Assembly: GCA_965637545.1 (NCBI GenBank)
Contig: OZ281494.1
Coordinates: forward strand, 6,200,001 to 6,264,000
Direction of reading: 5' to 3'
From: Phallusia mammillata
Lineage: Eukaryota
DNA: 64,000 nucleotides
Under the pieces are notes generated by a model. It searched no databases and was not told the DNA's origin. It saw only the letters and a program-made list of their open reading frames with translations. Position numbers and translations under genes: made by a program. Positions 1-64,000 of this stretch are shown one piece after another (the first letter of the stretch is position 1; every line of letters begins with the position of its first letter).

Positions 1-63
1 GATCGGACGAACATGTTAAAAAGTTGAAGGTTTGTTTCGCTTTTTCACTGTAAACATTTATAG

Positions 64-609
64 CAGGGGTGGCCAACTTGCCAGTCGTTAAGATCGACGA
101 AAATTTTCTTAATTGTACGCGATCGACTGATCAGTCGTAATTTAGGCTGACACTAACACAAAGCAATAACGCAAATTTTTTCATGCGATTTGCTTGACAA
201 TTGCCACATATTTATGGTCATGAGTTTTGTTGGCAAGCATCACCTAGTTATTACAACAATAAAACGTCGCATATGCACACAATTTTTATCAAAGTAGTCA
301 GTGGGAACTTTTAAATCTCCCCAATCAATAGCAACAGCTTCGTTAAAGCAAACACTCAAGTTGTGACGACAAACATTGTAGTTGTTACGACATAATTTGG
401 TGCCAAAATAACAATTGTTACGCAACAAAGAAAGTGACAATTACTTAGGTATTGTCTTATTACACATGTGTGCGTTGTTTCAAAATGACAGAAGTGCTGT
501 TTTATAATATTTAATTTGTTTTTCAATTAATAAGCGTTTGATTAGTTGTGGAGAATTTAGTGGCGATCGACCAGTCAAAAGCAGGCGATCGACGTGTTGG
601 CCACACCTG
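64..609. mobile_element. Non-autonomous hAT-type MITE (546 bp)
   Basis: TIRs CAGGGGTGGCCAAC (64) / GTTGGCCACACCTG (596-609); perfect 8-bp TSD ATTTATAG at 56-63 and 610-617; subterminal GATCGAC repeats near both ends. Confidence 0.9.
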
Positions 610-739
610 ATTTATAGCATGAATCTACTAATGGCCTGGATAGTTTACAATTGTAGTTTCGAATTATATTTTTACCAAAAAACGTTGGTCTAAAACTTTT
701 CTTTTCTTGTGTTTTGTTTATCTTCTTTTCATCTCGCAG

Positions 740-3700
740 CTGATGTTGCGACAAGGAGCTGAATCAGACCCAGAAAGACAGTGAGTGTCAAATAATATAC
801 ATAAATTTGTTCAGGTGGAAACTAGGAAATCAATTATGCGTTAGTTTTGATTTCTGATCACACAGTAATAAACACTTTTTTCCGCTTCTTACTATTTATT
901 TTTTGAACTGTTTATTATTATTTGTAAACTAAATATTGTTGACAAAATTATTTTTAACAGTTACATTCGAAAAAGTTTGGAGTTGGCGCTCTCTGGTGGC
1001 GCCAAGCGGTTACTGCACAACGCTTTTGTGGTGGGCGCAACTTGTCGCGACGCTCTTGCCTCCTCCATCGGATATTACAAATTTCCTGTGCGTTAAATTA
1101 CCATATCTTTGGTTTAATATACGTTCTAACGAGTATGTTTGTTGTTAGGTCATAATCATTGATGACGCTTCAATGATTTCGGAACCAATGGCACTTTCAA
1201 CTTTGACCCGATATACGTGCGAGAAACTTCTCATAGCAGGGGATTCCCGGATGTCGGTGATAAATAACAACGCCGTACAGCGGTCGTTATTTCAAAGGTA
1301 GATTTTCGTGTACTATCGTGGCTTTATGTTACAGTGCAAAACATGCAAAAAATCACTTTAAGATAAATTTTAAATAAATAAATGTGATAGAAATTTCTCC
1401 AGCGGTTTCCCAAAATTTGGACTTGCAACTTCAACTACAGTTTTTGGTATTTAAATGAAACACTTGCGGTCTCTTAAAACTACTTAGCGGTCACCCAAAC
1501 CAAACCTTAAATAAAAACCTGTTTGTATGTGCAAGAATTTTTTTAATAATATGCTTTTAAATTCATGTTTGTTCACGTTTGGGCATGAAGTATTCATTTG
1601 TTTCAAATTTTTCGATTTTTTAGGCTATTAGATTTAGGAAATGACGTTTTTCACCTCAACACTCACTACCGCTGTCATCCACACGTGGTGGCGCTGCTCA
1701 ACCATGTGGTTTATGACGACACAATAATTGAAATGTCATCAAATGTAAAGAGTTTGGTTCCCAGCTTGCCTGGTGTTTGCTTTTGTGACGTCATAGGTGA
1801 GATAAAGGATGTGCGGGTAAAATATTGAGATCCCATTAACTAATGAATTTGTAAATGAGATTATGTTGTTTTGTGGAAGTTTTGTTTTAGAGTTATTGCA
1901 ACTACATCATCTCTATATTTTAATTTGCCACGGTTTGAAAGGGAATGAAGTTGCATCTGCGAAACTATAATTTCTTTACCGACTCACTCAAACGTCAAGC
2001 ATCTGCTATAAAACTGTATATTTTTAAATCTTTTCCTATTTTGACAAAAAAGTCCGATATAACATAAAAAAAACATCATCACAACGCTTTAAACAATTTC
2101 TAGGAAAAGAAGAAAATTCCAGCGTTGGCTTTATAAATCCTGACCAAGCGAAATTCTGCGCCGATATTGCTAAACTTTTGCTTAGTCATGGTGTGCCGGG
2201 TACCAGCGTCGCTGTCATGACAACGCATGACGAACAAGTTTCAGCGATTACATCAGCAATGCAGAATATCGAGTTAGTATGAGTAAACTTTTTACTTTTC
2301 TATTTGAATAAGTTAACTATTTTTGTCTTTGCAAATCAGGTTCTACGATTTAAGCGACGTCAACTGTATCAAAGTAGGGACTCTCCCAACATTTGCAGCC
2401 GCCGAATTCGATGTCGTCATAATATCTTGTGTTCAAAATTCCGCTTCAGTTAACGATCACTCAACAAAGTAGGGACTTCTAACATGTTGTGTACTTTCTG
2501 TGAGTGACGTGTTTGTTGATGTAGTGACGTTATAAGGATGCTCACCCGAGCGCGAAGTCATGTGATCGTAGTGGCTAGCTTGCGCCACCTGGCGACCAAC
2601 CCGTTATGGAGCAATGCGTTGGAATTTTGTAAAAAGCAAAACTACCAAGTGACGTCAACCTTTCTGTTCAGGTTTGTCACGTGATTATTTTAAATTATCT
2701 GATTGGACGTTGGTATTAGGTGTCTGTTTTTGCTGCTGCTTTGCAGAAAACTTTTCCAGAAGAAAATCAATTCGGCTGCAAATCTTTGCAATGAAGTTCC
2801 ATTGATCGCTGAACAAACTGACGTCCTCAAACACGTTTTTGTCACGTCAGAAAGTTCGGAGGACGATGATGCTGAGGAGGAATTTTTTAGTCAATTGAAA
2901 CGGAAACCAATCGCACAACTTAGTGAAAGTGATGACGATTTGCCGGTGTTACGTCACAAACGACCGAAGTTGAATAATGACGTCACTAAAAATGTCACTG
3001 AATCTCTGTATGATAACAACATTACTGATTCTGTAATAGACAATGTCACTGAAGATTCACATACTGTCGTTGGCAATGACCCTCGATCTCAACACGAGTT
3101 AAATGACCTTACAGTTAAAGATAGTCAGGAACATGATGATGTCATGACTGACGTTTTAAGTCTAAACCGTTATGATGCTATGGACTATGGCATCACAAAC
3201 GATAAAAAATGTGATGACATAAAGGATAATTACATCACAAATTATCAAAAAAGTGATGACATGATGGTTAACGACGTCACAAATGATCAAAATCTTGATG
3301 ACCTCATGAACAATGACGTTAATAATGGTAACAACCAGAATGATGATATGGTTCATGACGTCATAAATGATCAAAATAGTGGTGATGGTGTTATAAGTAA
3401 TAATGTCCCAAATCAGCAAAACAGTGGTGACGCGATGACTAATGACGTCACACATCAGCAAAACTTGGTCCAAGGTGTGGTTAGTGACGATGACATGGGA
3501 AATCACCTAGTCAGTAACGATGTCACAGATGTTGGCGTAAAACCAACGCAAAAAAGTAAACATCTGGCAGAATTTAATGCCGGTTCAATATTCACTATTA
3601 CTGACTGTGATTTAACATTGGACAGTGATGACATCATCTGCCCATCTTTAAACAGTGACGTAAAAAAGTTGCAAGGTGACGTCGCAGGTGTTGATGACAA

Positions 3701-3743
3701 TAATTTATTAATTGCCATGCCAGAGGTTTTACAGTCTACTTGA
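740..3743 (+). CDS. ZGRF1: ZGRF1-like UPF1/SF1B helicase, 3' part (5' exons lie outside the window), with degenerate motifs and a long D/N-rich tail
   Basis: Phase-consistent exons 740-780, 961-1087, 1149-1297, 1624-1796, 2104-2272, 2340-2468, 2525-2671, 2747-3743. Translation YIRKSLE..VVGATC..KFPVIIIDDASMISEP..TCEKLLIAGD..SLFQRL..THYRCHP..LPGVCFCDVIG..FDVVIISCV..LTRARSHVIVVASL..LWSNAL is colinear with the ZGRF1 helicase as I recall it (YIRKS, KFPVVVLDE, CEKLILVGD, QYRCHP, LPTLCFYNVKG). Read the symbol as ZGRF1-like; it may be a paralog. Confidence 0.8.
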
Positions 3744-3986
3744 TGCACAAAGTTGTTTTTGTTTGTTGACGTTTTTTTCTCTTATTGTTGCCAGCGCAAA
3801 GACACTAAATACATTTCAACCTTATCCAATCCTTCGCCACCCCACACACAGGTACTGGAATTCAAGCCAGAATGTTTCTCCACAATTACGTCACTACCTC
3901 TACCAGATGCTAGTTTCCCACGCTGGATAGAAAACCCGTACTATATGTCTGCGAATATTACCTTTAACTGTTTGTAGTATAACACC

Positions 3987-6853
3987 ATGAAAATGCTACG
4001 TGCTTTGATTGCTGTGACAGTATTTGTTCAAGGTTAGTTGAACTTTAAAGTCTCCGATATATTTTATACTTTGTTTAAATTCGACACTGTGTCATGCTTG
4101 GGCATATATTTTGAAAAGAAGGTTTGAAAGGGTTGTAGCAGTAGCGACCAAAAAATCATGACAGGGTGCTAGGGCAGATCGAGAGCACATTTTCTTGGTC
4201 TGTGCAGCAAGTGCAAACAGTAATATTCTTAACAATAAACACACAAAAGGGTCTTGGTATGGAAACTGTGAAGCGAGTATACCTTTTTATTTTATTTTGA
4301 CATGCATGATCCTAACCTCGGGTTGCCAGAGGTTCGAAATCTCCCGGACATGTCCGGAATTCTGGCGTAAAATCTATGTCTGGAAATAATTTTCAAAAAC
4401 ACTCTCAATATCCAGAATTATATCGCCAAGTAGCTTAACCTCCAGTAGTTTTTACAATTATTTGATGGGGGACTAGAATGTTTACATTATAACCGTTGTC
4501 TGTGCTAGTTTTAAAGTACAATGCACCATGCCGCGTTATTTATGCGACGACGCGTCTTGAAAGCTAACAGTATTCTGATAAACGAACCGAATCTTGTAAA
4601 TTGTTCTGTTCTGTAACTCTATTAGAAACAAAAGTATAACCAATAAAGACTTCCAATTTCTGCAGTACCAAGTAGAAGTCAATACATTGTTACGTTTCAC
4701 ACAACTTCTTATACAGTGTTGTGTGAGGAACGAATTATAGGAGGTGATGAAGCGGTTCCCCACTCTTCCCCACACATAGTTCATCTCGATAACGCATCAT
4801 CCTTTTACTGTGGCGGCTCTCTTATCAACGAACTGTGGATTCTTTCAGCAGCCCACTGCTACTTTGAGTGAGTGGAATGCACAAAATTACTTGTTGTAAT
4901 ATCTTTGGTGCTTGTTTGGCATGAAGTTTTCGTAATCATTCCGTTGTGGATTTAAACCGTCAACAGCAAGTCCTAAAGTGACAATCACTGTTTGCATTTT
5001 TCAACTATAAGCAGAAGTCGGTAATTTAACGCTGCTTGTCAAAGTATACTGGTTACAGCAAAATTGCATTGACTTCGTGTGTCAACAGTTTTGGTCGTGA
5101 AACAGTGGTTTGTGCGGCTGAGCGGATTGTTTTGCAACACCGCATTTTTTGTAATAAATTTTCAAAATGAATATTTCAGCCCTATCTACTTCAACGTTGT
5201 ACTTGGCGACCATATTACCGGATACTCTGAAGGTACGGAACAAGTAATTTCACCCTCAAAAGCTTTTAGTCACCCCCAGTACAACACTGCAACTAAAGAT
5301 TATGACGTCATGCTTATAAAGTTGTCTGTAAGTAAGATTTATTTTTGGCATTACGTTTTTTTTACCCAAACTGTCAATATTTGGTAATATGACTAAAAAT
5401 TATTTCTGGCTAAAGACTGTTTTAAATAAAGCGCAATAAAGCAAAGTCGTGATAGAGATGCAATGTTTGGTATCAAGCTGGGATAGGCTTTTCAGGCCGA
5501 TTTGAGCTTGTGTCAGTCTCGTTTGTTCAGTTCTTTCACCAATTTTCGTGTTCGGACTCGTGCAAGACTCTTGTTTAAACGGGTGTCGAAATTTCCAGTA
5601 GGACTAAACTGGACACAATTTTGTCGTGATCTTTTGAGTTTTGACAGTGATATTTTGCATTCACAAGAGCAACTATTTTACGCAGCAAGCACCGGAATTA
5701 AATCAGTTCGTTCAACCGATCCAACTTCCAGACAAGTTTTACGAAGCCACCCCTGGAACTGAATGTTCAGTTTGTGGTTGGGGAAACACTGCTGTGCCGG
5801 GATGTAAGGTTTTGTTTGTGAAACACTGACGTGTCCAGGTGCCTTTGAGCATCGTTCACACTAATCAAGCTATCCCAATTCGCTTTAAAGGCCACTTATG
5901 CGTTTAAATAACGTTATACTCCTTTGAAGCTTCTTTGACAAGTTAGAAATTTGGCCGGAACCCGCTTTTCGTGACCGTGAACGAAGTTTTTTCGACTTGC
6001 TGTTGTTACAATCTTTGTTTGTTGTTATTTCCAGTAAGTTTAACTTTCTGTGTCCTTACAAAACATAACATACAGATCACTACCCAGCTGAGCTTCGTTG
6101 CGCAATGGCACCAGTTATCAGCAGAGCAGAATGTGACAGCTATTATTCCGGCCGTATTTCCGACACAATGATCTGCGTCGGATTCCAAGAGGGTCGCATC
6201 GACGCCTGTGACGTAAGTATGGCATGTGAGGTTACTAACATTCTGCTTGTGCAGAAGTCAACACTTGAAGAAGCTACTTGTTGTTGCATTAGCTAGAAAC
6301 ACAATTGTATCAGAAAAAAAAACAATATTTAATTGTTTATGTTTGAATAAACGACTGTCAGAACTCACACGTGATATAATTGAATGTTGTTTTTTTTAAA
6401 TTGTGTTGACCGATATGACACAAATGTATTATTTCTCTTACTTCCTAACCAGTTTAACAAAATTATTGTCGATAGTGAGACAAATTTTCTACAAGCCACT
6501 AACAGTTAAACCGGTGTCAATTAGGGTTGAAATAAAATATGTATCGAAAAATAAAAGTATGTTTTTCAAGCAAATGGATTGTCGTTCGGGATTAGTTCGA
6601 TAATTTGTCAGCTTTATTGCCTCGTTGTTATGTCTTTAACAAACACGTTTAATATAAACGACTTGTATATTATAGTCTAATTTTAACTCTAATATCTGTT
6701 TAGGGAGATTCCGGGGGCCCAGTCGTGTGCGATGGTGTTTTGGCTGGAGTCGTATCGTGGGGCTTTGGGTGCGCGTACCCCAATTTCCCGGGGGTCAATG
6801 CGAAGGTCTCATCCGCTCTAGACTGGATTCAAACAACAGTCACCTACAACTGA
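3987..6853 (+). CDS. Secreted trypsin-like S1 serine protease (trypsinogen)
   Basis: Exons 3987-4032, 4717-4867, 5180-5327, 5686-5803, 6076-6212, 6704-6853. Signal peptide, R|IIGG activation site, LSAAHC (His57), DYDVMLIKL (Asp102), GDSGGP (Ser195); Asp189/Gly216/Gly226 give trypsin-type specificity. Confidence 0.96.
4320..4375. mobile_element. Fragment of an Ac/Tip100-like hAT element end
   Basis: GGGTTGCCA start plus palindrome CCGGACATGTCCGG (4344-4357); no partner TIR found. Confidence 0.3.
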
Positions 6854-7035
6854 TGACGTCATTGATTTTTTTGTCATAATGTTGGATCAAATTTTCATTG
6901 TTTTGTTGTGGTTCTATAGACCAATTCGTTTTTTTTTCAAGTATCGGATACTTTGAAGTTTAATGCTTGCAATAATACAAGTAAATAAACGAGGTGTTGT
7001 AGAGACTAAATGTGGTTTAATTTGAATGTATAAGC

Positions 7036-7110
7036 CAGTGGTTCTCAACTCGTTACAGGCCATGGACCACCATTTCAATTAAATGAATATCGTGGACCAG
7101 TATTTTGTCA
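7036..7110. mobile_element. Solo left end of a Charlie-like hAT MITE
   Basis: CAGTGGTTCTCAAC TIR identical to the one at 14304; no right TIR or TSD found. Confidence 0.5.
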
Positions 7111-7899
7111 AGCAAGGACAAAGCAAGCATGCCTTCAGCGAACCGGGCAGATTGCCTTCTTTCGTTTAGTCTCGTCTTATGTGGCATATTTCCATGGAGT
7201 CAAACAAACTCAACTTAGGCGATTTAGCGTAATAGCATTAGTCGTAAATAGTGTAATAGCACTAGTTATTGTCGTAAATAGCGTACATCCCAAATGCCTA
7301 TTTCGTGGTAACTAATTTTCTGCTGACAAACAATAAACTTAACACAAAGCCTTCCAAAGTAAAACGTTCCCTTGTGTTCGTGTTTTTCCGAAGCAAATTG
7401 CGACGTAATAAGATAAAACGAACCCGCCTAACTTGATTATGACGCGAATCACTTGTTTACGTGGCACTGAAGCGGCGTGGGCCTCTTTCCTTAGAACTAC
7501 GACCCTGCTCTTAATGGCTTTAAACCAACGTCAACTTAAAACGCTTTATCGGGTAAGGGTTGTTGTTGTAGAAGTTGGCACAAACGGGTCGTAGTTCTAA
7601 GGAAAGAGGCCCAGCATCAGAACTGCCAGTAACCAGGCTTCGCCTCACAAAAAAACATAACTTGATGTGGGAAGTATGTTGCTGCACTTGCTTGTGCGAC
7701 ACAATGGTTTTATTTAGTTTCGTGACAAGTGAGATGGATTAATAGAAGGAGTGATGTAAGGTCTTATTTCTATTCAAAGATTCCATTTTTTAGCGATCGT
7801 GCTTTGAACTTTCCGCCGTCGAAGTGAAATGAAAGAGATACCTTAGTACGGGCTTAAAATTACGAGATTGTCTTCTTGAAACAGATATAAAACTATTAG

Positions 7900-8000
7900 A
7901 GTTTTAACGATGAAAATAACTGCCGAAATAGACATAAAAAGCGACATTGCTTATTGTTCAAACGTTTTGGCAAATGCTCATGCCATCATCAGTGATATGA
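7900..8000 (+). repeat. Dispersed repeat, second copy at about 48195-48300
   Basis: ttttaacgatgaaaataa..aaaaagcgacat..aaacgttttggcaaatgc..atgccat..gtgatatg aligns by eye with 48195-48300. Confidence 0.65.
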
Positions 8001-8044
8001 AGGGCCATCGGTATATAGGAGTTTTGTTTTTTCAATGTCGTAAC

Positions 8045-8225
8045 TCAATGCCGGGTTAAAAATCGGTCCGCGTTTCGGGCCGGGTTCGGTTTCAAGTAGA
8101 AACAAAAGGGGCTTGATTCAAGTCTGACTTTACACTCAAACATATTTGTGTCGCAATTTCACCTTGGACGTCGGGTCCAATTTGGAAAAGGCGGATCTGG
8201 GTCCGATATTTAGATCCACTTACAA
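8045..8225. repeat. Repeat/MITE relic related in opposite orientation to 53085-53300
   Basis: Both share ggcttgattc..g(t/c)ctga..tttacact and cgggccgggtt-type motifs; the 53k copy has three internal AAATAAAGCCCTGATTT units. Confidence 0.45.
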
Positions 8226-10444
8226 ATGCAAGTAAAATCATTAAGTTTTCAAGACATCGCTAGATTTACGCAACCCATTAATAACGTCGTTTCGTGGTTG
8301 TGTGACGTCAGTAATACACATACGTTTAATTCCAGACCAGACACAGATTTGACCTTCAGTTTACCATGGCTATCTTCTTTAATTCGGCGAAACCACATCT
8401 GATGATCGCCATTCGTTTCGCTTCATCTCACCACTAATCCGACAGATTAAACGCAATCAAAGATTTACGATTACGGAAACCCAATGGCTGCCGAATACAT
8501 CAGTTTCCTAGACACAGATTCAATCAATTCGGCTTAACCCACCAGTTGTGAGTACCGCAGTAGATTGAAGAATCTTACAGCGCCCAACTTACAATCAATA
8601 AACTACGGCAATACTCGTTGGCGCAGCGTCCTAGGAAGAACACGCATTGATTTCCGAACCATTTTAATTGCGTTTTCTTTGCCGACTAAATGGCAACTTA
8701 AGACACTGTTTCAAACTTGTCAAGTGGACAAAATTATGGAAAGAGCATGACTTTAAACTGGTTTCTCAAACAGTGGTGCTTTTTTAATGTCAGATAACAA
8801 TAAGGGTGGAATTTTGTACTTGGAATAGGTAGTATCTGTTTCTCCAACGGATTATATAAACATTGATGATCGCTGTTGTTTGTAAATAATAAGTGAGTGT
8901 GGACAATCGCTTGTAAGAAACAGAACATCATTTTTTAGAATAAGAAATGTTAGTTATTTTTATACGTTGGTCGTACCCTAGTATGCGTTTTTATACACAG
9001 TTGAATTTTGAGGCGACATGCTTTACGTTTCGTAGTTGAGCAGGAAGTCTCACAACAAATTGGTGCTTTTGTATTATACCAGCTGTTGAGTTGTCTAAAG
9101 TGGCTTTAGATTATTCTAAAAGCGGTGTAATAACATACAAATCAATCGTTTCTTAATGCTTCTGTCAAAGCGAGTCTTCAGTGGTTAAATAGGGAAAAAC
9201 AATCTGACTCGTTTCAAATTAAGCTCAGATTGCGGCATGACCAAACATGTCGCCAATAACGCTAAAAGCTTAATCCTTGACGTTCAAAGGCCAGTGCCCA
9301 TGCTATGACCTTTGTTCATCGTATAGAAAATGATCTTTTTCCTAATGATGAAGAAGAAATCGCAGACGTTTTAGTTTCTCGGGAGAGATGTTTTGGTAAG
9401 AAGGTAATGTCGTTAGTGAAACCGTCAAAATTTTAGCGTTGTCTATTAAACTGGACTAGTTTTACGTAATATTTTTGAAACTGCAGGTGTTTTAGTGAAA
9501 GCGGTTTACATTTTATAAACGATTACCAGAAATAACCGATTAGTTGCAAGAAACCACTGGTTTGCTACGAAAGTTTATACTGACGCAAGCAATTGACCAT
9601 GTATTTTTGCATTGTTTATTTGATTTATATTGCAGACGGTGGTATCTTATAGGTTTTTCCCGCATTCGCTTTTTACTTGTTAAACATTTGTTGTATTTGT
9701 AGTTTCTCGTTCGATTCCATTTATTTATAATTTAAATTTGTTATTCAAGTAACTTAGTACAAGTTCGAAATTTCGATATTTCAAAAGCTTCAAGGCTCTT
9801 CAAAGCGTTGGTTCAGCAAGAAATATTCTTGGCATGTTAATAAACTGCGCAGTTCAGCTCATTAATAAAACATGTCTCAAACTCGTCAAGTTGCCTTTTG
9901 GGAATAAATTTCTTCGACTAACTTTCGGTGTCAGAACTGCTCATGAAACCACTTCAGACAGCGACAAGGTCACATAATTGACCTTGTCGAATCGCTCGCT
10001 AAAATTGGGTCAGGCATTTATCGATATATCGTTTAGTACAAACAAGTTGGCTGAACTTTACTTGTGAAGAAATGGGCAGACGTAAAATGCGGTACTTGAG
10101 CAAGGAAAACAACAACTGTGTAGATTACATGCTCAAAGCAATGCAAGTTTTAGGTAGCAGTAACAGCAAATTAGGTGTATTTCTAGTTGTTGGCTTTTGT
10201 TCACTTGAAATACACTTAAAGGACAGTTCACATTTTGCGCCAGTGCCCGATAATTTTTTTAAAGCACTCAAAGGTATGGGTTAATGCCCGAGTTAGAAAT
10301 GACCTGCTATAGATCTAAGAGCCCTGCTAGCAAAGGGTTTGAAGTATTGCTTTTTTAAAGCACGAAGCTGTAATTTTGAACACCCATATTGCTTTTTAGG
10401 CTTCAACTAACCTATAAAAGCTTTAAAAAATATTTACGTTGCAG

Positions 10445-11484
10445 ATGTTTATGGTTTAAAACCGTTCTACCTGAATGGTTTACCTGTAAGACTTTAGTAT
10501 TTCGTTGAAGTTTCAAGTTTATTTGCCTTAATTAACATCAGGGAAGGCGCGATTAATAATTGATACCCCACTTGCCCTGTTGCAATGGCGAGCGAAGAGG
10601 CAAGTAGAGGATATGGATACCAAAACCACGTGGGCCATATTCCATACGACATACTCGGGTAAGATGCTCAACATTATATGCAATATTCCAACACAAGTAG
10701 AAGTATGAGATATTTTGTAGTGTGAGATTCTGATTCCCGAAAACACGGTGTTTAAATTAATGAATTTTACTTGTTTTCTGTAGCTCAGAAGTTTGCAACT
10801 TATGGATCAACCTGTTGTTTGTAAGCCTTTTTTCAACACTTAAAACTTATGCGGCATTCCTCCACGAATTGAAAGACACATAGATTTACCCCCCAAAAAG
10901 CTACGTTGATATAACCGCTAGTACGCTTGCAGCAAAGCAACACAACTCACTTTTTACGCGACACAATTCACAACTAAACAGCAAAAGATTTGTTTTGTTA
11001 ATTTTCACATTTTTTGTGATAAGTCCAACAGGTTTTTAGTCGGAAACAATCTCATAACAAGAGTCTAGCATTAATTCTGGTGTGTATGCCGTTGCAAAAA
11101 CTGCAAACTAAACATCTATTTGACTAACTCAATATCTATTTGGGATTTGAAACCCGAACTAATGACGTACTCTTACCTTATAGTAACAATGGTCCAGGGA
11201 TGATCTTCGTGTTCTTCGTGCTCGTCAGCATGTTAGTAGTCACAGTTTGCTGGTGCGTCATCAAATGTTACGTACTAGCCGAGATGGAAACGTCATCGAC
11301 TGAAGATTACAAGCGATATCGTAAGATTCGTGACGTCAAAGGCAAGCTGTCGACAACCAGCAGTGACCAACCTGATGACGAAATCAATTGTGACGTCATT
11401 GGTACTACGTCGAGCGTCGTCAGGGATTGTGAAATTACGATTACTGAGGTAAGGTTTATTGAAGACGTAGCGAATGTTGAATGA
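10445..11484 (+). CDS. Putative small single-pass membrane protein (5' end unresolved)
   Basis: Good splice sites join 10445-10485, 10784-10820 and 11184-11484 in frame: CLWFKTVLPEWFTSQKFATYGSTCCFNNGPG-MIFVFFVLVSMLVVTVCWCV-IKC..KRYRKIR. A hydrophobic helix is followed by a basic patch and an acidic tail. No family recognised. Confidence 0.45.
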
Positions 11485-13355
11485 TGGCCAGTTTGATCAT
11501 GTTGTAGTAAGTGAATCTCAACATTTGGTGTTCTTTATCCCATATTGAACAAGCCTAGTCCGGTATTACTCTTTTTATCTTTTGCCGATCACCTAAATTT
11601 ACTTCCCGCAACAAAAACAATTTATGGTAACATTATTATTTTAAAATGAATATTTCTTACGACATTCTTAGGAATGATGCTTAAGTACAATATAGTTTCA
11701 TACTATATTGAAATCAACCACTAGTTTGGGTAAAATGGAACATTAAAACGTGCAATAGAACAGACATAATACTGTTGAGTTTTTCTGCATTGGTCTTGTC
11801 ATTTAACAGTGTGTATCGATGTGACCTCAAATGAGTTTGTTGACTAATAGGACAGTGGTTTATGAAAGAGTGGTAGTTCAGTTTTTTGAAACCAAAAGGA
11901 ACCTTTGAAATGCCCGTTTGTGAAACTTTACTCTTAAAATCATCCCTCAGGTCTCTTGGAAGTCCGCAAACTCCAGATTAAAACGACTGCCATAATGCAT
12001 AAGTTATAAGCTTAAAACCAACAAGTACGTTTAAACAGTTGCTTACATAACTGAGTTAAGGTGACATTAACATGACAAAATGCATAAGTTCTTTTCAACG
12101 AAATTTGTTTTCGAGCATAGTTTCGCATTGACGTAACTAATAGCTGTTTCCTTTTCCCAAGTATCCCAGGACGTAGAACTCTTAGATCGATAATAACTTG
12201 ATGGGACGTTTTTACATGCCCCCAAATTGAATGAGATATGCCTGAAGTTACTTAGTGCGCGAGCTCACATCAGCTAATTGAATGATCACCGACGTAAGTT
12301 TGGATAAAGAAAGTAGGTAAAGCTAATAACACCATAACCCACATCCTACCAACTTTGTAAAAAAACGATAGATGGCGTCAAGAACACCTGTGCGAAATAA
12401 CAGATGGTTTATTTGAAATCTACCCCAACCTCAAAAGCCTCATAACCGTTTTTAAATTGGCTCTAGTTCAGTTTATGCCACTTGCAAAAAAGTGATGTCA
12501 TATTTTGGAAAAACATTGGGGGATTACCCATGATCTAAACACTCGTGGTTTTGTAAAGGGGCTGCAAAACAAGTCAACTTCGGTGGGTTAAACCACAGCT
12601 CGTATACCAGTTTTGCAATATCGATTAAAGTAATTTACCCGCTGTGCATTTTAAGACTAACTCGATAGCTGACTTTATGATCGTATGAGATAAGACGGTG
12701 TCATGCTCATTTGCATTTAAGCAACCAACCCAAATACAGAAAATGCTAGAATTTGTTCACTATTTTATTTTCTAGGAAGTTTCCATAAAATGCAACATAA
12801 TTTATATGGACACATTTATTTCACAATATATATATATAACTTGTGTCAAAAACTGTACCTGAAAAAATTAAATAATTTATTTAAAAGGCAGACTTCGTCA
12901 GTAAACGTTAACAGAATATTATTCAAGTAATTAACTTTAAATTCAAACAAATATTTTAAACATTTAAGGTTTTGGCCATACCGTTTCAAAACAATCTCCG
13001 TGCCCGTCTTTTCGGTCAAATACATGTGGTTCCGGTTAATACTTAATAGTAAACTACTTACTAAAATTGCATCACTCCTAAAAACAAATAAAGGATTTTT
13101 AATACGACAACTTTCAATCATTGAGACAAATTGCCCGGAGTTCACCAGAAAAAAACCGTTGACATTCATTAACTGCGCGTTAACGTCTAAAAGCGTTTGA
13201 ATCTTTCAATTATGCGCAATACAAATGTGGCGATCGAATAAGCGCTTTTAGAACCAATTACAGGAAATTTAGTTCTTTAATTCTCCTTTAATGGATAAAC
13301 CGCTTTATCTCAATTTGTTTTTCTTAATGAAATGTTTTTGTGTTTATTCCGGCAG

Positions 13356-14982
13356 GACTTCTTCCGTTAAAAAATGTTCAAACGTTATTAAACAATACCC
13401 GATACTTATACTCCACCCAACTCTTGGGTGCTGGTATTGAAAAAAAATATCAAAACTGTTTTTGCATACTAAGCTTACACACAAAAGAGAAAACATTCAT
13501 GGTGAGCTCTGGTGCTCTATCAAGTGGTTAGTAGCATTATGACATACGCACCGCATCGTTTTTCCTATCTCAATTCCATATTATATGTGCTTACTTTTTA
13601 AAGTAAAACTCTTACCAAGGTGTTCGTTTTTTCAACTGTACCAAAACATGATAGGCTGCAGACTGTTGCGCTGTTTCGACAAAAAATATTTCATCATTGC
13701 ATTTGGTTACGAGGGATTGAGCTAATGTAGCGATCTCTTGTCACCAGCGGCACTGATAAAACCTCACAGGTCAAAACAGTGTGCACTGTCGGCAGCTTAT
13801 TATGTATTATTTTAATGCTTTTTTATTATCAAAACATGTTTTTACCTTCAGAGTTTACCGCCTCCCTCGCAAATTGTTTCCTCTCCCGCTTTCAACTCGT
13901 ATTCGTTTCCAACAAACCACATCAGAGAAACGTGTTTACACGACTACGCACAGCACGATGATTATCTCCGGGAGCATCCGACGCAAGATTCTTTTCAGGT
14001 AAACGATTTTGCCCAAGATAAGACTTTATAAGTAATACAATCTACTTTGTGTAGTTATCGATATGTTATGCTTCTGTCGTTTTATAAAATGTATAGATAC
14101 TGCACAGTCTATAGACAAATTTAAACGAACGTTCACATTTACATGTATATGTGGAGATCGTGCATTCATAAAAAAGTTAGGGGACTTTGCTTTTTCACTC
14201 GTCACAAGTCAATTGAAATAAATGCACATCATTAAACACTCCATAAATTATTCAATACTTTTGCCCAAATGCACATTTGCAAACGTGCAAGATATACCTA
14301 GAACAGTGGTTCTCAACCTTTTTTCTTTCGTGGCCCACTTTCATTGCAAAAACATTCTGTGGCCCAGTAAATTTTTTCAATAGAAAGAAAACAACTATAA
14401 AATAGGTTCAGAACAAAAACATTCCTTCTCAATTCCTCCCCAAGCTATTATTCTGAAAAAATTCTATTTGGTTGGTCTGTGGCCCAATCAAAATGCTTCC
14501 ATGGCCCACTGGTTGAGAACCACTGACCTAGAAGCTGCGTGAGCCCACAAAGGAGTGGATTTGTTGTGGTTTTAATTCAAACGCATGGCTAATGTTTGGA
14601 CAAAAAGCAGTTTTTTGCAACCCAAACTCGCTATAGCAGGGTTTAAAAAAATATTTTTGATTTTGTTGCATATTTATGTAAGTATTTAGGAACATTATGC
14701 ACGGACTTGAAAAGTAGTTTAATCATAAACATTACTGCCAAGGTAGTGGTGTATATAGAATACATCGTGTAGACGTTTCGACAATCTCTGTTGTCATCAT
14801 CAGTACATGTTGTCGAAACGTCTACACGATGTATTCTATATACACCACTACCTTGGCAGTAATGTTTATGATTATGTAAGTATTTTTATCCAACTTTTTA
14901 GGTTCACTCATTCAGAGCGGACAGCTTTCCATCCTTAGCAGTGCCAAACTTTTCTTCAACGTATCACTTCACACCTGTGTGA
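13356..14982 (+). CDS. Putative orphan gene, 3' exons
   Basis: Phase-consistent exons 13356-13501, 13852-13998, 14902-14982 with canonical AG/GT (..KEKTFM|SLPPPSQ..HPTQDSFQ|VHSFRADSF..YHFTPV*). Start exon not found; no family recognised. Confidence 0.4.
14304..14525. mobile_element. Charlie-like hAT MITE (222 bp)
   Basis: TIR CAGTGGTTCTCAACC / GGTTGAGAACCACTG; perfect TSD ACCTAGAA at 14296-14303 and 14526-14533; four TGGCCCA motifs. Confidence 0.93.
14720..14874. repeat. Perfect 65-bp inverted repeat with a 25-nt spacer
   Basis: 14720-14784 is the exact reverse complement of 14810-14874, checked base by base. Confidence 0.95.
14768..14807 (-). ncRNA. Minimal type I hammerhead ribozyme (Penelope-like element / retrozyme style)
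   Basis: Minus strand reads UGUA-CUGAUGA-U-GACAA-cagaga-UUGUC-GAAA-CG-UC-UACA: both core motifs, a 5-bp stem II, a 4-bp stem I and a palindromic ACGU stem III. Predicted cleavage after GUC, between 14772 and 14771. Confidence 0.75.
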
Positions 14983-16316
14983 CCCGGATTAACAATTTAC
15001 TCTGTCACGTGACTTTCAGCGAACCGCAAAAAATAATGGAACGGGAAAAAGCTGAGATCGATCCATACCAAAACTTTCTGGTTAAATGCACAAAGCTGGA
15101 TCGAAGACACTACTTTTCTACGCATCAACGTGTGTCGTACACAAACATTTAAAGGTGCAACAACTACTGCTTTACAAGCACACTTACCAACCAAATTTAT
15201 AAAGGATAACATCGCTGCAGTTATGAGAATTCATGGTTGAGTTCAATTGTATTTACTTTTACGTGGGAATAAAAATTATAACAACATAGCTTCAGTAAAA
15301 TATACGAAAGATATGATCTGGTCATTTGCATTTGGTAAGTGAAATATGTTTCAATTTACAAAACAAACTTTTTTGGTTGTTGGTTTACGCACTTTTTTCA
15401 TACTATGAGTGTTTTATGACCAGCTTTTCTTGTCTTGTACAAATACATACATGACATTAAATTGTTACATACGATTTTGTCTGAATAAGTGCCAAGCAGA
15501 ACGCCCTTTTGACAGTCAAATATAGCCAATCAAAGCGCCTGAAGAGTAATCAAAACTTTGTGTACAAGTTAGATTTACAAAAAAAAAAACATTTTAATTG
15601 TGAAGACTAAACCGACTAGCAATGCATTACAGCTGCCCAAAAACTTTGGCAAAAACAACATCAACATCTTTTGTAATATATTGGCTGATCGTCTGCTATA
15701 AACAGTGGTTATTTATACTCCAACTCCTGGCCTAGAAATTACATACAACGTTCGCACTACACTTGTTAGGAAATCACACTGACATTCTACGAGGCAATTT
15801 AATAAACTGGAGAAAGACTGATCTGTCATTTCATGCAACAAACAGTCAGTTTGGAATGTTTATTGTTTTATTAAATGTGACGTAACAATAAGATTGTTAC
15901 GTTTACTATGGACACAAATGTAAACACAACGATTGGTGAAAACAAGGTAACATTCTGAGTGAATATTTTGAAGTTGCTAAAAGAAAAACAAACAAACAGT
16001 TTCGTAGGCAGAACAAAAGATAAATGACCAGCACTTGTATGAGTTTTCTGAGGCTATTGAGAGACCACTTTTGTTCAATAATCAAATTTAGGTATCAAAA
16101 CCACTGGATAAGATGCTGTCATTTTATTTGCATCACAAATGATAAATTTAATAAAAGTTTCAACATATTGCGTTGACCAGAAAAAGAAACCACTTTCCGC
16201 ATTCAGTTTTTTCATGATAGGTAAACCACCGTGGGTTAAGTCCCTAAATACATTGTTCAAAAATCCGGCTCTTTTTTCACAGATTGGCCATCCATAACCG
16301 AACGATTGCCATAAAG

Positions 16317-16903
16317 CAGTGGTTCCCAAACTATGGTACGCGTACCACTAGTGGTACGCGAAGGTCTCCAAGGTGGTACGCGAGGAACTTATTCAGTTCA
16401 CACCAAACGATCGCAAATGATCTTCTAGTGATTATCGTAATTATTTTAATTTACACAAGTTACGTAGAGCGTGAAATTTCATACTACATTCCCTACTAAA
16501 TTCTAATTCCTTGGTGTATTGACGCATCGAACTGTAAAGCAGGGTTTCTTTGTGACGAAATAGGTGTATTATGACGTTATGAAACTGTTATTAAGACGTA
16601 ATAAATCCTTAAAGTCAGATTTTGTAATAAGCTACTAGTTGTGTTGACAGTGGCACTGTAGCGAGGGTGGTAAAAGTTTGACTAATTTTTGTTTTATATT
16701 TACGAGCTTTTGGTTACTAAAGGCTAAAGTTACTAAGGTAAAGTTAGTTAGTAAAGTTTAGTAGTATTTTTATTCATTAAACATTTTGCCCATCATTTTT
16801 TGTTAGTGAATTCTGAAATTTTTGACAATTATTGTAGGTGGTACGAGAACGCTGCATGAACCCAAAAAATGGTACGCGAGTAGATAAACTTTGGGAACCA
16901 CTG
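16317..16903. mobile_element. Charlie-like hAT MITE (587 bp)
   Basis: TIR CAGTGGTTCCCAAA / TTTGGGAACCACTG; perfect TSD CCATAAAG at 16309-16316 and 16904-16911; GGTACGCG subterminal repeats. Confidence 0.93.
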
Positions 16904-17053
16904 CCATAAAGGGTTTAGCAAACATTGTAAGTAGGTGGGTTTTGGGACTTGAACCGGTTAATGTTGCACAATTGGCCAAGTTGGTTTTGTTTTAGCTTTA
17001 ATGTTTGCTATTGTGAGCCTGTGAGACCTTTCGGTCGCATCTAGTGTGGAAAA

Positions 17054-20000
17054 ATGTCTCTGCGAACAAGAATTAATGGATTTACTGCATGGGCGAACTT
17101 GCGTTTGGTTCCATACGATTCTTTGCTTAACAATGTGTTGTTGGATTTGACCAAAGGAAACCATGTCCAGCAACTTTTGCACAGTAAGTTTTTGATGGTA
17201 AGCCTTTGTGCAACCATTTCAAAACTATATAAATAACTACTGCAAATATTTTTCGAAGTTTAGTTGTTTGATGGAATAGTTTCATCAGTACATATACAAA
17301 TTATGTTAATTTAGTAATTTATAAAAAAAATACAATGAAAAAGTGTAGACAACCTGCTAAAATTTGCCTTTCTCAATACAACTTTTTGTCATTAAAAAAC
17401 CTAACTTGTCTAAGTTATAGTAAAAAGTTATGTACATTTATTTAGGTATGACTGGAAAGACTTTGAAAAAGCTTCAATCATTCGAGGGCCTCACACAAGC
17501 TCAAAAGGTCACTCGCATTGAGTGGTTTGTTGAGGAGTTGAAGAAATCTGATGTGGTTCCTGATGATGTGAAAGTTGACTGCAGAATGTTTGCAATGAAA
17601 TCAGCTGATCATGTAAGAATTGATTGCTATCATCTGCCAAACATATATCAACATTATAATACATTACAAACAAGCCTAAAGTAGGGATTCTGGCTAATAT
17701 CTGCAAAACAATGCATGACATTGTAACTGCCTTGAAGATGCTCTTTGCAAGTTAATGGAACTGTACACAACCATAAAACAAAAAAATGTATAGCAGCTGC
17801 ACTTGGTGTATAGGTTGTGTAGACTTGTGACAATAAAAATGATGGCATTTTTATAAAAATAACTTTGCACATTGATTTTGCTCTCATTGTGCTAAACATA
17901 CATTTATACTGGTTAAGCTATTATATTGGCTTGCAGGTTTTTCATTTGCTGTGGCGACTAGTTGCTTATGACATTTGGTTTACCTGGGAAAGAATGGAAT
18001 TCTTGCAACAAGACAATGATGAAAACTTGTCAGAAATTCCATTTCGGGTAAGCTGTCTAGCCATCTTGCTTGGCCTTTAAAGACTTGAATCACCAGAATA
18101 GTGATACATAAAATGAGTTTATTTTGTATTCTATGTATTGGTCTGTATGATTTATGATACTGAAAATCAATGGTAAATAATAGTACAGCAACACTACCTT
18201 GGTGTCACAGAATGTTTTTCATTTTCCTGTGAACAATTATATTATTTTGTGGATAAATTAATTACCTTGTGACTTAGTGGACGCCTGAACCTCCACCAAA
18301 GAAGAAAAAGCGCCGAGTTATTCGTACCTCAGATACAATGATGTCAGGATTTGGATCTTCTTCACAAGTTGTGCAAGATGCAACACCTTCACCAGAACCT
18401 GAAGGTACAAAAAATGAATAATGTTTGTTTTGTAGTAATATTTGCTATTCTGCAAAATAACAGAAAAGTTGATGTACAACAGAGTTAGTTTTCCAGATTT
18501 TTACTATTTTATTTTTACCATTTTACAGAAAATTGCAAAAATAATCTTGCAGTTTTAACCGTTAAATTTTGTAGGTTTTGAACAGTTTATTGGGGCCGAT
18601 CGTATGAAAGCAGCAAAGCCCCATCGACCAAAGGGGGGTTGGTATAGTTACCCCTCCCCTGATGAATGTATACTTGAAATGATCAATTCTCAACTTCAGG
18701 TGATACACAAACCATGTGGCGTTTACAAGATTAAAAAATGTTGCTGTTTTAAGCAGCAAGAAATCATTTATATCTGGGACAGTTTATAAGGGACAATTAT
18801 TTATACATATTGGTTGGTTTTTTTGGACATTATGTATACAATTCAAGAATAACAAAGAACGTATGTTTTAAACATGCAAATATATGAGCTATTTCAAAAT
18901 GTAGAAAACTTTACATGAAATCCTTTTAGTAACAGCCATTAGTTTGTGGAACAAATGCTAAGACCTAAGTTTGCAATGTCAATAAGGTTATCACGATAAA
19001 AGCTTTGTGTTGTGAGACACAGATTTCCTGAATAGAGAAGGACTTCTGCTATTGTCACCTTCCATTAAATGGCCCTTTTGTTACCACACATGCTCCCCAC
19101 CTATTGTTCCATCCCTTTAAACGAGTCAAATTTCAATGTAATGTGTCACACATGTGTTTCGTCATCCTGTAGTACTTGTTGCATGTTTGATCAATTGTTT
19201 TATTTTGTAATGAAATATTACACTAAAATTTTCTTTTGGTTTGGTATGTATTTATTGTTAGTTTAAAGAAATTTACCCACATTTTGATCATAAGAGTTTT
19301 ATTATTATTTTACAGCACAGTAAAGTAGTAAAGGCCACAAAGTTTTGTAGACTTTTCTAATACATAGTAGATAGTACATTCCTATAACAAATACATGGCC
19401 ATGAACATCATGTTTTCTCTATTTTGTATATTGCAGCTAGTGTCTGAGGGTCACAAATTTACTGTATACAGTCTTGATGATCTTGTTGACAGTCGTGCAC
19501 TTTGTGGTTTGATCAATTCATTTATCCCTGGCACTTTCACAACAGAAGTTATGCTGAATGACAGGTTTGTCGTCTTTGCTTCTTTATATAGTTTACAATG
19601 AGCACAAGCTAAATGCATCTGGTCTATGGGGTCAGTACATAAGAAGGCTTACATGGATTTGTGATTACTTTGACATAACGACATTATGCACCAATACCCT
19701 CTCAAAAGGTGCACACTAAATATAAATTTCAGCAAAAGATCAAAAAGACCTGTTAAATTATTAAATGTGCCTGTAAAATTATTTATGATTGAAAAGACTC
19801 TTTAAAACCAAAAGCACATTGTAGCAGCACAATTCGTTGAATTGATTTGGCTACCAAGATTAAAATGCATCACAAAAAAATCTCATTAAGGTATGCTGCA
19901 AAGTGAACAACTCACTTGCTCCATCCAGTAGTTTAAATTATTCGGTGTTTTCTTCACTTGTGTGCAGATGGACAATCAACCTTGCATTGGAAACTGCAGG

Positions 20001-23000
20001 AAAGATGTTGTATGCGTCCAATCCAATGGGGTCAGGTGACCTATCTGAGGCAGACCCAAAGTCAATTTGCTCTTATCTGTGTTTCTTCTTCATGAGTTGC
20101 TACAAATTGAAACAATCAAAAGCTGTGATAAACAGATTGGTAAGTTTGTGGGATGTTTTCAAAGTATTGGCCCAAAAGATAGTGTTGCGCCTTATGCTGT
20201 CGTGTTAAACCTAAAGTTTAGACTTACAAATATCAGCTAGTAGATGAGTTTCATTTATTCCACATGATAGCCATAAGGACGCACATGAGTTCTATTTTAT
20301 ATCTCAAGTTGCCTATCCTGAAGTAAAGTACAACGCCACAGAGGCATTTACTCGAGAGAAGAAGTTCTCAGTTACACTTGACTTGGCACCGATAATGCGG
20401 CTAAGTTAGCAGTTCTTGTGAAGCATAAAACATTACATGGAAACAAAATCGTGTGTTAAAGACGTTTACAAGACCATTTACCTAGCAATGCTGATTGGAC
20501 AAATGCGCTTTATCTACATAACCGAATACAACGGGATGAGGGTTCTGAGTGTTTGTGATTTTTGTGGTTATTTGTGTGAGTTCTTGTTGCTTAATTTAAA
20601 TGTTCTTTTGACTCCTATACTGTGTTATGTCATAAAATGATGTAACAGCTAGCTACAAACTCGTAGAGGAAAACACTCTGTGCTGTTGTTTTTTAATCAT
20701 TACCGACAACTTTTAGTGTATTTTTTTATACAAAGCAATTTTTATACAATTTTTTTTTTATACAAAGCGATCAGGGTAAGTATTGGTGAAATCATGGATT
20801 TTTTAATTTACCTAGTTTAACTTCTATTTGTACAGAAAGAATTGATTCTGCTCATTCAGGAAGTGTCTGGGGAGCTAGCAAAACTCCCTGAACATCTTGA
20901 AAGTATGCAAGATCTGAAGTTTAAGAAACAATTGCAGGAGCAACTTGATGAATATTACCAAGGTTTGGGTACCAAGTAGACTGTTTAGCAAAGTTTTCTG
21001 CTCAAAGGGTAAATGGGCAATTCCCTAGCTTTTAAGCAATGTAATAAATATAGAAACTTATTGGGGATGTAAGGTCTTTTTGGTTTTGGCCAGAAACTTT
21101 AATCAAAAAAGAATTAGTACATCACTCATAACTATTTGATGTTTTCTGACAGGATGTTATCAATTTAAATTCTTTACAGAGCAGAGCAATTTGAAAGAAG
21201 CATATGACATTGAATACATCAACTTCTGGTTGAAACACATCAAACAAGTTCAGGAAGAAACAAGAAAAGTTATTGCACAAAAGATGATGGAGAGATTTGA
21301 CCTTGTACAAGTTCCAAGGTCAAAAATTTGTTCTGCTTTCGTTTTTTGTAATGGTTTGATTAATTATCTTTTTGTTATGACACTTTAGAGTCAAATTATC
21401 AAGTATGGTGAATAGAACAGCAAACACCAATATACTGTATCAACAAAATATTCATGGTGATGGTTTTATATTGCTGTAAACCTAAGCTTTGCAGCTTATA
21501 GTAAATATTGAGCAAATCGCCCTTTTCAGTTTGTATTACGTGTTGCCTTAGTTCTAAAGTAAACTATGTAAGGGATTAGTTTAGCAACTAGCATTATACT
21601 GAAGAACATGTTTTATAATTTTAAAGGAATATGACAATTAATGACCTCTGCATGTCGGTTGCTGTCAATCTTCAACTGACACAAGGATCTGGCTTTTATC
21701 GAGCTTATGAGAAGGAAACTTGCAATCCTGATCGCAGAATCGTTCTCAGGGTCAAAAAAACTAAACAATTCCTGGATGATTTTACTGGTTAGTAAAATTT
21801 GTGAAGAAGTTGTATATGTTACTGATGTCACAATCTTCCAATAAAACAATCATGAGAAACAGGTCTGTCTATGCCTAACATGGTCCAAGCCCTTTTGTCT
21901 GACATGGTTGTGTGTTGACTATTTTGAATACCAGCATACAACACATTCTAAATGCTATCTTTTCTTGTGTTTGTACCAAACAAAATTTAACTTACCTTAA
22001 TTTTTGCATGTTGTTTACTTCCATGATATTTTGTTGAAATCAAAATTTTGTTAATTTAGGTGTTGAGGGTTCTCGGAACATTAGGGACTTGTTGGGGATT
22101 CCCCAGGGTGAAGTATATGTTCTTGAGCCAGCACTCTACCCTGAATATGAGGTTTGAACATTTTTGTTTCATTTTTAAGTTACATTTTGTTGTTTCATGT
22201 CACCAAAAAATATGTTTAGATCAATATTATGTAAATCGATCACTTTTAGATTTTGGTTTTGGGTGTTGAACTGGTATTTAATAAACATGTGTTTTGCAGT
22301 TTTACTTGGAAAGCATGTCAAGAAACAAAACACTGAAAACCAACTCAACGTAAGTTTAAGTTTCTATATCTTTTTATCAGACAAACCACTAAGACAGCTA
22401 TGCTTAGTCTGTGCCTCTTTTAGCCTAGCTATTGCATTTATTCTTACATTTGACTTCTAAAAGCAGTTTTACTAACTTCCTGTCCATTCAATACTTGCCA
22501 ACAGTAATCATCAAAAGACAATAAATTATGATAGCTGTAAATGCCAACCTTGCATGTATGTAACACATTGTGCCTGTTCTGCATGTTTGCTATATTTATT
22601 GGCAAAACCTCAGAGTAAACCTGCAGAATCCAATAACTTTTCTTTCCAAACAAACTTCAAGTGGTACTTGACATAAGAAGCTCCCAGTATTGACTTGACA
22701 TCTAGCACTTGAAAAAAATGTGGACCTTAGCTAACCCACACACAATACAATATAGTAAGCCCCGAAGTTTCCACCAGCCATTGTTGATAGATTGACATGA
22801 CAGAATTCCTTGTGTTTGTGGAGGTGAATAACAAGTGTTTTGATGAGAAACAGTTGTTCGTCTATCAGCTTTGTTGACTTTACAGACAAGCATGGGCTTC
22901 TTTATGTGGAGTTGTACCAGTTTTATGTGTCAGTGGAAGTCAGATGAAGTTGTAACAAGACTATTTTTTTTCACATGTGCTTTTATTTGAAAAGTTTTAA

Positions 23001-26000
23001 GTCCTGATGTCCAACATACTTTTTGTGCTGTGGAAAATGTTTTTAACTTTCGCCACTATGTTGGTAATACCTAAAAAATACACATAAAATTACACTCAAT
23101 AGATTGGTAAAGTTGGTAAATCTGCACAAATACAATGAATATACAACATTATATTTGTACAACATTATGCTTAGCAGCTATTTTCAACATTTAGCAGTTG
23201 TTAAATAGCTTAAACTGAATAGGAATCAGGATGTCGGGTAGGAAACATGTACAGTATTGGAGCAAGAAATATTTAGACAACATTGAGTCAGCCTTAAAGC
23301 CTTACTTGGAGACAGAAGTTTTACCAGAATTTGCAGCATGGTGGATGGATGAAGGGTTGGATGGAACACCATGGTACTTGGTTGTTAATGTTTAGTTGTT
23401 TGGAATAATGTAGTGTGGAAGTTATTTTATGATTGGTGCAGAATCTACAACCAGGGTTAAGTGGAACATTGCAGGCATATTTCAAACTGACTTACTTTAA
23501 GCGAAATACTTTTTAAAACAAGTTATTTACTCTGTTAGTTTGTGGGAAAAGTTTTTCACTACATTTATCGTAATTTTGCATTATACTCTACTGCTGGTAT
23601 TTATCACATAAAAAGGCTAAATTAGGTCTTGTTTTCTAAATTAAACCATTAATGTCTAGTGGATTGATTTTTAACTACTTTCATAGAACAGTTCTGTCTA
23701 TTTTTATAGTTTTCTTTACCAAGTGTTCCCTGGCAACACCACGCAGTGGCAGAGATTGTTTTTCAAAGCAGTCAGAGACGGTGATTTTGATGTGGTGAAG
23801 AAAATGGTTTTGTTTTTCTCTGAATCTCATCCCAACTTCATTGCTTGCCGTGAAGCAAATTCTGGAAACACTATTTTACATGTAGCAGCAAGATTTGGAC
23901 AATTTGTAAGTTTGTCTCTCTCCTGTAACAACTCAAATGCGAAACTAAACTAAGCAGTATATAGTTTACATATTTTGACGAAATAGCAATATCGTTCTGT
24001 GTAGGTTTCTATCATAGCCCTTTTTTATTTTTTTAACAGCATGATTTTTGTCAACATCACTGTAAAATTTATCAGACCTACCTTTGCAGAATATCTGCAA
24101 ATTTTTGTTGGAAAGTGGTTGTAATGTGAATGCCAAAAATGTGACTGGATGCACTGCATTGTTCTTTGCTGCTGAGGGGCTACACAGAAGAGTAGCACAG
24201 GTATTGTGAAGAAAAAAACTAGTTTCAACCTTCGTGTGTAACATACATTCTAGTAAACATGCATTTTTGCTTGCAGTTGTTGATAGAATGGGGTTGCAAC
24301 ACTAAGATACAAAACTTCAGCTGTCAAACCGCATTTGATCTCATGAGGCATGAAGATATGAAAACTTCATTGAAAGGTTAAAAAATTTTAGGTTTAAAAT
24401 TAGCACTGATTTAAAAAACTATAACGAAAAAATTGTTAAAATCAAATTATACAGTTGTATGGATCATTCCATAACCTGCATGTTTTGCTAATCCCTAAAA
24501 AAGCTTTGTGTTTTTAGAAATAGCAGCATTATGGCAAGCAACAGTTCCACAAGTTGTGCGAGGTTGTCTTGATCCCCTACACCGAGTTGTTAAGGATCAT
24601 ATGTTGGGAATCAGACCAATGGCAGATATCAGCGCTCGCTGCCTAAAAGGAAGTACTTTAATGCACACAGCTGTTCACTTTGAAGATATTACAGCTATCA
24701 AAGTAATCCTACGTTTTTACATAATTTCATATTTGTTTGAAATAATTTAAATGATTTTTTTCTGAATATATTTGTTTCCTTAAATGTTTTGATAGAAGGT
24801 ATTGTGTCAAATAAATTAGAGAAGGGGATAACAAGCTAAGTGGTAGAAATCTTGTTGTTCATTACATACTTGTTTGAAATAATTTGTGTAAAAACTTCTT
24901 ACGATGATATTTGTTTCCAGAAATTGTGTTGTGATAAGTGAATTGGGAAAGGGGAATAACTACTAAGTGCTAGTATTAAAGTTTCTTTTTACCACCTAAT
25001 GCACTACCTTATGTACACAACCTAACAACCTGGTTAAACTTAAATTGTCGACAGCTCTTGTTTAATGCACTGGTAAACAGAATATACATAGTTTTTTTGT
25101 TTCCGGTTGATGCCAGAATTTGCTGAAAGTTCGGGTTGACATAAACTTGCGAGATTACCAAGGTGCAACTCCACTACATCGAGCAAGAAGCATTGAAACT
25201 CTTGAGGTAATGTAAGTTTAAAAACCAATTATTTTTCAGTATGTTTTTTGCAATGAAAAGAAAATGTTTAAACGATTTGCATGAAACTGCAGTGAATTTT
25301 ATGGTGACAAATGTGAGAAAAACCAAGAAGCATTTTTTAAATATTTTTCAGCTCCTACTAGATAGCAATGCTGATGTAAATGCAGCAGACAATGAAGGAA
25401 ATGTTGCCCTTCATGTTCGAGCATATGGTGAAAACAACAAACCAAGTTTCCTTGATGGGATAAAAATACTGGTAATAATTTTGGTGTTAAACCTTTGAAA
25501 ATTACCTAAAAGTATTGAGAACCACTGGTGTAATTGCATAACTGTTGCTTGATTAGAAAAAAATCAATAATTGCATTTTCCTTCTCAACTTTTTAGGTGG
25601 ACCATGATGCTGATATCACCCATAGAAACAAAAAGCAACTGATGCCAGTGCACTGTGCTGCAATGCAGGTAAGCCTTTTAAATTTCTTTATTATCTGTGT
25701 GTCACTTGTTGATAAAAATAGGTTGTAGCTACTATAAATCTCACAAAAGCTTTTAAGATGTCCAATACTGATGGACATTTAGACCAGTGCTTGTCAACCT
25801 TTTTTGAAACTGTACACCCTTTTAACGTTTACTCAAAATTTGTACACCCTAGTGAAAAAATTATTCAACCCTGTAACACACTAAATCTGTGGTCCCAACA
25901 GAAATAATGATGATGAGCACAACACCAACAAGCCATAATCCATAATTTCAAAAATAACTACCATTAACAACGATTATCAAGTGAAATATTGAATTATGAT

Positions 26001-29000
26001 GTCACAAATAAAGTTTTGTAACTTAAAATCAACATACACTTGAGATGCATGTTGTGCCATATATTGTACACTCCAGTCAGTCTGTTCTAAAACTGAAACC
26101 TGCCTATTGTGATGCCTGGGTCATAGGTATATTATATTTTGTATCTGGTACACCCCAGTACACCCCATCAAAATGGTACACCCTTTAAAAATTATGGTAC
26201 ACCCTGGGGTGTACAATACACCCGGTTGAAAAGCACTGATTTAGACTATGTTGTTTTCTTCATGTAAAACTGAAGGTTTTCGAATCTGGATTTTCTACAA
26301 ATAATATTTTCTGCTCCAGGGTCGGAAAGATATTATTGAACTTCTCCTGGAAGAAAGTGATGATTTGATCAAGTCCGAAGTTGATAAAGAAGCAATTGAT
26401 TCTCCTCCAAGTCTTCCATATCTTGCTCTTGCTGGAAATCATCTTCCTTGTGCTACTTGGTAAAAAATCTTTTGGTTGGCCATAAGCCTGTGTAAAATTT
26501 GTATGTTGCATAACTTGCAATTCAGTTTTATTTTTTAAATAAATGTAACCTGGAGGTAAAAGGAATTAAATTGTTTTTTGCTGGTGTATCAAATTGTCAT
26601 CAAGAAAAGGTCCTTTAAAAAACGGTCATATTTCGAATTACTGAGCAATGCCATTTCTCAAACGCAATTAGTTTTACTGTTTGTTATTGTCGACATACTA
26701 AAATTAGAACCCATGACCTTATGATTTCAAATCTCTAGTAAAATGTGCCTTATTAGGCTAGCTTTCTTAATACCGATAGGTGGCACAAAGAGAACTCTGA
26801 TTTGCTACAAATCTAAATTGGAATTGTTATAGGTTGGTTCAACAAGGTTTTCTGTTCAAAACTGATGAATGCAACCGAATAATTTACAAGATTCTAAAGC
26901 AGGAAGTTTCACTGGATGAGAGGGCAGAAGCAACAAGATTTCTGTTAAAAAATGGCGGGCTTGTGAGTTTGAAATATCCTGGTGGGGACACGTAAGTTCA
27001 ATGTTATTCAGATTTAACTGCTGTCAATATTTAGGCTTACTTTGGCTAATCTGAAAAATGTGTGCTAACAGTATTGCTTCTAAACATGGTTGTTAAAAGT
27101 TTTTTCCTGGGTATGAAATGGCAAAAACGAGAGGAAATTTACTCCGAACCTTTTGTTAAAAACATACGCCCATGCTTAAAAGCTAAAGCTGGATACAATT
27201 TAGCCTAAGCAGCAGTGATCTAAAATAAAAACTATAATCTGGCAGGTCAGTTCACCTGGCGTCACTCATGACTGGTCCCACCGACGTCCTGCAAGTTTTG
27301 TTTGAATTTGGGGCAAAAGTTGACGGAGTAAATGACGAGGGATCGACGAGTTTGTTTGATGCGATGAAAACGAACAACTTTGAAGCTGCCAGTGTTCTCA
27401 TAAACCAAGGTGAGATTTGGAAGAATGCTGGTGTCAGGTTATGGTAATTCAATGGTGTCGGTCGGTTTTACTAAGTGAGTTTTGGATAAAAATGTGTTCG
27501 ATTTGGGCCTTACTTTGATGAGTCTAATTAATTATGGGTCCCCTTCCCTGAAGGGGACACATATTGATTTTACTCAAATTGTTTTTTTGTTTTTTTCTTT
27601 TGTTTTCTTCTTTTTTCTTCTCCCCAAAGTTTGTCTGACTCGTTTTTCCATCAAATCCTTGATGGATTTGCATGAAATTTACACAGATGGTAGATGTAGT
27701 TATGTAGATGTGCATCCCACTTTGTTTTTGTTGATAACCCCAGTATTTACCCCGCTAGCCCCCTAAAATGGGTATTTTTTCCCCAAAGTTTGTCCGACTC
27801 GTTTTTCCATCAAATGTTTGATGGATTTGGCTGAAATTTACACAGATGGTAGATGTAGTTATGTAAATGTGCTTCCCACTTCGTTTTTGTTGATAACCCC
27901 AGTATTTACCCCGCTAGCCCCCTAAAATGGGTGAGTTTTTAAACAGTGTCAGAATTGGCTGAAATTTGGATAGCTTGTAGAGTATGCCATTTATAGATGT
28001 CGATTGGTGTGTTCAACCATGTAGCCCCATCATTTACCCCACAAGCCCCTAAAGTGTAAAACGTATTTGTATGTTACTGGGCACCACAAACGAAAGATTT
28101 CTGTTGCTCAATAGTGTTACAAGGGCAAGCAGTTGTATGTTACTCTTTTATGACTTTGTGGATTGCTTGGTGAACGTTAGTTAGGGGGTTGTTAACAGCC
28201 CTATGACATCTGAAACATTAACGGTTGTCGCTCAAAACACCTCTAGTGGTCGAAATTTTAAACATTGGCGGATTGGGCTGAAATTTTGCAGTACTATTGA
28301 TTGAGTCATTGAGATTTCATATTTTTTTAGTTTGAGTGTCTGACCCCATTAGTTACCCCACTAGTCCCCTACAATGGGTCAGTTTTTTAAACAGTGTCGG
28401 GATTGGATAAAATTTGGGGTAGTATGTGGACTATGCTATTTGTAGGTTTCAGTTGATGTGTTTTACCTTTAGCCCCAACATTTTCTCAACTAGCCCCCTA
28501 AAATAAATGAACTTTTAAAAAACATTCTAATTATATGAAATTTTGCAAAGTTTATTAAACATACTCAAATGTTATGTTTTTACATAGTATTATTATTTAA
28601 GCCCAGTGCCGATCACTGCGTTTACCTTACAACACCAAACTTTCACATGGTTATCTCTTGAAATGCATTATCTACAACTTTGCATGTGTGGGGACCCATG
28701 AGCTTCTGCTTGCAGAAACAACTAAGGTTATAAAAGATAGTGGATGGTATGGGACCCAATATAAAATAAGCATAGGAAATATATCAATGTTTTAAAATAG
28801 GTTATAGTGTATATGCAAGGGCAATATGTGCTAAGCCACCCTTCTAGTTTTTTTAGCTAAAAATCTGGTTTGAGCCAAGTTTCAGATACAGTCAAACTTC
28901 GATACTATGCCACCCTTTGGGACCGAGAGAAAGTGGCATAGTATAGCGAAGGTGGCATAATAGCGAGGGTTGTTTGTAAAAATAGCCTTGTGACGTGCAA

Positions 29001-30744
29001 TGTACTGTAATGCCACGTTGTGTTGTACGATTGTAATTTATTACAGTATACAGTATAAGGTACAGTACGGATAGAGTATAATTTATTACAAAAACGGATA
29101 GATCGTGCATAGAACAAACAAGATATGTTAGTTTTGTCGTGACACAAGCACGGAACGGCGTTTACATACCTCGCTCCAAAGCCGTGAAACCTCATAACAT
29201 GACCACGTTTGTTTACTCAACGATTCGTTTTTCAGTTTTTCCCAGTTTTATCATGAGCTCAAACCGAAAGTAGTCAGAAGGCCCAATTTTTCAATCCGGA
29301 ACCAGACCATTAATACAGTAATACTGTACTCTCATGTGTCATAGTATCAAGGGTAAGGGGTGGCATAGTAAATATATTTTCCATTGAATTTAGTTGGTTT
29401 AACAGTTTCATTTATTACTGTCCATGCCTGATGATCCTGGTGATTATAACTTACCAGATTTACCGTTATGTGGCGCTAGAGAGACTTTTGTTGTATATTT
29501 AAATTGATCTTGTCATTATAGGTGCAGATGTTCGTTGGAAAAACAACCAAGGTCACACTGCCCTTGACCTCATTCACGACTACGATGAATGGATTGCTTG
29601 CACTTTCTTCTCTGATGACATCATTGCAAGGTTCAAAGGTCACTATCTCTATGAAATGGTATTTTTTTGTCCGATGTTTTTATTTTTTATTTATTTTACA
29701 GCTTACAAACTGAAGAATGCCAGAGACTTGATTCGAAACATTAGCAAGAAGTTGAACGATGATGCTCACAGAATGAAATCATTGTTGAGACAGAACATGC
29801 CACGAGTATGTGTTGTGTGTTAGCGTGTCTACGCACATTTTAAATGCAATATACGAGGACCGTGCATTCACAAAACCCTTTTGCTATTGGTGCTTAAACT
29901 GGTTTAAAAAGCATTTTTTTTGTCGGAAGATGTAGGAATTTTACAATACAGGCAATGTAGTCGTAATTTGCACACACTATTACACCATTTTGTAGATTTA
30001 GTGTGTATTTTGGCGGGCTTCGATGAAACAAAACCTTGGGATGCGACCGGTTTGAGTTCATTTGCAACGTTTGTGAATTTAGAGTTTTTGCTGACATTAC
30101 TTTTAACAGAAGTAAAACAGCACAAAATATGTTTTAATCCGCAGCCGTTTCTGTCGTTGCCTAGCAACCTTGCAACGACTCCAGGTAACGGAGGTTACCT
30201 CCAGAGGGGGACTTCCCCTGTGCCAAAATTTCCTTTGTATGGTTTTCCAGCTTTGGCGCCTCCAGCGAACAAAGCAGGTAAGTAGTGACTTGTACCCGGA
30301 CACAACAAGTCCAAAGTGACACAGCAATCGAACCGGTGCTCGTAAAATGCATTCATGCTTGTGCTACTCTGCAGACTGATGAAACAATAGTAGTTTTAGG
30401 GTAATACGGTTTTCGGTGACAAATGCGATCAAAATGTGTTCTAGGGTTGTCTCGCACACCCATATTTCGTCTTCAAGCCCCAAAACAGGAGATAATAGCT
30501 ACAATCTGCTGACTAAAATATTTTGCGGCACACTTTTATAATTTTTTAAAACTATTTATGATTTTGGTCTTTAAACGTAGAAACATTGATTTACAATTCT
30601 ATTCAAATAATGTTATTGACATTATTTTGCATTTCAGGTTTTGGTCAGCTTCGTCAGGAAGTAAAATGTTCTCATAAACTTGCTTTGCCGCCTGTCACAA
30701 TTCCACAAGTAAATAGCAGAGACACACCTCAGCCTACTTACTAA
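17054..30744 (+). CDS. ~1078-aa protein: two calponin-homology-like domains, coiled coil, unknown alpha/beta domain, about 10 ankyrin repeats
   Basis: 25 phase-consistent exons: 17054-17183, 17446-17612, 17937-18047, 18278-18404, 18575-18699, 19437-19564, 19968-20139, 20836-20962, 21180-21318, 21627-21787, 22060-22151, 22300-22349, 23710-23905, 24090-24200, 24277-24376, 24518-24702, 25352-25471, 25597-25668, 26320-26459, 26833-26991, 27246-27409, 29522-29638, 29702-29805, 30145-30277, 30638-30744 (3237 nt). CH cues: NGFTAWANLRL, DLVDSRALCGLINSFIPG, DPKSICSYL. Ankyrin cues: GNTILHVAARFG, GCTALFFAA, DVNAADNEGNVALH, GHTALDL. Confidence 0.9.
25785..26238. mobile_element. hAT MITE (454 bp) in an ankyrin-gene intron
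   Basis: TIR CAGTGCTTGTCAACC / GGTTGAAAAGCACTG (1 mismatch); perfect TSD ATTTAGAC at 25777-25784 and 26239-26246; six GTACACCC motifs. Confidence 0.92.
27531..28848 (+). mobile_element. Helentron/DINE-1-like non-autonomous element with ~159-bp internal tandem repeats
   Basis: Subterminal inverted motifs (ATGGGTCCC/GGGACCCAT; CACATATTG/CAATATGTG); near-identical units at 27621-27772 and 27781-27931 plus three decayed ones; ends CTTCTAG followed by a T-run. Confidence 0.6.
28889..29370. mobile_element. Degenerate pogo/Tigger-like MITE
   Basis: TA-CAGTCAAACTTCGATA start; TACTATGCCACCC (28903) is inverted against GGGTGGCATAGTA near 29357-29370; right terminus eroded. Confidence 0.5.
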
Positions 30745-32179
30745 TACAAAAAAAGCAACAATAGATGGATTCGTCATACAAGTGTTTTATACAGTAGTTT
30801 GTCCATGGTTTATGTAGCCACAAATAACTACAGTATTTTTGTTTTTTACATTTCTGTTTTGTTGCCTTACATAAAATTCTGAAATAACATTATGTTTATG
30901 GTAATCCACCTATATTTCTGATATTTCCCCCGCAACAACATAATAGCTGGATCTTATGCAGATAATGTTGATTTAACCTGCTTGTAGTCAACAATCATGA
31001 AGTTGTACGCAAGAATATATTTAATACCAGTGCAGCACTATAGACCATCTTACAGGCTTGAAAAGTATCTTATATGTCTCGTGTTTGTATTGGCAAAGTA
31101 ATAACAATTTGCGGCAATACCTTGTTTGTATACTCGTTTATACTTTTAGATTTCCGGTGTCCTAAATTACTTTTACCACACACTGTGTAACCCCTTGCAC
31201 TTATGTTACCAAAGCACTTTCTCTTCTTTTTACCTAGTGTTATTTTTTTGTTTTAAATTCCTGTGATTTGTTGATGTATGTATTCTTTCATGTCTGTGCA
31301 TCGTGCACTAATTTCGTCCGCGTCTACGTCTGTAATCTGACACAACTGATGTAGATTACTAGTTTGTTCTATTGAAGTATGTGACGTGTTACAGCTGTAC
31401 AAGCTTACAATGCAGGTAAAATTATAACAATGGAAAGACACGATGCATAAAAACCAATAGGTCACACAAATAAAAATAGTAAATCATTTAGCAAAAAGTA
31501 TTTACAGGATTCTATGCCAGCCCATGACGCAACTGAAACAACGATCGTGAAGTGTAACATAAAACAGTTCCAAAATTGGTCTTTTAAAGACTTCTCTATA
31601 GTAGGCTACTTAGGCACAACGCTTGAGTTTTTTGAATATAGCCCTATTGAAAAGTATTTGTATATCGACAGGGTGTCCGTGAGTCCAGCAAAGGGAAACA
31701 AGTAACACCTAAATAAATGAGATTCAGGTGTGTGTGTGTGAGTAAAAGCTAATTTGCAGTAATGCTGCGAAATGTATAGAAACTCATAAAATATACAAAA
31801 CAAATAAAAATATAGGTGCCGATGTGACTCTATACATCCGTACAAGACAAGTGCTATTTACAACACACAAACTGCGATACGAATGACTACCAGCCAGAAA
31901 GGTCAACAAAGCACTGATAAAACCATACTAAGCTAAACAGAAGACAAGCATGGCGATAAAACCGAAAAAACAGGTATTAAACCAGTTGGTACTTAATCTG
32001 AATAACTACAAAATTCAGCTTTGTACAGTAAACGCAATAACACACATTTTTTAACACAGCATTTCATTGCTAACAGAAAACATAAGACAACAAGTAAAAA
32101 TGCCACCAAGCAGGCAATTTTACGTTTATTCCAGTGTTCAGTTTAATATGCCATGCCGTGTATGAGTAACACTCCATTG

Positions 32180-33137
32180 TTATTTTGTTGCCTTCAACTT
32201 TTCCATAACGAGTTGTAAATTGTATTCACTCGTTGCAACGCTGCTATTTCGTTCTTCGTCGGTGAAATCTTCAGCCCTGAGTTTTGCTTTAATGGCTAAA
32301 CTGTAGTATTTTTTTGCATCTTTTAGTTGTGATTTTTGTCGATAAACAAAACCAAGGTTGTTTAACAGACGGCCGTATATTGAATGTTTAGAACTATCAT
32401 CTCCGAAGGTCGTTTTGATTTGCTCCAGTGCTCTTTTGATTGTGATTTTACTCGCCGTTAAATCGCCAATCAAACGTTGACTCAACTCGATGTGATGGAA
32501 ACAGCGGGCCTCTTGTAAGCATTGGGTTTCTTTGCTTATGCCCCTATGGTCTGAAATTTGTCGTCGCATTTCGTGCATGAGTGGAATCACGTGAAAGTTT
32601 ATAGTCTTCCAATTTTTGCTGTGGTCGGTTTCTTTTAGCATAGCCTGTACAGTTGCATACAATCCTTCTGTGCACGAAACAATACCATCAGACGCAAGTT
32701 TGCTGTCGCTATGAAGAGCAAAATAATCCGCTGCAACGTGGTAGAACAAGATTGATTCAAAATACTTTTTGTCCGTGGTAATTCTTTTAGCGAACGTTTT
32801 TAGTTCATCAGCTGTGGTGTCAACTTTTCGTCGAACCAACACAAGAAGTTCCTGTTCAACAAGATCGGCCTTGTGGTATTTTTCTTCGTGAATCAGGCGA
32901 GTATAGTGTTTCACCAGTTGTGTTTTTTGGGAATTTTGTCCTAAACACAAACGATTTCGTGATTGCAACAAGACTAATAGTTTTACCAGAACCGTTATCA
33001 CCTAATAAGTAGAATCATCATACAATACAGGAAAGAACATAAGTGTCATTATAGCATGGGAATATCAATGAGTCAAAATGTGACTTACCCGCAAATGTTT
33101 CAAGTGTAGCGGTGTCAGTATAAAGCAAGACCGCCAT
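32180..33137 (-). CDS. TPR-domain protein, paralog A (may extend further 5' with a hydrophobic segment)
   Basis: Exon 33137-33089 (MAVLLYTDTATLETFA, phase 1) joins exon 32940-32180. TPR-like helices include IYGRLLNNLGFVYRQKSQLKDAKKYYSLAIKAK. The frame stays open upstream to an acceptor at 33260. Confidence 0.8.
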
Positions 33138-34095
33138 GTTTAATATTACCACAAAGGATATTAATGACAGTAAGCATATGGCGACAAATTCTGAAACAAG
33201 AAACACAATTTGTTCGTAACCGTCTCGACTGGTTTCGCAAGAAAACAGACGAAAGGTAGCCTATACACCGGTTTGATGAGACATATACCAACACGGGTAC
33301 AGAGTAGGGTATTTTAACTCAACGCCATGTATAAACTTTGACGACAAGACGATACGACTCCCACTTACTACGTCCAATACATCAAAATTGGATTTCCAGA
33401 GATAATGCTTATTTGAAAAAAAACCTTTAACTTTACAACCGACCTAACGAGCCAGCTTTCTGTGCCACGAATGTTAGGTGAGCAAAGGCGCTTTCATTTG
33501 TTAGGAGAAAAGCAAGCTGACAAAACTGCGACAGAAAAGATAACGCGTTCGTGATGTATAACTCATTTTTCAATTTACTTAAATTACCCTCACTCAATCC
33601 CTTCTTCTTTAAAAAAATCCCCACACCCTTTTTAAACTTACATTACATTTTTTTGCTATCATACAATAAGAACTTCAAACCCTACTTTTTTGCACGGTGA
33701 TTTGCGATGAGTAAACGAAGCAAACTATGTACTAAAAATAACTTTCTATAAGGGTTCAAAAGTTTATGGCAAATCATATCATTTACTCATGCATACGTCA
33801 CTAATCCTTGCGCCTATACTTGCATTTATTTAATTTCTTTATTTGCTTCTACGGCCTTACCTGCCTATAGTTACGACTTTATGTTACCCGTCTACTGCTG
33901 CTGGCAATCGCTACCTGCAAGAATCCCGCTTTTTGCAACACTTACTGCAATTTCCAATACCACTTGTCTTTTGCAACCCCCCTTCTGCTTTTTGCAAACG
34001 TTGATACTGCTCTCTGCATTGTGCAACCAACACCTGCATTACTGCAACTTTTGCTGGAAGACGTCACCTTTTGTGCGTTTTTGTTCCTATTTATC

Positions 34096-36769
34096 TTAAA
34101 CTGGAGACGATAATGTTGAGGCGGAGCCAAACAAAACACGAAAAAAATAAAAGTAAAGGATTGAAACACAGTTTAAAGACACTTCTCTTTATAACTTACT
34201 GAAAGATGAAACTTGGTTGTTACCGAGTTGACCTTCTTCTTGTGGGTCAAAAAGATCTAAAATATTGGATGGCATGAGAAATGTGTAAGGCGCTTGTCAT
34301 ATATATGACACCAAAAACGTTTTTAAAAAGCATCAACCGATTAAAAAATAATAATCGGTGAAAATGTATTGGAAAATTTGTAACTTGTTTGCAACAAATG
34401 TTTTCTTTTCAAAAAAAAATGACGTGATTAAACACCGTTATATGATCTAAAACATTAGCAAACACCATTAATCCCGAAACTATGTTCTTTTTTACAAAAG
34501 TTGCTTTTCATTTGGAAATCGGTTACAGCTGCTCCGATTTTGTCAAACCTACAGTTAGGCTATACGCGCTTTGTACGTTATCCTTAATTTCTAGCGAAAA
34601 ATACTACCTTACCCCTTAAAGGTTCAACAGGAGGTGGGTTTGGACGTCGCCTGATGACATAGTTGAAATTTGTGCCTAAAACTGAACCAACACAAAGATA
34701 AACTAAAACCGGAAAAGTTCCTTTTTTGAAAACTTTAGTGCTTTACATATTTTGCTAGTGGATCAATTTCATTTAATTTGAAACCTTTTGTTTGTAATAT
34801 GACCAATTAGCTTTGTACACTGACGAAGCTCCGAAAAACAAAATTTGAAAAAAACAACAACATTATGTTGCCGAAATAATCAAAACTATTCAAAAGCTGG
34901 AAGGGACAAAGCATTCGAACAGCCTAACGTACTAAATGTCTCTGATTGAGTAGGAGTATCGTCTGGAATCTCAGTTTGGTCGGGAGCGGCTGTAACTGTC
35001 GCAGAAACCGAATCTCTTGCTGGTGACTCTAAAAATAGTAACACCGAAATTGGTAATAGTGTCAATGCTTTGTTTACATTAGAGTTGGGTTACAAGAAGC
35101 AGTCAAGCATTTCAGAAGATATGACTTGACAACAAGATCTTGCGCTTTTCATCTGGGACACTGGGACCCAGGGACACAGAAACATGGTGGATTGTGTGTC
35201 GAAAGTCGATTTTTATAAAACTACTTGACGCGATTTCTGCAAATGTTAGCTTCTAACATGGAAACGTCAGATCAGCCTTTAAATATTTATTGGTTTAACT
35301 TTATCACGTACCTGTTTGATGTAACGCACTTTCATCTGATTCGTATGGCGGAGTTGAGCTTCTACTGTAGGTTTTCTCTCCGTTTGGTTCTACAAACAAT
35401 AAACACATCAATCACCTGGTCAGATTTTGAAACAGCTTTACCTGGTTTTGAATTTTGTTCACCTTGAAAAGACCCCAAACGATATGAGAATAATTTGAGT
35501 GGAACCATCTTGTCCTTAGTTTTCTCTGGTTGTTGTTCATTTAGCTTGAGTTGCCTCACAACATCCGTCTCCTGCCGAAGCAGAGCGTCAGGATCTTGCT
35601 TGTCAAGTAGTTGCTGCAGAATGTCGACGACTTCATCCATGTTTGGGCGTTGTGACGGGTCTTGTGCCCAGCATCTCTTCATCAGTTGCACGAGTTGCTC
35701 CATGGTTTCCTTGTCATCATCATCCAGAGTTTCCACCCACTCGTGTAGCTGCTGACAATCTGGTCTCATCCCTTGACCGACTCCTTCCAGTACCCGTTGT
35801 TTATTCTGTAATTGGTAAGGTTGCTTTCGCATTAAAACGGTGTAAGTGGTTATGCCAAATGCGTAAATATCAAGCTCTTTTGTCGGTTTCATGTACGGAT
35901 CTCTTATTTTTTCTGGAGCGGTATAGTAGGGCGTGTATTGTTGCTTTTCTTTCCTGCTTCTTGCCAATGGATTTTGAGGTGTTGACGTGCTCAGAGTTGC
36001 TAGCTCCGCTGAACCGAAATCAGCTATTTTGCACAGCAACGTTTCTGTCAGAAGAATGTTTCCTGGTTTTAAGTCCGCGTGAATAAGTCGTTTGTCGGGT
36101 AAATTATGACAAGCTTTAATTCCTTTTGCAGTTTGAGTCAAAAACCGAAGACGCAGTGCGTTGCCCAAATCAATATTGGGTTCTAAAAGTAGTGTCTGTA
36201 GATCTCCTCCTTTGCAATATTCCATGACGATCCCCATCGTAAAAGCCCACTCGACGTGGCCATGAACTTGAACTATATGTTCATTTTTTGCTTTTTGCAA
36301 ATGTTGCATTTCTTGTTTAAATCTGTGGAATAAAAAACAGTTTGCTTGTCCCATCCAGAAAAGCCCAAGAACTATAAAATTACTAACGTTTTTTTCGTTA
36401 ACGACTTTCCCCTTTCCCCTGTGGTAATAAGAAACGTCTTAACAGCCACATCGTGTTGTAAAAGTATGCTATGTCCAAACACAACATACGCAAAACCACC
36501 AGAGCCGGCCGCGTAATCTTTGGGGTTGCACAAAATTTCACCAGCATCAAATTCAACGACCTTTATAAGAAAAGTCCCTGATGATTTTTTAAATTAGTAA
36601 AATAAACTAGTGAAAATAATGTAACAAAAACTAAGTTAGATTAAATTAAATGACAAAAAATAATTGTGAAATATATTATGAGAAGTGAAAGTTATTATAA
36701 CTTAGTCTATATTATACACCATAAATTACAATTTTCATTATTTTTACTTACATTCTCGTTCCCTTCCAT
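34096..36769 (-). CDS. RIP-kinase-like (TKL group) Ser/Thr kinase with a low-complexity tail, ~456 aa in the short model
   Basis: Exons 36769-36752 (MEGNEN), 36560-36388 (AGSGGFAYV, VAVK), 36322-35442 (alphaC Glu, IVMEY, HADLKPGN, DFG, YTAPE), then phase-1 exons 35389-35312, 35028-34933, 34675-34613, 34256-34200 and a possible last exon from 34100 (stop at once; AATAAA at 33830-33825). The 3' end is uncertain. Confidence 0.88.
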
Positions 36770-37769
36770 TGGGCAAGGTTTTAAGAAATATCTTGTTCAG
36801 TTTAAGTTGAAAGTGATTATTTCTCCACTAGTTACATTCAAAACTGTGGGGCTACTGTGATCTTCTCCACATTTGAAATATCTGACGAAGCACTAAAAAG
36901 TTTGCAGTAAATAAATTAATTTCCATTGTTTGTTTTAGTCGTTAGATAAAGGGTTTAATTTTAGAAACTACGATAAATTATTTTGACGACAAGCTGACAA
37001 ACACATCTAAACTAACTGATCGAAATTTGAAACGGAACTACCTCAAACAGCTATTTATAGGCACAAATCAGAGAACTCCTAGTTACTGAGCATATTGCTT
37101 TTACGTCACTAGTTACAACATCACATGACGTTAAGTAGGCAGCCACGGTGCTTGTTTTGCTGCGACCTTCTCTGTTCTGCAAATACAATTCTTCTGGGAA
37201 AAGCTCGAATACTAGGCTACAAAAGCTAATTGCTCGCGTATAACATAATTGCTCGTCAGCGCAGCTACAGCCAACCGGACGGATCGCCTGCTTTTTTGCT
37301 AAATAATTATGGATGTAATGTGAAAGAAAAAATTATGTAAAAAATTAACTTGCGCCTCACTTTTACTCCACTTCAACATCAACAAGCTTTTGAACCTTCC
37401 AAAATACCTAGTTGGCATCACAAATGTGGGGCCCTAAGAGTTAAGACGACTAAATGAAAGGATTGACCTATACATTTGCACAAAGTAGGGGCTAACAAAA
37501 TGTCAAGGCTTTTATGCACCACGTTAATACAAAAGCATGGAGAATTAAATTTGCGTCAGATTTTTGACAATATTTTACTTGACAAATAAAACTGATATGT
37601 AAGATGTTTGTCAGTTAATTGCCAAATACATAAAATTGCAAATTAAGAAGATAAAACTGACAATATATTACAGGTGTGGCAAAATTTTTTGAAAGAACTT
37701 CCTTTACACAATGGTAATAAGAATCATATTTAAATTTTCGTGTTAAACGCAATCCAAATGACAAACGTT

Positions 37770-37932
37770 TATTAAAGTTTTTTCTGCAAATTATGTTAAC
37801 AATAACGTTAAAAAAACTTTTACGTTTTCACTTTTTCCCAGGCATTTTGGTAAACTGACACATTTGAATAGATTTGGTAGGTGTGGTAGTGTTTTTCAAT
37901 CCTTCAACGATTGTGGCGAAACCGTTTGCTGT
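37770..37932 (-). pseudogene. Heavily deleted relic of a third TPR paralog
   Basis: gtttttcaatccttcaacgattgtggcgaaaccgtttgctg (37880-37921) matches paralog B coding sequence near 41320-41360 and directly abuts the duplicated upstream region. Confidence 0.5.
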
Positions 37933-37934
37933 TT

Positions 37935-38430
37935 TTTAAATAAAACGGCTGTCTTTCAGAAATTGCTAATATGCTCACAACTATCAAAGACGTAAATGCT
38001 GATAACACCGACTTTGGCAAACCTACAACTCAAACGTTTACTAATTACGTATGAGAAAACTTAAATATTGCTCACAATCTGCTCAATACACTGGTCTCTT
38101 CATATTTCTTGTGTGTCATTATTAGCGGGATAAAACATTCCACGGTTTTATTTCAACGGGCAACACACAACACGCACAGCACAACGACACACGAAACAAC
38201 CTTTCCATGATTCACAGCAGGTTTATTTACAAAGAGATGTCAAAACCTCGGAAACCCAATACAGAATCTCGAAACCCAATATGGAGTCTCGAAACCCAAT
38301 ACAGAGCATAATGTTCATTCGAGCATAATCATCTCGCTGCCTGCAGAGGTCGTGGACCCGCTGGATCGCTATTAGTCGAAAGTCATCAAATCACACAAGC
38401 ACAAACGTTCGTGGTGTGACATTGGTATTA
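37935..38430 (+). repeat. Segmental duplicate of 41975-42495 (5' flank of TPR paralog B)
   Basis: Long colinear matches, e.g. tacgtatgagaaaacttaaatattgctcacaatctgc, catatttcttgtgtgtcattattagcgggataaaacattccac, gtggacccgctggatcgcta. Both copies hold a ~20-bp GAAACCCAATA tandem unit. Confidence 0.85.
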
Positions 38431-40779
38431 GCCCTTCATGTGGTGTATTTTTTTGTTGCATAACAGAAAGCACTGTTACTTAAAATAAAAGAATTTTGAC
38501 GACAAACCAAAGCTCAATTGGCTTCAGTTAAACGATGCGAAAAATTAAATTAATCCTGGTAACATTTGTACAAAACTTGTTTTGCGTTAAAATGCTGTGT
38601 GTGGAATAACCCTGATATAATAGTTGTGTACAGCAGATTGTTTTACTTATGCTTTATATCGCCCCACACGTACCACTTATTCCATTTTGCCGATTTAGAG
38701 CAAACATTTTTCTTCTAATAAAGTAACAATGCAACGATTTGACTTTACTTTACTTTAAAGCTTCATTTATATCAAATAAAAACACCCGGAAGTGTGTGTA
38801 GCGACATCACGTCAAAGATGTTATTTACCAATGAAACTACATTAAAATCACAAACGAAATTCTAAGCAAATGCTGTTAGTAACTGCCATACATTATGTTT
38901 AGTAAAAAGAAACTGTACATACAAAAGGACAAAAGTGGCAAAGGCTTTTTCTGTTCTAAACTCTATCTTATATTAGGAAACCATCTGCGGTAAACCATAA
39001 GTGTTGTAAGCAACGAAATGTTTATTAAGCTTGATTTTTTTGGAACTTTAGTACATTATTTAGAAACGCGACGTCACAACCATTGGTGTAACACATTGAC
39101 ATCCAAATTCGGATCATTTGAAGCTTTGGCATTACTACGTAATTTGTTTGCTTACAAGTTTCACAAAACAAAATGTGCACAAAAAGACATAATTTAATGT
39201 CGTAGTGTACTGTCTACGTTTCGGTGGCATTTTGACAAATATGACTTTGCCTTTACCGATCATTATCACTTTAAGAGACTCTTAAGTCCTTACGCGTGGT
39301 CACAATCAAACGTTTTTGACTGCTGCTAGAAGATGTACGCAGCAAAACAATTCAAACGGTAAAAGGACAAAGACCTGAGCGAATGGTCACATATCGACGT
39401 AAAAACCTAATCAGGTTAGGTAAACAGCTGATAAAAACGAAGACTTTTGTCCAAATAGCAAACATTAAAAAACTGTGTTTAGCTTTCCCGACTATTTAAC
39501 TTTTTATTTAACCAACATATTTTGAGCTGTTTGCCCGTTAACTTTTTTGACACGAAACTTATTGTTTTCATGTTTAAGGCAATGATCTCTGTTTCAAATA
39601 TATTCTTCTTTTTAAAGCCACATGTTGATTTTACCGATTTGAAAAAAGTTAAATGTTTAACTTTCTGCAGTTTATGTTTCAATTTCTAAGATGTTATAAT
39701 TAATACACTTGCAAAAGATGATGGATTGTTTCCAACTGCCCCGCTCTGACGATTTGTGAACCTTATTTTGCGTTAACGACGCACGAATACTTTCATCCCG
39801 AAAAAAAATCATAACCCAGCATTTAGCTACAAAAAGATCTACAGTAGCGCTTATTCCTTTTTTTCAGACGCTCATCAGCAAACCGGGCGGATCGCTTTCT
39901 TGTGTTTAATTTGACGTATTCTGTTTTGACACATTATGAGTTATGACCTTGCTTTTTTTTCTGCATATAACTTGTATATGTGTGTGTCAACAATATGTTA
40001 GGCATATATTAAACGTGTTGGTTTTGTTTACAATAAGGGTCAAAAGGCCGAGCTGGCAACAATATTTTGCAGGTCGTAGAGATAAGACTACGAAAAAAAT
40101 CTGTATTTAACAATATTTACAAAAAGTGCAAGTAACCAATGTAAGTGAAAATACATTAAATTAAATGGAATTTGTTTTTCAAACACCTAAACGTCACAGT
40201 TAAGTTTTCCCGTTGTGTGTTTGATTAATTTGAATTACAAGTTGCTGTTAATTACAAAGATAAGTGAATTGTTTTCACGAATAGGCAAGTCTGAAAGACA
40301 AAATTGACAAAAGATTACAAAAAGGTGTAGTAAACAACAAAAATAAACAAAAACCAACAACAGTTACATTTGCTTTTTGCGTTAAATTCAAATAAAAAAA
40401 CATACGTTATTAAAACTGTTTGTACGACTGTCTGTACTCCATATAGCTTAATTCTCATTTCAAATGATGTTATGCCTGTCGACACATATCAATTCCACGC
40501 AAACACTGATACAGCATCAAACTGCAATCTTGCTCAATTCTGCTTCGTGACACACCCTTATCGTGACAGGTATTTGCCACGGAAAAGCCTATAAGTAATC
40601 AATTTGTAAATGGTAAATCTAAAATGTGGCAATCGAAACAGTTTTGCAGTGTAAAAACAGAACTTAGAAACAGCTTGCTTTAGAAACAGAATTAAGTAAG
40701 TAAAAACAATAAGTGAAAAGTGTTGGTACTGCAAACAATCAAACAAACGCAAAGCAAAAAATGTGAAAATAAACAAGCG

Positions 40780-41952
40780 TTAGCTCAAACTTGCTAAAGC
40801 ACAACAACGAAAAGCAATAAAAATCAGCGCAATAAAAACACCAAATACGAACTTCCGTGCTATTTGCAGATTATCTTCAGTATTTGCAATAGCATTATCT
40901 ATCGCCCCTATATTTTCCCCAGCATAATCTTTTGCTGTCTTATAAGCATCCAACGCTTTCGTGTAGTAAATTTCTGCTTCTTTATTTCGAATTGTTTCCG
41001 TCAAAAGAACTCCAAGGTTGTTTAATAAGTCACCGTACACCACAAATCTCGAACTTTTCTCTCCGAATCTCTCTTCCATAAATTTTAGTGCCAATTTTAT
41101 TGTTTCTTCACTCGGCAAAAAATCCTCTATGTAATATTGACACAATGCAATATGTAGCAAACATTGAGCTTCACGAACCCATCGATTGTATGGTACCGTA
41201 TTTTCCAAATTTTGGATTTTGTGCCGCATTTCATGCATAAGTGGGATCACGTGATTACGTACAAACCGCTTATCATAATAAAACCACTCATATTTGTTTT
41301 CCATAATAGCTTTTGTAGTGTTTTTCAATCCTTCCGTGATTCTGGCGAACCCTAACGCTGCAGAATTCCCCTCCGGATGTTTTTCTTGAAAATTCGATGC
41401 CATGTGGTAAAAAAAAACTGATTCCAAATAGTTTTTATCGTATGTTAGTTTCTGGGCGAACTCCCTTAATTCATCAACTGTAGAAACAAATACTAGCTCC
41501 GGCATCTTCAAAACTTTTTGCTGCACTTGATTAGCTGCGTCGTAGTTTTCTTGGTTTATAAATCTTTTGTATTCTTTCGCCAGTCGCAAGTATTCAGAAT
41601 TTTCCCCTTAAAAAGGAAATATTTTGAATCAATATAATTGCTATCAGCAAAAAGTGCTTTAAAAGTTTACGGTGTAATGGAGTTTATATACAATGGACTA
41701 AATTTAAAACTTTGTGAACACTTACTTTGAAATTTTTCAAGAGGGCTGTAATCGTGACGTGAAAGCAGGAAAGCAATCAATGTAATCGCAATACATACGA
41801 TTAAAAACCCAGGAATACGGAAACCTAAAAAAGCATATTTGAAACAACATATTTAAATTCTCGTTTTGGCCAGTTCCATTCTTGTCTGGCCGTTTGAACG
41901 CCCAAACACACTTTACGTTTAAAAACTTACGTTGATAGTTGTCCAAGTCCAT
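40780..41952 (-). CDS. TPR-domain protein, paralog B, with a C-terminal hydrophobic tail
   Basis: Exons 41952-41931 (MDLDNYQ, phase 1) and 41606-40780. Shares HVIPLMHEMR, ES(I/V)(L/F)FYH, EA(R/Q)C and YG.LLNNLG with paralog A. Ends FVFGVFIALIFIAFRCCALASLS. Confidence 0.88.
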
Positions 41953-43312
41953 TTTTAAACACTTATTGTTTGTCCTTTATAAAAAAACGACAGTCTTTCA
42001 GAAAACGCAAAAATGCTCACAACTAACAAAGACGTCAATACTGATAGCATCGACTTGCCAAACCTGCAAACAACTTAAATGTTTACCAACTACGTATGAG
42101 AAAACTTAAATATTGCTCACAATCTGCCCAATATACTCAACTGTTCACATTTCTTGTGTGTCATTATTAGCGGGATAAAACATTCCACTGTTTTATTTCA
42201 ACAGTCAGCACACAACACGCACAGCACAAAAAAACAAAACAACTATATAACATGATTCACAGCAGGTTTATTTACAGCGAGATATCGAAACCTTGGAAAC
42301 CCAATACAGGATCTAGAAACCCAACACTAAGCCCGCAAACCCAATATAGGGTCTCGAAACCCAATACAAAGTACAATGTTCATTCGATCATATTCATCTG
42401 GCTGTCTGCAGAGGCCGTGGACCCGCTGGATCGCTATCAGTCGAAAGTCATAAAATCACACAAGCACAAACGCACGTTGTGTCATATTGGTATCAACGCA
42501 TCTCCACTTCAGTGATTTCTTGTGTGTGGCGCGTTGTGATTGCCTATTTTGCTAGAGGCTTGTGACGTGGTATTTCCTTGTGTTTTGTGAATCAGTTCTC
42601 TTGTGGCCCCAGTAAGTGTGCACGATTTGTGTGCTGTTGTGCTGCTTTGCTGCGCTGTGGTATCGTGTCGTGACATGATTAAACAGCACTTTTTCAAGGT
42701 TTTATTCATCATAATATTTTCATAATTTCGCCAATAGTGAAGTCACCGTTGAAACAATTGGTTTTAGCGATAAGCCATTAGTGCAGGGTTTTACGAATTA
42801 GGAAGGTATAGCTTCGGGTATTAGAATACAATTGGGATAGCTGGGAAAGTTACGCGTTAAAGATGTCGCACTCGAACAACTTTCGCTAAAATTTCGAGGT
42901 TACCAAAATAGTTCCGTAACATGAATATATCTACAAACAACAAAAGCATGCAATTATTTTATTAGCTCAGGCAACGCAATTGACATGTCACGACGACACA
43001 AAACAACTTCGATTGTTTCACCATCCACCTCACGTTTATTTATAGCGAGGTGTTGAAAACCTCTGAAATCTGACACGGAGTCTGGTAAATTGAACAAGGG
43101 GGTGAAATGTTAGAACTACTTTCCAACTTTGTGGAGCCACTTGCCATACGCAGTAGATTAGGATTGATAGATTTGCTGGCGAATAAGACTCATTATGACA
43201 TACAACCGAAGCTGTGTGAAATTTTATTTATGCACATTTCCACTTTTTGCTGGATTCTACAAATATGCAAGATTTTCGTAAATATCCTAAGCAGTTGATT
43301 GAGGGTCCTAAG

Positions 43313-43483
43313 CAGTGGTGGGATTCAGCTGGTTCGCACCGGTTCTATAGAACCGTCTCACGAAATTTTATGAGATCAGCGAACCGGTTAGCATTACTGG
43401 TTACTGACTTTTTGTAACAAAACCGGCGAAAAATTATGACCTTGGTGATAGAACCGGCTGACAAAAATTGAATCCCACCACCG
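43313..43483. mobile_element. hAT MITE (171 bp)
   Basis: TIR CAGTGGTGGGATTC / GAATCCCACCACCG; perfect TSD GTCCTAAG at 43305-43312 and 43484-43491. Confidence 0.92.
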
Positions 43484-43779
43484 GTCCTAAGGCGCATACT
43501 ACACGTCCTGGTTCAAATTTATTATGAAAACATTGGCAGAAGTACTTTACTCAACACTTAATGCGAGGTGCGATCCGATTAAAATTCTACGTAAAATGAA
43601 AATTTAAGTTCACGATTCTGTTTGGATAAGATAGGGATGACAATTCATGGTAAAGCTTATATATCTCTAACAATCCTAAGGACGAATGATGACATTAAGT
43701 TTTTATGCTCATTACTTTTTGTACGCGTCAAATTACGTAAAAAATCAACTCCTCTTAGGATTCAAGCGAAAAAACTTGT

Positions 43780-44490
43780 TCTATTGGGCTATTTCAAATC
43801 GGTTTAAACCAGATTGGAAAATCGACAACTTTGAACTCATTTTTTTAAAGGCTATAGATATTCCATTTTTTCGATTTTTGGGGGGTGAAACATTGAAGCA
43901 GTTTTCGGTGGATTCTCGCAAGAATATTCAAGTTTCCAACCGGTTCTGGCCGGTTTCTGCCTCCTACCGAACCTCCAAACCGGTTTAAACCAGATTCAAA
44001 AACCTACAATTTTGACCCGATTTTTGAAAAAACCCTAAGGCTATAGCTATTCCGCTTTATCGATGTTTGGTGGTCAAAAATGAAAAAAAATCTGGTTTTG
44101 GGTGGGTATTCGCCGGAATATTCTGGTTTCAAACTGGTTCTGACCGGTTTCTGCTTCCTACCGAATGTACAAACCGGTTTAAAGCAGATTCGAAAATCGA
44201 CAATTTTGACCCGATTTTTGAAAAAAAACTTATAGCCTTTTTGTTTATTCGATTTTAGGGGTCAAAAAATGGAAGAAAAGTCCTGTGTTTGTTGGATTTT
44301 TGCCGGAATATTCAAGTTTCAGATTAGTTCTAACTGGTTTCTGCTTCCTACCGAACCTCTAAATCGGTTTAACCGGAATCGAAAATCGACAACTTTGACC
44401 CGATTTTTGAAAAAAGTTATAGCCTTTCCGTTTTATTCGATTTTAGGGGTCAAAAAATGGAAGAAAAGTCCGGTTTTGGGTGGGTTTTGT
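43780..44490 (+). repeat. Tandem array of a ~190-bp unit
   Basis: Unit tattc(a/t)agtttc..ccggtttctgc.tcctaccgaacctccaaaccggtttaaa..gaaaatcgacaattttgacccgatttttgaaaaa recurs near 43925, 44120 and 44310. Confidence 0.85.
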
Positions 44491-45070
44491 ATTTCTAGAT
44501 GCAACCTTAATGAAGACCTGAAGAAAAGTTTTTATCAAAGTTGCTGTTGTGTCGCTCAAATAAACAAAAAGTTGAGAGCGATTTGTTGTTGTTTTTGCTA
44601 CTCTATATGTGCAGGGACTTATGTGACCATTTGTACGCGCTGCTGGAGTTCACCCAACAAAAACAACTCACAATAAGATCAATATTTTACAACTCAAATA
44701 AGGTCAATAATTGTTTTCCCGCTCAATACCGCTTGTGTTGCATGAAAAACTAATTAGAAATAACTGATATTTATGGATTTATTCATACTAGGATCAGCCC
44801 GAAAGCCTCCATGCAGACCAGCGATCACGACATACTCATTTATAAATCATAGTACGCCAGGCCTATTAAAGGCGTCATACCTGATCAACCCGGTCTCCCA
44901 AGCATTCCAAAATGACAAAGCACAGGCTAAAAATTCTCAGGTCCCGGAAAGACTCCTGTCAAGGGTTCGAATCTCACCGCATGCTAGGTATTTATAGTCT
45001 GTGCCTTGTCATATGCTTGGAAGACCGGCCGCATTCGGTATAACGCCTCAACAAATTCAGATGGCTTTTT
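44490..45070 (+). repeat. Duplicated block, partner about 46465-47180
   Basis: Colinear blocks: tgcaacc.taa.gaagac.tgaagaaaagtttt, ccgctcaataccgcttgtgttgcat, cagaccagcga.cacgaca.actcat, and the embedded TIR element. Confidence 0.8.
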
Positions 45071-45881
45071 ACTTTTCTAATGTTTTGTCATTCAAAACGA
45101 AAAAAAAAAGATTTACTACATTCAGATACAATTTGGTAATGACACCAAAAAAAAACAGAAATTTTAGAAAAACTGTGACAAAATTTGGTTACATTTCAAA
45201 GTTTGGAATAAAATTCCCAAGATAAAATTGGTAACCGCACGACCGCTTTCAACTCCAAGGACTATTGATTCAAAGCAAAATGTTATACGCTGATCCAGCA
45301 GCAATTACTTACTACGTTTAACACAGACATGTTTCATGCCGCAGCAAACCGGAATCAATTCAGCAAGGCTCATTTTTCACAAGAACTTGAGAAGGAAATA
45401 AATTTGACAGTTCGTTTTCAACAGATGTTTGCGAAACGATTCGAAGAATGAAAGCTGCTTCAATCTTGCAAAGTGTTTTCAGTGGTAACTTACAACTTTC
45501 TCGAAGTGCAGATTTTACTTAATAGTGTAGTCCTGGTAGTCAGACTTATTAGTCGTTATTACCCTGTATATTGGTATAGAAATAATTGTGTTGAGTAGTT
45601 TGCCATTATGAGATGTTAAAACATCGGCTAAGTTACACAGAAGTGCCAGTTGAGCAAAAATGGAAAATTAAATCATTCACAAGTTTCTGTGTTGTTCAAT
45701 AACAATTGTGTTGGGTATCCGACATTGATAAAAAAGACGCCCAGTTTAGGACGTCGAAACGTCGAAGGTCTTGTATATATTTGCCGGTTAAACAGAGAAA
45801 AGTTTATGAAATATGCCTGGTAACAATACTATACTCAACAACAATTGTGTTTTAATTTAGTATTGTGTATGAATCCGCAAA

Positions 45882-46281
45882 ATGAACAAAGTACTGTTGT
45901 TGGCATTGGTGGCTTGTGTGATGCTCATGTGCATTGATATGGCTCATGCCCAATATCCTGATGAAGAAACCGAAATGAAAGAAAATTGTAAGTAACTCGT
46001 CAAATCCATTTTTCCCAGTTATTTCTGATACAACAAATAGAACTTCATCCATCAAACCACATCGAATACAAGAGCTTAAGTGTAAATGCTGCAATAATCT
46101 TCCCCCATTCAAGCTAGACTTTATACATTACACAATGTGCTTTCTTCACCGGCACGTGTATATTAAATGCAAAATAAAGTTTAAAAAATTATCTTCTTCT
46201 ACAGTTATCTCGCTATTGGAGGATGTTTTGGCGAAATACGAGGCTGACAAGTTTCGTGGCGAAATGGAAGATAAAAAGTAA
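45882..46281 (+). CDS. Small secreted peptide precursor (60 aa, 2 exons)
   Basis: Exons 45882-45987 and 46205-46281 (GTAAGT donor, ttctacag acceptor, phase 1): MNKVLLLALVACVMLMCIDMAHA-QYPDEETEMKENFISLLEDVLAKYEADKFRGEMEDKK*. Upstream acceptor at 45860; AATAAA at 46309-46314. Confidence 0.75.
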
Positions 46282-46959
46282 AACCATGAAACAAAAAGGT
46301 AACTGTCAAATAAATCAGTACATTACAACGCAGTTTTACTTGTTATCCATGGTTTCGCACGAATTGTTAACTAGCAATTTTATAGAGACCAGTAAACAAA
46401 TGTCTTTTTAACCTGACCATAGGAATCAGAATATTTTTCTTGTTTTAAACGGTTTTGTATTTTTAGGTGCAACCCTAACGAAGACTTGAAGAAAAGTTTT
46501 TATCAAAATTGCTATTATATCGCTCTAATAAACAGAACTTGAGAGTGATTTGTTTGTGTTTTGCTATGTACTCTATAGGTGTTTCGCCCAAACATAAGAA
46601 AATTATGTTTGTCGAATAGTGTACAAATTCCAGTTACTACGAACTTCGCTGCAATATTTATGCTTCAAACGTTATTTCGACGAACATTTGTAGAACAACG
46701 TCATAATAGTATATAGGTGCAGGGACTAATGTGACCATTTGGTGGCGCTGCTTGGGTTTACTTACCCATAACAAAACCCAGTAAGTTCAAACTTAGGTTT
46801 TGTGCATTAATTGTTTATACAATCTAGTTCCGCTCAATACCGCTTGTGTTGCATAAAAAAAATAATTGGAAATAACTAAGATGAACACACAATCATGCCG
46901 GAATCAGCTCTGAAGCGGCGATCCAGACCAGCGAACACGACACACTCATATGTAAATTA

Positions 46960-47177
46960 CTGTACGCCAGGCTTATTAAAGGTCTCATACCGAATCAACC
47001 GGTCACCAAGCATTCACCACATGGCAAGGCATAGGCTAAGAAAATCTCGGAACCCGAAAAGACTCCTGCCGTGGGTTCGAATCCCACCGCAGGCTAGATT
47101 TGATTTTTCTAGTTTGTAGGAATGCTTGGGAGACCGGATTGATTCAGTATGACGCCTTCAATACGTCTGGCGTACTG
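46960..47177. mobile_element. Tc1/mariner-type MITE (TA flanks, ~55-60-bp TIRs) carrying a tRNA T-arm-like hairpin; second copy about 44850-45051
   Basis: TA-C(T/A)GTACGCCAG ... CTGGCGTACTG-TA; the spacer contains CCTGC-C-GTGGG-TTCGAAT-CCCAC-C-GCAGG. Confidence 0.7.
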
Positions 47178-47474
47178 TAATTTGAAATAAATATCTTCTG
47201 TGCAGTCCCTAAATAAAAAAAAACATGACTGCAGCGTAATGTAATGTGTTCGAAAAATCTACCACCACCATAACTCACGCCAGCCGCAGTTACACATAAA
47301 TTTTGATAGGTGTCGCAAAGAACCTATTGAAAACGACTAAGAAACTCTTTGTACCCACAGAACACAATTTTTTATGCCATCAACTTTTATTTATTAATGC
47401 GCCGTAAAAAGTACTGACAACAAATTCAGATGGCTGTTCGCTTCCATGATTCTTATCTGAATAAAAAATAGAAG

Positions 47475-47945
47475 GGGTTTTGGGTGTGTTTTTGCCGGAA
47501 TATTCCAGTTTCAAACTGGTTCTGGCCGATTTCTGCTTCCTACCGAACCTCCAAACCGTTTTAAACCAGATTCGAAAATCGACAATTTTGACCCGAGTTT
47601 TGAAAAAAACTTAAGGCTATAGGTTTCCGGTTTGTCGATTTTAGGGGGTCAAAAAATCCCACAAAAATCCGGTTTTGGGTGGTTTTTCGCAGAAATATTT
47701 CAGTTCCCATTAGTTCTGCCCGGTTTTTGCCACCTACTGAACCTCCAAACCGGTTTAAACCGGAATCAAATATTTTGACCCAATTTTTGGAAACAAAACT
47801 AAATATAGCCTTTCCGTTATCTCAAGTTTGGGGGTTGAAAAATCGAAGACAATTCCGGTTTTCGGTGGTTTTTTCGCCGAAATATTCCAGTTTCAAACTG
47901 GTTTAGACCGGTTTCTGCCTCCTACCGTACCTCCAAACCGGTTTC
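47475..47945 (+). repeat. Second array of the ~190-bp unit
   Basis: Same unit as 43780-44490, starting near 47499, 47696 and 47883. Confidence 0.85.
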
Positions 47946-48544
47946 TGGCTTCTGCTTAATCTTTAATAAATACATATCTGCTGCATTTTCGTTTTTTTAT
48001 TTTAACAAAAAAACAGTGACACAGTGCGATACGAAGTCTGCTCAACTATAATAAAATCTATTGTTAGATATATGTCTCTCGCTGTATTTACATTTGGCAC
48101 AGGAAAAAATGCTACAGTAATAAAAATAATTCCATAATAGATTCGTGGATGTCAAGCATTTGGTAAGGCCTTCTAAAGTCATATAAACTTGTGTTTAATG
48201 ATGAAAATAAAAGCCCAAATAGACGGAAAAAGCGACATGCTTTATAAATTGTTTAAACGTTTCGGCAAATGCAAATGCACATGCCATGATTGGTGATATG
48301 AACTTTAAAAGATCTATAACTTACTGTTCCGAAACTTGGGTTAATCACTAAACTATGCAAATTACTTCACTTTTGGGGAATAACCTGTCTTGATGGACAA
48401 CAACATTACATCACAATGGGCATTATCATTTTAAAACACCGAAAAATGTTACGATTGTTTAAAATGCAAACTATCTTGCTATATTTTTCAAGTAAACTTC
48501 GACTCATTGTTACAAACTGCATCAAGTTTTTTGTTGCCACATAT

Positions 48545-51500
48545 TTACACCAAACTGGAATGCTTTTTTCGAACACCCCCAATTTGCTTCGGGGTCAGCA
48601 CCCCCACTTTGAGAGTGGGTTGAGACTGGGGCCTTGGGGGTGGTGAATTTTCACCCGACTTGGACGAATTTGGTAAGCTGAGTTCAGTGAAAGGCGACTT
48701 GACCAACTTTGACGGGAATAGTGGATCTCTTTTCCCGCCGATCTCTTCAAATTCTTCTGAGTACGATGATCCGGTATCTTCGCTTGACTCATCACTAGCT
48801 GCGGTAATATACACTGGAACTGATCGGGATCTGTTGACAAAATTACATTTGTTTTGTTTATCATGTTTTCAGGGATGTAAATAATTAGATTGTCATATTG
48901 CTTTTAAAGTGAGTAATTACGAAACTGACATTGTTGTGCTTTTAAAGGCGGGACAGTGTTCTACAAGTGAATCATTAATAGCAGTAGCTAAATCAAGTCA
49001 AAGTTAAAATATTATTAACTTGCGTTGAGTAAAATATTCAATTCAATTTAACAAATTTTCAAACTACTGGTGTCGCAATAACTGTTAAATATGCTAAACG
49101 TTTTTGTATGGTCAAGCAACCAAATCCCTCTCTAATCATATCTTCTACTGGAAATTCTGTGAGAACTAAACTAGGCCTTTAATTTTGTCCTAGTGCTAAG
49201 GGTGCTACCACTTACACAGAAAGGGAATTCACACACTTTACCGCGATATGTATTACTCATTGTCAGCATCCTGGCCTTTAAATTCGTACTGAGTTACTTA
49301 GTTTACCTCCCAGATGTTGGAGAAGGAAGCGAGGGACTTGAAGTCGGACTTGGCAACTTTTCTGCTTTAGTTGGACGTGGTTCACCGCTAGGGCGTGGTG
49401 TGCCAGACGATCTAGAACATAAAAATAAATAGTTTGGTTTGGGCAGGAACTTGGCCGAATGGCCTGGCGCGCCTGACCCATATACAGACATAAAAAACCT
49501 GATCGGGATTCGTCCCCGGGAGGTTCCTGGGTTCGAACCCCGTGAAGAAAAAAAAAAAAAAAAAAAAATAGTTTGGTTTTCGGGATAAAATTGGTGTGTT
49601 TAGGGCGAGTCTCTAGAACAGGGCTACTCAAACTTTCTTGCTCTGCGACCCCATTTTAAAACAGAAATTTCTACGCGACCCCTTGATGGGTATGATGTAA
49701 AGAAATACTTATATTTTATATATATACCATCTAATGGCGCCTAAAAAGCCTAAATTAATTTCTAACTTGACAAAGATTGACAGTCTTAGTTTTTATGACG
49801 TCATACTCTATATTGTGACGCTTGTGGTATCTGCTTTTTCGCATTGTTTGCACATAATAGGCATAAAAAAGTCTGGCGCATATGGGTAATAGGCTGGTAA
49901 TACTCTTTTAAGTCCTACAAAATGTGTTTAGAGCAGTTTGCATACACGGGAAATATGTTTAATCAATAAATTTACGCACGTATACCATTTATTGTGACTG
50001 ACATAATCACCCATAATGTTTCGCGACCCCAAAATTATATTACGCGACCCCAATTGGGGTCGCGACCCACAGTTTGAGAAGCCCTGCTCCAGAACACCAA
50101 ATATTTTCAGCAAAACTGAAACTATACTGCTTCATTGATACCGTATACTTCAAACTAAAATCTCCCAGTTCGTTGCTTGGTGAATGAAGACTGTAATGAA
50201 CTTTATGTCTATTGATTCCAATTTATGAAAACATTTAGTCATTTATCCTTAAGACTTTAAGATATATATATTTTGCCTTTTTAAATAAAATACTGATGAT
50301 GCTCAAAGGCGAACTATAACCTAAAATAAAAAAGTTTGACCCATGATCAAAACTTAAAACCATTAACAAACTATATTTCATTTCATGTTTAATACCTATT
50401 TCTCAAACTATATTTAATTTTCAAATATATTACCTCCTGCTTGATGGCCGATGCCTTGCGCTCATAATCTGATCCTCCGGCATATAATCTTCAGAAAGGA
50501 AGACGACATTATCTCCATCTTCCGCATCCTCGTGGCTCACATCTCTCGTCGAATCACCCCCGCGCGACGAAGGGACTTCCCCAGGGTCAACCGAGCCGAT
50601 TTCGGGGTCCGAACTTTCGTCAAAACTTACCCTCGCCCCAGGGGAACCACCGCCGGGACTTCCCCGCTTTGGGGAGTACGCACCGTCGGTGACGTCATCG
50701 ACCCCTGTGACGTAAGTGAGGGTGGGTGAAACTGGGGGCACGGATCGGGAGCTCTTGCGAGAACTCGGTGGCTGGGACGAGTTGCGTCGCACTTTGGGAA
50801 AATCACCGAAAGAGGCAGGTCTAAAAATTTGGTGAATAAAGTTGTTGTGAACGTAAAATATAACTTAGACCAGTGGTTCTCAACCTTTTTGCCTTTGCGG
50901 AACCTTTTTGATACTGTAATCTAATTGCAGACCCATTCGAGGTTTAGGTATTATTGTCGTTTTTTCATTAACAAGCAACCAAAACATGGTAGGCCTACAT
51001 AAAATAGCAACCACGTTTGGCCTAGATTCTAAAACCAAAGTTTCGATCCTATTAAAGTCACAAATCTGATTATTTGGTCGCAAAGTTAGGTATTTTCAAC
51101 CGAATAAAGACAATTATTTGACACAAAACGTCATCACAAAAATAACATAGGAGTAATTCGACATTGGTGAATGACTTAAGTGGAAAACTACTCCCAAAAG
51201 GCTAAAAACTATTGGTTCAGATTTATGTAGTTTGAAAACCAAACCAATCACTTGGCAAATATTGTTAAATTCACCTTGATGTAGGTGATAAGGACGACGA
51301 TCTCTTCTTGTCTTTCTTTCCACCGTGACTCGCATATCCGGTGTCTTGAGTTAGTGATGCAGAACGTGTGGTCCACTGGGGGTCGCCATCACTCGTACTT
51401 GCAGTGTATGGAGGTAGACTTCGTTCTAGGTCGCGACTGCAGAAACATATACATCCTGATTAATTAATTAGTGTGCTACCGATAACCACCGAATACAAGA

Positions 51501-54500
51501 CAGTATATCAAAACGGGTTGAAATTAAGAGTGGCAAGTCAAAATTTATGTGGTTAAATATTTTTTACCTTATGTTCACGGATGACTGACCAAGACTGACT
51601 CTAAACCTATTTTGTGCGAATGCGGAAACATCAGGGAATGTTTTATGATGCTACTTATGTCATTAGTGACGTAAAGTTACAGTTAATTTTTAGCCTGATA
51701 TTTCTCGGTGGTTTGTCGTGGAACAATCCACCAGTCATGATACAGTATTAAAGAGAAGTGATTCTATGCCATGGGTCTGACTTTTTGTTGGCGTAAATTG
51801 GTTCCAGAAAGTCAATGACATCAAGCATTTTTCGCTTAATTCGTCAAAACGGATGATGGTAAACGGTCAAAGAAATGTTACAACAAACAGGCTGAGAACC
51901 ATCGGTGCAGCGCAACTATAACTAAGTTTACCTACAGTCCTTTTAAGCAGTATTTACTTCAGCTAGCTTGTTACAAAAGAGAGTAGGTACTACTATGACA
52001 TCGTGAGTGTTTGTACCTTGAATTTGTGCTGCTGCCTTTTAACTTTCTCATGAAATTGGAAATCTTCTTTTTGTCCGACTTTTTGCGCAAGGATTCCATC
52101 TCTCGCGCCATCGCGTGGATGATTTGTTTTTTCTCGTTCAATTCTCGTTCAAGTTCCATAATCTTAAACAGAGAAGTTTTTAATTGAAAGACGCTTTTGG
52201 TTTATTGAAAGACGCCTTTTTTTTAAGTATTGGATTAATCTCAAACGTATTTACCTGTTGAAGTTTCTCAGCATTGCTGTGCTGCAAATGTATTTGTTCC
52301 ACTTCACCCTTTCGTCTCGTTCCTTTTGTGTGCATTTGTAGGTCCTAGAAACACGAAAACACATACTAACTACTTTTTTTGAAGGTACATTCGTTTCAAC
52401 TTTATGTCAAGCAAGTATTAAGAAACTAATACGTACTTCAACTAAACATCAAATCAAAAAAACAAAACTAATTAACAATTGCGTCTTCAAGGGTTAACTC
52501 TATTCAGAAACAATATTCGCCTAATACCGTAATGTACCAAATGTGCAGTAATGAAATATAGATAATTATCTTATACTAAAATATCCCAATTATAAAATTT
52601 AAGCTTATGTGCGCCACCACGTGCAAACAAACCTTCATCTCTTCACGCAGTTTACTTGCTTCCCTCTCAGCCGAGTTCCTCTGTTCCTGCAGAAGCGAAT
52701 TCTGATCTCTCACCAGTTCGATTTCACGTTGTAACGAAGCAATTCGCGTTTCCAACCACTTGTTTCGCTCACAAACTGTGTTGTACTGTTTTTCAAGCTC
52801 CCTGAGTGATAAAAGATAGCGTTCGTTAAAACTGGTGGGTTACAAATTTCAGGAAGTTATGCATAATAACAAATACAGCTGCATAATGACAAAACCTTTT
52901 TTTCGCATCTAATTTTACCTACTTTTAAGTTTCTTCAAATTATTTTACATGCTTATCCACGCTTAAGTTACATATCCAAAATTCATCCACTTATCCCAAT
53001 TAGAATACTTCAATGATTCAATGATTACTCAATGAACTTCTATATCCAAGTTGGAGATGTATGTGGACGTAAAATGCACCGTGGCACCGTAACCCGGCCT
53101 AAACCCAAATGAACTAGCACAAACCTGATTTTTTCTCAAATAAAGCCCTGATTTTTTTACCTAAATAAAGCCCTGATTTGTTCGTAAATAAAGCCCTAAT
53201 TAGGCCCTTAAGTAAGATTCGCCGCGTGACAAAGTGTAAATCAGGCCCGAATCAAGCCTCTCTGTAAGAAAAACTGTAGCCCAAACCCGAAACTGTTTTC
53301 TGAGTTAAGTATTCAAAAATTGAATTTATTCATCTCATCTTAACTTATTGACCAAAAGACCACCCACTTAGTTTAGATTTACTTAGTATCCAAGTTCCAT
53401 TAACTTGTGTAAGCCCAACAACTTAATAAGAGTTCAACTTACTTATCAAGGTCATCTCCCAGTGCAAGTGATGTAGGAGGAGTCTGACTCGTCTTGCTGG
53501 ATAGGAAGATGCTTAGCTGCTTCTCCAACGTCTCCTTCTCCTGACGGACTTCATCAAGTTCCTGTAGGACATCCCGACTCGAATCGTTTCTAGCAAAAAG
53601 TTGAAAAATATAGTTAGACAATAATTCTGTGGGTACGTTTAAAAGCCATTAAATAAAATGTAACTTATCACAAAAAAGTAAGCACCCTATATGTACAGAG
53701 TCTGTTAACTTACAACAACAAATATATTCATTTGTTGCAAGTTAGTTTAAACGTTGGGCCTTTCCGGCCAAATTGAATCAAACCACTTTTATTCAAACCA
53801 AATCCAGAACTCTACCTCAAAAGCCCGACCTTACGCAGATAACATTTTGAAGACATTTTAAAAATATTAAACTGAAGAAACACAGCTTACAGAGATTCCA
53901 TGATTATCGTCTTTCCTTGGAGTTCGTCTCTCTCTTGACGAACTTTCTGTTCCAACTTTTGTGTTTCTACAAATCGCCTCTTTAGCTCCATTAGATGTTT
54001 ATCTTTTGCCGCAATTTCTAGAAAGTAAAAAAACAACAACTAAATACAACATTGCCTCAGAAACACTTCCCTTAATCCGTTCACAAATGGAATAAAAAGG
54101 GACTTAAACCTACAAGCTTAAGAAGAAAATACAGTAGTTTTTGCGAGGACTTGAGTTGAAAATTCCTAAATTACGAAAAATAAACCCATCATCCTACCTT
54201 CCTTGGCACGCAAAAGGTCGCGCTTCAGTGATTTGACGTCACGTGAGGTTGGTTGGGAAGTTCCCGAGCTAGCCGCGTCACTCTCGCCGTTGGACTGTAA
54301 AAAAATATTAAATAAAAACGGTTCTGCTGTTCTGCTTTTAATTCAAGTAACTTACACTGCTTTGAGCTTCCAATTGTTGTTTTAATGCCTGAATGACGTC
54401 ATCTTGTGACGTGCGAACGCCGTCATAATCATTGAGACGTTTTCGCAAGGAGGCGATTTCAGCTTTTGCTGTTTCTAGTTTCGCGTTTGTCCGCTTGAGT

Positions 54501-57500
54501 TCAGCAGAGAGCCTTTCGACATCTCCTGCGTGGACTGGTGACTTCCTATTAGACAAAGTATCGTGTGTTTGGTCAAGTTTAACAGAATCGCAGGTTTGTC
54601 AAAACAGCCTTCTGTAAAAAGCTACATAAGTTGAAATCTTGCCTTGCAAAAAGCTTATTCGAAACCCAACTTATTATATCAATGCACTTAATTGCTAATT
54701 CTCTTTATTTGCATACATTCTATTGTAAGGAAATTTTATTTTATTGTACAATATTCCAGTTACATCCGTAAATTAGTTAACACAATCGTTGTATTGTCTA
54801 CACTGCACATAGCAACAGAAAACAGCCATTGCCTGTCCCCTTTGAATATTATTAGTCCCAATTCTTCATGCTATGGTGTTTAAAAAGGAAACCTTCAACT
54901 AAAAACGATTTAGGTAGATTTACGAAACTCTCATCCAATCGTACGAACCCTCTGGCGTCATCCAACATCTTCTCTTTCCTGAGATCATCCAGTTTTGCCT
55001 CCAGTGCATCCGCCCTATCTTCCACTCTCTTCCTTCCGTTCTCCAGGATCACCTTTTCTCCCTCCATCACCATCACCTGCTGCCGCTTCTCCTCAAGATC
55101 TTGCTTCAGACGGATGACGTCAGCTAAAATTGAAGCCATTATGACGTTGTGGATTTCAATGCTAATGCAAAAAGCATTTATAGTTGTTGAAAATGTTTGC
55201 CGAATTTTGGCTGTTACATATTTTTAAATGATTATTGACCCCAAAAATGCCATAAAAAAGCTTTGGTAAATTTATGAACTATAAAATGGTCGTGAATGCA
55301 TCAATACTCACCACAGCTGATATATACTTCCAGTGGCCTTTACACAACCAAATACGATATTTAGTGACAGTCGGTTTAAATATTAATTTTTACCCCGTAG
55401 GTTTCTTAGCTCTGTGGCGCCCTCCATCGATTTATGTGTTTGATTACTCTTTAGCGCCCTCATTTCGTCGTTCATACTAGCCATCCTTAATTCGAGCTGT
55501 TGCTTTTCACGCTCCAACTGTCGTGTCACGTGATCAAGATTCCTGTTTTTCTCTTCGATGATGTCTTGCAAAGTTTCAGCTTCCTGTGTGAATGCAGAAA
55601 ACAAAGGTAAAGTAAATGTCTTTATTTGCAGCTGCAAACTAAAGAGAAACAAACTACGAGCAGTTTAATTTTTTTTACTAAACTTTTGCTTTGTTTGAAG
55701 TGATTCAAGTCAACAAATAAAAATTGTAATCCCAGTTAATAGCAAACCTAATTCCCAATCTTCCCGGTTTATCACAAACCTAATTTCTCAAGTTAATATC
55801 TTCGTTAATCAGAATATTTTTTGCATTATTCGCAATTTACCATCCCCGTGCATTTAAACAAACAAACAATTAACTGGAATCGTATGAAGCAGTTATTAGG
55901 CCTTGTTTAACAATTTACCTAAACCTTTCTGTCTTTTTTCTATAAATACACAGATTTTCGTTTTCAACTCATACCTGTCTGACTTTGGTGAGTTGTTCGG
56001 CAAGCAATTGGTTCATTCCCTTTAACCGACCGACGTCATCTGTTAAGTCACTCTGAAAAACACGCATATAATAGTAAGAAGTAACACTAAAAGCATCACT
56101 TAACAAAACTCCAGTGTACCTGGTCACCACGTGGTCCGTTGACCTTCAACCTTCGTTCAAGGTCATTCCTCTCCGCTTCAACTTGGTTCAGTTTGGTTGT
56201 CAACAAAGAAACTTCAGCTTGTAATTTTTCTACTTGTGCTTTCAACACCGAGTCCTGTGAAGTAGACTTTGATGGCTGAAAAGCAAAAGAAGACATAAAT
56301 AAACTCAAAAAGCATTTATGTTTAGTTACGTCAGGCTAAAACCAGTTCTCAGCTTCACCACCAACCACTTCTACACTTGCGCGTACCGATTTAGCGAGAA
56401 TATCCCTCTGCATTTCCAGGACTGTAATCATCTGTTGATTTTCGGCACATTCTTGACCTAGTCTCTTGTTGTCGGCACGCAGTTGAATTAATTCTTCTTC
56501 CGAAGCTTGTAATTCGCCCATCTAAATATGCAAGACAGCTATGTAAGTGAAAAATAAGTAAAAAAAGTCTTAGAAAAGCAGCCTTTTATTATATCTGAAA
56601 CCTAGACCATTTTAGTTTCGGTTTTCGACAAGCATGAGTTTTATGGAAAAAGTAAGATTTTAAATCATCAAGCCAAGAAATGCAGCTGACTTACAAACAT
56701 TATTGCAATGGAAATTTAAGGTAAATTGCTGGTGCATAACGTTTTCTTGCACCCCAAAATGTAAAATGCTTTAATCGTAACTGTTGGCTTTTGATTACCG
56801 CTATAAGTTAGGTTCGCAGTCTATTTTTAGCAATGTTACTTTAAAACCAGATTATTAAAACAGACTACCTGCAGCTGAGTGGTCCGCCTCTCAGCCTCCG
56901 CTAGCGCCAGTTTCTCGTCAAGTTCTCGCCGGTAAATGGCGCCCTGGCGCAGATCTTCGTCTTTTTCCTCGACCAATGATGTCAGCTTGGAACACGCCTG
57001 CCTCCAGTGGTCAATTTGTGACTGACTGTGTTGTGTGCTTGTTTTCAGTTCTTCACTAATTCTGCTCAGTTGCTATGAAACAAATAAGTAAAAAAATGTG
57101 AGTATTTCTCTGTGCAAAATAAATGAAGTTTTGTCATGCTAACAAATGTTAAAAAGCAATTTTAAAACAAGACCAAACGATTCAAGCGTTTTGTTTTTTA
57201 CATATAGTTACTAGTGGGTCCAAGGCATGAACGAGGAGGCATTTCGACCAAAAAGCCTTAAATCCTTTTCCTATATTTTCCTACACACATTACTTCCGAG
57301 TAGTTTTACATATCAGTATCATACAAACAAAAGCAAGAGTTTTGGCAAATTGTTTTTGTATTCAAACACTTTTTTCTATGTTGCCTATTTCCTACATGAA
57401 TGTTATTACGCCAAATGGGCTGCTTAAATGTGGTCAATACATTGCTTCTGGAAATATATGGAGCATCAAGATTAATGTAGGCTACAGATCGGAGAGTTTT

Positions 57501-60500
57501 AACTTACAGTTTCTGCCTCTCGAAGTTGAGTGCTTAGTTTTTCCTTCTCGTGGCGAAGATCTCTTAAATCCTGATTCAACTTCTTTGATTCCTCCTCGTG
57601 GTGATTTTGAAGTTGGGAATAACTCTCTTCCTGAGCTGATAATCTCTTCATGGAAGAAGAAAAAGGTGCATTACAAACCTATGCAACTATCTGGCTATTT
57701 TCCACATTTGCTAGTGAAATTGGTTGCAGAAAAAAAAAGAAGTTAAAATTTCTAAATCGTTTGTTGATGAAAAAACAATTGGGGAAATGTTAAATTGTTT
57801 TCAAAAAATCATGAGATGCAACATTAAGCAATCTACAATACAGTATCAAATGTTGCTAACTAAAAACATTCTTTTATAACCAATAACACTGTTAAACTGT
57901 GGCTTTACGGAAAGTACAGAAAACGGACAAAATGGTTTACTTACGGTCGCAAAGTCATCGCGTTCACGTGAAGTTTGATTCTTTTGTGTCTCTAGGAGCG
58001 CCATCTGCTGAACGTCCATGTTGTGTGTGCTCTCCAAATATTTTACCCGCTCTGAAAGTTCCTCCGCACGAGGACGCAAAAGGCTAAGCTCGGCACTCAG
58101 TTTTGCGCATTCCTAAACAAGAAAAGTTCAAAAAGTTTTACACCTTTATATTTGTGCCCGAAAATGTATACATTTGTGTTGCTTTCTTGTTTGAGTGTAA
58201 ACAAAGTATCAATGATCTGACTTTCAATTGCCTTTCTTAGCATTATATCATGCAGCAGTTGAAGCAAAAATTGGACAAATAAGCTTATAAGTCTTTTTCC
58301 TTGTAAACCCGGTCAGAAAGCGGAATATATATTAAACAATATATCGAAATACTAAGACATCATAACCCTATATGTTTAGTTACTGGTTATATCACTGAAG
58401 ATGTCATGAGCGTTTTCAATAACGTTTTAGAATAAGCGATTGGCTTTTTACGCCTTATTGAGTCGCACATTCCAAGAATACTGGTAAACTTATCAATTTT
58501 TCAACAATGTTACAGATGGCAAAACCTTTTAAAACAACCAACCTTTTTCAAAACTTTCGCGTCTTCCATATGAATGTTATTTTCTTCACAACTTCTCGAA
58601 AAATCTAATCTAATCTTTGCCAACTCCCCATGTAACTCTGTCATTTCGTCTTCGCACGCCACCTTCGCCTGTGTGACGCAATAATGACGTAAATTACTTT
58701 GCCTGTGTAACGCAATAATGACGTAAATTAATTGCTATTTCACGTAATAATTTGTTTTTGCTTTCACGCCACATTTATTTTACCTTCATTGTTAAATTGT
58801 TTTTTGGTAAGTTTATGACTTTAGCACATTCTTTAAAGTTACCCTTTTGAGGTCTTGGTTGATTTCTTTGATTGAGTGAACAGTTTTCTCCAATTCCGAG
58901 TTGTACTTAAGCGCCCTCTCGCGGTCTTGTTGCATCTCGCTGTAACTTCGACGAAGCTCGTTCAAATCTTTTCCCTGTTTTGACAACCTATCCCGGCAAA
59001 TGTCCAATTCCTGTGACAGATAGAAAAGATAAATGTCGCTTTTGTTCGTCATAATTTTGTTTGCATTTACCTCTTTGCAGCTTCCCAGGTCGTTGGTATT
59101 TCGGTCGTATCTTTCAGAAATATCTTGCAAATCGTGCTGACATCTGCTTAACCTTTGACCCAGATCTGTGTTCCGGTTCACCAAAGCCTAAACACAGTAC
59201 ATTAAGTTGGAATTGACCACAGGATGCGCAGCAAAACGTGAAGCCCAGAAACGGGGCGTTAATAAAATTCGAACCAAGAAATATTTGGGAATGAATTTTA
59301 CAAGCAAGCTACGTTTTTTTTAAATCACCCGTTTAACTGACTTTGAGTATTTGTTTTCTCAAACGATACAAAAATGAGCTAAAATAGCTATTGTATAATC
59401 AAACTTTTTTGTTTAGTTTGTTTCTGAAAGCAACACGAGTTGATTTTCGAGGACTGCTTTTAGTAAAAACTACATTAAGAGTTCACCTGCTGCGACTTCT
59501 GCTGTTTCTCAATCTCAGCAAACGCGTGGTTCTTCTCCTTCTCCAGGAGTTCGCATTTCTGTTTGCAAACATTCAATCTTTCTTTGGTGACATCCAAGTC
59601 TTTGCTCGTTGTGGCCTGAAGCTAAAATGTTAAAAAGCATTTTATCGATACTTTGTTTAATATTTTTTACAAATAGCGACCACATTTTTTTTCACAATTT
59701 TTGCTATTTAAGTTGTTTTCCGGAAATTCTATTTTGGTGCAGAACTGTGTTTTCAAATATTCGCAAAGTGCCAAGACAGACCTCTAACGTTCCCTTGTTC
59801 TCGCTTTTCAAATCGTTGATTGTTTTGTGAAGGTGCTCCAACGTCACGTGATGTTGTTCCTTGTCCGCCAATAGGAGATCGAGTTGGCAACGGAGGCGAT
59901 TGCTGTCACGTGATCCCTCTTCTAGCCTGTTGTCAGTCGAAATAAATGTAAAGTTACAGATAAAACAAATGAAAATCAAAAAACCTAAAACTATGAGAAC
60001 AAACAGACTTGCAAACAACATAACGTGAAAAAACACACAATAGTTAACGATGATTTTGCCCAAGGCAGATACGATTTGTCTTGTCGTAGCATTATGTCAT
60101 GTGTTTGAAGTGCACAATAATTTTTATTTTTTAAACCATTTTTTTATAATTTGTTCAACATTTTTGTCATTGAATTTGTTTATCTTTTGTGTCAAAACAT
60201 ATAAACTGTGCATGACATATTACATAACCGTGAGTCACCAGAATATCAGTTTGTGCGATAGAGACACAATAGACCGTAATTTATTTGAACAAAACACTAA
60301 AAACGCCTGTAACTAGTTTACTTATCGTTTCTCACGAACGTACTGAACTTTCTAAAGTGACACTTACTTTCTTCTGAGCGTCTCTCGCTCTTCCGCTCCT
60401 TGTCTGGATCTCGTCATGAAATCTTCTCTTTCTTTCTCCAGGAATCGGGTCTTCGTCTCAAGCTCCTGTTGAACTTGCTGAAGGAGGCGGATTGTTGCTC

Positions 60501-62197
60501 GACATTCACTTGAATCCATCTCTCCCTCCCGGAGCCTCTCGTTCTGCATCTTCACGAAGAGAAAACGCACACAATTTAACTCTTAAAAGGCAGGGAAACA
60601 TTTTAATTTATTACATCCTAATATGTTAGCCATAAAGATTTATCATTAAGCAAATGCATAATTAGGATTAGACCATCCAACGCTTAGATTCAAACCGGCA
60701 GAAGCCACCAAGACACAACCAAACTGGGCCAAATAAGAATACAGTGGTCAAAAAATGAAAACAAATTTTCCTTATTTAGCGTATTAAAGTTTTGTTTTTA
60801 AATTTGAGGATAAATTCTCACTTCCATTGTCTTTTGTGCATCAGCCAACTTCCGGAGTAAAATTTCTCGTCTTGATTCACTGTCATCCAGAGCATCCTGG
60901 TAGTTGTCTCTCTCGATTTCAACAAGGCGAGGGGGAGTCCAATTCACTGGCGAACTGGATAAATTACAACAATAATGTAACTTTTCGAAAGCTAACTCTT
61001 CCATTCAAACAGTAAAAAATGCCCGCATCGAAATGTCAAGCTAAAAGATTTCCATTAGAACTGGCAACTTAGCGAGTTTGTTATAAACCAGTCAGCAATC
61101 TTGTAAGTCAACTTGTCAAAACCGTTCCAACAATAAAATAATTTTTTTTAAACCTTCTAATGGGTGAAGGGGATCGGGATTTAATCGGCGACGGTGATCT
61201 ACGCGTTCTGATTGGTCGAAAACTGCCCTGCTCAGCTGACCGTGACCACTTGTCTTGCTGCAAACAAAAACGTAACAACAATTTTAAAAAATTACAAACT
61301 TTCCTATTTACACATACAAATAATAATATCTTAGTCCCACAACAGAGTAACTACTTGGCAAAATGTCTCGTTATGGACAAGAAATCTTGAACCGAAATTG
61401 AACATGCTTGAAAAATGATTACTTTTTTAATTTCTTACTTTTAAGTACGACTGCTTTCTGTAAGTTTCGTCAAGGACCTGCATCGCTCTTCTAACTGCAG
61501 CTGATGGCGTAGAGGTACGACCACGTGTTGGGGCTAAAGAATCCCTGAAGAAAACGTACAAAATATGTTTACTGAATAGAACAAGAAACTTACATTTTTG
61601 AAGCACGAGAACTCCAAGAACAACGCTCAAAAGCCAAAGAGATAAATTTCTCTCTTTTTAATGTCTTACCTTGTGTCGTTTAAATCATCCATATCAAGGT
61701 AGGAATCATAATTGACCCTCGCTCTTGAGCCCCCTCTAGTGGGTTGATACTCTTTGATCGAATAATCCATACCTGGAACGAGGTGCAATGTAAACTGGGA
61801 CCGCATTCTTGTAAAGTTTACGAATAAGGATGATGGCCTGGGTACAATTTTGTGGTGCTGGTTTCGCACAAGGGACAAAATGCAGCTTTTCCAATATCAG
61901 TCTATCTGATCTGAACGTGCCATGATGTTTATTGACGATGGTCAAGTTGGTAAAATCGATCTAGATTCACTCGATCAATTCCAAACATACGACTTAGATT
62001 CGTGGTAGACACGTAACTACTAGTTAAATCATTTGACTCAATCGTTAAGTCTTACAAAGTTGGCTTAGTTACATAATCTTGATAAACTGATACTTGAAAA
62101 ATACCAAAAGAGCAAAAAAGCTGTAATTTAAGTACTTACATTTGTCTACTCTTGGACTAACAATTCTAGTCTTTTCAACTTTAGTGTAAATTTCCAT
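48545..62197 (-). CDS. ~1520-aa long coiled-coil protein with Ser/Pro/Arg-rich disordered ends (centrosomal/scaffold-type; family not recognised)
   Basis: 30 phase-consistent exons: 62197-62140, 61772-61670, 61544-61439, 61257-61154, 60954-60822, 60549-60368, 59926-59782, 59621-59487, 59187-59071, 59010-58843, 58668-58543, 58112-57945, 57645-57508, 57072-56869, 56521-56387, 56275-56120, 56052-55975, 55583-55394, 55123-54893, 54534-54356, 54294-54198, 54017-53891, 53589-53443, 52801-52633, 52344-52255, 52162-52017, 51436-51275, 50820-50434, 49411-49307, 48830-48545. Heptad E/K/Q/L-rich composition throughout the middle. First exon and the 54893/54534 junction are the least certain. Confidence 0.85.
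49441..49565 (+). mobile_element. Young tRNA-derived SINE/retrocopy
   Basis: A-box TGGCCGAATGG (49452-49462), B-box GGTTCGAACCC (49529-49539), 22-A run (49547-49568), 14-bp TSD AAATAGTTTGGTTT (49427-49440 and 49566-49579). Confidence 0.88.
49619..50086. mobile_element. hAT MITE (468 bp)
   Basis: TIR CAGGGCTACTCAAACT / AGTTTGAGAAGCCCTG (1 mismatch); TSD CTCTAGAA / CTCCAGAA (1 mismatch); GCGACCC subterminal repeats. Confidence 0.88.
50871..50945. mobile_element. Solo left end of a Charlie-like hAT MITE
   Basis: CAGTGGTTCTCAACC TIR; no right end seen. Confidence 0.5.
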
Positions 62198-62870
62198 TTT
62201 AAATCAAATTCAATTATTCAGGGACCTGCTTTTCGACTAAACAGTTTTATAACGCAGTGGCCGCGGCAATGTCTGCATATCTAAGCTTCCTACACTGCGA
62301 AACACAATCTGTAAGTTTCGCTTTAAGCTTGATACAGTAACAAACACTAATGTACTCAGGTTAAGCAGATCAGTTACCCTTGTTACGTCATAATGCAACC
62401 GCAGAAAACATGTCAATTACTCTGCTGTATACTACGAACTGCAAATTTGGGTTTAAATTACAACAAAATCGAAGACAACGAATTCCACACATCGCGTGTT
62501 TAGTGAAGGGAAAAAAGTCGCGCTGCACCGTCATAAACAGCCATTGTTTCGTCATCAATGGGTGACAATAGTAACAGTTATAAGTGGCGTGGTTGAGGCC
62601 ATTCAGTGATAAATACTGGAGGTCGGCACTCATCGCTACTTTCAACAACGCGACGACAAAAGAAAATAATTATCGACGCTCTAGACCCGCCAGAAGTCAA
62701 AATCTCGCTTTTGCGGTCTCTCGCCTCAGTGACGTCATACTTGTTGTGGTTTGTGTTTCATGAATTCTTGCAAAACTAAAATTAATTAAATTGACTCCAA
62801 CCTAATATCCACATACATAAATGTGTTCACCCCGTTCGGGTTTCATAGCTGATTGGACGATAACTGGCCC

Positions 62871-63011
62871 TCACGACTTCCTCGTTAACTTTTTGTTGAA
62901 GATATCCTGTTTCTGCACACCTGATTTTGCCTTATAATATACGTCTTGTTTGATACCACTTCGAGCTTTGCATTCTAGCCATTTTACTTGATCTTTATCT
63001 GTTGCACCAAA
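62871..63011 (-). CDS. Possible terminal exon of an upstream minus-strand gene
   Basis: Acceptor ttgttttgcag followed by the open frame FGATDKDQVKWLECKARSGIKQDVYYKAKSGVQKQDIFNKKLTRKS*; upstream exons not resolved. Confidence 0.3.
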   Translation of the reverse strand, partial: FGATDKDQVKWLECKARSGIKQDVYYKAKSGVQKQDIFNKKLTRKS

Positions 63012-64000
63012 CTGCAAAACAATGTTGCGCAAAAAACTGATTTAAACCGTTTAATTGCTTGATGTCTTGACTCAGCTATGGACAAGACGTTTCCAAAACT
63101 AAATCTTTCTTGAGGCATTTGTACCCAATATGCTCATTATTATTGCTCGCAAGTCCAGGGTTTTTAATTGTCGTCTCACAAACCCTTAGCGAAATGCAAT
63201 AGACTTACCGTTTACAATCAGTTCCAAAGCTTTTCCAGATCTAGAGTATTCCGATACAAGATAATATCATTGTGTCAAGAAAATGTCGTAACAATGACAA
63301 AACAAAACATATGCTGCAAAAAAATTAGGAAATCTAAGATAACAAGCTTAGAGAAAACTTAACTAGAATATTGCTAACTATGACAAACACAGCTTCTATG
63401 CAAGTAATTAAAACATGAGCAAACCAAAAGTTTTTTTCCTTGTAAGAGAATAAGTCATTAAAATCTGGCTTCGGTTTACTGCACTAAGTTCGTTCGGTAC
63501 ATCTATTTCGGACGCGAACAGCTTCTCACATCAACTTTTGAAAAGAATACTAAAACACGACAATTAAAATCCAACAAAATTCAATAAAACAGAAAATACA
63601 CGTTTAAATATAACGGTCGCGCGTTAAGGTATTCCACTAAGCAGTAGGTAATCTACTATGAAAGTAATTGTATCTGATTCAATACTAATCACTGCTCGTG
63701 GTAAAGAATAGAAAAGTGTTGAGTTACCAGGCATGTCTGGTCAACACGACTAACTCGTGGGTTAAACTCACAACGGTCCAGGGTAATTGCTTGCACTTAT
63801 GCATGGGTGCGTGTGAGACGATGTATTGTGGTGTAAATGAGAGAATGATTGATCCGGATCAGACTAGTATTATCTTGTTTTGGATTCCTGCATAAAATAT
63901 ATCACTTAACAAGATAAAATTGCGTGAATTGTGAGTCATATTGCTGATATGGCCAAAAATGTAAGAAAACGTTATTTAATGCACATTCTTTTCACTTATA

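What the first reader, a model, noticed from the sequence alone, without database searches (positions are those of the whole stretch)
45882..46314. Unannotated 60-aa secreted peptide precursor invisible to the ORF track
Seen: a strong signal peptide ending A-H-A, a mature part starting with Gln, canonical phase-1 splice sites, a stop codon and AATAAA 28 nt later. The 37-aa mature part is acidic, Cys-free and has an amphipathic helix (FISLLEDVLAKYEADKF), followed by RG and a terminal KK. Established: N-terminal Gln cyclises to pyroglutamate in many peptide hormones; ascidian defence-peptide precursors carry anionic helical segments; Gly can donate a C-terminal amide. Inference: a novel hormone-like, anionic antimicrobial or metal-binding peptide. 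It has no cationic core and I recognise no family.
Basis: partly seen in the sequence, partly recalled or inferred. Interest (0 to 1): 0.7.

Follow-up and report, generated by a model that had tools for sequence, protein, structure and literature searches.

The report
Acidic-core sea-squirt secreted peptide gene
This is a real, spliced and transcribed mini-gene for a 60-residue secreted peptide, a stray member of a roughly 20-copy gene family built like sea-squirt antimicrobial-peptide precursors, except that the usual arginine-rich segment is replaced here by an acidic one.

Summary
The gene model is in the sequence as described. Exon 1 is 45882-45987, a GT..AG phase-1 intron follows, and exon 2 runs 46205-46281 with the stop. 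One RNA-type public run holds a contig that joins 45987 to 46205 exactly; two DNA runs do not.

The gene is not family-less. Its 23-residue signal exon is 90-95% identical in DNA to at least 20 other signal exons, mostly in a cluster on chromosome piece C5. Its exon 2 fits that family's acidic tail (ISxLED...KK). Most members carry an Arg-rich core (+3 to +9) between signal and tail. This copy and two sister copies on C5 carry a short acidic core instead.

The layout (conserved signal, hypervariable core, acidic tail) is that of published Ciona antimicrobial-peptide precursor candidates (PMC7387483).

The Gly is not an amide donor. The helix is no more amphipathic than shuffles. AATAAA at 46309 probably lies in a 3'UTR intron, and the conserved poly(A) signal is at 46527.

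Expression is low and the protein is only weakly constrained (dN/dS about 0.7). The reading frame has survived better than neutral drift predicts. Function is untested.

The scan had already noted families of this kind elsewhere in this genome.

The parts
45700..45843 (.). Dispersed repeat directly upstream of the gene. It is also present upstream of the two sister copies.
   Evidence: One search found at least 35 copies genome-wide at 74-88% identity. In one search, DNA-run depth reaches about 57,000 against a baseline of about 130. One search aligns it to the C5 copies at 76%.
45789..45881 (+). Conserved proximal upstream region (promoter and 5'UTR, inferred). A TATA-like TATATATT lies just before it at 45774-45781, and there is an A at -3 of the ATG.
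   Evidence: One search gives 85% identity to the C5 sister copies, against 76% for intron 1. One search shows the sequence. The promoter role is inferred.
45882..45950 (+). Signal-peptide part of exon 1 (23 residues, ending A-H-A).
   Evidence: One search gives the translation. Searches show 90-95% nt identity to at least 20 family signal exons, with 74-83% aa identity over the 23 residues for the closest copies and 68-70% for the C5b copies. One search shows a hydrophobic core with Ala at -3 and -1.
45951..45987 (+). Variable core. Here it is acidic (QYPDEETEMKEN, net -4) and ends in the family's usual Asn. The last base starts the split Phe codon.
   Evidence: Identity to the sister copies is only 68%, with a 6-nt in-frame indel. 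Cores of the 22 members modelled run from -4 to +9.
45988..46204 (+). Intron 1 (217 nt, GT..AG, phase 1).
   Evidence: One search shows the joint 45987->46205 in an X1 contig, absent from DNA runs X2 and X3.
46205..46298 (+). Exon 2: acidic tail (F + ISLLEDVLAKYEADKFRGEMEDKK), TAA at 46279-46281, then 17 nt of 3'UTR.
   Evidence: One search gives the translation. One search shows it fits the family tail consensus ISxLED..KK, with 75% identity to the sister copies and 52% to the tail of an Arg-core member on C4. One search scores it at 35.1 bits against the tail profile. One search gives 89% nt identity of the coding part to the sister copy. The X1 contig covers 46205-46300.
46299..46466 (+). 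Probable intron 2 in the 3'UTR (AAG|GTAACT ... TTTTTAG|GTGCAAC).
   Evidence: The X1 contig stops fitting at 46300 with 11 letters left over, which is the exact end expected if it continues into exon 3, whose first two letters are GT. Identity to the sister copies is only 63% here, between two conserved blocks. This is inferred, not shown.
46467..46550 (+). Probable exon 3 (3'UTR) with the family's poly(A) signal AATAAACAG at 46527-46535. The 3' end is approximate.
   Evidence: One search gives 84% identity to the sister copies. One search finds only four copies in the genome. One search shows the AATAAACAGAAA block behind many family members.
44483..44611 (+). Orphan copy of the third exon, with no exon 1 or 2 beside it. 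It is probably the remnant of a lost tandem copy.
   Evidence: Searches give 83% identity to 46451-46581.

Best explanation
This is a real gene, most likely of three exons, and a dispersed DNA-level duplicate of a lineage-specific secreted-peptide family that I call the MNKV family after its signal. The family has about 24 signal exons and 16 tail exons in this genome. Its main cluster is at C5:1.649-1.693 Mb, and this is the only copy on C1.

Family members are built as a near-invariant 23-residue signal, a hypervariable core that mostly ends in Asn, a phase-1 intron, an acidic tail (ISxLED...KK), and a short 3'UTR exon carrying AATAAACAG. In most members the core is Arg-rich. That gives the layout of ascidian antimicrobial-peptide precursors: signal, cationic peptide, anionic pro-piece.

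In this copy and its two C5 sisters the core has become short and acidic. The predicted product is a 37-residue, Cys-free peptide with net charge -6.

Shown here: transcription and exact splicing in one run, family membership, and retention of the ORF.

Inferred: entry into the ER and signal-peptidase cleavage after A-H-A; cyclisation of the new N-terminal Gln; possible cleavage at the Asn|Phe core-tail border; trimming of the terminal KK.

Mechanistically the peptide is a pro-piece without a warhead. It cannot act as a cationic membrane-active peptide. My best guess is that it is a weakly constrained, low-expressed offshoot of core diversification. If its secreted acidic peptide does anything, it most likely serves as a counter-ion or partner for cationic molecules such as its Arg-rich paralogs.
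For: The sequence and frame are confirmed. The spliced contig sits at the predicted joint, and neither the DNA runs nor the assembly hold a retrocopy. The signal exon is shared at 90-95% nt identity while the flanks are unalignable. The sister copies keep the same structure and frame. Arg-core members have a homologous exon 2. The tail profile hits only family loci, this one included, at 35.1 bits and E=7.6e-6. The third exon and its poly(A) block are conserved. Signal plus tail are more conserved than the intron: 125/143 against 158/209, Fisher p=0.004. An intact ORF is expected in under 1% of neutral simulations. A divergent allele with 12 substitutions in 45927-45970 stays in frame, keeps Gln+1 and keeps an acidic core. 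Ciona precursor candidates have the same layout, and one family's 23-residue signal consensus starts MNK with an acidic residue at position 19 (PMC7387483).
Against: Expression evidence is one 173-nt contig at depth 3.77 in a run whose RNA nature is a guess. A paralog's transcript in the same run stands at depth 656, and 11 other RNA-type runs hold next to none of its words. dN/dS against the sister copy is 0.70 on only 47 codons, which is weak protein-level constraint. Part of the exon conservation could come from gene conversion within the family. The link to the Ciona families rests on layout and by-eye motif likeness, not on a scored alignment. Exon 3 is inferred. No protein, processing site or activity has been seen.
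Confidence: 0.72

Rival explanations
1. One reading: a stand-alone, novel bioactive peptide (hormone-like, anionic antimicrobial or metal-binding), matured by pyroglutamate formation and C-terminal amidation or trimming, with a dedicated function of its own.
For: The gene is secreted, spliced and transcribed. Gln at +1 is kept in all three acidic copies and in the divergent allele. The acidic character of the core is kept in both alleles and in the sister copies, at -4, -3 and -2. The ORF is retained.
Against: There are no internal dibasic sites. The Gly is followed by Glu and is Ser in the sister copies, so there is no amide donor. KK is the generic family ending. The helix is no more amphipathic than shuffles. 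There is no His or Cys for metal binding. dN/dS is 0.7. Expression is low. No family or look-alike was found by Pfam, the word search or the Atlas.
Confidence: 0.12
2. A transcribed but functionless copy: a family member whose core mutated away from the cationic state and which is on its way to becoming a pseudogene. The orphan third exon 1.9 kb upstream would be an earlier casualty of the same process.
For: Depth is very low against a paralog in the same run. dN/dS is 0.70. The copy is isolated from the main cluster. A decayed neighbour copy lies at 44483-44611. Family clusters contain broken copies.
Against: The frame is intact in the three acidic copies and in a second allele despite about 24% intron divergence, which occurs in under 1% of neutral simulations. 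The only coding indel is in frame. Promoter-proximal, signal, tail and 3'UTR blocks are all better conserved than the introns.
Confidence: 0.14
3. Not a gene: a chance pairing of two short open frames with splice-like sites.
For: Each exon is short, and no ORF finder or protein database lists the gene.
Against: An exact GT..AG joint stands in an RNA-type contig. Paralogs have the same structure.
Confidence: 0.02

Closest known systems
Ciona LCAMP precursor candidates of Ohtsuka and Inagaki 2020 (PMC7387483), especially the family with the 23-residue signal consensus MNKSALLxLLxxGLxVLxExxxA (KH.S921.1 and others) and the Arg-rich KH.C1.640
   Same: The precursor is small (50-100 aa) and the mature part is Cys-free. 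The signal is highly conserved and also 23 residues, beginning MNK, with an acidic residue at position 19 and Ala at position 23. A hypervariable middle part is followed by a C-terminal anionic region. Arg-rich cores such as W..RRRR occur in the paralogs here. The KH.C1.640 tail holds ISDMLAKED, which resembles ISLLEDVLAKYEAD here.
   Different: This copy has no cationic segment at all (core -4). The likeness to the Ciona sequences was judged by eye from the paper's table and is not a scored alignment. In the Ciona MNKS family the anionic part is short or absent, whereas here it is the best-conserved coding part after the signal. Synthetic cationic parts of the Ciona genes were shown to kill bacteria; nothing has been tested for this peptide.
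Ci-MAM-A / Ci-PAP-A precursors (Fedders and Leippe 2008, as cited in PMC7387483)
   Same: Both have the order signal, cationic helix, anionic helical pro-region. The Ci-MAM-A anionic helix begins F...IEDEL..SEMD and ends ..DEKQ. By eye it lines up with F..LLEDVL..YEAD....EDKK here.
   Different: The signal family is different (MDRKIVFAL...). This copy lacks the active cationic peptide. Homology is unproven.
Other families of the same layout in this genome, noted earlier by this scan (s1-375376, s1-351724, s1-395741, s1-408601)
   Same: They share the same organism and the same layout: a shared signal, an Arg-rich hypervariable core, an acidic tail, and small unannotated spliced genes.
   Different: Neither the window's signal nor the tail profile hit any other place on C1. 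The C1 clusters in those notes are therefore separate families, or too diverged to detect. The notes describe cationic members, and this copy is the acidic-core exception.
Conserved-signal, hypervariable-product gene families in general (frog skin peptide and cone-snail toxin precursors); from my own knowledge
   Same: Signal-exon conservation is sharply bounded: about 62-85 nt at 90-95% identity, beside a product region that cannot be aligned.
   Different: These are unrelated lineages and sequences. The resemblance is one of evolutionary mode only.

Membership tests
MNKV secreted-peptide family of this genome (unnamed) | Shared 23-residue signal exon | tested here: met
   Searches show 90-95% nt identity to members on C5, C7, C4, C3 and C6, with 74-83% aa identity over the 23 residues for the closest copies and 68-70% for the C5b copies.
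MNKV secreted-peptide family of this genome (unnamed) | Phase-1 intron right after a core that usually ends in Asn | tested here: met
   In the window the core ends ..KEN, followed by T|GTAAGT. Asn ends exon 1 in 14 of the 22 members modelled.
MNKV secreted-peptide family of this genome (unnamed) | Second exon encodes an acidic tail with consensus ISxLED...ExKK | tested here: met
   Alignment A2. The genome-wide profile search places the window's exon 2 among 16 hits, all at family loci.
MNKV secreted-peptide family of this genome (unnamed) | Short 3'UTR exon with AATAAACAG(AAA) | tested here: met
   The sequence block is present and conserved. Its splicing in this copy is inferred only from where the X1 contig stops fitting.
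MNKV secreted-peptide family of this genome (unnamed) | Arg-rich cationic core (the majority state, not universal) | tested here: not met
   The core charge here is -4. The sister copies are -2. Other members range from -1 to +9 and include Pro-rich near-neutral cores.
Ascidian linear cationic alpha-helical AMP precursors (Ci-MAM, Ci-PAP, KH.S921, KH.C1.640; criteria of PMC7387483) | Signal peptide, 50-100 residues in total, no Cys after the signal | tested here: met
   The precursor has 60 residues, a hydrophobic 23-residue leader with A-x-A, and a Cys-free mature part. SignalP itself was not available.
Ascidian linear cationic alpha-helical AMP precursors (Ci-MAM, Ci-PAP, KH.S921, KH.C1.640; criteria of PMC7387483) | Cationic amphipathic helical segment | tested here: not met
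   The mature part has net charge -6 and no cationic stretch.
Ascidian linear cationic alpha-helical AMP precursors (Ci-MAM, Ci-PAP, KH.S921, KH.C1.640; criteria of PMC7387483) | C-terminal anionic helical region | tested here: inconclusive
   An acidic tail is present and conserved. Helicity was not predicted, because each exon is under 30 residues and the joined form was not folded. The hydrophobic moment is not above shuffles.
Ascidian linear cationic alpha-helical AMP precursors (Ci-MAM, Ci-PAP, KH.S921, KH.C1.640; criteria of PMC7387483) | Sequence homology to a Ciona member | tested here: inconclusive
   There is only by-eye likeness of the signal consensus and tail motifs to the paper's text. 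The word search with the 40-residue open frame around exon 1 found nothing of 22-70 residues.
Ascidian linear cationic alpha-helical AMP precursors (Ci-MAM, Ci-PAP, KH.S921, KH.C1.640; criteria of PMC7387483) | Antimicrobial activity of the released peptide | not testable with these tools
   This needs a synthetic peptide and assays.
Amidated or pyroglutamyl peptide-hormone precursors | Gly followed by a basic cleavage site as amide donor | tested here: not met
   Here the sequence is F-R-G-E, with Gly followed by Glu. It is R-S-D in both sister copies.
Amidated or pyroglutamyl peptide-hormone precursors | Mono- or dibasic sites that flank the released peptide | tested here: not met
   The only basic pair is the C-terminal KK, which 8 of 14 family tails share.
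Amidated or pyroglutamyl peptide-hormone precursors | N-terminal Gln after the signal cleavage site | tested here: met
   Gln is at +1 in the window copy, in both C5 sister copies and in the divergent allele. Cyclisation itself was not tested.

The most novel reading that the evidence does not exclude
The acidic-core copies (this gene and its two C5 sisters) could be a pro-piece turned into a product. In this reading, a defence-peptide precursor shed its cationic warhead and now secretes the anionic part alone. The peptide would act either as a trans-acting neutraliser or packaging partner for the very Arg-rich peptides of its paralogs, or as an anionic effector in its own right, with a pyroglutamyl N-terminus.
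Probability: 0.12. Interest if true: 0.55.

Novelty: new variant of a known kind. Interest (0 to 1): 0.33.

Why it matters
The finding adds a transcribed, unannotated mini-gene to a sea-squirt genome. It also shows that the hypervariable core of an antimicrobial-precursor-like family can swing from +9 to -4 while the signal, the tail and the 3'UTR exon stay fixed. If the acidic copies are functional, they would be a natural test of what the anionic pro-piece of such precursors does on its own. If they are not, they mark how such families shed members. In practical terms, whole families of 60-75-residue two-exon precursors escape both ORF lists and protein databases.

Tried and rejected
- **Word search of the large protein collection.** I used the 40-residue open frame around exon 1 and no candidate shared three words. 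This covers only proteins of 22-70 residues.
- **Pfam on each exon.** Only sub-threshold noise turned up (DUF4141 and GRP, 13-14 bits against cut-offs of 30).
- **ESM Atlas on exon 1.** No usable hit.
- **Six-frame search of the genome with the single 24-residue exon 2.** It found only the two sister copies. The 14-row tail profile was needed to reach the Arg-core members.
- **Amphipathic helix.** Rejected as a statistically supported feature.
- **Gly as amide donor and KK as a specific processing signal.** Rejected.
- **AATAAA at 46309 as the poly(A) signal.** Probably wrong.
- **Retrocopy explanation of the spliced contig.** Rejected, because the assembly has no intron-less copy.
- **A second upstream gene copy.** Only an orphan third exon is left.
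- **Literature on Phallusia antimicrobial peptides.** No paper in the library.
- **Not run.**
  - The exhaustive representative search, because exon-sized queries are too short to reach significance there.
  - Structure prediction, because each exon is under 30 residues or is mostly signal peptide.
- Any search or fold of the joined 60-residue product. The joined frame was used only for local counts of charge and ORF survival inside scripts.

Full report
**What is in the sequence**

The window reads as a eukaryotic genome of about 37% G+C. It is position 6,200,001-6,264,000 of piece C1 of a 240-Mb assembly. Earlier notes of this scan call the assembly the sea squirt Phallusia mammillata, which I did not test.

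- ATG is at 45882.
- Exon 1 gives 35 codons plus one base, to 45987. That is a 23-residue leader ending A-H-A, then QYPDEETEMKEN.
- GTAAGT follows at 45988, and a pyrimidine-rich tract ends in AG at 46204.
- Exon 2 runs from 46205. The split codon reads Phe, 24 more codons end in KK, and TAA is at 46279-46281.
- AATAAA is at 46309-46314.

The mature part is 37 residues, net charge -6, without Cys. A six-frame ORF list shows nothing for the gene.

**Is it expressed?**

Fourteen runs of the same species label were found. Two of them (X2, X3) hold the whole locus and behave as DNA. One small RNA-type run (X1) holds 13% of the words.

Laid on 45300-46900, X1 gives a 173-nt contig at depth 3.77. 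It covers 45922-45987 and continues directly at 46205-46300. This is a joint that skips 217 nt with GT..AG ends, exactly as predicted. X2 and X3 show no such joint, and the assembly holds no intron-less copy. The splice is therefore real and comes from the reference-like allele.

The evidence is thin. It is one contig, at low depth, in a run whose RNA nature is a guess on record. A contig of a paralog that shares the signal exon stands at depth 656 in the same run.

**The gene has a family**

- **Signal exon.** The exon-1 peptide finds 23 further places in the genome. DNA of 45878-45939 is 90-95% identical to a string of copies at C5:1.649-1.693 Mb. Smaller groups lie at C7:21.08-21.10 Mb and C5:19.69-19.70 Mb, and single copies lie on C3, C4, C5 and C6. 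Conservation is sharply bounded: about 62-85 nt from ATG-4 onward, with nothing alignable beyond.
- **Core.** After the signal, most copies encode W or FW plus a run of Arg, with core charge from +3 to +9. They usually end in Asn, then split a codon at a phase-1 donor.
- **Tail.** Three neighbouring Arg-core genes align over 900 nt. They show a second exon reading ISELEDAVETL...EEKK followed by a stop. Fourteen second exons, fetched by reference, align to the consensus ISxLED..E..D...F.......ExKK. The window's exon 2 is 75% identical to its two sister copies and 52% to the tail of a gene on C4 whose core is GRRRRGDVRPRN. A profile of these tails searched over the whole genome gives 16 hits, all at family loci. 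The window's hit scores 35.1 bits at E=7.6e-6.
- **Core range.** The family core is truly hypervariable. Besides Arg-rich cores there are Pro-rich, near-neutral ones (SPPIGDM.., AHPPPPHPGG..).

**The sister copies**

Two near-identical genes at C5:1675354 and C5:1684122 match the window gene over the whole unit: upstream region, both coding exons, intron and downstream block. They keep the ATG, the phase-1 donor, the acceptor and the frame. Their product is the signal, then QRGEADVQES, then F ISQLEDVLAKYEADMLRSDMED(T/A)KW.

Identity to the window by segment:

| Segment | Identity to C5 sister copy |
|---|---|
| Proximal upstream | 85% |
| Signal | 86% |
| Core | 68%, with one in-frame 6-nt indel |
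| Intron 1 | 76%, with many indels |
| Exon 2 coding | 89% |
| 20 nt from the stop codon (stop + 17 nt 3'UTR) | 35% |
| Next 168 nt (probable intron 2) | 63% |
| 79-nt block at 46467-46545 | 84% |

- Signal plus tail are more conserved than the intron: 125/143 against 158/209, Fisher p=0.004.
- dN/dS is 0.70 on 47 codons, which is weak protein-level constraint.
- An ORF drifting at the intron's substitution and indel rates stayed intact in 0.75% of 20,000 simulations. The indel rate was counted by eye, so this figure is rough.

**A third exon**

The conserved block at 46467-46545 carries AATAAACAG at 46527-46535. The same block, AATAAACAGAAA behind a ..CAG acceptor, follows many family members. 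The window's version has only four copies in the genome.

AAG|GTAACT at 46298/46299 is a good donor 17 nt after the stop, and TTTTTAG|GTGCAAC at 46466/46467 is a good acceptor. The X1 contig stops fitting at 46300 with 11 letters left. That is exactly what a contig running on into an exon that starts with GT would show, and it is not what a poly(A) tail would show.

I therefore read the gene as three exons with a 3'UTR intron. That intron lies close enough to the stop not to invite nonsense-mediated decay, by the general rule as I know it. This part is inferred.

**Variation**

The DNA runs show no insertions or deletions in the gene. One X2 contig carries the window's intron and exon 2 almost unchanged, but has 12 substitutions and no indel in 45927-45970. 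Translated, the signal end and core read ..VCIGIADA QVHNEDIEMKEN. Nine of the eleven changed codons are replacements, Gln+1 is kept, and the core charge is -3.

Upstream of 45897 that contig leaves the window's sequence. It is either a strongly divergent allele or an unassembled copy, and I could not tell which.

- Signal peptide: the features are sound (n-region with Lys, 15 hydrophobic residues, Ala at -3 and -1). SignalP was not available.
- Gln+1: conserved in all acidic copies.
- Gly as amide donor: not supported. It is followed by Glu and is Ser in the sister copies.
- Terminal KK: a family-wide ending, seen in 8 of 14 tails.
- Amphipathic helix: the best 18-residue hydrophobic moment is 0.289, and 59% of shuffles of the same residues reach it.

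**Comparison with what is known**

Pfam, the word search and the Atlas give nothing. I found no paper on such peptides in Phallusia.

Ohtsuka and Inagaki (PMC7387483) list 22 Ciona candidates for linear cationic antimicrobial-peptide precursors. These are 50-100 residues, have a signal, are Cys-free, and carry a cationic helix; in 17 of them an anionic helical C-terminal region follows. The authors stress conserved signals.

One new family there has a 23-residue consensus MNKSALLxLLxxGLxVLxExxxA. The primer for KH.S921.1 starts ATGAACAAG... The signal here is also 23 residues, starts MNK, and has Asp at position 19 and Ala at position 23.

KH.C1.640 has a W..RRRR core and a tail containing ISDMLAKED. 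Synthetic cationic parts of five candidates, KH.C1.640 and KH.S921.1 among them, killed bacteria in that paper, and these two kept their activity at high salt.

The kind is therefore known, and the paralogs here look like new members of it.

This particular copy fails the defining test of that kind, since it has no cationic segment. I file it as an acidic-core variant of the family, not as an antimicrobial-peptide precursor.

**How it most likely works**

Shown: the gene is transcribed and spliced, it belongs to the family, and its frame has been kept.

Inferred:
- The leader takes the product into the secretory path and is cut after A-H-A.
- The exposed Gln may cyclise.
- The conserved Asn at the end of exon 1, present in 14 of 22 members, marks the border where Arg-core members would be cut into peptide and pro-piece.
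- KK is probably trimmed.

In Arg-core paralogs the tail roughly balances the core's charge, for example +7 against -7. This fits the pro-piece role described for such precursors. Here there is nothing to balance.

My odds for the origin and function of this copy:
- About 0.9 that this is a real member gene.
- About 0.45 that it is a weakly selected by-product of core diversification with little role of its own.
- About 0.15 that it is already functionless.
- About 0.12 that the acidic peptide has gained a role as a trans partner of cationic paralogs or as an anionic effector.
- About 0.05 that it is hormone-like.

**Limits**

No search or fold was run with the joined product; the exons were handled apart, by reference. 

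The scan had already noted families of this layout on other DNA of this genome (s1-375376, s1-351724, s1-395741, s1-408601). Those notes gave me the organism's name and the lead to the Ciona literature. What is new here is the acidic-core exception and its transcript.

Noticed in passing
window 44483-44611 (+): An orphan copy (83%) of the gene's third (3'UTR) exon lies 1.9 kb upstream, with no recognisable exon 1 or 2 beside it. It is probably the last trace of a lost tandem copy. This block has only four copies in the whole genome.
   Followed up: partly
window 45700-45843: A dispersed repeat has at least 35 scored copies, and its DNA-run depth reaches about 57,000 against a baseline of about 130. 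It abuts the gene's conserved promoter-proximal region and also lies upstream of the C5 sister copies. It contains the palindromic GACGTCGAAACGTC.
   Followed up: no
window 46276-46279 with 46467 onward; L023 (C5 sister copies): A GT formed by the last base of the final Lys codon and the first base of the stop (AA|GTAAAA) would splice in frame to the third exon, giving K + CNPNEDLKKSFYQ... The same in-frame possibility exists in the C5 copies (AA|GTGGTG + A TGC AAC...). The observed transcript does not use it, because it reads through to 46300. This is unexplained and may be coincidence.
   Followed up: partly
window 45927-45970: One contig of DNA run X2 carries 12 substitutions in 44 nt (nine replacements, no indel), linked to an otherwise near-identical intron and exon 2. 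Upstream of 45897 it diverges from the window. In run X3 the contigs break in just this interval. It is either a very divergent allele of the variable core or an unassembled copy.
   Followed up: partly
G000 C5:1649000-1693000 (L017, L022, L018, L023, L019): This is the main cluster of the family, with about 13 signal exons on both strands. It includes Arg-run cores (up to eight Arg in a row), Pro-rich cores and at least one broken copy. No member of 22-70 residues is in the large protein collection, so the family appears to be unannotated.
   Followed up: partly
window 40780-41589 (-): A 269-codon open frame has weak tetratricopeptide-repeat matches (TPR_10, 25.5 bits, just under the cut-off of 27.5) and a hydrophobic C-terminus. 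It may belong with the TPR gene that another note places at 32180-36769.
   Followed up: no
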